Positions 1 to 64,000 of a DNA stretch of 64,000 bases are shown piece after piece. The position numbers were made by a program, and so were the translations under genes. Every line of letters begins with the position of its first letter. Positions within the stretch are counted from its first letter, which is position 1. The stretch lies in NCBI GenBank assembly GCA_002269645.1, contig NIVC01000905.1:310001-374000 (forward strand), in the 5' to 3' direction. The notes below the pieces were generated by a model, which made no database searches, was not told the DNA's origin, and saw nothing but the letters and a program-made list of their open reading frames with translations. The DNA comes from Macrostomum lignano (lineage: Eukaryota).

Positions 1-3000
1 TTTTGGGACTAAAACGGCCCTTTTAAGGGTCACGGCCAACATCAATAACGTGACAGGTTGCTTATAAATTTGAGTTCAACTCCGACAGTTTTCCGTATTA
101 TGAGTTCGAAAACCATTTTTTACGAGTACGAAATACGTGTACATGATAGAAATTTTGTTTCGAAAAATCAGGCCCGATGCTGTCCATCGATTCCAAGCGA
201 AGGTACGGCGGTTCTTGCGCCAAAGGATTCTGAGTCCTTGGGGGTTGCCTGGAAAGGGTTGCGAGACGGAGAGTTACGGCGAGTGTCTGCTAGTTTACAG
301 CTAGGAGCTTAATACTTATAATAATGACTTATAATACTTATAATAATACTTAATACTTAGATTCATCTAAGAGCGTATTGCATGTAGAAGTCGTACAGAA
401 GCGTACCGTGGCCTCAATGCCGCCCGTTTAGACAAGCTTTAGACAAGCTTGTTTAGACAATTAAGTCATATTAAAGCTACCCAATGTTGGCTTAGTCTTC
501 ATCATTTATTAATTTATCACTTAACCAATTGTCCAATTGATCCCACAACTAGGGAAACGCTGTGAGAGAATATGTCGACTGAACTGCATTTTCTTGTGAG
601 ATATTTGACGTAAACTGCTGTACATGGCAAAAGTTTTATTACCGACTAAAAAACTGACCAGTGGCTAAGAAGGCACACGCTGGCATATCCACCAGTCACA
701 GCTGAGACAGGTCAGGACATTAGATAGTCAAGACATGGAGACATGGTCTGACAGGTTTATCACCCAGGTGTATGAGACATCTACATCTACCCACTCAATG
801 GATCTATTGGAGCGTCTGAAGTGATAAGGAGTTTCTACTCGTACTGCTATAGTTCACAACTCAAGCCATTCATTCCCGAAGCCGCAACTTCTTTATTCAC
901 GGGAAACTGTCACTAGTTCCTTGTTCGTTTGAGTGTTTTTCCGCTTTACTTTTAGTGAGTCACGAATTCTATATCTATTAAGAATGAGCAGGTCCTCTGG
1001 TATGCTGCCATGTATAATTCTTCTGCCAGAGTTTCATTCTCTTTCCAGTCCAACTCCCCAAATTTTCCTGCTCTTAATGTACATTGGGTTTAGGGTTCTG
1101 CAACTTCTGCAGAATGGAACGGCAGAGAACAATGTACTAGGAGCGTAGGAGAGAAAAACTCGCGGCAAAGCCCGATCTATCCACCCCAAAGCCCTAAAAT
1201 GATAGAAGCAGGAACGATTTGACCAGCAGCAGAAGACGCGACGCACCGTAGATGACGGCACCGAGAAGGCACGATTCGTCAGACTACCTGAGCGCTGCGA
1301 GGCCGCACTCGCCCCAGTCGGCGGGAGATTCATCGCAGTCGTCTTTGTCGGGTCAGCAGCCGCTGGAGCAGCATGGCGGCAGGTTGCCGCATCAGGTTCG
1401 GAGCACCAGCGGCAGCTGCCTCAGCCTGCGCAGCAACCGGAGGACGCCGGGCTTTGGACTGTCTTCGCTGAACCTCCCGGAGAACGCAGCGCCAGAGGCC
1501 TTTTCGCCTCTGGGACGAAGTCACGAAGAATCCCATTGGGTTTCAGGTAGACTGGAGAGCAGACATGGTTCTTCCATGGTCAGTAATGATTATCTGGATT
1601 CTGGTCTGGTGCGTGAGAAAGCAGGTGAGTCAGATGATTTTTCTCGTTTGGGATCTTTGCGAGGATTATGCAATTAAAATGAGCTACCTGGGAATGCACC
1701 TGGGAATGCAATGAATTGGAGCTGGTAGTGAAGATCTTCAAGTCGACAGCCTCGAGTATTCACCGGATGCCGTCTCGATGCTCAGATCCTAGCAAAGTCA
1801 ACTGGTAAAAAATCACCTAGTCAAAGTTACAAGCGACATGGTAAGCACCGTCAGCGCTACAGTTCCTTACTACCAAGACTTTCTTAGTAATCAAGGAACA
1901 ATCACTTCTAGCTACGGTTAGGCAACCCAGTAATCAAATGAAGGTATCTATTACCTTGAGTCCGGATTAGTCATCGATATCTCGTCGTCAGGATATCCTC
2001 AGTAGATCAGTAGATCAGACGCCTTGCTTCCGAGATTCTGGTTCAAGTCCTTTGTACGTCTTCGAGATTGTTCCGGTCGGTATCTGTCGTGTGGACCAAT
2101 AGGAAGCTTCAAATCAACAATGGGATCCCTGCGCCGCGCTGCGGTTTCAATAAGCCTTCTCCTTCTAGCGGTGTCTTAGTGCACCCTAGGTATAGCTCCG
2201 GTATTCACTGATAGTCTTCTGATGGCTATCAGGGTAGTCCTTCTGGAGACTACAACCAATGGAGTCTCAATTGACTCAACAACAACTATAATGAGTCGAC
2301 TCAAACACCTGGCGCAAATGAGCAAGGCTTACCGCAAATAACTCAGCCGAGTCCTGGTTGTCTTGGTCTGAAGGAAGTCCTTCTAAGGCTTCCTCTTCGG
2401 AGCTCTTCTTCCTTCTGGAAGGCAAAATCTTTAGGCTCCGGTCCGCTCCGGACCACTTGTATTTATGGAGAATCGGACCCCTCGCGAGGTCGTTGGGTAC
2501 ATTTTCTTAAATGTCAATGGGTCATGCTTTGGTTGCTGTCAGGCTTGACAGGATAGAAAGTTAAGCAACTAGTCTACTGCAAACGCACATGATTGGTTAC
2601 CGTAGCTGGGTTATTTTTTATTGGTTCATTCGGTGCTGACCGAATGATGAATCGCTGATGGGGTCTGAACTGACAATTGTAGGTCACGCATGATTGGTCG
2701 GTTGATAAAAATAACATGTTTTGACTTTACTCTCTAGTGATTGGTTGACTAAAATATACTTGTGATTCAGTACTTAATTTTATACATGCTACTTATTTTA
2801 CCACTGAATAAAAATGTATAAGTAGTATGCTAACAATTTGCATAACTTTTCTGGGAGGTATAACACTCTACAACGGCTATTGGTTCAACTCCAGCGTCTC
2901 CTTGTGCATCGAAGGTTTCCAACTCGACAAATCCGTCAAACTTAAGGCCGACTGCAAACATTTGCTATCGGCTTGTCAGCAGCGGTGCAGACAGCTGCAC

Positions 3001-3737
3001 TTGCTGGTGCCAGTGACGCTAATGCTACTAAGGAATCAACTGTTTGACTGTTTGAAGGTTCTAGCCAAAATCGCTTGAACAGCAGTTCCAGATCTACAGA
3101 ATCTCTAGCACCCAGTTCCGAGACTGATTCCAGATTACCGAATCGTACTATGACCCAGATTTTCTATCAGGAGACCGTTTATCTAGCGCCTTTTCTATGC
3201 ATGTAATCATCGCAAAACTTGTATATTTCATTCGTATCGTTGATTGTAGAGCCTTTAAGATCGACTTTGAGAATGTCACGGCACGGCACGGCACGGCACA
3301 TCATCCGAGCCGAGCTAGTCCTACTAGCAGCCAGTGCAGGCGGTGCGGCCTGCGTTCGCACCCAGGCCTTAAAACGCGCCACATGTGACGTTGTCTTTGC
3401 CTCTCATAAACACGCGAGACTGACAACGCGGTTGCTCGTATTTCGTTTGTTGTTTTGTTGTTGTATTAAGCTGTTTCGTGCAAATAAGTTGGCACCTAGA
3501 ACTACATTACAATGCCACAACCTCACTTTCTACATCTTTCTCATGTTTCGATCTATGCCCATATGCATAATATCCGTTCCTGACTGTTTTAGTAAGCTCT
3601 GCTTGATGATGCCTTGATGCTGTATGGTTGATTTTCCCACAATTCCCAATTTTCCCGAACAACCATTTGCATGAACTTCAATAAACAGCTTTTATTCAGG
3701 TTTTTTCGGACATTGAAACTCCGATTGATGATTGCGG

Positions 3738-4020
3738 GGGTTGCAGCCTAGAGGTTAGAGCGTCGACTCACGACTTGAAGGTCGGGGGTTCGATTCTCGA
3801 CCAACTTGAAACAATTTGTGTCCTGGAGCAAGACAACTAACTCTTCAATGCTTCAGTTCACCCATCTGTAAAATGGGTGCCAGCATTAGCTGGGGTAATT
3901 GAGGCTGTGTGGCGACCGCCAGTCCTTGGACTGAACAGCCGTACGCAGCAATAGCTGCGGCTGAGCTGTCGGTTGCACATCTGCTCAATTGGGGCAGTTG
4001 TAATCAATTATTATTATTTC
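3738..4020 (+). mobile_element. tRNA-derived SINE, family 1
   Basis: A-box GCCTAGAGGTTAGAGCG, B-box GGTTCGATTC, CORE-like TGTGTCC..GCAAGACA...CCCATCTGTAAAATGGG; further copies at 7517, 51290 and 51549. Confidence 0.8.
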
Positions 4021-5174
4021 GGAGATTATTAGTCGAGCTGAACTTAAAGAAACTAAAAAAGATAAAAGCAACGAAGAAATATATTTTGAAAGATTTTTGG
4101 AGAACTGCCAGTCCGCTCCACCAGCTCACGAATGCTGTCTTCCAAACACTTGATGAAGGTACAAATGCAGACAGTCAGAATGGCTACTGGAGAGAATCGG
4201 GAATGAATCGAGAGCCTTTTGATAAAGGATCTACACGTAACTTATTTTCATTGCATATTACAAGAAGGGATTGAGTAGCTCTACTTGAGAATGGATTGGC
4301 TCTCAGGTGTGTGAAAGGAATCGAACCAGTGGTCGTGACCCGACACACTTTACCTTTTTATTGTAATTTAAAAAAGATAAAGCTATAGTTTTGTTAAAAC
4401 GTACTTAAAGTTTTCAGCGTAGAGAATTTTTTATTTGTTTCAAGCATTACGCTCGTAATAGAGGGATAATTGTAGCATTTTTTTCAGGTTAAAACTTTTC
4501 CAGATAGCTGAGTTGTATGCTTACGCTGGATAAAATAAAAACATTGTGAGATCAATTCTCGGTGAGTCTTACTCAAAGTAGAATTGTGAGAATGTTTCTC
4601 AGAATTCGAGAATTAATAATTAAATTTACAGAGACTCGAAATTCAACTTAAAAAATTGAATGGCGTTACTTGACCGTATAACTTATCGAACAGTACAACA
4701 AAAATTGAAAGAATAACAATTGAAAGTAAATTGAAAGTAAAAAAGTAGATCGCCTCTCATCATAAATAGCCTTTTTTCATTGATTACTGGGTGAACCAAC
4801 CGTAGGCTCCCTGAACCATTGTCACTGACAACCAAACCACACCTGCTACAGTCGAAGTCAAGGCACTGATCCAGCCGCCAGTTGCAGGTTTGCAGTGTCT
4901 GAAAATGTTATTCAGTACCTATCTATATATAGCTGCGTATTGAGCTCTCAGCTAACCAACAGTAACCGACTTACTCAGAATTTGGATGACGGCAGCAGCC
5001 GGTCGATTGAGGGCGTGAAGTTCGTCTGAAAGACACAGCATGAAGATCTCCTCATATCAGATATTGAAGTAAGTTTGCAGTGAGGAATTCAGGATGAATT
5101 AGAGGAACCAGAGGGATGCAATCGGTATGCTGAATGACAGGTTCGACTGATACTGAGAGATTCAGAGTGGTTAA

Positions 5175-5372
5175 TGGAGAGTCGGGGTGGCTACTGGAGA
5201 GTCGGAGTGGCTACTGGAGAGTCGGAGTGGCTACTGGAGAGTCGGGGTGGCTACTGGAGAGTCGGGGTGGCTACTGGAGAGTCGGGGTGGCTACTGGAGA
5301 GTCGGAGTGGCTACTGCCTACTGGAGAGTCGGGGTGGCTACTGGAGAGTCGGGGTGGCTACTGGAGAGTCAG
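5175..5372. repeat. 20-bp minisatellite (GGTGGCTACTGGAGAGTCGG)n
   Basis: Direct inspection. Confidence 0.95.
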
Positions 5373-5959
5373 AGTGCTAGGCGGTCAGAATGGCTATTGA
5401 AGAATTACAATGGCCTAACACCTGAAAAAATATAGAATACTTTTTAGGGATGCTTCATTGGTAATGATAATATTTTCGAGACTTACAGCCTTTGGCAATC
5501 AGAGCAGTTCTGCACTTGGCAACACTCCATGATGGATGGAAATGGTCCATGAACCTCTCGTGAGAGTTAGTTGTCAAAGGTAAAAATTCGATTTTGTTGC
5601 ACTGTACAGGTACTGAATTTGCTGTACAACAATAAATATTGCCTTTGATGGACCCCATACGGTAGTACCTCAGCGTTATGTTGTCGAGTCCTATTTTTAC
5701 TAGATCGTCTTCATTCGATGCTCATCATTTTGCAGCAATGCAAACCGAGTGAGTTGGCTGCCATGAATAACCGACACGTAACCGACGGCCAATTTGCTTC
5801 TTCTCCATCAAAGCAATGAGTACTTCGAGTGTATTCTGTGAAAATCTTTATTTAGAGCACACGTTTTGTTAAATTATAACTTGATCAACAAGGTCGTGGA
5901 AATAGAATGAATCTTGAATAGTCTTGAGTCTTGAGTAGCGCTCTCCTGCTTATAGGACA

Positions 5960-6520
5960 GTCAAACTGACACTGTGAGAGTCACACTGACACTGGGAGAG
6001 TCACACTGACACTGGGAGAGTCACACTGACACTGGGAGAGTCACACTGACACTGGGAGAGTCACACTGACACTGGGAGAGTCACACTGACACTGGCAGAG
6101 TCACACTGGCACTGGGAGAGTCACACTGGCACTGGGAGAGTCTCACTGACACTGGTAGAGTCTCACTACTGACACTGTGAGAGTCACAATGACACTGTGA
6201 GAGTCACACTAACACTGTGAGAGTCACACTACTGACACTGTGAGAGTCACACTAACACTGAGAGAGTCACACTGACACTGGGAGAGTCACACTGACACTG
6301 AGAGAGTCACACTGACACTGGGAGAATCTCACTGACACTGAGAGAGTCACACTGACACTGGTAGAGTCTCACTGACACTGGGAGAGTCACACTGACACTG
6401 GGAGAGTCACACTGACACTGGGAGAATCTCACTGACACTGGGAGAGTCACACTGACACTGGGAGAATCTCACTGACACTGGGAGAGTCACACTGACACTG
6501 GTAGAGTCACACTACTGACA
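5960..6520. repeat. 20-bp minisatellite (ACTGACACTGGGAGAGTCAC)n
   Basis: Direct inspection. Confidence 0.95.
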
Positions 6521-7516
6521 CCTCATGAAAACACTCATGAAAACACCTCATGAAAATGCAGTTGAGCTACATTGTAGAACGGTAAATGTATGCGATAGTT
6601 ACAGGTACACATAGCCCCTACAAGGCAGTACCTTACTTTTTGCTGGTGGAATCTAACTTGTAAATGCCAGATTCATCATCTTGCAGCAATACAAACTAGT
6701 GAGCCGACTAAATTGCTTATTTTGGTCATTCGAGCTCGCAATTATGCACTTGTATGGTTGCCACATTTATGCGACATTTCAATTTGGTCTATTGCAGCTT
6801 TAGTCTGATCTTAATTTATAACTGACGTCTTCTCAAATTTTCGACAAACGAAGCTCTTGGAAAAGAGGAAATACATTGAAAGGCATTGGATAGATCATAA
6901 ATCCATCAGTTTTACTGAGATTCTGATTAGGAGTAGGTAATAACATCCATGTATTTTAAGAATCTGATACCAAATTAAAAATGATCGGCCCCCTAGAGCA
7001 GTAGAAAGTTTACTCAGGCTAAATCACAGAAACAATGAAAAATAGTTCACGAACATATATGTCAGGTTTCTATTAAATGAATTTTTATTGTTTTAAAGAT
7101 AAAATAATTGAAGATTGTTTTAGCACCTAAGGCACTTTTAAGCTAAATAGAATATTACCGCAGACTCTTTTAGATGGTGTTTTCAGTAGAACTGAAAAAC
7201 TGAATTACAGGGTTGAAAAAAACCGTTTAATGTTGATTGGGAAACAAAGTGTTACTTTGCTTTCGAGAAAGTGAGTTATTATTATTTTTTCTCTGATTTT
7301 GAAACACCGAAAAGAACAGCTGCTCCAGCTGCTATAAGAACGCCGGAAATAATCTCAAACGTAGTAGAGTTGGATTCTTGGCCACTGCAGCCTCTGAAAA
7401 AATATCGGAACAGACGAGATCCTTTGGGGAAACATACTCGTGTAGAAACGCTCTTGACCTTTCTTAGAACTTTATTCGTAATTAATGCACTCTATTAAAA
7501 CAGATCAGATAAAATA

Positions 7517-7775
7517 GGGGTTGCACGAGGTACATGCAGCCTAGTGGTTAGAACGTCAGACTTACGACTGAAAGATCGGGGGTTCGATTCTCGACACCAC
7601 TCAGAACAATTTATGTCCTTGAGCAAGACACTTAACTCTGCATTCTTGGACTGAACAGCAGTAAGCAGCCTCTATATCTGAATCGTCTATGGGCAGAATA
7701 GCTTCGGCTGAGCTATTATTTGCCCATCTGCTCATAAAGACAGGTGCATATTCAATTATTATTATCATTAATTAC
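7517..7775 (+). mobile_element. tRNA-derived SINE, family 1
   Basis: GCCTAGTGGTTAGAACG...GGTTCGATTCTCG...GTCCTTGAGCAAGACACTTAACTC; tail shared with the 3738 copy. Confidence 0.8.
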
Positions 7776-9287
7776 TAAAACAAATGATCGACTTACCCGT
7801 CGGTTGGGTGGCGGCAGCACACATTAGTATAGAGTCTTCTTCTGTCAGAAAAGAAAAAAAAAATTTTTATTAAATAACAAGTCAAAATATCCTCAATAAA
7901 GCGGGAAGGAAGTCGATTGGTAAGTTAATTGGTAAGTCGATTGGTAAGTATCATGCTTTGGCCCTAATTCAGATAGCGGATATCAGTATGTAACAAGCTG
8001 TAGCTACCACAGATACTTGAACACTAGATGGGTCACCTAATGCAAATTCGCTCGATGTCTGAATAGACTACTCTCTTCTGGGCAAGACTATCGATTTTTG
8101 TGCTTCCACGTCAGTGCTATAGTTTAAGCCATAGACAAAAGTTTCAAGCATCGAAATCAAGCTAACTAGTAAAGGGGTTCATCATGGCTTTCCTTTTAGA
8201 TTGAAAAATTGATTGAAATTGGTTGATTGATTGATTGATTAAAAAATGAGGCACTGAAATGTCAACTTTTTTGTCTACATCATAATCTAAATATAAAATA
8301 ATAAAAATACCCAGTGCCTGCAGCAGCACCTTCCTTCGCTCCAAGCAATCCTATAAACAAATTGCGTTAAAATTTATTCACTATGACTATACTGAGACTG
8401 AATAAAATTATTAACTTCCGTACTTACCAAAAATGAAGGCAGCACAGATCTCATCCATTCTACCTACGTGATTTTAAAAGCATGTATTCTGTCCACCTGC
8501 CCCTACTCGTACCTTACACCAAAACTTGCTTTTCATCTGTGCAAACTACAGCCTATGAGTGTAAAAAACGATTAAGAAATCAATTCAAATCAGAGAACGA
8601 GTAATGCCTACTATCAATAGTTTGTCCGTTGGTTGGTTATCAAGCACTGAAATTTGATGACAATAAAAGTTTAATTGTAGCAAGGATACCCCCAAGAATC
8701 TTAACCAAATGCTGCTAACTTTAACTACCACTGAATCATCTTGTAGAAAGTGCTTTACGATTCAACAATGCTTTAGCGTACCTCTCATACTAAATAGTAT
8801 ACCCTCGTATTTTACCACAAATTGGTATTTCTACAGAGTTAAACATTGAGTATTGCTGCTAATGATGTAACCACGCTCTGGTCGCGGGATAGGGCAGGGG
8901 AACTTTTTCGAAAGTGCCGCCTATCGCCATGCACCCCCTGCACAGAGCTGTTGAGACTCGGCCAGGTCTCCGACCAGGCCTGGAGACCCCCGCTCTGCTG
9001 CACCCCCCTACTGCCTTGGCTCCGTCTCCCCTGCCGCCACACTTGCCTTTCCGGAGCTCCCCCTCCCTCTTTGTACTTCCCCCTCTACCCTATCTGCTCT
9101 GCGCTCCGCCCTATTCTTCATGCAATTTTCCTGTCTCCCCTCTTTTTGCCCCTTTTCGCACTATTTTCCTGCGCTGTCCCCCCTTTCTCTGCGTCTACTT
9201 CCAGTATTTTGTGCGCTCACCGTGTCCCCATCCCTTCTCAAACTCCCAAACGGTGACGCAAGTCGTGTGACCCCTTCTTCCCCTCGA

Positions 9288-10086
9288 TGACTCATCGATG
9301 ACTCATCCCCTTCTCTTGCGCAACCTTTTCTCATACTATTGTTCTCCTCCCCAAATTTCTCATGCGACACCCACCCCACCTCCGCTTCTATTGTTCTCGT
9401 TTTTGATTCTTTTGTTCTCTTTATCCCTACCAATTATCACATGTTCTCCGATTTTCTCTTTCTATTGTTCTCGTTTTCGCACCTAATTATCACCTTTTCT
9501 CCAATGTTTGCTTTTCTATTGTTCTCGATTCTCCCCCAATTATCCCTGATTTCCAATTCCTTTGTTCTCGACCCCCGCCCCATTGTTCTCAATGTTTGCT
9601 TGCGCAACACTTTCGCGACCACCCGCTGCGCCAATTATCCCCCCACCCCACCTCCGGATTGCGCAATTTCCCGATTTCTCATGTTGCTAGGCCGTTCTCA
9701 TGCTTCTAATCATGACTCATTCTGACGTCATTCTGCCGGCATCCAATCAGAGAGAGGGAGTCATGGAAACGGCCTTGGAGCGGCGGCTGGGAAGGCTATA
9801 TAAGGAAGCGGTTTTCGGCATGAGAATCCTCAACTTTCGCGTTTTCTCAAGCGTCCTATTGTGGACTTGCTGTCAGACGTTGCTCTGACCTAGTTATCTT
9901 CAGCTCCCCAAGTGAGCTCATCTGCCGGCCCGCGGTCTGTTACCGCTAATCATCATCAGCAACGCCTGATCTACACCAGCGCCTCGCCGCTTCAGCGCAT
10001 CGCCGCTTCATCGTCTGCCTAACTGCAGCCTACAGCCGCCCTCGGCCACTCCGTCGCTCTCTCTCTTTGTGCAGCTGCCGGTAAGT
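9288..10086 (+). promoter_or_regulatory. Pol II promoter-like module and candidate non-coding first exon
   Basis: TGACTCA at 9288, 9299, 9713; TGACGTCA at 9723; CCAAT at 9743; TATATAA at 9797; GC-rich leader ending at a consensus donor CG|GTAAGT (10081). Confidence 0.45.
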
Positions 10087-11837
10087 TCCTGTTACTAATT
10101 TGTGCTCTCATTGCCTTGCTTATCCGGGGTTTGCCTATTTTCCATTGCTTGATTAGAGAGCTGAGCCGATTGTGATACCGTATCTTTTGCTGTACTTTAT
10201 TCAATAGTGAAGCCGCGTAATTGCCTAATTATTTGCCTAAGGGCCTAATTATTAACTATTAACTAACCTCATCATTATTCACTCTTTCACCATCATTTCA
10301 CTCATGGCTTGCTGAAGCCTTTCTCCCTGGGTGGCAAAGCATAAGGAAGTTTGGGTAAGCTAACGGCTGTGTGCGCGTGCTGCGGGCCGAGTATGCGTGC
10401 AGTAGAGGGGATTAGCGAGTCTTGGCACAGAATGGCAGTAGGAAGGTTGCAACCCCATGCTGACGCGTCCCTTCGCTCTGAGCAATCTAAACTATAGACA
10501 GTACATGTTCATCTCACTCTACTCTTAGTAATTAAAGCCGCAAGTCAGCCTCGCTCACAGCCACAAAGGATCCCCTGCTGAGAAATCCTCCAGATTGAGC
10601 CCAGAGTTCCCGATCATGCTCCAAGCAGAGGCCCTGTACTCGGCTGCATGTGTCTCCCCTGTTAGCCTAAATCCCCTGGTAACCAATCCAGGCAGGGCTC
10701 TAGCCTCGAGAGGTCTGGTAATAAGATCTAGGTGCGCCAGGTCACATAGAGTGGTGGCAGCCACTCGGTCATGCTGTGACCGAGTGACCAACTATTGCAC
10801 CTTGGCTACAGGTGGGGTCCATGTGGGTCCTTGGCCCTCTGGTCACGAAAGCGCTACCGAAACTATCAATCATGTGGGCGGGACAGTCTGGTGCTGGAGG
10901 TCCGTCAGGTCATTGCCCGGTCGTAGGCAGCCTACGGTCATTGCCCTTTCTGGTCATGCGTTCGTTTCTCAACGGAGCGGACGGGCGACAAGGGCGGTTA
11001 CATCAATAGCTGGAATGAAGTTTTTGGTGCGTCATATAAAACATTATTTATTTAAACGGACAATTAAAAATAACAAATTTAATCAAAAGCGGGATTTGGG
11101 TAATCTTTTTGAAAAAAACGGCGTAGTTAGCTAACTAATGTACGAACCGAGTTCCACTAGGGCTTGTACGCAGCGAAATTAAAAACGGTAAATCTATATG
11201 CGAGCGTACACAAGTAGAATCCAACGCCTTTAAACTGGAGATATTTTCCAGTCTATAGTGGTCAGTTACTTTGTAGTTCATGGAGCTTATTTCGCATAGT
11301 AACTAGGACTACAATGCATAGACCTGACTGGATCTTGATTTATTTTACATTTATTTTCTGCAGATTAAAGTACACAGATTACAGCTTCGAAGTTTCAAAT
11401 CAGGCCGAGAGAACAAGTATCTTTGTCTGTTTGTAAAACAGACAGCTATTTGAAATAATTTTATCTCATAGGAGTAACAGTTTTTGGGAAGACGATGTTC
11501 ACACTTTTTAATCGATATATCGAATTGTCAGCTTAACAGATATTATTATACGAGCTATAAATGTCCATAAAACATGATTTAAATTAAATATAGGCCCAAA
11601 AATAGCAATTTATTTTGATGTTCTGCACATAATAAATTCACATTCTGTGCATGTAATTAGACTTACGAACTTTCAAATTGACGTCACAGCTTTCTTGACG
11701 TCTAGTGCGACAACCGACAGCGCAGCTGCTGCTGCAGCAACCGCAAGAAACAGATGAACTCTCGAGCTTCCCCAATGTACGCAGCAGCAAAATCCATCTC
11801 TCTGGGCCGCTCTGAGTAGTGCACAGATAAAATTGAC

Positions 11838-11846
11838 TGCCTGACT

Positions 11847-11877
<31 letters not shown>

Positions 11878-11886
11878 AGACTGACT

Positions 11887-11917
<31 letters not shown>

Positions 11918-11950
11918 AGACTGACTGACTGACTGACTGACTGCCTGACT

Positions 11951-11990
<40 letters not shown>

Positions 11991-12285
11991 AACTGACTGA
12001 CTGACTGACTGACTGACTGACTGACTGACTGACTGACTGACTGACTTGAGTGAGTGGGTGACTGACTGACTGACTGACTTGAGTGTGTGGGTGACAAGAC
12101 TGACTGACTGACTTGAGTGAGTGGGTGACTGACTGACTGACTGACTGATTGACTGACTGACTGACTGACTGACTGACTGACTGACTGACTGACTGACTGA
12201 CTGACTGACTGACTGAATTGAGTCAGTGAGTGAGTGAGTGACTGACTGACTGACTGACTGAATTGAGTGAGTGAGTGACTGACTG
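11838..12285. repeat. (GACT)n microsatellite
   Basis: Direct inspection. Confidence 0.97.
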
Positions 12286-14539
12286 AAGCATTGCTGCTGA
12301 AGTGCTTGCAACACTTGCAAGTCAGTCTCCATTTTTGTCACTGAACTTTACCTTACTAAAAGTTAGCAGGAAATCTCTAGGCGCTAAATAGTACCTAAAA
12401 TTACATGGTGATTCATGTTAAATTAATTTCAGCTGCTGGCTAAAGGACTTACTTGCATTTGCCACATGGAAAAATTATCCAGGATTTACGTCTGCAGCAG
12501 TCCACCATTCTTAGGCCTTTTATCTAGTAACAAACAGTAATTCTTCGAAGCAGCTACTATAGCATTAAAGCAAACTAAAAATACATCCCAAAAATACACA
12601 TCAGTTTACACGGTACTGCATTGTGTAAGTTTAAGCAGCTACTTAGAGATAAGGCATTATGATTTCAAGAAGGGGGTTGATATCTTAAGGCTTGTGGGGG
12701 GAATTGCTGAGATGTCAAGGCTTACAAGGGATTGCTGAAGTTATTGCAAAGAGACGCTACATGTAGTTTATAAAATGACTTCCGTACTTACCAACAATTA
12801 CGGCACTAAATACCCCAAGGACAACATGGTGTCAATATTATGTCGGTCAGTTATAAAAGAAATTACCGAAATCAACTTACAAAAAGTAAAAAAGCCCAGT
12901 CAGGGGCTGTGCTTCATTAAATGCATCATCTGTCCATGAAGACGTCATTGCAGTATTGTAACGCCAGAACCTTCTGTTCTACATGGATCTACCCTGTTCT
13001 AAACAGAGATCTCATTTATCTAGATATTCTACGTGGACTCATTCTGACCAATAAATCTGCCCTCAATCGTACCTTACACTGGAATTTGCTCTGCATCTGG
13101 GCGAATCAATTCAAATCAGATATTAAGTCAAGTATCTATGCTAGTCTGTCTGTTGATTGTAATTAAGGCCTAAAAATTAATTACAATAAAAGTTCTAGTA
13201 GCACATTTACAACCAAAAATCCTCTTATAGGAAGTGCCTTAACAGTCGGATGACGAAGCTATTTTTCCATTGCACGGATGCCGATGGGGGGGGGTTATTT
13301 CAAATACCCAAAAAGTTATCCACGCCATAACTCTTGAACCCGACGATGGATTCGTCTGAAAATTCACAGTACGGGCTAAAATTTATCGAGGAATCTGATG
13401 AAGCTATCGCCGACTCTCTCCGACATCGAGATCGTCGAGATATTCAGCGATTCTCAAGGAGGTCCCCCTGTTTTTGAAGGCAAACCGTCGAATTCAGTGG
13501 CTAGGTCTTGACACCAGGCAGTAAGGTGCACAAAATGATCCCAAACCTCATTTCAGCCATTGGTGAGGTAACCCAGAACACTTGTAGTGCGCTACAACAA
13601 TGCCCCGTGGCCACCGTCGACCATCGTCAGCACATTCAACGAGCACATTCTGACATCATCGGAATTTGAGATCCGAAACAAATTTCGGTCAAATATTTAT
13701 CATGAAATCTTGTCAATGAGCAACCTACGACTCATTGCACTCACTATACTTCCTGCACCATCCCGACCGTCTGGACGACCGTCGGGACCTTCAACGGATG
13801 TGTCCATCGGACTTCTGGCAGTCTAGCATATACTTTGGCTAGAAATTCTTGATCAAGCCTCACCAATGAGCACCCTAGCACTCTAAGCGCGCAACTAAAC
13901 TAATGAGCAATCTGCGAACCACTGCAGTCACGCCTAGTTATTTTGCACCGTTTCGCTTATCGATCGTTAGGAAAAATGTCCAAGGATCAATTTGAAAAAA
14001 AAACAGAGTCGCACGAAGTTTTGAATTGTTCATAAAGATGACGCAGCAATTTTCTTTTTTTAGCACACAGAAAGTGCTTGTGAATTGTTCTTAAAACTGG
14101 CGCAACAGAGTAAAGTCGCTATGGAACGGTGTCATTGAATAAACAGTCTAATAAACATGGAATAAACAGTTGTAAAGGAATAAACAGTCTGCAATGATCT
14201 AAAATAAACAGCATGCAATGGACGCATGAACCAAAAGTGTACACAGCAAGGCCTCCACTTTTTCATTCACCGCCATGTCTTGTCCCACCGAAACTCATAA
14301 ACCTGCCTTTGTGCCTGTCATTAAATGTGCAAGTTGCACAGTAAAAGAATTGTTTCCGCTGTGACAACAATCAAAAATTCAGTCCGAAATTAGACCATAA
14401 CCGTTATGAGAGCATTTCGAATTTCTACTGCAAATCTATGTCAGCAATTTTAAGCATAAAGCTTTCCAGTAAAACATGATTACTATTATTTCTGCGTTTA
14501 TCCGCTACTTTCTCAGATTCCTTGGAAATTTTGGAATAC

Positions 14540-15310
14540 TGTGGGGATTAGAGGGATTCTGTGGGGTTTGAGGGATGCTGTGGGGATTAGAGGGATTCTG
14601 TGGGGTTTGAGGGATGCTGTGGGGATTAGAGGGATTCTGTGGGGTTTGAGGGATGCTGTGGGGATTAGAGGGATTCTGTGGGGTTTGAGGGATGCTGTGG
14701 GGATTAGAGGGATTCTGTGGGGTTTGAGGGATGCTGTGGGGATTAGAGGGATTCTGTGGGGTTTGAGGGATGCTGTGGGGATTAGAGGGATGCTGTGGGG
14801 TTTGAGGGATGCTGTGGGGATTAGAGGGATGCTGTGGGGATTAGAGGGATTCTGTGGGGTTTGAGGGATGCTGTGGGGATTAGAGGGATTCTGTGGGGTT
14901 TGAGGGATGCTGTGGGGATTAGAGGGATGCTGTGGGGTTTGAGGGATGCTGTGGGGATTAGAGGGATTCTGTGGGGTTTGAGGGATGCTGTGGGGATTAG
15001 AGGGATGCTGTGGGGTTTGAGGGATGCTGTGGGGATTAGAGGGATGCTGTGGGGTTTGAGGGATGCTGTGGGGATTAGAGGGATGCTGTGGGGTTTGAGG
15101 GATGCTGTGGGGATTAGAGGGATGCTGTGGGGATTAGAGGGATGCTGTGGGGATTAGAGGGATGCTGTGGGGATTAGAGGGATGCTCTGGGGATTAGAGG
15201 GATTCTGTGGGGTTTGAGGGATGCTGTGGGGATTAGAGGGATTCTGTGGGGTTTGAGGGATGCTGTGGGGATTAGAGGGATGCTGTGGGGTTTGAGGGAT
15301 GCTGTGGGGA
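14540..15310. repeat. 39-bp (20+19) G-rich minisatellite GCTGTGGGGATTAGAGGGATTCTGTGGGGTTTGAGGGAT
   Basis: Direct inspection; 13-aa periodic ORFs. Confidence 0.97.
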
Positions 15311-15395
15311 TTTCTTCGGTGCTGAGGATCAGGCACCTCAGCCCGAAGATTCCCCAGCGCCAGCAGCACCGCCACCCGCTCCCCGCAGGTACTAG

Positions 15396-15672
15396 AAGTT
15401 CAAGACGGCAGTCGCCAACTCCGTGGTGAACGCAGACAACGCCAGCGTGGAGTCGCTCGGCACCGAGCAGCTGCTGGACCCGTTCGAGTTCTCCTCCGGC
15501 TCAGCAGCTCCGGGCAAGTCGGCGGCAGACAGCAGGGACTCGGCCTCCAGGCAGAGAGCCAAGCAGGCGATGTCCAAGACGCTGGGCTCGGTGCTCAGCT
15601 GCGGGGGCTGAGCTGACTGTGGACTACGAGGAGGAGTTCGACATGAGCCAGTTCGTGCAGCTGCTGTCCTGA
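15396..15672 (+). pseudogene. BTAF1: BTAF1/Mot1 C-terminal fragment, frameshifted
   Basis: KFKTAVANSVVNADNASVESLGTEQLLDPF resembles the BTAF1/Mot1 C-terminus (QKFK.NIANTV...N.SL.SMGTDQLLDLF). After a frameshift/stop at ~15610, DYEEEFDMSQFVQLLS* resembles Mot1 QYEEEY.L..F...L*. No helicase exons seen upstream. Confidence 0.6.
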
Positions 15673-15704
15673 TGCTCCACGGCTTTGAGCTCTTCAGCTG
15701 CCAG

Positions 15705-15975
15705 ACTCCTGCATCTCCAGACTCCTGCATCTCCAGACTCCTGCATGTCTGGACTCCTCATCTTCAGACTCCTTTATCTCCAGACCCTGCATCTCCAGAC
15801 TCCTGCATCTCCAGACTCCTGCATCTCCAGACTCCTGCATCTCCAGACTCCTGCATCTCCAGACTCCTGCATCTCCAGACTCCTGCATCTCCAGACTCCT
15901 GCATCTCCAGACTCCTGCATCTCCAGACTCCTGCATCTCCAGACTCCTGCATCTCCGGACTCCTGCATCTCCAGA
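15705..15975. repeat. 16-bp minisatellite (CTCCAGACTCCTGCAT)n
   Basis: Direct inspection. Confidence 0.95.
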
Positions 15976-17403
15976 CTCCATCTCTTGTCTCCTTCATGTC
16001 CTGACTCCTTCACCCCAGTCTCAATTTACAATATTTCTGCTTTCTTATTGAACTGTCTCGGTGCATTCAGCCGTGTCGAATCCAATGTAAACAGTCCTGT
16101 TGCTAGGGTTCATTGAAGATGCCGCATGGTTTACGATCTGTACTGAACTTTGTTACAAAAATGTTGATTAGAGCTCAACTCTCATCATACTCATTAAGAA
16201 GTGCTCATCTACTATGTACTTTACAATGCGTGCATGACGGCTGAGCAGCCAGTAGTGACATTGTGCCACGCTGTGCCAGCCGCATTCATACTGATTAGCC
16301 ATTGTCCTGCTGCTAAGGTAAAAATACAATTTATCAATAATATTTTCAAGCAGTTTTTTTATCATTGCTCAGTTTCTGATTGATGGAATTTGCTGCTCAC
16401 AAATATTTTATACTAATATATTAAGGTGACCAAATGTTGGAGTGAGAAATCCACGAGTAGGTGACTCTCTAACGTGTTCTCTCTCTCGTTCTCTAACGTG
16501 TGACAGTGGAGGCCAGCACGCAAGGTGTGCACCCTGCCTGACAGCGAGACAGTCAGGCCCGATGTACACCCTGCGTGAGCGTCTGCGTGCTCAGGAGTCA
16601 CCAGAGCTGGCATGACTGCTGGCTGCCGGGTTGACTGTCGCTTTGCATTGCGGCAGCGGCCAAAGAATCCCTTAAGCGAACTTCAGTGACTGACTCGAAT
16701 ATTACCGGCTAGATGGTGTCTATTAGTAGTATGTGTAGTATATTTTAAGTAGGCAGAATTTAAAGACAGAATTTCTAATTAAGATACCTACAGTTATAGG
16801 CACATACAGCAGATCATGCTCAACGACAGATCAGCTTTGCTTTGGCAAAGATAGTTCAGAAATATTGGTAACTTTGTGTTGCATAGATATTGTAAACAGC
16901 AAACTCTACCAAATTACCGTATTGCTAACAGCTATAGGAAAAATAATTACACACTTTGAGAGTCTACAGTGTTAAACGTATAATGGGTTGTGCACAAGGA
17001 CCACTAGCGGTATATCAGGGCGCTACACTCAGATCAAAGATTGTATGCTAATAAAAAATGAGCTATAGATCTGAGATAGAAAAGCAAACAATTGTTTTTC
17101 ATCACAAAATTGATGATTGCATTTTGCATCTCGGCATCTGGGTTAGAGAAGATTGCCATTCTTTTAATTTAGTATGCACAGCATTTTGCTCTGCTGTATT
17201 TTATACTCGTATTGTTGTGCCCTGAAAGTTTCATTTTTCTTATTGCTTTTTATTTTATAAGCCCAAGTTGTCAATACTCGCCGCGTACATGTGTCATTAG
17301 CTAAACTTTTATTTTGTTCCTTGATTGATTTTGAGGTAAAAAAAATTTTCCTACCTCCGAAGGTAGGAACAAATCATTCTCATAGCGTCCTGATATGCTG
17401 CTA

Positions 17404-18373
17404 CTTCGGGTGTGTCATAAGTAATGTCACTGCAGGCTTCTGTCTAAAATATGTAGGCACATGGACTTGTGGGTAGCGTAGCTGCAAAGTATACTTAGTG
17501 AAACAATAGCAGTGCATTTGAGACGTGCATAGGTTGTTTATGGCCCAAGCTATCGCAAGAATACGCCAAGCAGATTTAGCAAGTGCAACGCGATGAAAAA
17601 TCGTCTATGCAGCGAACAAAAATCACCATGAATCTCGACAAGACGCCTGCATCAAGCAGATCCGCAAGGTGTTCAGCAGCCGGGGCTTGAATGACATCCT
17701 AAACTGCCTGGTTGCTGAGGATGAAAGCTGGCTCCACCTGGATGGCAAGGGCAGCAAGGCAGACAATCGCTGCTGGCTGGGAGCTGGGGACTCCAGGGCG
17801 ACTGTGACCAGGAAGTCCATCTTGGACAAGAAGACCATGCTGCTGGTAGCCTTCACGCCAAATGAACGAGTCTCCATCTGCACAACTCCACCGAACACCA
17901 AGGTCGATGGCCAGTATTTTATTGACTTTTTCCGGCACACTGGGGACCTCTGGCGCAATCTCCGGTCAAATCCATGTCACCTGGACGAGGTTCTGTGGCA
18001 GATGGACACCGCACGGCTGCAAACCTGTAAGGCTGTTTCGAACTTTCTGCCTGCACGGCGAGTGAATCTGCTCTGACAGTCCCTACAGCCCGGACTTCAA
18101 CTTGTGCAAGAGATTCCTGTTCAAATGGCTGAAGGCTGACTTTTCCAAGAAGAGTTTCGCAAACCATGAAGAGGTAAAACAGGCCGCGTTGCACTGGTTA
18201 TGGCAGTTGGAGGAAAAACACCTGCAGGCTGAGGTGGACAAGCTGTATGAGCACTGCCAGAGGGTGATTGATATTGGGGGACTCTATGCTGTTGAGTGGT
18301 ACAGTTTTGTTCATCTGCGATTGCAAGTTCGTCTGTTTTCACATCAGTGACATTACTTATGACACACCCGAAG
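17404..18373 (+). mobile_element. Internally deleted Tc1/mariner element with degenerate transposase
   Basis: Perfect 29-bp TIRs CTTCGGGTGTGTCATAAGTAATGTCACTG (17404-17432 / 18345-18373) with TA on both flanks. Transposase remnants LVAEDESW, VDGQYF, WQMDTAR, LFKWLK...FANHEEVKQA..HW...KLYEHCQRVIDIGG with frameshifts and stops. Confidence 0.92.
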
Positions 18374-18598
18374 TACGTACATGGTCCTTGGTCGTACAAT
18401 GGCAAAGGGGCAGATTACATTTACGTGAATGTAAGTCACATCCGGAGCTGACACAGTTTTTCACATAAACTTAAATTTTACAGTTATGGTTTCTCGATAT
18501 AAATTTTAGGTTAGCGATAGAAAGTGAAAATAGCTAAAGTCCATATAGCTACTGCATGCAATCAGTAAATCAAATCGAGTATCATTCGAAAATTACAT

Positions 18599-20506
18599 TC
18601 AATTCTCGCGCCAAGTGTAAAAGGCGGGACTTTCACCGGCTCTCCGGATTGCTTCACAAAAGTCTGCTCTGTCATCGTGTCGAGTCTTCCAGAGCGCCAA
18701 GACGACTCGAAACCAGCACTCCGCAGCGACCATGTGCCGTTCCCAATTAGTTTGCTGCCATGTCTGAGCCCTGGGACTCAGAATCAGAGCCTCAGTTCTG
18801 CCGCGAACAATGGCAGCGGCCAGCTGCAGCAGCAGCGAGTGGTCTTCGCCACTGCAGCGGCCTTCGGAAATTTCTGTGGCAAGAGTCTGCAAAATGTTTT
18901 TGTATTCGCCATCAAATGCGTCACCTGTGCAAATTTTTTCAAGCGCATCTTTTCTTGTCTTGATAAATTTTTTGTCGTTCCAGTCTTTAAAGATAAGTCT
19001 AACAGCTTCGTCCTGATAGCGGTGATACTGTTTGTTAAGCCTCTTCAAAACGATTCGTCTTCCACAGAGGCTCTTATGTTGATGCCGAGTCTGCCTCAGC
19101 TGCAGATAGGTCAATCCGCTCTTTGCTTCTGGCTCAAGATCATCACGTGTCTCCATTGGAAGGTCTTCGCCCCAGATATCGTGCGTTCTTTGCGGATCAT
19201 CGTCCTCACTGTAGATTTGGCCAAGTCTGCGTAACTTAGGAACAAGAATTGTTAAGCCTTTCGTGCTCATACGACTACCTGAAATCTCGCGCAACCTGCG
19301 AATGACTTCATTGACTACTGGTTCGATTGAGCACCTGGGTTGAAGCGAAACAAAATTTCTTTTTTTTAGATTACATATTTCAATTATAAATACGGAGAAC
19401 GGCTCCAGTGGAACTTGGAGGCGTGAAATTGTACATGTTTTTGGCCAAGGCGCCTCTTGTTGCTTTTTGAAATGAAGCAGCACTTCAAATCGAAAGTCTT
19501 TCAGATCAAACGTCTTGAAAAGCTTTGATCCCTCAACTTCCACAACTGCCGCAGCCACCCATAGCGGCTTTTTGCGTTCGTTTTCGATCTCAAATTTAAG
19601 AGGCTTTTCCCATAAGCCGAACTCACCGCAGTTTCCCCGAAACTCGAAGAATTCGACATCCCGAAGCTCGCATTCAAAATGCAGCTCAATGTGAGTGACT
19701 GCGTACACTCTGGGCTGAGCTTGAGGGTCCAGTTTGATTAGATACGTTTGCGTTGGATTTGCATAATCGACAGGCAGATTGATGTCGCAAAACTCTGTGA
19801 AAGGTACCATAGGCTCTTGAGCTTGAGCTTTCACAACTCTAACTCTCAGAGGCTCTTTGGTAGGCAGTCTCATGAAGTTGTTATAATTGGCCATTTGCAG
19901 ATCATCGATCGTCAGCGTCCAGACCTGTGCGTCTCCGTGATCTTGCTTTGCAGCATCGCATTGCATGCACTTTGTGCAAACTTTACGAGACTTCTCAAAT
20001 CGCTTATGGCTATTATGTTCAATTTCAAGCTGAAAATTAGTGTTAAAATTTTCCAACTCCGTTTGAAATTCGAAGATAAGGCAGATCGGTGCCATCGGAA
20101 TGACTCGGAAATTGCTATTTGTCAGGTCACAGTAAATAACAAACTCCACCTGTTTGTCCTTGACAAAGTGAGGCACAAACCGGGTCCCTTCGCCAAACTC
20201 TATCTTATAGTCGAGTACTTCCTGTTCCATGGTAGCACTCAGTCGGAATTGCAGAATGTTTTTGGTTTCGGCTGTCTTGATTTTGCCGTGTTCCGTCACT
20301 TTTATATTTTCCAATCTTCTATCGCCGTCAGTATCCAGTTTTGAGTACCATATTTGCTCACCTGTTTCAAGTGTCTTTTGTTTCAGTTCGTGCGGCTTAG
20401 TCTCCGTGGAATCGTAAATGTTGAGATGAATTCTCGATGCTCGCTCACCGCCCTTTACGACAATGTGCAAAACTGCATTCGGTTTTTGTTGTGGCTGCTC
20501 TTGCAT
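18599..20506 (-). CDS. Uncharacterised 635-aa protein (single coding exon); beta-rich N-terminus, helical C-terminal domain shared with the 21347-22117 protein
   Basis: 1.9-kb open frame of non-repetitive sequence. In-frame TAA two codons upstream of the ATG, and a splice-acceptor-like CTCTCAG just upstream. Paralogous similarity to the neighbouring ORF. Confidence 0.8.
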   Translation of the reverse strand: MQEQPQQKPNAVLHIVVKGGERASRIHLNIYDSTETKPHELKQKTLETGEQIWYSKLDTDGDRRLENIKVTEHGKIKTAETKNILQFRLSATMEQEVLDYKIEFGEGTRFVPHFVKDKQVEFVIYCDLTNSNFRVIPMAPICLIFEFQTELENFNTNFQLEIEHNSHKRFEKSRKVCTKCMQCDAAKQDHGDAQVWTLTIDDLQMANYNNFMRLPTKEPLRVRVVKAQAQEPMVPFTEFCDINLPVDYANPTQTYLIKLDPQAQPRVYAVTHIELHFECELRDVEFFEFRGNCGEFGLWEKPLKFEIENERKKPLWVAAAVVEVEGSKLFKTFDLKDFRFEVLLHFKKQQEAPWPKTCTISRLQVPLEPFSVFIIEICNLKKRNFVSLQPRCSIEPVVNEVIRRLREISGSRMSTKGLTILVPKLRRLGQIYSEDDDPQRTHDIWGEDLPMETRDDLEPEAKSGLTYLQLRQTRHQHKSLCGRRIVLKRLNKQYHRYQDEAVRLIFKDWNDKKFIKTRKDALEKICTGDAFDGEYKNILQTLATEISEGRCSGEDHSLLLQLAAAIVRGRTEALILSPRAQTWQQTNWERHMVAAECWFRVVLALWKTRHDDRADFCEAIRRAGESPAFYTWREN

Positions 20507-21346
20507 TTGTTATTTTTCTGCTGCTGCTGGAACTGAGAGTTAGGAACAGTCACGTTAATTCAAAATTAAACCACAGCTAGCTGAATTAATTGATGCGATT
20601 TAATTTGGGTTCAAATTCTCAGGAAACTAAAAGCTATTGTTCTGCTAAAATATCAATTTTTGTTGTTCTAATAAATGTTTTTGCTTCTATAGCTAGCAAT
20701 AAAAGTAAATCATATAAAATGCATTTTATAAGTTTTTGAAATACATCACAATGCATTGATTTTGGTGTGCGATCACTATCATAAATTGAGAAAAGAATTT
20801 AGCAAGAGAGGCACAGCAAAGTGGCGCTTAAGTACCGAGTTTTTTATTCGAAAAAGTTTTTGTTAATAAAAAGCCAAAAATATATGGATTTGACAGCTTT
20901 AGCGACCGAAATACTCATTAAAAATATGTAGAAAAAGTGGTCATGGTAATAAAAAATTGTACTTAACTTAAAAAAATTATGTAAACAAGTAGCTTCAAAC
21001 TTTAATGACTATACAAGGTTCAAGAAAAATAAAGAACAATAATTTTATTCGTCAAAATATTTTAGGCCCTTGCCACAACCTGAAAAACAGAATCATCTAT
21101 CATAATTTGTAGAAAAAAATAAACTGGAATGAACGGAAATAACAAAATTTTGAACGGGTGGCGCAAAGTACTGCGGTATACGTGTACTCGTATCTACGAG
21201 TATATATCACGTAAATGTTTTATAAGTTCTACATGTTATTCGTATGAATTAATATTATAAAATATCTGGGAGACAAAAACTTGGTCCTCACACATTCAAA
21301 TACGATCGAGTTCAGATTCCAGAGCGTGCCGAACAAGCCAAAAGGC

Positions 21347-22117
21347 TCAACTCACAGTCCTGTTGCCCATACATGCTTTGAACTTCTCAGCCTCGTCCTC
21401 AGGCTCGGTCACGACAGTCCTGAGGCGGCTCCACACGGTCACCATGAAGCAGAACCAGGCCTCCGCCACTGGGCAGCGGTCCCGAGGCTGATCGGTACTC
21501 AGTTTCAGGGCTTGCAGGTGACTGCGAACGATTTCAGCTGAGTTCTGAAGCAAGCTTTTCGCTTCCTCATCTTCAAACGCCCACTCGCCGTCTGCAATGC
21601 TGATTGCCAGCTCAGTTACACACAGCTTTTCATCTTCACGGAATTCTTCTTCCGTGAAAACTTCACGCAGATTGGCAGGCAGCATCTGCCTAACTGACTG
21701 TTTCTTCTCTTCCAAATCAGTGGTCTTCCTCTCTGCCTCATCTGGCATCAAGTACCGAGCGTAAATGCCTCTGACGCTGTGGTAACTGGTCAGTCTAACT
21801 GGCAGGTTGGGAATGCAGCATAGAGAGTACGTTAAGTCTGTGAGCACCGTGTTCTTGTCGAATAGGGGGTTGGCTGCAACTTTTTCAACCATATTCGTAG
21901 CTGCATTCTTGAAGCCGTAAATACTGCCAGTAGGTTTCGCAAGTTTCCTAAATTTCGTAGAAACCATGATCTCAGGAATTGGACATTCATCCAAGTGTGA
22001 CTTCAGATGTGCAGTAGTTGCTGATGATTTTGAAGGCGACTCTGGTGACTTTGACGGTCGTGTCACAATGGGTTGGAAATGAAGGCTTGGTCCTTGTTCG
22101 TCCATCAAGCTTTTCAT
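21347..22117 (-). CDS. Uncharacterised 256-aa protein, paralog of the C-terminal part of the 635-aa protein
   Basis: Open frame with acceptor CTGCAG 4 nt before the ATG. Aligned blocks YARYLMPDEAER/YHRYQDEAVR, LLQNSAEIVR..QALKLS/LLLQLAAAIVR..EALILS, VAEAWFCFMVTVW/VAAECWFRVVLALW. Confidence 0.75.
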   Translation of the reverse strand: MKSLMDEQGPSLHFQPIVTRPSKSPESPSKSSATTAHLKSHLDECPIPEIMVSTKFRKLAKPTGSIYGFKNAATNMVEKVAANPLFDKNTVLTDLTYSLCCIPNLPVRLTSYHSVRGIYARYLMPDEAERKTTDLEEKKQSVRQMLPANLREVFTEEEFREDEKLCVTELAISIADGEWAFEDEEAKSLLQNSAEIVRSHLQALKLSTDQPRDRCPVAEAWFCFMVTVWSRLRTVVTEPEDEAEKFKACMGNRTVS

Positions 22118-22288
22118 CGCTCTGCAGTAGAATTTGTTTGTGATTATCAGATTCGAAGCTTACAAGATCGAAAAGCAGAATTTTTCCAAGTGGGAAATGT
22201 ACGAGGAGGTTTCAATAAGTTTCTGGATGCACAAAGTCTAGACGTAGAAAGATGATGTACTCAATTTGGAATTAGCTGGGCTGGTTAA

Positions 22289-25200
22289 AGCAGGTTCTCA
22301 TTAACTTAAAGTAAGCTCCTAGGTTCGAATATTGCCCACATTAATGTGCTGTTGAAATTGATTTTAAAACTGATTTCAACAATCTTTGACCCACGGAAAT
22401 ACGAGCTACTAACGATAATTTGAATCGGCCTGATGAGAGATGAGACCACGAGTTGAATACTTAATTTAATCTGGGGAGCAAACTCACAACTAGTGAAAAT
22501 AAATTTAAAAGATAATATTCTCTGATGAAGCCAGCCATGTACCGCTACATTTTAGCTCTTGTCATTCCTCTGCAGCCCAGACTGGTAGTGCAGTCCTGCT
22601 TCAGTTTTCAAACATTTTTGACGATTTCTTTGGCGATATTACAAATCGAATTAATAGGTTTGACGGGGAAGTGGAAAATTGTGTCCTGAAAGGCCCGTCA
22701 CAGCAGCTATACCAATTGATCAATAATTCGTCAGCTATGGCGCATGGCACAAAGCTTTAAAACTCAAGCCTACACAATGGAGAGTTGTTGGCCATTTCGT
22801 CGGTTCGTCGAAGTTGAATGAGCCTCTTACCTTTTACGGATTCGTTTCCTGTATTCGTAAAAGTTGTTTCTAGCACTCAGGCTTCGTGCTACATACATAG
22901 TAAAAATACAAGTCAAGCATGAAATCATAAATTTATAAATATAAGTAGATAGTTTGCTGTTTTCTGAGCCAAAGAGGAATTTAAATGCTAACACCGATAA
23001 AAACTAGCAAGGTGGAACTCGGAAAAGAATCGTAGGATTTGGCGGATGCCATTCTAAAACTTGATCACGTAAAAATTAATGACATGACTTTTATCCATTC
23101 AGAAACTTATGTTTGCACCCTGTACGAGCTATCATCCTGTTCAAAGCGTATTCTAGGGGAAATTACCTACTTCAATGGCCTAGCACATCAAAGGCCTACC
23201 ATCCACTTTCGCGCTGATCCTGACAGCAGCAAAATATCGAAATTCAGCTTTGTGTCAGAAGGTCACCACCAGTAAAGGCAGGTTCACATGAACTTCCCGT
23301 AGTTGGCAGGGTCAAGTATCATCATAAAAATTTATCATAAACTTCATATAGCTCGTACTTGTAATCCATTTGAACCATCAGGCTATTTTGTGACTATAAG
23401 TTGAGGATTTACTATGAGCTCGAGCAAAGTCATAATTACTCATAAAAATACTAAAAACAATACGATCCTATACTCCCTAATGAAGGCTGCTTCCAGCCGC
23501 TACATTTTAGCTCTTGTCAGTGTCCTCTGCAGACTTTTATACACTACATGTATAGTGTATCCTCGTATCTCTAGTAGTGCAGTCTGCAGTCAGTTCTTAG
23601 ACTCCATGAAACCAAGTGGTTTCAGGAGAAGCAAAATCGTTCTTTAGAATTGGAATCCCTAGAAGCTGAGAAATGAGAAATTAAAGATAAAAACGGAATT
23701 GCCATAACTGAATTAAAGAAAACTTATCGGTGTCGGAGTTCAGAGATCGAATGGGTCTTAAAGATCTCAAGATTTGGCGGATCCCATTCTGAAACTAACC
23801 AAAAATTTTATTACGACTTTCGTTTTTCAGAAATTTATGTTCGCAACTTCTATTCTCTTGTTTAACGTGTATTTTAGGGGCAATGACGCACCTCCATGGC
23901 CTAGCACATCAAAAGCCCACTTTAGTGCCGAACCCGACAGCAGCAAAGTATTGAAATGCAATTTTTTGAAAGAACTAACCAGTTAAGGTAGATTCTCATT
24001 AACTTCCTGTAGTTTCCTTGTTCAAATTTTTTATACTTTTTATTTATTTATTTATTATACTAATTTATTTTATTTAATATTTATATTTATTTACTTATTT
24101 TTATCTTTAATTGCTCACTTTCATGTACTGTTGAAATTGATTTTTAAAACTAATTTTCTACAATCTCTGACCCACGGAACTGCAATTGCTACTAACGATA
24201 ACTTGAACCGACCGTAACGGAGAGCTTAACGTAGGTATTAGTTTCCTTATAAAACTTCATACTTGTAACTCATCTGAACCATGAGACTATTATACTCGTG
24301 CGAGACCTTTTTTAATCCTAATCCTAATCCTAATCCTATTAATAAAATAAGACTATTTATTAAAAATCATTTTCCGTTTTTTCTGGAGTTTTCCTAGCCA
24401 TTGACCTGAAAGCTGTGGATCCAGCTAGGTTACCCATTGACCTGAATTTGAGAAAAAAGTTGGCAGTTATAGCTATGATTCATTTGCCCTATATCTGGCA
24501 GCTGGAAATAACTAAGCAATGATGATGATGCACTAAATTCATGATGAGTACAATGAGGGGTACAGCGGGGACTACTCAAACATCTCAAACATTACTCAAA
24601 CATCAAACATCAAAGATGTTTGAGTAGTCCCTGGGGTACAGGTTGAAAGCAAATGAGTTAAAAGCACAAGACAATAGAGCGATTTCATACCTTGATTGCC
24701 TTGGCGAGTGCAGGACCGGCAGTGACGTCATCCGTGCTGGCAGCCGTCCGGACGGTCCAAGGCGGCATCGCACTGGCGTCGCTCTTGTCACTCGGATAGC
24801 CGAACTGATGCGGGATCAGGGATTGCAGTTTTAACTCATCAGAAACTGGGACTTGACAAAATGGCTAAGGGAGGATTAAAGGTGATCTTGTGGGTCTGTT
24901 CAATCTCGTGGGAGAACTCACCACTTAAGGCAGGTTCTTCCCGTGGCTCTGAGGTTCAAATATTGCTCACATTAATGTGCGTGTTTACTACTTATACGAC
25001 TAAAATGGTAGACTATTCCATTCTGAATAGTAGACTATTCTACTCGTATAAGACCATGAGTTAAATATTTACTCTAACCTGGAGCAAAGCCGTAATTACT
25101 ACTTCTTATATAATCAGCATGTAAAATATATATATATATATATATACTCTCCGATGAAGCCTGCTACGAGCCAACATCCTCTGCAGCCCATTTTATTGAT

Positions 25201-25900
25201 ATTCCGGTAATAGTGCGGCCCTGCTTCAGTTTTTAGACTTCTTTTTGGCAATAGCTCGTATAGAACTAGCTAATGAGATAACGGGGCGGTGAAAAATACG
25301 CTCGTACCATCCTGAAAACCCGTCACAACAGTTACCAATTGATCAATAATTTACCAGCTATCGGGGTGGATGGCACAAAACATTCAAACCTACACAACGT
25401 CTTGTATTGAGTGAGCATCGTATAAATCACCGTGCCGCATGGGAATCGAAATCCTCTGATTCCTCTGAATCCTCTGTAGACTGTATCCTCTGAACATCTC
25501 TAGTACTCAAGCTACGCTACTTATAATAAAAAAAACTTGCTAAATGAAGCATGCATTACTCAAGTTATGAATTTCCATGTAAGTCGATACAAGTAGTTGC
25601 TGTGTTCTGAAGCAACGAGGAATTTTAATGACTACTTTGAAGCGCTCATGCGAGTGTATTTAGCAGCTGGATATCGCTAACATGCTAACACCGATAAAAC
25701 TAAAAAAATGGAACTCGATCTGAAGCAAAATAAAATCTTACGATTTGACGGATTCCATTCTGAAACTCACTTTGAATTTTATAGCACATGAACTTAATTC
25801 TTTATGAAACTTACGTTCGCACCGTTTCATCTTCTTATTTATTTATTATATATCTCAATAGTGCAGTCCCGCTTCAGTTTTGTGACCAAATGAAGTCAAT
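22289..25900. repeat. Degenerate tandem segmental duplications (~4 units of 0.7-1 kb)
   Basis: Recurrent anchors: GATTTG(G/A)CGGAT.CCATTCT.AAACT at ~23037, 23772, 25742; TAGTGC.G.CC.GCTTCAGTTT at ~22587, 25210, 25859; ACCAATTGATCAATAATT at ~22711, 25334. Confidence 0.7.
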
Positions 25901-26965
25901 TAGTTTCAGAAAAAGCAAAATTGTCTTATAGAATTGGAATGAGCGACATGAGAAATAAGAAATGAACGACAAAAACTGAATTACCTGGATGGTATGATGG
26001 TACACGTATGGCTTGCTGAAGACCGGTATGCAGAAGCTTGATGGTGTTCGATTGAATAGGTCTGGATCGATTTGAGCTTTTTGTGCTCCTTTTTTCCCGA
26101 ACTGTCAGAAGTTTTTGCATCCATAGACCTGCACAGGAAAAGGTGTTGGCAGTTATACGCTCGTAGTTATCTGTAGGTTCAAAAGACTCAGCCAGGATTT
26201 AGTTTCGTGTGGGGGTACAATAAAAATTTTGTTTAATGATGTTGCAAATAAAGCCATAACACAAAATGAATGTACAACAAAACTTTTTGGCATGATTGGA
26301 AGGGGGCAGGGCCCTGGCTGCGCTATTTAAACATTTCAAGAATTGTGAAAATGTGAAAAATGGCGCTAATTTAAAAAATGTCGCAAGTAGCGAGTAAAAG
26401 TACAGTACTGTTGACAGTTTTAAAACACACATTAGGATTGGTTTTCCTTCTGGCAGAAAGGAAAGAAAGGACAGAAAAAATTTAAGAAAAGTCAAAATAC
26501 GAGTACCTTCAATAGGAAAGAAGTGGATTGATAAGATCAGTATCATGCATTGCCTCTAATTGAGATACCGAATAGCAGTATGTAGCACTGTAGCTACCGG
26601 CAATAAAATCAAATCACTTACACATTCGCACATGCTTTGCAATTTGACTTCTGACAGCACTGGTTTGCCATTCGATCTTATACGATGGATGATAAAAAAT
26701 TTCAAGCTTCTTAAGACAGATTCTTAACAATATGCTAGCATCTTTCGCTGTGTCTTGACACATATACGAGCGTATATTCCTTAACCAGGAGCCTGTACCT
26801 TGTTCAATTTTTGAGTCCAGCATCATTTTCAGATTTAAACATGGGTCGTTCAAAATCGTAGCAATAATTTTTAGAAATTTTGGCACACAATTTATAATAT
26901 ACAAATGAGACAGGCAGTCATTATGCATGATCGAACATCCTTTCGGGTTACTTACTTTTTGAGGT

Positions 26966-27680
26966 ACTACGAATAGCAGCGCGATCTCACAAGGCTCTGC
27001 GACGAGGGTGCCCGTGTTGGGCTGCTGGTGAACGCTCGCAAGACGGAGGCGCTGCACGTGGGCACAAATACCGCCCCAACTCTCACGCTGCCCAATGGAG
27101 ACCGTATCGCGGTGTGCGAGGACTTCTGGTACCTCGGCGCCCTGGTGATGAGCCCCGATGCGATTGTCTCCGACAGGAGGAACCAGGCCTGGCGTGCCGC
27201 GCACCTCCTCAGGAACGCCTTCAATCCAGCTGCCAGAGACGACCTGAAGATGCGCCTGTTCCGCGCGGCCGTAGAGCCGATCCTGCTGTACGGCATGGAG
27301 GCTGTGCCGCTGACCGAAACGCGAGAGCGAGCCTTGGACGCGCTTTACCGATCGCTGCTACCGGCCCCGCCTCCACAAATATCGCCACCGCATCGGACTG
27401 GAGCTATCTGCGACCTGCCCAGAATGCGGCAAAGCCGAGGAGGATCTCGAACACCTCATAATGCCCGACACACGCAGACATCCGGGCGGACGTCCTCAGA
27501 CCAAACCCCGCATGCTCCATCGCAGACGACGGCCCCCGCATGCTCCATCGCAGACGACGGCCCCCGCATGCTCCATCGCAGACGACGGCCCCCGCATGCT
27601 CCATCGCAGACGACGGCCCCCGCATGCTCCACTTCCGCTTCCTGGTGAAGATAATGGCCACAGTCTTATCGGGTGCTGAT
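26966..27680 (+). mobile_element. RTE-like non-LTR retrotransposon 3' fragment with a 28-bp tandem duplication (27511-27625)
   Basis: MNARKTE..VG...DFWYLG...AWRA...KMRLFRAAVEPILLYGMEA..LT is RT thumb/post-RT sequence of RTE-type elements. Confidence 0.8.
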
Positions 27681-27901
27681 AGTTAGGCCATGCCGGGTGG
27701 CCTAGGTTTGCGCCTTATCGGCGAACTGCTGCATCAGGTTCCGGAGAGTGCTTGTGTTGGGGCCACTGACAATAGCTGCAACATCATCAGCGTAACCAGC
27801 AAAATCGGCTTTTTACGATGCTGCTGGGGACGTCAGCCGTCAGGAGTTCGTCTATCACGAGGTTCCAGAGCAGTGGGGTGAGTAACCCGCCTTAGGTGAA
27901 A

Positions 27902-27943
27902 CAAGGACTACTTAAGAACTTAAGTGTTCTTAAGTAGTCCTTG
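27902..27943. mobile_element. 42-bp palindromic insertion with 8-bp target-site duplication
   Basis: 18-bp perfect stem CAAGGACTACTTAAGAAC / GTTCTTAAGTAGTCCTTG, flanked by AGGTGAAA at 27894-27901 and 27944-27951. Confidence 0.6.
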
Positions 27944-29397
27944 AGGTGAAATCCAAGAGGGTAGAGGTCACCGTTTTGTTTCGGATCATGAACGAGTCTA
28001 TTCATCGTACAATACTGGGTCTGACCTTTTTCTATAAAAGGGAATCTCTGAAGGAGCCAAACTCTCGTTTCGAGTTAACAGAAAAGCCTAAGTCACTGAC
28101 ACCCCAGAACAGCTTCTGATTGGCGACCTGGCCCAGAAGTGCGCCCAGTGACGCAGCTTTCTAGAAATCATGACAGCGTATTTTGTTGCTGTTGTTGTTG
28201 TTATTGTTGTTGTTGACACAAGCAACAGATACAAACCGCAGAATACAACAGCGTTTGTAACAGCAGTGAGTGTCTCTCTTGGGGTCACTAAAATGAGTTG
28301 ATGGTACGTTTGTCAGTTACAACACAGTGGCGATGGGTCTTTAAAAAGGCACTTGTCTGCGATTCGGGCAAAACCACTCAAAAGAATTTTTTAAGTCTTA
28401 ATAGCACTCGCTCAAGGTTTTTGTCTCTTCTCAGCCCTCTTCTCTCCTCTCCTCTCCTCTCCCCTTTTTCGGTTTCGATTCCTCCTCTCGTCTCCTCTCT
28501 TCTCTCTTCTTCTTTATTCTCTCACCTGTCTCATATCTCTCTTCCCTCTTCTCTATCCCTTCTACTCCTCCCCCTTCTCTGACCCCCTGATCTATGGTAA
28601 TTAAATAATTAGAGTTGAACTTCTTCGTTTCCTTTGCAAGCTTGTTTTCAAGCTTCACGAAAGACTATGAGAGAGACGGCATTATCGCTGGGAAATACAA
28701 ACACGATGAATTTTAACCTGGTTTTTCCTTATCTAAAAATAAAGCAGACGCCGCCTCTAAAAATATTGGACACAATGAAGAAAGTGTTGTTTCCTGTGAG
28801 TACAATGTGAGTGTAATAGTTTGGCTCTTCTTTCAGCTTGTGCTCAATTGCATTTCCATAAGCGCGTATTACGCCCAGCTCGTTTTTGGAGAGCAAATAC
28901 TCCACGAGTAATTTGTACACAATGATGCGAATTAGCATTTTTTACTGCTGTATTATTAGCTACTTGGTTATAAATCGCTAACTACACTACTGCTCGATGT
29001 TTTAGTAGAGTAACAAGGACATTAAAGTCGTTGAAGACAATATTTTTGAAACAAATTCTAACTTTATTGCGATATAAGAAAGAGCAAATCAAAGCAAAAC
29101 ATATTCTTACCTGTAAGCTACAAAATTTTTGTTGTGAACCTCTCATTGGTGCATTTTAAGATTAATGTACTGTAGTACCCGTTACAAACGTTATAATAGG
29201 GTTTATGTATTTATTTACGTAAAGTTCTAGAAAAGATGTGTTTTCATCAAAATATTTTCATTTGTTATTTTAAAGTCCCACCACATTGTACCGTAGACTT
29301 CAATAGCAAAGTAGGTTTTTCTTCAAGAATAAGAGTACTTTGAAAAATCCAACATTATTTTTCGGAAATGTTATTAAACAGTTAATCTCATCATCCA

Positions 29398-29804
29398 TCA
29401 AAGGCTGTATTTGACCCAGTTGGCTCCAGTCTCGATCCACTGCTCCACCTGAGCATCCGTGAACAGCAGCAGACGGCACTTGTTCGTCTTGGTGTTGTAC
29501 AACACGCGCCTCGCGCTTCGATCAGCAGTCGCGGCCATTATGCACTGCGCCAGGGTGTCCACCGGGACATCCTTGAAGCAGTACTTGCCGCTCGGGTTGT
29601 AGCTGGTCCGCCTAAACTCAGTCTGCTTCCATTTGGCCTTGCAGAAATCCACCGCTGGTGACGCCTCCGGGTCCACGTACTCGCAGACGAATCCGCGCAA
29701 GTTCGAGCAGTCATTATCAATGAATTTCACTGTGTACGAGGAGCTGGCGATGCAGTCTTGGTTGCCAACGCTGCTAGGCATGCCAGTGTACCACAGAAGA
29801 TTGG
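29398..29804 (-). CDS. Terminal exon of a C-type lectin-like protein followed by a PAN/apple-like module
   Basis: Acceptor CTAAG| at 29805. Translation NLLWYTGMPSSVGNQDCIA...IDNDCSNLRGFVCE matches the CTLD W..G.P...(E)DC...D..C....F.CE pattern, followed by VDTLAQCI...YNTKTNKCRLL. Upstream exons not identified. Confidence 0.6.
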
Positions 29805-30136
29805 CTTAGAAGTATCTCTACTTCGTGTCTTACGGGACTCTTATAGTGTCATATATGACTCAAACAATCAATATACCGCAAGCCTGTCACAGGAATGTTT
29901 TGTTAAGTTAAAAGAACTTTTGAAACCGAAAAAATCTGCAGCAAATTATTTTTAGTTTTTATGGTGAAGTATTGTTCTAGGCAATTCGAACGTACGCTCG
30001 TAGCTAGTGACTCACCAGGTACAACCGTGTTTTGACCCTAGAAAAACAGTAGCTCTAATTGAGACGGAGATATAGAAATGAATTCGAAGTACAAGCCTGA
30101 GTTATCTCGGTTTGTTTAACTGATTAAACGATCATC

Positions 30137-30886
30137 ATGAGTCAGTGCTGTGAAGTGGAAAATTGTAAAGATTGCCAGATGGCGTAAGTGAATTTCAATT
30201 TTTCGAATTCAAACTTATTGGCTATTAGTCACATAATTAACTCGTAGCTGTTTCATTGCTGGCTGCCCCAGAATCAAATGCAATCTTTGATTTTGTGATG
30301 AAAAAACATTTTCCGTCTCCACGGTGCATTAGCCTTCAAAAATTGCACGAACTTGGAGTTTTTACGTCATGTTATACTACAGTGGGTCGGTCCTTGTCTC
30401 AGAGGGGGCATACATGAGTTGATCATTTGATTTGGCACTTTCTTAGCACAATAGTAAAAATTAATTACTTCCGATGTAGTATGGTAGAAATGATACCTCT
30501 CAGAGAATTCCTAGATAAATGATTGAAAAAGCAGTATCTGATGCTCTATGATATTGTCGTTGTTCGTTTCTAAACACTCTCTCCAGACAGCCCCTCTGCG
30601 GCAAACGACAGTGTTGTAAGCACACGGATGGGAGGTACGAAGCCAATTTGTTGCCGTGTTGGATGCGTTTAACCTTTTATCACTCTTTTTTAATATCACA
30701 ATTATTTATTTTACTATTTCACTAAGGGACTGCGAGGACCAGACGGTGTCGCAGGGCTGCGATAGAGTTGGCATTGCTCTGGCTGCTGGAGGGGTGACCT
30801 TCGTTGGAGCCGTCGTGCTCGGGTCCTCAACTTTCGGTCTTGGAGCGGCGCTGGTTGTTGCTGGATTTGTCGCTTGTGTCCGATGA
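30137..30886 (+). CDS. Small Cys-rich / glycine-rich hydrophobic protein, 3 exons (30137-30183, 30587-30634, 30727-30886), 84 aa
   Basis: Two phase-2 GT-AG introns (GC|GTAAGT...CTCCAG|A and AG|GTACGA...ACTAAG|G) give an open frame: MSQCCEVENCKDCQMAQPLCGKRQCCKHTDGRDCEDQTVSQGCDRVGIALAAGGVTFVGAVVLGSSTFGLGAALVVAGFVACVR. Confidence 0.7.
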
Positions 30887-32650
30887 AAATTGTTTTTTCT
30901 GAAGACAATAACACATTTTTAATTCAATGTGTAAGTACTTGTACGTCAGCTGTATTTTCATAACTAAAAAACTGCTAAAGATCTGCATGCTGTTTTAAAT
31001 TTCATTTCAAATTCTTTTTAACGGATTAGAATTTTTTGTTTAAATCGTTAAACCTGAATCCGTAGATTCAAAATCAGTTTCTTTTTTTATTGAAACTGCA
31101 CTATTTCAATTCAATAATGCGAGCGTAGAATTGCTTTTATTAGATATTTTAGCGACAGGAAATGTTTTTTCGTTAAATTAAATTTTACCAAAGTCGCTAT
31201 ACTCGTTATTGATTTTTGAGACTGCAAATTGACATCTTAGTCCGTACATCGTTAAACTAACATTACTTTGAGATTTCTTTGCCCTAAAGCAGCTTATTCG
31301 CTAAAATAAGCACTTCTTGTATGAACCACAGTTTGATAAATAATAATTTTGGTTAGTATTTAATAAAAAAATGACCGTAGGAACTCGTAAGGTAAATCAC
31401 GATTGAATATCGACAGCACAGAAAACTGAAGTCGACACATAAGAGCAGAAAATGTGTATTTTTCACCACACTGAAAAACAGCTTAAATGGGGGAATGTAG
31501 TATGTCCCACGTACTACTAGTAGCATAGTAGCAGTATAGCAGACTACTAAAGTAGAAGGACGCAACACTAAATCTATGGTAAATGTTTTGAAGGCCACTT
31601 TTCCAAACAATGTCACATTTGAATGGATGCACGTGGAAATGTCTTTTTTCCCCTGGGACCTTCGAAATTTATCCCCCTATAAGATAAAATAGCATTCGCG
31701 GCTTTGGCTTAACTTAATTTTTTATTTCACTTTTCTTAAGGCAACCCATTTTTTTCAACAAGGTACCAGGTATGCCTTACCATCTAAAATTATTTACGTG
31801 CCTTAAACTCCATTTATAACTCTTCGAAGGATAAATAAGATAATTAAGTGTTAATAGCAAAACGGTAGTATCCAGCAAAATATTTATCTAAAGTGGCTTT
31901 CAAAACTTTTTTTAAACGTGAGTGTCGCGTCCTGTATATACGTTGCTTTAGTTGTCCTTGGGTACTTTCTATCACAAGCTTCCTACATTGCTAATGCATT
32001 TTGCAGCGAATATTTGCTTCACGAGCTTCCCGTTAAAATGAAAACCGTGAAAAGAATAGCAAAAGATCCGCTGCAAACTACTCTCCAGTGACCCTAGCGA
32101 CTCTGGGGCGACTCTTCTGTGACTTTTTAACGACTCAAACGCGTCTAATGCGACGGAGAGGCGACTGCTGCGTCACAAGTGCGTCGCGTGAGTTAATTGT
32201 AGAATAGCAAAAGAGTCGCGAGAGAGTAGTTTGCTCAAAAATAGTTGTGTTGGCGCTTAACTTTCGTGGAGATGACTTTAGTTCATCAAGCGACGAAAAT
32301 GCGCTTCAAAACACAACTCAGTGACTCAACAGCGACTCTGGCGCGCTCGCTACTCGATACTCTACGGCCCCAGAGTCGCTATACCGTCGCGCCAATGAGT
32401 TACTTGTGTCGCCCTCAAAGTTGCAGACAATAAAACGCTGCACAGTGTCACTCTCGGGAAACTCATTGGCGACTTTTTAGCGACTTGTGCCGTGACATCT
32501 CGTCGCTTGCTTCCTACTCTACTGATGTTACCTGCAACGACTCTGGGGCGACGCAAGTGACTCTTGGACGCTTGTTGACCCAGCTACCGCTTTCATCAGG
32601 TTTATTTTGTTAAAGTACATTTTGGCATTTAATTACAGCAACCCGACAAA

Positions 32651-36938
<4,288 letters not shown>

Positions 36939-37749
36939 GCTTGAAGTTTCCTGAGGGAATAATTGACAACTAATCTGGTGACACTACAGAAGATTTGAGA
37001 GCCAACAAGATGTGCTACAGGTAAAAATCGATGGCACTTTACAGTGCAGTGATAGGGAAAGCAAAGATGGAAATAACGAACGCTCTGCTCTGAAGGCCAG
37101 TTTGGGAGGAAGTCTTGTAAATTTTAGCTCTGCATGGGAGCTATACGACAAGGAATTGAATGGGTGAGGCCGAGAAAGGGAGGGGAAGAGTTTGTTTGTT
37201 CCGCATTGGGAGGCTGGAATGCGTTTCTCTATCCCTCTCCCTCCCCAAATTGGAGCATGCGACTATTGGAGCGGGGTTTTTTTGAGCAGCCATTGAATGC
37301 CACGTGGAGGATGCAGGTGGAGGTGCAGGTGGGGCAAGTACAACGTACAGCATCGGCCCGCGCATTCACAGACCCCCTCCGCAGTAGCCCAGCTCTGCAC
37401 ATGGGAAAAACACAGGCTCATTACAGCCAGAGCTAGCTAGCTTCTACATAAAATTGGCAATGTCTTGTAGCAAGAAGGCTGCATAAACGTGTATCTTTAG
37501 CAGTATCTTACCAGTATGCGTCGCATTTTTATGTCAATCTTTTACCCAGTCATCAAAAGGGAATTTGAATGTCTCGTTAAAATTGTCCGATCATTCGTGT
37601 ACATGTACACATGTATATGCATGTATGCATTCCGACGATCGTGCTTTATGAATATCAGCCTTTATAGATTTGGAATCGAATTTTACCTCAGTTCGGTGTA
37701 CATACATGTATGCACATGTACACATGTGTATCAACAGCAACAAAAACAA

Positions 37750-38880
37750 AATACGGCGTCATAGCGCGCCTCAGGGCCAGGTCACAAACGAACGCCAAGC
37801 CGCCGGCCGAATCCGGGGCGCCGGCGTCAGTCAACAGACAGTCGACGAAACGCCGAGTGCGGGTCTGACCCACCGGAAGGATGCCTCTGCTGCGTCAGCA
37901 GTAGCACCTCCTGCACCGGCTGTGGGCAGGACGTCTCGGCGCAGATAATGTGGTCTGCCAGTTGTAGTCGCCGACGGCACAGCAATTCTCGAGTAAATAG
38001 AGTAGGGCCTCGGACTGCAGGACTGCCCTCACAGAACGAAAGGCAGCCTAGGCAAGCCCGCTGCGATCGACGCCGCAAATCCTCGCGGACGAACTGCTTA
38101 CAACGCGGGAGCTCCGTCGCCTGTCCATCAGCTCCTCGTCACAAAATCGCAGCCTCGATGTCGTCCGGCACGCAAAGCATAATGGTTTTCTGCGTGTTGA
38201 CCACCAGGCCGACACTCGCCGCAACAGCAACTAGCTTGTCATATTGTCTCTTGGCACCCTGGACATTCATCACTCCGGCGCCCTCACTGGCCACACGGTA
38301 AACGCGCAGCGCCTCAATGAGCACCTCGTCCGGACCCAGCGCGCGCTTTCCCGCCCGGTGAATGTTTGGGCGAGACGTCACAACGTCGGCTGTGCTGACT
38401 GGTGCTAGACTGATGAAACTCTCCTCTGCCGGCAACAACATCTCTGGCGGCAGAGTCAGACTGTCTGGCAGCTGGCTGGGTGGCGACGCGTTGACAATGG
38501 CGGCGAAGAACTGACGCAGCTCGTTCCTGCGCTCGTCCGCAGAGTTGCGGCCTGCCAGGTTTAGCGGAATGCGCCGCTTTCCAGTCAGAGTGTTGATGGC
38601 CGACCAGTGCAGGCCACGCGACCTCTCGCATCGGGCCGAGCGACAGAGACGGCCTGAAAGGGCGTCATCAACGGCAAAATTCTCACGCTGCAGATACTGT
38701 AGATCGACAGCCGCTAGGCCTCCTCGATCCGCGGGTTGGTCGCCTGCTCAAATGAAGCCTTCCCAGCTCTTCCCTCGCTTGCCGAATCGCGGGGTCTTCC
38801 TGCCATACCGGCTGCCTCCGCTGCAGGGCCTAGCTGTTGCTGGCTGTTGTTGGTGGCCGCTTCGAGACAGACGGTAGAGC
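37750..38880 (-). mobile_element. Degenerate, internally deleted RTE-like retrotransposon fragment
   Basis: GKRALGPDEVLIEALR (pre-RT motif) is joined almost directly to LVAVAASVGLVVNTQKT (late RT). GC-rich island in AT-rich flanks. Confidence 0.7.
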
Positions 38881-39437
38881 AGCAGTACAGAGCGGATATT
38901 TTTATGTATGTGTGTACATAATTACCTCCAGAAAGTTTAAAGCCACATATGTAACATTAATGGTACATGAAATATCTCTCGACGACCTTGACAACAAAGT
39001 TATGAAAAGCGTAAGTCACCGTAAGTCGTCATTGACTTGTATTTATCTACCTATGAAATACGCGTAAGCTTTATGAATGACAATTCATGTACGCGCATGT
39101 ATACAAATCAAAAACACACAGATGTAACGTAGAAATACGTTAATGATTATTTTTTCAATTTGTATTAGTTTTAGCATTAGTATTCGCATTATTTATGCTT
39201 TCTAAAGTAAATTAATTTGAAGAATAGTTACACAACCCACCTGTTTAAAACGATAAAGTTTTGAAAATATTTCTCATGCTTTTCGCCAAAATTAACAAGA
39301 AGCAGTGTTAATTAACGGCAACTTGATCCCTTTAATTATAAATTAAAAGTATTTATTTTCGATTCCTGTTGTGGTTTGTTTTAAGATAATAACTATGCAG
39401 ATATTCAAATGCGAAATTAGTTGTACAAAAAAAGTAG

Positions 39438-42400
39438 TTGAGGCCCCTGGTTGTTTGCCTTGCAAACGAAAGTGACAAAGCAGCTTTCTTCGGCAACCTA
39501 AAAAACCTGCGGGAAACTGGTTCTGCCTATCAAAGAGTCAGAATAGAGAACGACCTAACAGAGAAGGAACGTACGTACAAGCAGAAGGTCATCAAAGAGC
39601 TGAAAAAACGGAAAGAAGATGGTGAGAAAAACATTCGAATTGCATATAAGAAGGGAGTCCCCTTCATCAAAGCTTTTTGAACTTCATTGACTTCCGACCT
39701 TTTTGATACTAGATGTATTAATAAATCTACTGATGCTAATAGGACTAAAAAGAAGCGGATTCAGTACACTAGAGATTATCTTATCTTGATTAATAATAGT
39801 ATCACTCATAGGAACATAAAAATATCTCAAAATGCTAAATCAAAACTCTCTGAACTCAATATTAAAAAGATTAAACAAAATTTCACAATTAGCAGTTGGA
39901 ATATTACAGGACTTTATACTATAAAAGACTCAGTGATGATTCCCAAGCTTGAATTGTTAGAAGCTGAACCAATTTTTAAGCATGATATTTTCTGCCTTCA
40001 AGAAACTTGGATAATTGACACAAAAAGCAATGATAGGCTTCTCAGCACTGACAAATTGCGTGACAACTACACAATTTTCCAAAAGTCTGCAAACAAAAAA
40101 GGAAGCAGTTCTACTGGTAGGGCATCTGGCGGCCTACTGACTGCTTATAAAAAATCACTAGAAACACACTTCAATGTGACTGAGTCATTCAATAATTACA
40201 ACAATTTTTTGACATTAAACTTTAAAAACAAAAAGGACAAAAGCAAAAATTTCACTGTTATCAACTCTTACATACCACCAACATCTTCAAAATACTATGA
40301 AGAAGAGTCTTGGGAACAGTTAGCACTAATACTTGATGCACATCATTCTGAAGAAAACATAATCCTGGTGGGAGATTTTAATGCACATACTTACAATACT
40401 GATCATATAGATTTGCATAGAATAAGCACTTTAAAGGCAAAAAATATCTCACTCTATAGGCAAAGCCAAGACAAAAAAACCTGTAAAAGTGGTAGATTAT
40501 TAAACCAAATCACAAACTCATATAACTTGCATATAATCAATGGTAGATCCCTATCTGATGCAACTGGAACACTTACCTTTATCTCCAAAACTGGTTCATC
40601 TGTAATTGACCTCTGTTTTGTCTCTAGCAACTTACTTGAGCACTTTGAAGACTTTAAAGTAAGAAACCATACTTACCTTAGTGACCACAATCAAATTATA
40701 CTCTCATTATCATGTAAATTCACAGCAGAGATTACAGAAACAAAACAAGCAACCAATAACCAAAGAACAAAATTCCGGATATTAAGAAAACTAGATAAAC
40801 CCACCCCACAACAAGAAAAACATATCAATTGCTTCTCAGATGATCTAAAGGATCTGGAGAATAAAATCCCAAATCTCGACATGCAAAACCCAGCTTTCAT
40901 CCATAATTTAAGCAAGAAAGTTCAGCAAATCCAAAGTAAAATCACAGTAGAAACAAAAAACCCTCTCTGTTCAGCATTGCCACAATTTCTTAAAGACCTG
41001 AGAAATGCCACCAGGCATGCCAGCAGAAGATATAAGATGTTCCCCACAAGTAGCAACCTCGCATCCAAAATACAGCTTAAAAAAACATATGAAAAAAGCT
41101 TGATTTCTTGGAAACATGAATCAATACTGTGTGCAGAAAACATGATCAACCAGGCTTATATTCAAAATGATACAAGACAGCTTTGGCAATTACTGAAACC
41201 ACATAACCGCCCCAATAACAATGCAGCAATTGACAAAAAATTTGTCATACACTTTCAAAATCTTGTAACTGAACAAGACAGCAGCATTAGACTAGCATAC
41301 AATCTTCACCTTGACAACCCTATTCTGACTAATTTAGAGGATTTCAATGCCCCATTCACCAAAGAAGAAGTTATAAAACATATTAAAAAGCTCAAAACCG
41401 ACAAAGCACCTGGGCATGATAAAGTATATGTAGAAACACTCAAATACCTTGAAAACGAACTTACTGACCTCCTATGCTCACTTTTCAACGAAGCACTCAA
41501 ACAAGGAACCTTTCCAACTAGTTGGATTACAAATACTCTTCATCCGATTTATAAAAACAAAGGCAGCAGTGCCGACCCCAACAATTACAGAGGAATCTGC
41601 ATTCAACCAATTTTTGGCAAGCTCTTTTGCCAAATTATTAAATCCAGACTTGAAAACCTAGCATACGCTAACAATCTTATATCAAAATACCAATACGGTT
41701 TCAAGCCCAATCACAGCACAATCGACCAATGTTTTAATCTTTACAACATTATAAACCAGTCCATCTACAACAAAAATGAACTCTTTATCGGTTTTGTTGA
41801 CTATGAAAAAGCCTTCGATAGCTTAAATCAACCGACCCTTTGGCACAAAACGGATAACCAAGGTATTAAAGGTCAAATGACAGAACTTATCAAGAACATG
41901 CATAAAAATGCCTGTTTCATTCTAAAGAAAGATGATGATGATGATGAAACCCAGCCAATCCCAATATCTAAAGGTGTTCTTCAAGGTAACCCTCTCTCTA
42001 CCATCCTTTTTGAACTATATATTGACGACATTGTTGAATATCTTGAACTCTCTAGCGCTAGGCGCTCTCTTACGAGATCTGCTTTCCCACTCATCCTGCT
42101 CTTTGCGGACGATCAAGCCATTCTAGCTAAAAACAAAGATGAACTTCAAGACACATTTACAACTATGGAAAATTACTGCAAGCAAAACTACTTGAAAGTT
42201 AATGCAAGCAAAACAAAGTTTATGCAGGGCAGTACCAGACAAAAAAATGACACCGAAAGTTTTGCTACAAAAATAATCTACGACAACCAAGAAATAGAGG
42301 AAGTAAATGAATTTAAATACCTGGGAATTATTTTTGAACCAAAAAACAGCTTTAAAAAATGTATTGAACATCAAACTAAGCAGGGTTATTCAGCTATGTT

Positions 42401-43270
42401 TTCCCTACTCCACAAGGTAAAAAATACGTCCCTGGACATCACACTCATCCGCAGACTATTCGACGCGCTTGTCACCCCCGTTATCACGTACGGCTGTGAG
42501 CTCTGGGGCCCTCTGGCTACCATTTCTGAAACAAAAGCTATTGATAACATTCAGCTGAAATTCTACAAATATCTCCTCAATCTACCAAAATTTGCTAGCA
42601 ACAGTGTGATATCATCAGAACTTGAGCTTACTCCAATCTCCCAACGAATTGCTAAAACCTATCTTACCTACTGGCTGAAGATTAGACATCAAAAACTTTG
42701 CCAAACGACACTAGAAATTTTCTACTCAAACACCAGCCAAAAAAATCCATGGAAAACAAATATACTAAAGAAACTGGAAAGTATAGACTTAAAAGCACTA
42801 ACTGAAGATAAACTTTCCCAAAGCTTTAATAACGAGAAATACCTAGTGAAAAAGCACCTCAAGATACACAGAGAAAGAGAACTTAGCCAAAAGCTAGAGA
42901 ATCAGCAACATATTAAACTCTATAAAAACGCCTATCTCTACAAAAAAATCTGCAGGCCTGACCTTTCAGATTACTTTCCATGCACTTTTAGAAACAAAAA
43001 ATTCCTAACAACCCTCCTAAAACTGAAATGCGAAATTACACCCAACATTTTCTCTCATGAACCATGTAGACTGTGTGGAGCGAGAAATGGTTCCGATATC
43101 CTACACTACTTGACCGAATGTCCACAAACCGAAAAGTTCAGAAAAAATACTTCTGTCAGTACCTCCTAAATGACAAGCAAGTACACAAGTTAGGATATGC
43201 TACAAATGAAAAAAGAGTCAGAAAAGAGCTCACTGGTGTAGCTAAAATATATGAAGTCATGAATAGCTAA
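39438..43270 (+). mobile_element. 5'-truncated LINE: ORF1 C-terminal remnant (39438-39680) + ORF2
   Basis: RPLVVCL...VRIENDLTEKER is a typical LINE ORF1 C-terminus. ORF2 follows in the same frame, and its C-terminus probably continues to 43270 after a one-A slip at ~43145. Confidence 0.85.
39687..43169 (+). CDS. Non-LTR retrotransposon ORF2 (APE endonuclease + reverse transcriptase + C-terminal zinc knuckle), RTEX/L2-like
   Basis: EN motifs SWNITGL, LQETW, YIPP, GDFNAH, SVIDL, SDH. RT motifs KAPGHD, NYRGICI, QYGF, DYEKAFD, QGNPLS, FADD, KYLG. C-terminal CRLC...HYLTEC. Confidence 0.95.
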   Translation: MTSDLFDTRCINKSTDANRTKKKRIQYTRDYLILINNSITHRNIKISQNAKSKLSELNIKKIKQNFTISSWNITGLYTIKDSVMIPKLELLEAEPIFKHDIFCLQETWIIDTKSNDRLLSTDKLRDNYTIFQKSANKKGSSSTGRASGGLLTAYKKSLETHFNVTESFNNYNNFLTLNFKNKKDKSKNFTVINSYIPPTSSKYYEEESWEQLALILDAHHSEENIILVGDFNAHTYNTDHIDLHRISTLKAKNISLYRQSQDKKTCKSGRLLNQITNSYNLHIINGRSLSDATGTLTFISKTGSSVIDLCFVSSNLLEHFEDFKVRNHTYLSDHNQIILSLSCKFTAEITETKQATNNQRTKFRILRKLDKPTPQQEKHINCFSDDLKDLENKIPNLDMQNPAFIHNLSKKVQQIQSKITVETKNPLCSALPQFLKDLRNATRHASRRYKMFPTSSNLASKIQLKKTYEKSLISWKHESILCAENMINQAYIQNDTRQLWQLLKPHNRPNNNAAIDKKFVIHFQNLVTEQDSSIRLAYNLHLDNPILTNLEDFNAPFTKEEVIKHIKKLKTDKAPGHDKVYVETLKYLENELTDLLCSLFNEALKQGTFPTSWITNTLHPIYKNKGSSADPNNYRGICIQPIFGKLFCQIIKSRLENLAYANNLISKYQYGFKPNHSTIDQCFNLYNIINQSIYNKNELFIGFVDYEKAFDSLNQPTLWHKTDNQGIKGQMTELIKNMHKNACFILKKDDDDDETQPIPISKGVLQGNPLSTILFELYIDDIVEYLELSSARRSLTRSAFPLILLFADDQAILAKNKDELQDTFTTMENYCKQNYLKVNASKTKFMQGSTRQKNDTESFATKIIYDNQEIEEVNEFKYLGIIFEPKNSFKKCIEHQTKQGYSAMFSLLHKVKNTSLDITLIRRLFDALVTPVITYGCELWGPLATISETKAIDNIQLKFYKYLLNLPKFASNSVISSELELTPISQRIAKTYLTYWLKIRHQKLCQTTLEIFYSNTSQKNPWKTNILKKLESIDLKALTEDKLSQSFNNEKYLVKKHLKIHRERELSQKLENQQHIKLYKNAYLYKKICRPDLSDYFPCTFRNKKFLTTLLKLKCEITPNIFSHEPCRLCGARNGSDILHYLTECPQTEKFRKNTSVSTS

Positions 43271-44348
43271 AACAGTTATGCAAACTGAAACAGACATATC
43301 AGCAGTGAAATAAATCCGCCTTTCCCATTTTTAATTTCCTACTTAATTAGCACTTAATTAGTATTTAATTAGTTTCCTATCTAATACCTATTTAAATCGT
43401 CGTCATTCGCTTAACGTAAAGTCCCTTCGAAGTTCGTTTTTGTTCATTTTTCTTTCGTTTTTACTTTTATTAACTGCAATACTTTTTTTAACTCCTTGCT
43501 TTTTCTTTCGCTTCGTTAGTCGTCCAAGTATCGTTAATAACTTTTCCGCGTTCTTTCAAATACCATTTTGCAAAACCCGTACTAATCATAATTAAATAAC
43601 TAGTGCTAAAATATTGTCTCCTATTCCTGAAGCAATCTTAAATACATAGAAATATATTGGCCAAACAGGCTTCTTGCCTGAGCCAACTTACTACTACTAA
43701 AATCACTGCCCCGCCGCCCCCCAAAGTAATAATGCTAGATTGCTAGGGCCTAGCGACACCACAAAAATTTTACTAAACTGTGAATAGACAGATAAAATAT
43801 GCATATTCGTCGATATAAAAATATGCTGCTTGCCGGCGCTTAACATGCTTAACATGTATAAATGGATATCATGCTGTTTTTTGTTAGTAGAGTAGTGTAG
43901 TAGTAGGCCTAGTACTAGTAGACAGGAATCATAGTAGCCTACTGCTAATGCAATGCAACTGGAAGCTTAGCTTTTTAATTTTTAGCCCAATAAGCATGCT
44001 TCTAGCTTTTTATCTCGTTAATTCACTGTGATAGGCATGGCATAGATATTAGGCCTAGCCAATAGATGGTATACTATATAGACATAGACCTGTAGTAGCC
44101 ATATAGGCCTACTCTGGTCTCTAGAATCCTGGATCGTGTTAAATGCATGCTGCCGCTGGGAAACACAAACCTGGTGTATGGAATGCTTATCAAGCGGTCA
44201 AGCCTTTATCTTCATCATGCTTTTATCATTTTAGTATATCTTTAATTTTTTTTGTTTAATAGATAGTATAATTATTAAATACATTTTACATTTATAATTT
44301 TAACAAAAAAGTATAAAACATAGTCCACAGGCCTAGTCTGGTCTGGAC

Positions 44349-46022
44349 TCTGGATCATGCTTGGTGCACACTTAAACAAAAATTGAATGTGAATAGTTAG
44401 GGCCTACAAATAAATACATACATATGCAACCTCCAAAATTTGATCAGCTATGCAAATTAGTTTTAACAAAAAATTCAACTTAGTTTTTAGCCAAAAAATC
44501 AAAAATGCAACTTATATGTAAAAGAAACCCTAAAGCATGCTTTAACGCAACTTTGGGTAAACAGCAGGAGTAAATATGACTGTCTTATAAAGGCAAAATG
44601 CCTCATTATTGACTTAGTATTAGGCTACTTAGGTATTTATTTGGGTGGACATAGTTGCAAGTTGCAACTTACCTTGGTTAGCCGCCAAATTAGTTGGTTG
44701 GATTGGCTGATTTGGCTGACTGTTGCTTATGTATAAATGGATATCAAAAAAATTTAAGTGCACACCTACGCTTTTCAAATCCATGATGCTATTGTGATAA
44801 TAAATAGGCCTAACTTTTTACGTTGCAACAGTAAATGACTTTTTTGTATTATATAAAGAATTCTTTTTGGCAGATTATTTGTTTTTTTTATCTTTTTTGC
44901 CTAAACTTTCTATAATGGAAATCAATATTTACAAACATTTGTTTAAATACTTTATTATCAGCTTGAAAATGAAATCTAAAAGCTTGAAATTTACATTAGG
45001 CCTAAAAAACTTTTCAATCTTTTTCCACTTAATAGGCCTACTAACTCTTCTACTTAATACTAACTCTTCCACTTAATTCTATTAAGTGCATGCCATGTGT
45101 GCATAGATACTATTTTCTTAATCTTAGGATTAAGAAAGGATTTAGGATCTAAGATCTTAGGATCTTAGGATGCCAACTATGCATGCCTTACTATTGGTAG
45201 GCCTATGCAAAGCCAATGCATACCTAAATTTTAAAGCATAGACCTATATTATATGATCTATAGTATAGTGTAGCATAGAATAGATATAACTTAGATTCTA
45301 ATTTTCTAGGCATTATTTGTGTTCTCTAGGATTTTATTTGGTAACATTTAAAAAAAGCCCTAAAGTCTTTTTGTCTATTCTGTTTTGTCATATTTTATGA
45401 CAAATTTTATGTTTTGTCATATTTTATAAAAGATTAAACAATTTAAGCATGTCTTGTCTTTAGGCTTGGCCCTTATGATTTATTCAAATAGCTCCCTCAA
45501 ATGACATGCCACACTCCAAATCATGTAATATACACCTAAAAATTTAGGTATACATTAGCCTTGCATGCCAAACATTGGCATGCACAGTTGGTGTGAAGGA
45601 CTCCTAAGAAAATGGTATTCGTGCATACCTAGCATGCACTTCATAAAATTCACAAAAAAGATAGTGTTACTTATAACTAGAAAAATAATCATTCCAAAAA
45701 GTTTATTTTTAAGCATAAATTTCAAGCTTTCCAGTTTTTAAGCTTATAATATAGCAATTAAATAAATGTTTTACCTATCAATTTTCTACCAAAGATAGCC
45801 CAGTATAGGCAAAAAAGATTAAAAAGCAAATTATTTGCTAAAAATATTCTTTACACAGCACAAAAAGGTCATTAACTATCACAACACAAAAAAGGCCATT
45901 TATTGTTGCAATAAATAAATACTCCTATAATTAAGAGTATGGGTAGGCCTATGCACAATTTTTTTGGTATGCATTTGTCATTATTCAATTTTTGTTCAGG
46001 TGTGCACCAAGCATGATCCAGA
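44349..46022. mobile_element. Non-autonomous DNA transposon (~1.67 kb) with 40-bp terminal inverted repeats
   Basis: TCTGGATCATGCTTGGTGCACAC (44349-44371) is the exact reverse complement of 46000-46022. The match extends to 38/40 bp (44349-44388 / 45983-46022). Interior AT-rich, no ORF. Confidence 0.7.
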
Positions 46023-46608
46023 CTATAGAAGTCATGCTTAATCTTTCTTCTATTTAATATGCCTATAATTATTGAAATATAATATTCCTAATTGCCAAAT
46101 AAGGGTTTTATGGCATTTTTGTTTAAATAAGCAACATTTTTCTCAAAACATATGCAAAAATATATAACTTTGACTAACTATTACTTTTTAATACTTTTAG
46201 CCTTTGCCTTAAAACTTTAACAAAAGAACAATAGAAATCTCTTTTATTGAATACAATAAAGATAAAGCCAAGATAAAACTAAATTTTTCAATTTCATTCA
46301 TTGAAAAATTGGAAGACATCTATTACATTTAAGATGTTGTGACTAGGATATTAGAAAAGTAAAATAATAGTAGCCATAGACTTAAAAATGATGATCCGTC
46401 TCTTTAAAACAGTTTAATTAATTGTTTACTATAAATATTCTACTTTTTTATTTATATACTTGTTATATTTAGAAATGTAGAAGAAAAACTTTTTGTAATG
46501 GTTCCTAGAATTTTTTAGTTATGACTAGGATCATGATTAGTTAAGCTTTAGTTTATTTAAAAAGTAACAAAACAGTTCCTTTTTCTAAATAAACTTTGAA
46601 TTGACAAC

Positions 46609-46847
46609 TAGTGGCATCACTTCCAATTATGGGAGGGGGGGGGGCAGTGGTTGGGTTGTCACCCCCTCTAATTTCAAGAATTAGAGCAGTGCATTATGCT
46701 AAAATCTTACAAAAAAGCATAGCAAGCTCGTACTAAAAATTATAGTGGGTCACTTCATAAAAGGATGGGAATGGTCATCCCCTAGAGGGTAGGATGGTAG
46801 TCACCAAGGGGCAGAATCCCTCTTTGCCCCCACCTGCACCACCATTG
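46609..46847. mobile_element. hAT-type MITE
   Basis: 8-bp direct repeat TTGACAAC at 46601-46608 and 46848-46855; imperfect ends TAGTGG.../...CCATTG; subterminal G- and C-runs. Confidence 0.55.
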
Positions 46848-47601
46848 TTGACAACTTTATTTTCTGTGTCATAAGTAAGAAAATACAACATATATTTATA
46901 CTCAGCAACATTGTAAAGCTGCCACTCTATGCGCCAGTGAGCAGTTTCTCTTGGACTATTCTGAAATAAAAGTTACAAGAAAACTGATTGGTGTAGCTTT
47001 AATCCATTCAACCCTTGCAAACCGCTCCCCCCACTTCATTCCTAAACTCAAGTCCGCCATGGCGTAGCTGAGTTATGTCACTCAGAAAGATGAGAGGCTT
47101 TACCTGCACTTTCAAAAGTGGCGACCACAGAAAGAACCTTCTGTGATGGCGACTTTTTGATGTTGCTGAGTACAAGCATATATATACCTTACACATATAT
47201 GCAATACATGTACTTAAGATCATGCAATTACTGATGTACTGTATATTGCATAGGGCATAATGTATATGCACAATAATAATATTCTTTGTCCTTAAGTTGT
47301 AAATCATTGCAAAAACACATTTTGCTGCCATAGGCTAAGATCCTTGCCTAGATCAATGAAATAGCTCAGATAAAAGAAGTTAATAAGGCATGCCAATGAA
47401 ATGCTCCAATAGGTACTCGTAAATGTTTATTATGGTATGTGCAATTTCTCTTTGAATACTTTCTCATTGTTATTTGATAGTACTTGTAGTAGACTTGTTT
47501 GCATTTTTTCAACTTTTTTAATTATATTATTTTTACAGATAAATTTGACAACAGTTTTGTATTTAAATTAAACTTGAACAGAAACTAAAAAAGCATTAGC
47601 A

Positions 47602-52213
<4,612 letters not shown>

Positions 52214-52704
52214 GGATGAGAGCTTTTAAGAGAGCTTCTCCGGATGTTTGAGTTGTCTGGGTGTGAAAATTATTGAATGAAGCCGACAGCAGAAAAACTA
52301 CAAAAAACCAAACCATTTTATCGTCCCACTCGCATAATATTGTTTTGAAGTAATTGTATTTGCATTAGTAATGATAATCTATATGATATAGCTGATGTAG
52401 CAGCAGAATTGCAGATCAGTTCTTTTTTCCTGAATTTGGTTCGCTTGATTCACTCACTCTGCGCGCGAATTTATTTATTTATTTATAGATTGATAGACTT
52501 TTCTCAATTCAATAGTCTCTTTGTGGGTTCTGTGTGTCTATTCCGGCATGCACAATTTAAGGTTTTTATTGTTTTCCAGATCACTGCTGTTCAATCTATT
52601 GTTTATTTAATTTGTATTTTTGTCCTGTTTTTGTTACCTGCTTTAAATCCTGAGCTTTGCTGCTGGTTTGCGATTAATTCTAATTAATATTCTCCTCTTT
52701 GTTG

Positions 52705-53650
52705 CTGGCCCAGCCTCACAGATCCCCAGTTGCTGGGCCAGCCTCCCAGATCCTCAGTTGCTGGGCCAGCCTCCCAGATCCTCAGTTGCTGGGCCAGCCT
52801 CACAGATCCTCAGTTGCTGGGCCAGCCTCCCAGATCCTCAGTTTCTGGGCCAGCCTCCCAGATCCTCAGTTGCTGGGCCAGCCTCCCAGATGCTCGGTTG
52901 CTGGGCCAGCCTCCCAGATCCTCAGTTGCTGGGCCAGCCTCCCAGATCCTCAGTTGCTGGGCCAGCCTCCCAGATCCTCAGTTTCTGGGCCAGCCTCCCA
53001 GATCCTCAGTTGCTGGGCCAGCCTCCCAGATGCTCGGTTGCTGGGCCAGCCTCCCAGATCCTCAGTTGCTTTGCCAGCCTCCCAGATCCTCAGTTGCTGG
53101 GCCAGCCTCCCAGATCCTCAGTTACTGGGCCAGCCTCCCAGATCCTCAGTTGCTGGGCCAGCCTCCCAGATCCTCAGTTACTGGGCCAGCCTCCCAGATC
53201 CTCAGTTGCTGGGCCAGCCTCCCAGATCCTCAGTTGCTGGGCCAGCCTCCCAGATCCTCAGTTGCTGGGCCAGCCTCCCAGATCCTCAGTTGCTGGGCCA
53301 GCCTCCCAGATGCTCGGTTGCTGGGCCAGCCTCCCAGATGCTCGGTTGCTGGGCCAGCCTCCCAGATCCTCAGTTGCTTTGCCAGCCTCCCAGATCCTCA
53401 GTTGCTGGGCCAGCCTCCCAGATCCTCAGCTGCTGGGCCAGCCTCCCAGATCCTCAGTTGCTGGGCCAGCCTCCCAGATCCTCAGTTGCTGGGCCAGCCT
53501 CCCAGATCCTCAGTTACTGGGCCAGCCTCCCAGATCCTCAGTTGCTGGGCCAGCCTCCCAGATCCTCAGTTGCTGGGCCAGCCTCCCAGATCCTCAGTTG
53601 CTGAGCCAGCCTCCCAGATCCTCAGCTGCTGAGCCAGCCTCCCAGATTTT
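52705..53650. repeat. 28-bp minisatellite (GCCAGCCTCCCAGATCCTCAGTTGCTGG)n
   Basis: Direct inspection. Confidence 0.97.
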
Positions 53651-54404
53651 CAGTTGCACAAAAGCAGCAACTCAGAAAAATAAACAAGGTTAAAGCAGAA
53701 CCTGCCATTGTTATTTAACCTGGGATTGCTACATTAACTTTTCTGATTAATATTCATTTAGAATGCTACACACACGTATATATTCAGTTATGCTGTCATT
53801 CAAACGAACTTAGTGTCCAATGGATTATTCAGCAGCAGAAGACACAAATTATGAATTAATTAGTTTATCAATGATGTTTTTCTTCATATTCCAGTTTTTG
53901 TCCTCAGTAACTAGTGATTTGCCAGCAGAGAATCTTTAGTGATAATTATTTATTACAATTATTGCAATAAGCAGGTTTTTGATGATTGCCATATTCTGAT
54001 TCAGAATGCAGACTTTTTCATTACGGTTCAAACCCCAACGCTATTACTGTTGTTGCGATGATATGAGTAGTATACTCTAGAGAGTTGCTGTCAAAATATT
54101 TATTTGTTGTGATTAGCATTCCTTTTGTTGTGGTTCAGTTTATTTTTAATAAAGTCAATATATAAATCGTTCATTATTATAGGTAGTATAGTGAAATCTG
54201 CACACGAATAATGCTATTGTTAGTAGTTAATTTAATAATTATTATTGCTTTAGATGAACACTTTCGATTCCAATGAACAACCTGCTATAATTAATCTGAT
54301 AAAATTATAATAAAAATCTGATATCTCGAAGCGACAGTTAAAAATCTTTCATTTAGTAAATTTCTTTTAGGATCCTGTTTTTCAAGATTATTTCATCCCC
54401 ATTT

Positions 54405-55135
54405 GGCAGGTCGCCCCTGCATCTGCTATGAGATTCGTCCCTGCATCTGCTATGAGATTCGTCCCTGTATCTACTATGAGATTCGCCCCTTGTACCGTAT
54501 GAGATTTCCCCCTGTATCGACTATGAGATTTGCCCCTGTACCCTCTGAGATTCGTCCCTGTAGCCACTATGAGATTCGTCCCTGTAGCCACTATGAGATT
54601 TGTCTCTGTATCTGCTATGAGATTCGTCTCTGTATCCACTATGAGATTCGTCTCTGTATCTGCTATGAGATTCGTCTCTGTATCCACTATGAGTTTTGTC
54701 CCTGTATCCACTGAGATTCGCCCCTGAATCTGCTATGAGATTCGCCTCTGTATCTGCTGAGATTCGTCCCTATATCCAGTATGACATGCGTCTATGTTTC
54801 TTAAATGAGATTTGTCACTATCTGCTAGGAGATTCGCCCTGTATCTACTATGAGATTCGCCCCTGTACCCTATGAGATTCGCCCCTGTACCCTATGAGAT
54901 TCGCCCCTGTACCCTATGAGATTCGCCCCTGTACCCTATGAGATTTCCCCCTGTATCGACTATGGGATTCGCCCCTGTACCCTCTGAGATTCGCCCCTGT
55001 ATCCTATGAGATTCGCCCCTGTATCCTATGAGATTCGCCCCTGTATCCTATGAGATTCGCCCCTGTATCCTATGAGATTCGCCCCTACATCTACTGAGAT
55101 TCATTCTTTACACCAGCTAAGGCCTACGAGATGCT
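54405..55135. repeat. ~22-bp minisatellite (TGAGATTCGCCCCTGTACCCTA)n
   Basis: Direct inspection. Confidence 0.93.
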
Positions 55136-55174
55136 ATGAGCTCAGTAAATTTCGCAGCTTCCAGCGGCCCCATC

Positions 55175-56601
55175 ATGCCGGACTGGTCGGGAATCACCCT
55201 GAAGTCGACACTGAAAGACGCCTACGCCGATTGCATCTTGCGGCTGTTCCAGCCATTCAAAAGCAAATCCTGGGACGTCGCCTTCGATGCCGGCACTTTT
55301 AAATCGTCGCTGGTGAACAGCTGCGAATTGCGCGACTCGCCCGAGGTGGAACCGTCGGGGTGGACGCCGCTGCACTATGCGGCCAGTGCCGGTGCCCCGG
55401 CCTGGGTGGCCGAGCGGCTGGTTGAAGCCGGTGCGGCTCGGTGCGCCAAGGACTGGCTGGGCAGGACTCCGCTGGATTTGGCTAAAAGTGTGCCAGGATG
55501 CGGACAGGTGAGAGGCCAAAGTGCAGGGGTAATTCTTTGGTTATTCGCATATTTTTAGATAACTCTCCCATTAGCATATGTGATCCTTAGTTTTGGGATA
55601 TTTCTCCCATTAGCTTATGGGATCCTCAGTTTTGGGATATTTCTCCCATTAGCTTATGGAATCCTCAGTTTTGGGATATTTCTCCCATTAGCATATGGGA
55701 TCCTTAGGTTTGGGATATTTCTCCCATTAGCATATGTGATCCTCAGTTTTGGGATATTTCTCCCATTAGCATATGGGATCCTTTGGTTTGGGATATTTCT
55801 CCCATTAGCTTATGGGATCCTCAGTTTTGGGATATTTCTCCCATTAGCTTATGGGATCCTTAGGTTTGGGATATTTCTCCCATTAGCATATGGGATCCTT
55901 AGGTTTGGGATATTTCTCCCATTAGCATATGTGATCCTTAGGTTTGGGATATTTCTCCCATTAGCTTATGGGATCCTCAGTTTTGGGATATTTCTCCCAT
56001 TAGCATATGGGATCCTTAGGTTTGGGATATTTCTCCCATTAGCATATGTGATCCTTAGGTTTGGGATATTTCTCCCATTAGCTTTTAGGATCCCCAGTTT
56101 TGGGATATTTTTTTCATTAGCTTATAGAAAACTCAGTTTATGGGATAATTCTCCCATCTGTATTGTCCCTCAATATTCGCCTACTTATATTTCCCATAAT
56201 TCCCTCGAATTACCTTCCTTCAGGACCTCCTGGCAGCCCTGACGCCAAGTTTTCACCTGCCAGCTGAACAGCTCGACAACTCTCAGCTAGACGCCATGGA
56301 GAGCCATTTCCACGGCCTAATCAAAGAAGCATCTATGGGTCTGTCCGATAAAGGTCACCTCAGTATGCTCCCAGTTCGAGTCCTGCTCGAATCTCACCTG
56401 ACATCCGGCTTAAACGATTGCTGGAATTTTCCTATACCGGGCATGTACGGCGGGTTCTATAATATTCACCTGGTGCTGGGCGGCGATGGCCGGGTGTCGC
56501 ATCTGCAGTGCGAGAGCTGGTGTCGCGTCTCCGGAGGCTCCGGTCGGAGGGACAAGGTCACCGCCGACGGGGTGGAACTGCTTGAGTCCGGGTTTGTGTG
56601 A
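55175..56601 (+). CDS. Ankyrin-repeat protein of bacterial-type architecture, 2 exons (55175-55507, 56224-56601), 236 aa
   Basis: Phase-0 intron (CAG|GTGAGA...TTCCTTCAG|GAC) joins the two ORF pieces. Ankyrin WTPLHYAASAGAPAWVAERLVEAGA..KDWLGRTPLDLA. C-terminal FPIPGMYGGF...ESWCRVSGGSGRRDKVTADGVELLESGFV*. Confidence 0.85.
55560..56125. repeat. 39-bp minisatellite filling the ankyrin gene intron
   Basis: Unit GGGATCCTCAGTTTTGGGATATTTCTCCCATTAGCTTAT. Confidence 0.95.
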
Positions 56602-56709
56602 CCAAGTTTGAAAATTTATGTCTGTTAAACCTCTGACTGAAATATGGAATGCCTTTAGGCAATGTTTTACTAAAATAATTTGTACCTTTCGGGGAATTAT
56701 ATACCTATA

Positions 56710-58312
56710 AGCCAGTAGGATTATTGGGGGAATTTTGTATCCTCATTAGCCAGTAGGATTATTGGGGGAATTTTGTATCCTCATTAGCCAGTAGGATTAT
56801 TGGGGGAATTGTATCCTCATTAGCCAGTAGGATTATTGGGGGAATTGTATCCTCATTAGCCAGTAGGATTATTGGGGGAATTGTATCCTCATTAGCCAGT
56901 AGGATTATTGGGGGGATTGTATCCCTATTAGCCAGTAGGATTATTGGGGGAATTATATCCTCATGAGCCAGTAGGATTATTGTGGGAATTATATCCTCAT
57001 GAGCCAGTAGGATTATTGGGGGAATTATATCCACATGAGCCAGTAGGATTATTGTGGGAATTATATCCTCATGAGCCAGTAGGATTATTGTGGGAATTAT
57101 ATCCTCATGAGACAGTAGGATTATTGGGGGAATTTTATCCTCATGAGCCAGTAGGATTATTGGGGGAATTGTATCCTCATTAGCCAGTAGGATTATTGGG
57201 GGGATTGTATCCCTATTAGCCAGTAGGATTATTGGGGGAATTATATCCTCATGAGCCAGTAGGATTATTGTGGGAATTATATCCTCATGAGCCAGTAGGA
57301 TTATTGGGGGAATTATATCCACATGAGCCAGTAGGATTATTGTGGGAATTATATCCTCATGAGCCAGTAGGATTATTGTGGGAATTATATCCTCATGAGC
57401 CAGTAGGATTATTGGGGGAATTTTATCCTCATGAGCCAGTAGGATTATTGGGGGAATTGTATCCACATGAGCCAGTAGGATTATTGTGGGAATTATATCC
57501 TCATGAGCCAGTAGGATTATTGTGGGAATTATATCCTCATGAGCCAGTAGGATTATTGGGGGGGATTGTATCCTCATGAGCCAGTAGGATTATTGGGGGG
57601 ATTGTATCCCTATTAGCCAGTAGGATTATTGGGGGAATTATATCCTCATGAGCCAGTAGGATTATTGTGGGAATTATATCCTCATGAGCCAGTAGGATTA
57701 TTGGGGGAAGTATATCCTCATGAGCCAGTAGGATTATTGGGGGAAGTATATCCTCATGAGCCAGTAGGATTATTGGGGTAATTATATCCTCATGAGCCAG
57801 TAGGATTATTGTGGGAATTATATCCTCATGAGCCAGTAGGATTATTGGGGGAATTGTATCCTCATGATCCAGTAGGATTATTGGGGAATTTTATCCTCAT
57901 GAGCCAGTAGGATTATTGTGGGAATTATATCCTCATGAGCCAGTAGGATTATTGTGGGAATTATATCCTCATGAGCCAGTAGGATTATTGGGGGGGATTG
58001 TATCCTCATGAGCCAGTAGGATTATTGGAGGAATTATATCCTCATGAGCCAGTAGGATTATTGGGGGAATTATATCCTCATGAGCCAGTAGGATTATTGT
58101 GGGAATTATATCCTCATGATCCAGTAGGATTATTGGGGAATTTTATCCTCATGAGCCAGTAGGATTATTGGGGGAATTTTATCCTCATGATCCAGTAGGA
58201 TTATTGGGGAATTTTATCCTCATGATCCAGTAGGATTATTGGGGAATTATATCCTCATGAGCCAGTAGGATTATTGGGGAATTTTATCCTCATGAGCCAG
58301 TAGGATTATTGA
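56710..58312. repeat. 36-bp minisatellite (GAGCCAGTAGGATTATTGGGGGAATTATATCCTCAT)n
   Basis: Direct inspection. Confidence 0.97.
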
Positions 58313-58802
58313 AGCAATCCTTAATTATCAATTTAAGTCCTAATAGATTTTAATTTAGTATATTTAGATTGTTCTATACAGGTGTGTCCGAATGCAGATT
58401 ACGGAGTTCTGTCTGCATGTATTTTATTCCGTTAATGCTCACGTTTTTATATTAATAGAATATTTATTTTTGTTATCTACTCAAGATGTATTTTCAGTAT
58501 ACGAGCGTATTGATAAGTATACACATTTTTAGATAACTTTCCTAAATCCAGTCTGTGATTACACCGAAATTCCCCTGTGCATCTTGTGATTCTTTCTGCT
58601 TTTATTGACACATTTTTTATTCTTAATGTGCTATCCTATAAACATATCAATATCTTATTGAAATAGACTTGACAAAAATTTTAAAAAGCTTTAGACAACT
58701 TGCATAATCTTTGTTGTATTGTCAGGCAAAAATAATTTTCTGAATCTCTCGCTTCTTGTACTTCATGCCTTGAAAATGTCTGGCGTTTCAAATGCAGTCT
58801 GG

Positions 58803-62755
<3,953 letters not shown>

Positions 62756-63080
62756 ATAGATTAAATACGAGCTCGTAGATACACAGCTAGATAGATCTAT
62801 AGATAGGTAGTTTTTTTACAGTAAATTCTTATTGACTGAAGCAATAGCAGAAACCCTTTGAATTCTGTCTGTCTGTCTGTCTGTCTGAAACATCGTTTTA
62901 TGGCAGAAATAATAAACGTGTGGACTCTGTCAACAGCCAGACCGGCAGGTAGCAAATGTAATTCAAAGGGGAATGCATCGCATTAATTCAGAAGAGTCAT
63001 TTTGCATAATAGCGTGTGACGGAGCAGCTGTACCAGTCTATAAAGCTGCTAGAGCGGACAAGTCCTACAGTGTTGTCTTG

Positions 63081-63420
63081 ATGGAATTGCACACCATGAA
63101 AGAGGGCAACAGGCCGTCTATTTCGAATTTAGTCAGAGAATTAGTCTCCGAGAGCACAGCTCACGGAATCAGCCGAGTGACTTCAAGCTGGCGCGATGTG
63201 ATACTCAGAGTCCTTTGGCTGGCTTGTTTCGTCGGCTTCCTCATCCTGATGATCAACACGTCGAGGACCTTCGTTCATCGGCTGAGACACCCTGGCGTTA
63301 AATCTGAACTTAGAGCGACGACGTGAATGTGGCTTTCGAGTTTCGGATTTGTACTTTTGCAACACAATGCTAGCTGCTGGCTCGTCAATTTATCTGCTAA
63401 ATGAGACCGAGTTAGATCAG
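63081..63420 (+). CDS. 5' part of a DEG/ENaC (ASIC-like) sodium channel subunit: HG motif + TM1, interrupted at 63324
   Basis: ELVSESTAHGISRV...RVLWLACFVGFLILMI is the conserved pre-TM1 HG motif and TM1. The +1 frame continues FRVSDLYFCN (cf. FPAVTICN) to a possible donor CAG|GTGACG at 63421. Confidence 0.7.
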
Positions 63421-63479
63421 GTGACGATTGCGATTGTCAACCTTCAACTGGTCAGCAGTGAGTCGACCCGCCTGAGTTC

Positions 63480-63850
63480 GTTGTTCCGTTGGTTTTTTTT
63501 AGAGGCATGGGGATTGTGTGCACCCTGGCGCACTTTAAGCCAATAGGCACACAACCGGCGAGAGGCATTACTGCCCATTCCGCCGACTCCCTGAGCAGGC
63601 ATACAAGCGCGCGATACGCTACGCAGGCACACACTCACACAGGAGTGTACAGCGGCCCTAACTTTATATTATCATTAGGCATGTACACTTCACTTCGCCT
63701 TGGGGGGTTGGCTCTCAAGGCCGTTAATTGCACAAGCGAGCCAAGCCGAAATTCCAATTCAGCTCCAAATTAATGTGGCTGCACTTGGAATCGAGCCTGG
63801 GTCGCTGGCACACCAGAGCAGCTGGGCTACCGCTGGGCTACGGCCCCCCT
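63480..63850 (-). mobile_element. tRNA-derived SINE, family 2
   Basis: Reverse complement GGGGCCGTAGCCCAGCGGTAG...CCCAGGCTCGATTCC...AATTAATTTGG...GAGAGCC, colinear with the 36033 copy. Confidence 0.7.
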
Positions 63851-64000
63851 GGTTCCGTTGGTTATCATTCAGTCCATGCCGTACGGTCTCCTAGCGGATC
63901 TCGTCGGCCAGAGGAAGAGCAGACATTCTACAGGAACTATGGCATATTCAGTGCCGGCTCGAGGCAGTCTCTGGACTCGCCAGTGAAGATTGAAACTCTG

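Follow-up and report, generated by a model that had tools for sequence, protein, structure and literature searches.

How a flatworm genome comes to hold a gene laid out like a small bacterial ankyrin protein, whether that gene is a working part of the genome and what its C-terminal domain might do are the questions raised by a locus of Macrostomum lignano. It was analysed here in a window of 64,000 nucleotides (contig NIVC01000905.1, positions 310,001 to 374,000, forward strand; all coordinates below are those of the window). A first-pass annotation made from the sequence had proposed an old, domesticated horizontal transfer from bacteria. Domesticated bacterial genes, such as the cellulases of nematodes and the transfers into bdelloid rotifers, are a known kind of gene in invertebrates, and the basic event would be no surprise. 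No literature containing the motif PGMYGGF or the gene identifier Mlig019744 was found, and a search for Macrostomum together with horizontal gene transfer and ankyrin returned nothing about this gene in titles or the opening lines of abstracts. The main text of a compendium of metazoan transfers (PMC13342648) names neither Macrostomum nor flatworms nor ankyrin; its data tables may bear on prior notice.

Results

Gene model and genomic copies

The features of the locus are collected in Table 1. Both exons and the GT-AG intron were confirmed in the sequence, and the exons join in phase 0 into a product of 236 aa carrying the motifs that the first-pass annotation had quoted; the satellite that it saw filling the intron is likewise present. 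Public records labelled Macrostomum lignano are 99-100% identical to the product, including PAA75091.1, a 241-aa model (P0153 in the alignments).

Table 1. Coordinates of the gene, its transcript features and its neighbours within the window.
Feature	Position	Strand	Remarks
V-type ATPase subunit A, several exons, upstream neighbour	47578-52213	+	PF02874, PF00006, PF22919
Upstream transcribed stretch	53670-54337	+	X2 contig 53950-54337, X13 contig 53670-54166; X1 also stops at 54337
Tandem satellite, 23-24-nt unit, filling most of the interval behind the upstream transcript	54411-55102	.	
Spliced-leader trans-splice acceptor AG	55156-55157	+	mature mRNA starts at 55158
Upstream 15-codon frame, opened by the leader AUG	55158-55202	+	closes at TGA 55200-55202; overlaps the main start, out of frame
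Coding exon 1	55175-55507	+	111 aa; ATG at 55175
Exon 1 content: most of the ankyrin-repeat domain, preceded by the W-S-G-I-T N-terminus	55175-55507	+	PF00023, E 7e-6
Spliceosomal intron, GT-AG, phase 0, 716 nt	55508-56223	+	contig joints in RNA-type runs
Tandem satellite within the intron, 39-nt unit, 15.2 copies	55564-56157	.	
Coding exon 2	56224-56601	+	125 aa and stop
Exon 2 content: end of the third ankyrin repeat and undescribed C-terminal domain with PGMYGGF and SWxRVxGGSG motifs	56224-56601	+	
Likely 3' UTR	56602-56692	+	X1 and X7 contigs stop at 56692 and 56691; other contigs longer, end approximate
DEG/ENaC channel gene, first part, downstream neighbour	62916-63323	+	PF00858, E 3e-4, below the curated cut-off

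Near-identical copies of the gene lie on contigs C551 and C2882 of the same genome (G000), where the intron measures 326 nt as against 716 nt in the window. Between the three genomic copies (contigs C905, C551 and C2882) there are three amino-acid substitutions and one silent change, too few to be read for constraint, of which they give no sign. Contig C2641 holds a fourth copy of the same locus, in which exon 2 contains three single-base gaps that are likely sequencing mistakes; this exon 2 copy (L004, L170) is the origin of the frameshifted public protein model P0004. Searches of G000 with the worm protein and then with a distant homologue found no divergent paralogue.

Cis-splicing and spliced leader

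Eight of the 24 sequencing runs listed for the species were examined as assembled contigs. The RNA type of the runs so named is a guess made without a recorded label and is borne out by the exon joint and the leader. The 716-nt intron was removed in all six RNA-type runs, which come from five studies, so that the junction check suggested by the first-pass annotation came out positive. In the genomic-type runs X15 and X16 (unlabelled) both exon-intron borders read unspliced and the joint was seen in neither. Loose 5' ends at 55157 were present in three of the six RNA-type runs (X1, X7 and X2), and their additional 5' letters agree with the 3' end of the published M. lignano leader at 21 of 21 positions in X7 and X2 and at 15 of 16 in X1. 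This leader is given as 35 nt long and ending in ATG in PMC8629364. The X13 contig begins exactly at 55157; contigs of X3 and X9 reach further upstream. The mRNA carries the Macrostomum spliced leader, a finding new to this analysis, the acceptor having been overlooked in the first-pass annotation. Since the frame opened by the leader AUG is out of register with the gene start 17 nt further 3' and overlaps it, translation of the gene would depend on leaky scanning. The gene is real, expressed and integrated in the host genome.

Neighbouring genes and candidate operon

A Pfam scan of 112 of the 197 listed frames of the window and a few short ones returned the two flanking animal genes named at the outset, V-ATPase A and DEG/ENaC, and the order V-ATPase A, gene, DEG/ENaC is the same on C905, C551 and C2882. 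GC3 of the two exons is 0.75 and 0.66, and that of the V-ATPase A frames 0.76, 0.66 and 0.48.

The end of the upstream RNA at 54337 is preceded by AATAAA at 54309. This transcribed stretch is likely, by inference, the 3' UTR of V-ATPase A, because no AATAAA-type signal occurs between the V-ATPase A stop and 53679; no contig spans the 28-nt repeat back to the stop. From 54337 to the acceptor there are 820 nt, and subtraction of the 692 nt of satellite leaves 128 nt. For Macrostomum, PMC8629364 defines operons by a repeat-adjusted gap of less than 1 kb and reports a mode near 100 bp. With its 128 nt and its trans-splicing the gene falls within this definition, provided that 54337 is the 3' end of V-ATPase A; transcripts were available as short assembled contigs, none of which crosses the satellites. 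Because the repeat-adjusted gap fits both the published cut-off and the mode, the gene probably shares an operon with V-ATPase A, the latter being the first gene, a proposal that is also new here. Downstream, satellite (36-nt and GATA arrays) makes up about 5.6 of the 6.3 kb before the DEG/ENaC frame (56602-62915), and DEG/ENaC could therefore be a third gene of the operon.

Protein architecture and fold

An AlphaFold2 model built from a 41-row alignment reached a mean pLDDT of 92. Residues 24-126 of the model form about three ankyrin repeats, where one or two had been read from the sequence before, and superpose on tankyrase repeats with Z 12.7 and rmsd 2.1 over 92 aligned residues; the assignment combines a PF00023 match above its cut-off with a stacked helix-turn-helix fold. 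The C-terminal domain was modelled as two helices, one long and one short, and a sheet of five strands. The C-terminal model has a mean pLDDT of 79, and its best structural match had Z 4.0 and rmsd 3.8 over 66 aligned residues. Comparison of the C-terminal fold with 48,161 chains (VIA-align) gave none at a Z of at least 5, a missing match being no proof of a new fold; Foldseek with the C-terminal model gave no match at E 0.001 or better, and a PDB sequence search with the C-terminal profile gave two chance matches only.

The earlier statement that the C-terminal domain belongs to no named family agrees with the profile searches, in which no Pfam or NCBIfam family was shared among 52 members. 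The TY-Chap2 and TY-Chap3 Pfam profiles had no match in these 52 members at E up to 1, and comparison of the family with ARPP was likewise without a match. Across five family-carrying genomes PF22552 (TY-Chap) matched once, on another contig, and PF22553 (TY-Chap) had zero matches, with controls also at zero. PADLOC reported PDC-M72A in six of 41 full-length members, probably by way of the ankyrin part, and had no match for the worm protein.

Across the family the C-terminal domain may make up a whole protein of about 105 aa, follow the ankyrin part or be fused to other domains. The worm protein keeps PGMYGGF as well as S209, W210, R212, G216 and S217, and departs from the family at R147, P160 and H221 (R147A, P160L and H221D), residues that are held by 88-94% of 343 other members.

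Distribution of the family

At E 0.001 or better, HMMER with exon 2 returned 236 representatives; two of the exon-2 matches, the repeat proteins P0006 and P0063, were put down to chance. A word-index search of longer proteins with exon 2 had retained none of 568 candidates before the full HMMER scan gave these 236, and an ESM Atlas search with exon 2 alone gave no usable match. In GTDB, 293 of 319 pattern matches are relatives, in accordance with the colinearity with bacterial ankyrin and PGMYGGF proteins that the first-pass annotation had proposed. The worm protein is colinear with bacterial members from end to end at 30-40% identity, and the Atlas structural match to bacterial members has a TM of 0.78-0.81 over 217-221 residues. 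The family had been thought mostly actinobacterial; its best 80 GTDB relatives come from Actinomycetota, Planctomycetota, Pseudomonadota, Cyanobacteriota, Acidobacteriota, Chloroflexota and other phyla. The worm protein has the architecture and core motifs of the bacterial ankyrin proteins of about 220 aa that end in PGMYGGF...SWxRVxGGSGQRH (Kitasatospora WP_380325578.1, Streptomyces, Nocardia, Frankia, cyanobacteria, planctomycetes), but its gene differs from theirs in the intron, the spliced leader, the likely operon of eukaryotic type, a five-residue loop insertion and the three substitutions given above. Among named full-length matches from outside the species, the best are to bacteria. 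Eukaryotes account for 63% of one ESM Atlas cluster, and the other full-length clusters are 97-100% bacterial. None of 22 pattern matches in viral contigs was confirmed as a member.

The C-terminal domain, which the first-pass annotation did not know from animal proteins, is present in other animals. Members were found in the bivalves Mya arenaria (MAR_015550), Dreissena polymorpha (LOC127881808) and Saccostrea cucullata (LOC134269491) and in the krill Meganyctiphanes norvegica, among the 120 of 383 matches listed, most of them unnamed, and two of the bivalve or krill members sit on sequences of 70 and 128 Mb. Outside animals the family is present in Serendipita (fungus), Balamuthia (amoeba), Chlamydomonas incerta (green alga), a dinoflagellate and an MMETSP protist. 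Eukaryotic names were taken from 30 hand-picked proteins and record presences rather than a survey. The distribution among eukaryotes is patchy, not broad. Bacterial relatives of the C-terminal domain and spliced transcripts, whose absence would have counted against the first-pass annotation, were both found. The gene is better integrated than that annotation saw, through its leader and likely operon, and less unique, given the relatives in bivalves, krill, protists and a fungus.

Phylogenetic position

In a FastTree analysis of 344 full-length rows the worm protein fell into a 38-row, animal-like group together with clade B (14 rows), a bivalve-krill clade (20 rows) and three unnamed rows, with local supports of 90, 59 and 91. 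Clade B, possibly another animal group, comprises P0021, P0025, P0037, P0291-P0295, P0299, P0306, P0308, P0310, P0318 and P0337 (ENA, Logan, JGI) and has a diverged ankyrin part. IQ-TREE was run on two hand-subsampled sets, of 57 rows (LG+G4) and of 40 rows (C20). The bivalve-krill clade and clade B each received 100/100, both without the flatworm, whose copy had no supported sister and no supported bacterial nesting in either tree; its branch is long (1.05 in the LG+G4 tree and 1.75 in the C20 tree). The C20 tree placed the named animals on one side with support of 50/61. The amoeba copy pairs with one unnamed row inside the bacterial part (98/90 under LG+G4, 89/75 under C20), and eukaryotic rows are scattered among bacteria in several places.

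AU tests did not reject a grouping of the worm with both animal-like clades (p 0.48), with the bivalve-krill clade (p 0.38), with clade B (p 0.17) or with Actinomycetota (p 0.25 and 0.47). For the named eukaryotes as one clade p was 0.022 under LG+G4 with the unnamed rows forced out and 0.056 under C20 with the unnamed rows free.

The W-to-H spacing is 34 in the worm, 33-34 in 16 of the 20 bivalve-krill rows and 32-37 in all 13 scored rows of clade B; it is 29 in 71 of 80 GTDB rows, and spacings of at least 33 occur in four of these 80 and in 11 of 219 other rows. The five-residue loop insertion, which precedes the TPLH motif, is common to the worm and the bivalve-krill clade. Among the alignment columns the worm agrees with bacteria alone in 14, which may be ancestral states, and with the bivalve-krill clade alone in six. 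The bivalve and krill members resemble the worm protein in their two domains and W-to-H spacing and differ from it in forming a clade of their own and in their M-E-Y-P start, that of the worm being of the bacterial W-x-G-x-T type. Mean identity of the worm protein is 35% to the bivalve-krill clade, with a range of 31-39% to its bivalve and krill members, and 37% to bacteria.

Two krill copies are nested within the bivalve copies (P0311, P0349, P0329, P0368 and P0389; 100/100 clade). The nesting may reflect hidden paralogy or animal-to-animal transfer.

Bacterial gene neighbourhoods

The genes around bacterial members were examined in 160 loci (80 from GTDB, 80 from metagenomes; 1.06 Mb). ADP-ribosylglycohydrolase (ARG) is encoded in nine of the 160, amounting to six independent occurrences, two of them fusions, where about 0.4 would be expected; the base rate is taken from 38 matches in 107.5 Mb of 16 hand-picked host genomes and is rough for metagenome loci. 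L155 (768-3693) and L120 (483-3525) each hold a compact operon in which the gene of a divergent NrtR regulator is followed by that of an ARG-phosphatase fusion and then by the family gene. ARG is fused to the family protein in L086 and L124 and a phosphatase in L148, and ARPP and vWA each adjoin one further locus. Thirty-six long or unusual members, chosen by hand, were scanned with Pfam for fusions and yielded three with ARG, three with Macro (one cluster), three with a phosphatase of PTP-SAK type and one with a nucleotidyltransferase.

In 148 of the 160 loci no ARG, phosphatase, Macro or ARPP match was present. Across the 80 GTDB loci no neighbour was conserved, and no neighbour family extended beyond a few related genera. 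Other nearest neighbours are of defence type: BrxL, GmrSD, NucS-like, Uma2 and GIY-YIG nucleases (L020, L079, L051, L019, L045 and L039).

ARG-centred systems are proposed in section 3.8 of PMC9503650 to reverse viral ADP-ribosylation, and the layout described there consists of a Nudix or WYL regulator, ARG, a rhodanese-phosphatase, a chaperone and ARPP. That section names chaperones and ARPP as accessories and not the PGMYGGF family, and the word "ankyrin" is absent from the available text of the article. Some bacterial members match this layout or are fused to its enzymes, the full layout being present in a minority of them only (L155 and L120). Neither the majority of members nor the worm gene is found at loci of this kind. 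No ARG or phosphatase gene is linked to the worm gene: G000 contains 12 ARG matches, none of them on C905, C551 or C2882.

Discussion

Origin of the gene

The worm gene is likely of transfer origin, whatever the date. In favour of this stand the many bacterial members, the scatter of the named eukaryotic ones over distant groups and the position of the amoeba copy within the bacterial part of the tree. Our working explanation is that an old horizontal transfer would have brought the gene into the flatworm lineage, likely independently of the acquisition by bivalves and krill. For a separate origin speak the exclusion of the worm copy from a clade that unites molluscs with a crustacean, although flatworms are closer to molluscs than krill is, its bacterial type of start and the 14 columns shared with bacteria alone against six with that clade alone. 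That the flatworm had a transfer of its own is nonetheless a tentative conclusion, to which we would give a little less than an even chance. What stands of the original proposal is that the gene is no contaminant, being host-integrated and spliced; no tree nests the worm copy in a bacterial clade with support. The narrower idea of a flatworm-specific transfer from Actinomycetota meets the presence of the domain in other eukaryotes, and the AU values given above neither show nor reject it. Bacterial contamination or mis-assembly, to which the bacterial identity of the best named matches might point, is refuted: the exon joint and the leader appear in RNA-type runs and the unspliced form in genomic-type runs, the gene has animal neighbours on three contigs, and its GC3 is like that of V-ATPase A.

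A very old acquisition in a protostome (or wider animal) ancestor, common to flatworm, bivalves, krill and perhaps clade B, lost in most lineages and followed by fast evolution of the worm copy, is a distinct possibility that we nevertheless regard as rather doubtful. It would account for the insertion before TPLH, for the FastTree group that holds all animal-like rows and for the C20 tree with the named animals on one side, and the AU tests of the corresponding groupings (p 0.48 and 0.38) are compatible with it. Against this, the C20 support is just 50/61 and the worm stays outside the fully supported bivalve-krill clade, long W-to-H spacings are also found in some GTDB and other rows, and the worm protein is no more identical to the bivalve-krill clade than to bacteria. 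Descent from an ancient eukaryotic gene, with many losses and no transfer into animals, appears decidedly improbable. Members in Amoebozoa, fungi, green algae, dinoflagellates and animals, the mostly eukaryotic Atlas cluster and the p of 0.056 for eukaryote monophyly under C20 can be cited for it; monophyly has a p of 0.022 under LG+G4, however, the eukaryotic rows fall among bacteria in several places and the remaining full-length Atlas clusters are almost wholly bacterial. Because the named eukaryotic members are few and scattered, vertical descent also needs very many losses. The presence of the module in a flatworm, bivalves, krill and several protists suggests either that it was captured repeatedly or that it is an old animal gene of very patchy distribution.

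If the flatworm copy was transferred, it would have landed behind V-ATPase A and acquired a trans-splice acceptor there. Its message would then be cut from the long V-ATPase A transcript, so that a promoter of its own would be unneeded, and the intron would have been gained after the transfer. With its leader added 128 repeat-free bases behind a housekeeping transcript, the gene gives a concrete example of how foreign DNA could be expressed without a promoter. Like the worm gene, the nematode cellulases and the bdelloid transfers are bacterial-type genes that gained an intron, lie among animal genes and have their RNA processed in the manner of the host. They differ in that the worm gene lacks a known enzyme activity and a supported donor and that its family is also present in several other animal and protist lineages.

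Predicted function

From gene context and conserved residues, the bacterial family may act as an accessory in ADP-ribose clean-up, a prediction that we rate somewhat short of even. The ankyrin repeats would hold a partner protein, the glycine-rich loops, in which Ser and Arg are invariant, would serve as the binding site of an ADP-ribose or phospho-ribose group, and the family protein would present modified proteins to the hydrolase and the phosphatase. That the predicted role is retained in the worm we consider unlikely; its gene has no such neighbour, and the well-conserved R147, P160 and H221 are changed in its protein. The C-terminal domain might instead bind peptides generally, as a chaperone or adaptor, or be an enzyme that has nothing to do with ADP-ribose, the ARG link concerning a side branch of the family only, and to this we would grant nearly an even chance. 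The lack of ARG-system genes at 148 of the 160 loci and of a neighbour family common to more than a few related genera speaks for it, as does the slot for interchangeable chaperones in the ARG systems of PMC9503650. What speaks against it are the independent fusions with four kinds of NAD- or ADP-ribose-related domain, the invariant Gly, Ser and Arg loops, which fit a small ligand, and the missing TY-Chap match.

Taken as a whole, the explanation that combines an expressed, trans-spliced gene, an old and separate transfer and an accessory part in ADP-ribose clean-up is the best at hand, held tentatively and just below the even mark. A more far-reaching version is improbable in our view: an undescribed ADP-ribose-binding module of bacterial defence, with its fold unsolved, would have been captured repeatedly by aquatic eukaryotes, namely a flatworm, bivalves and krill, an amoeba, a fungus and algae, as a defence or repair factor, and the worm copy switched on through a trans-spliced housekeeping operon. 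Hundreds of proteins belong to the family, for which there is neither a profile model nor a clear solved fold, and the link to ARG systems provides a first testable function. The undescribed domain together with this link is the part worth following, and Macrostomum is a model animal in which knock-down is routine.

Other features of the window

Three further features were observed upstream of V-ATPase A. An intact-looking LINE element (39681-43166, plus strand) encodes endonuclease and reverse transcriptase domains in an open frame of 1162 aa. At 35193-36983 on the minus strand lie exons of a gene of cupin or JmjC-like type (weak Cupin_8 match), whose product has a hydrophobic stretch near its N-terminus, and two long frames of 636 and 270 aa, without a Pfam match, occupy 18602-22159 on the minus strand.
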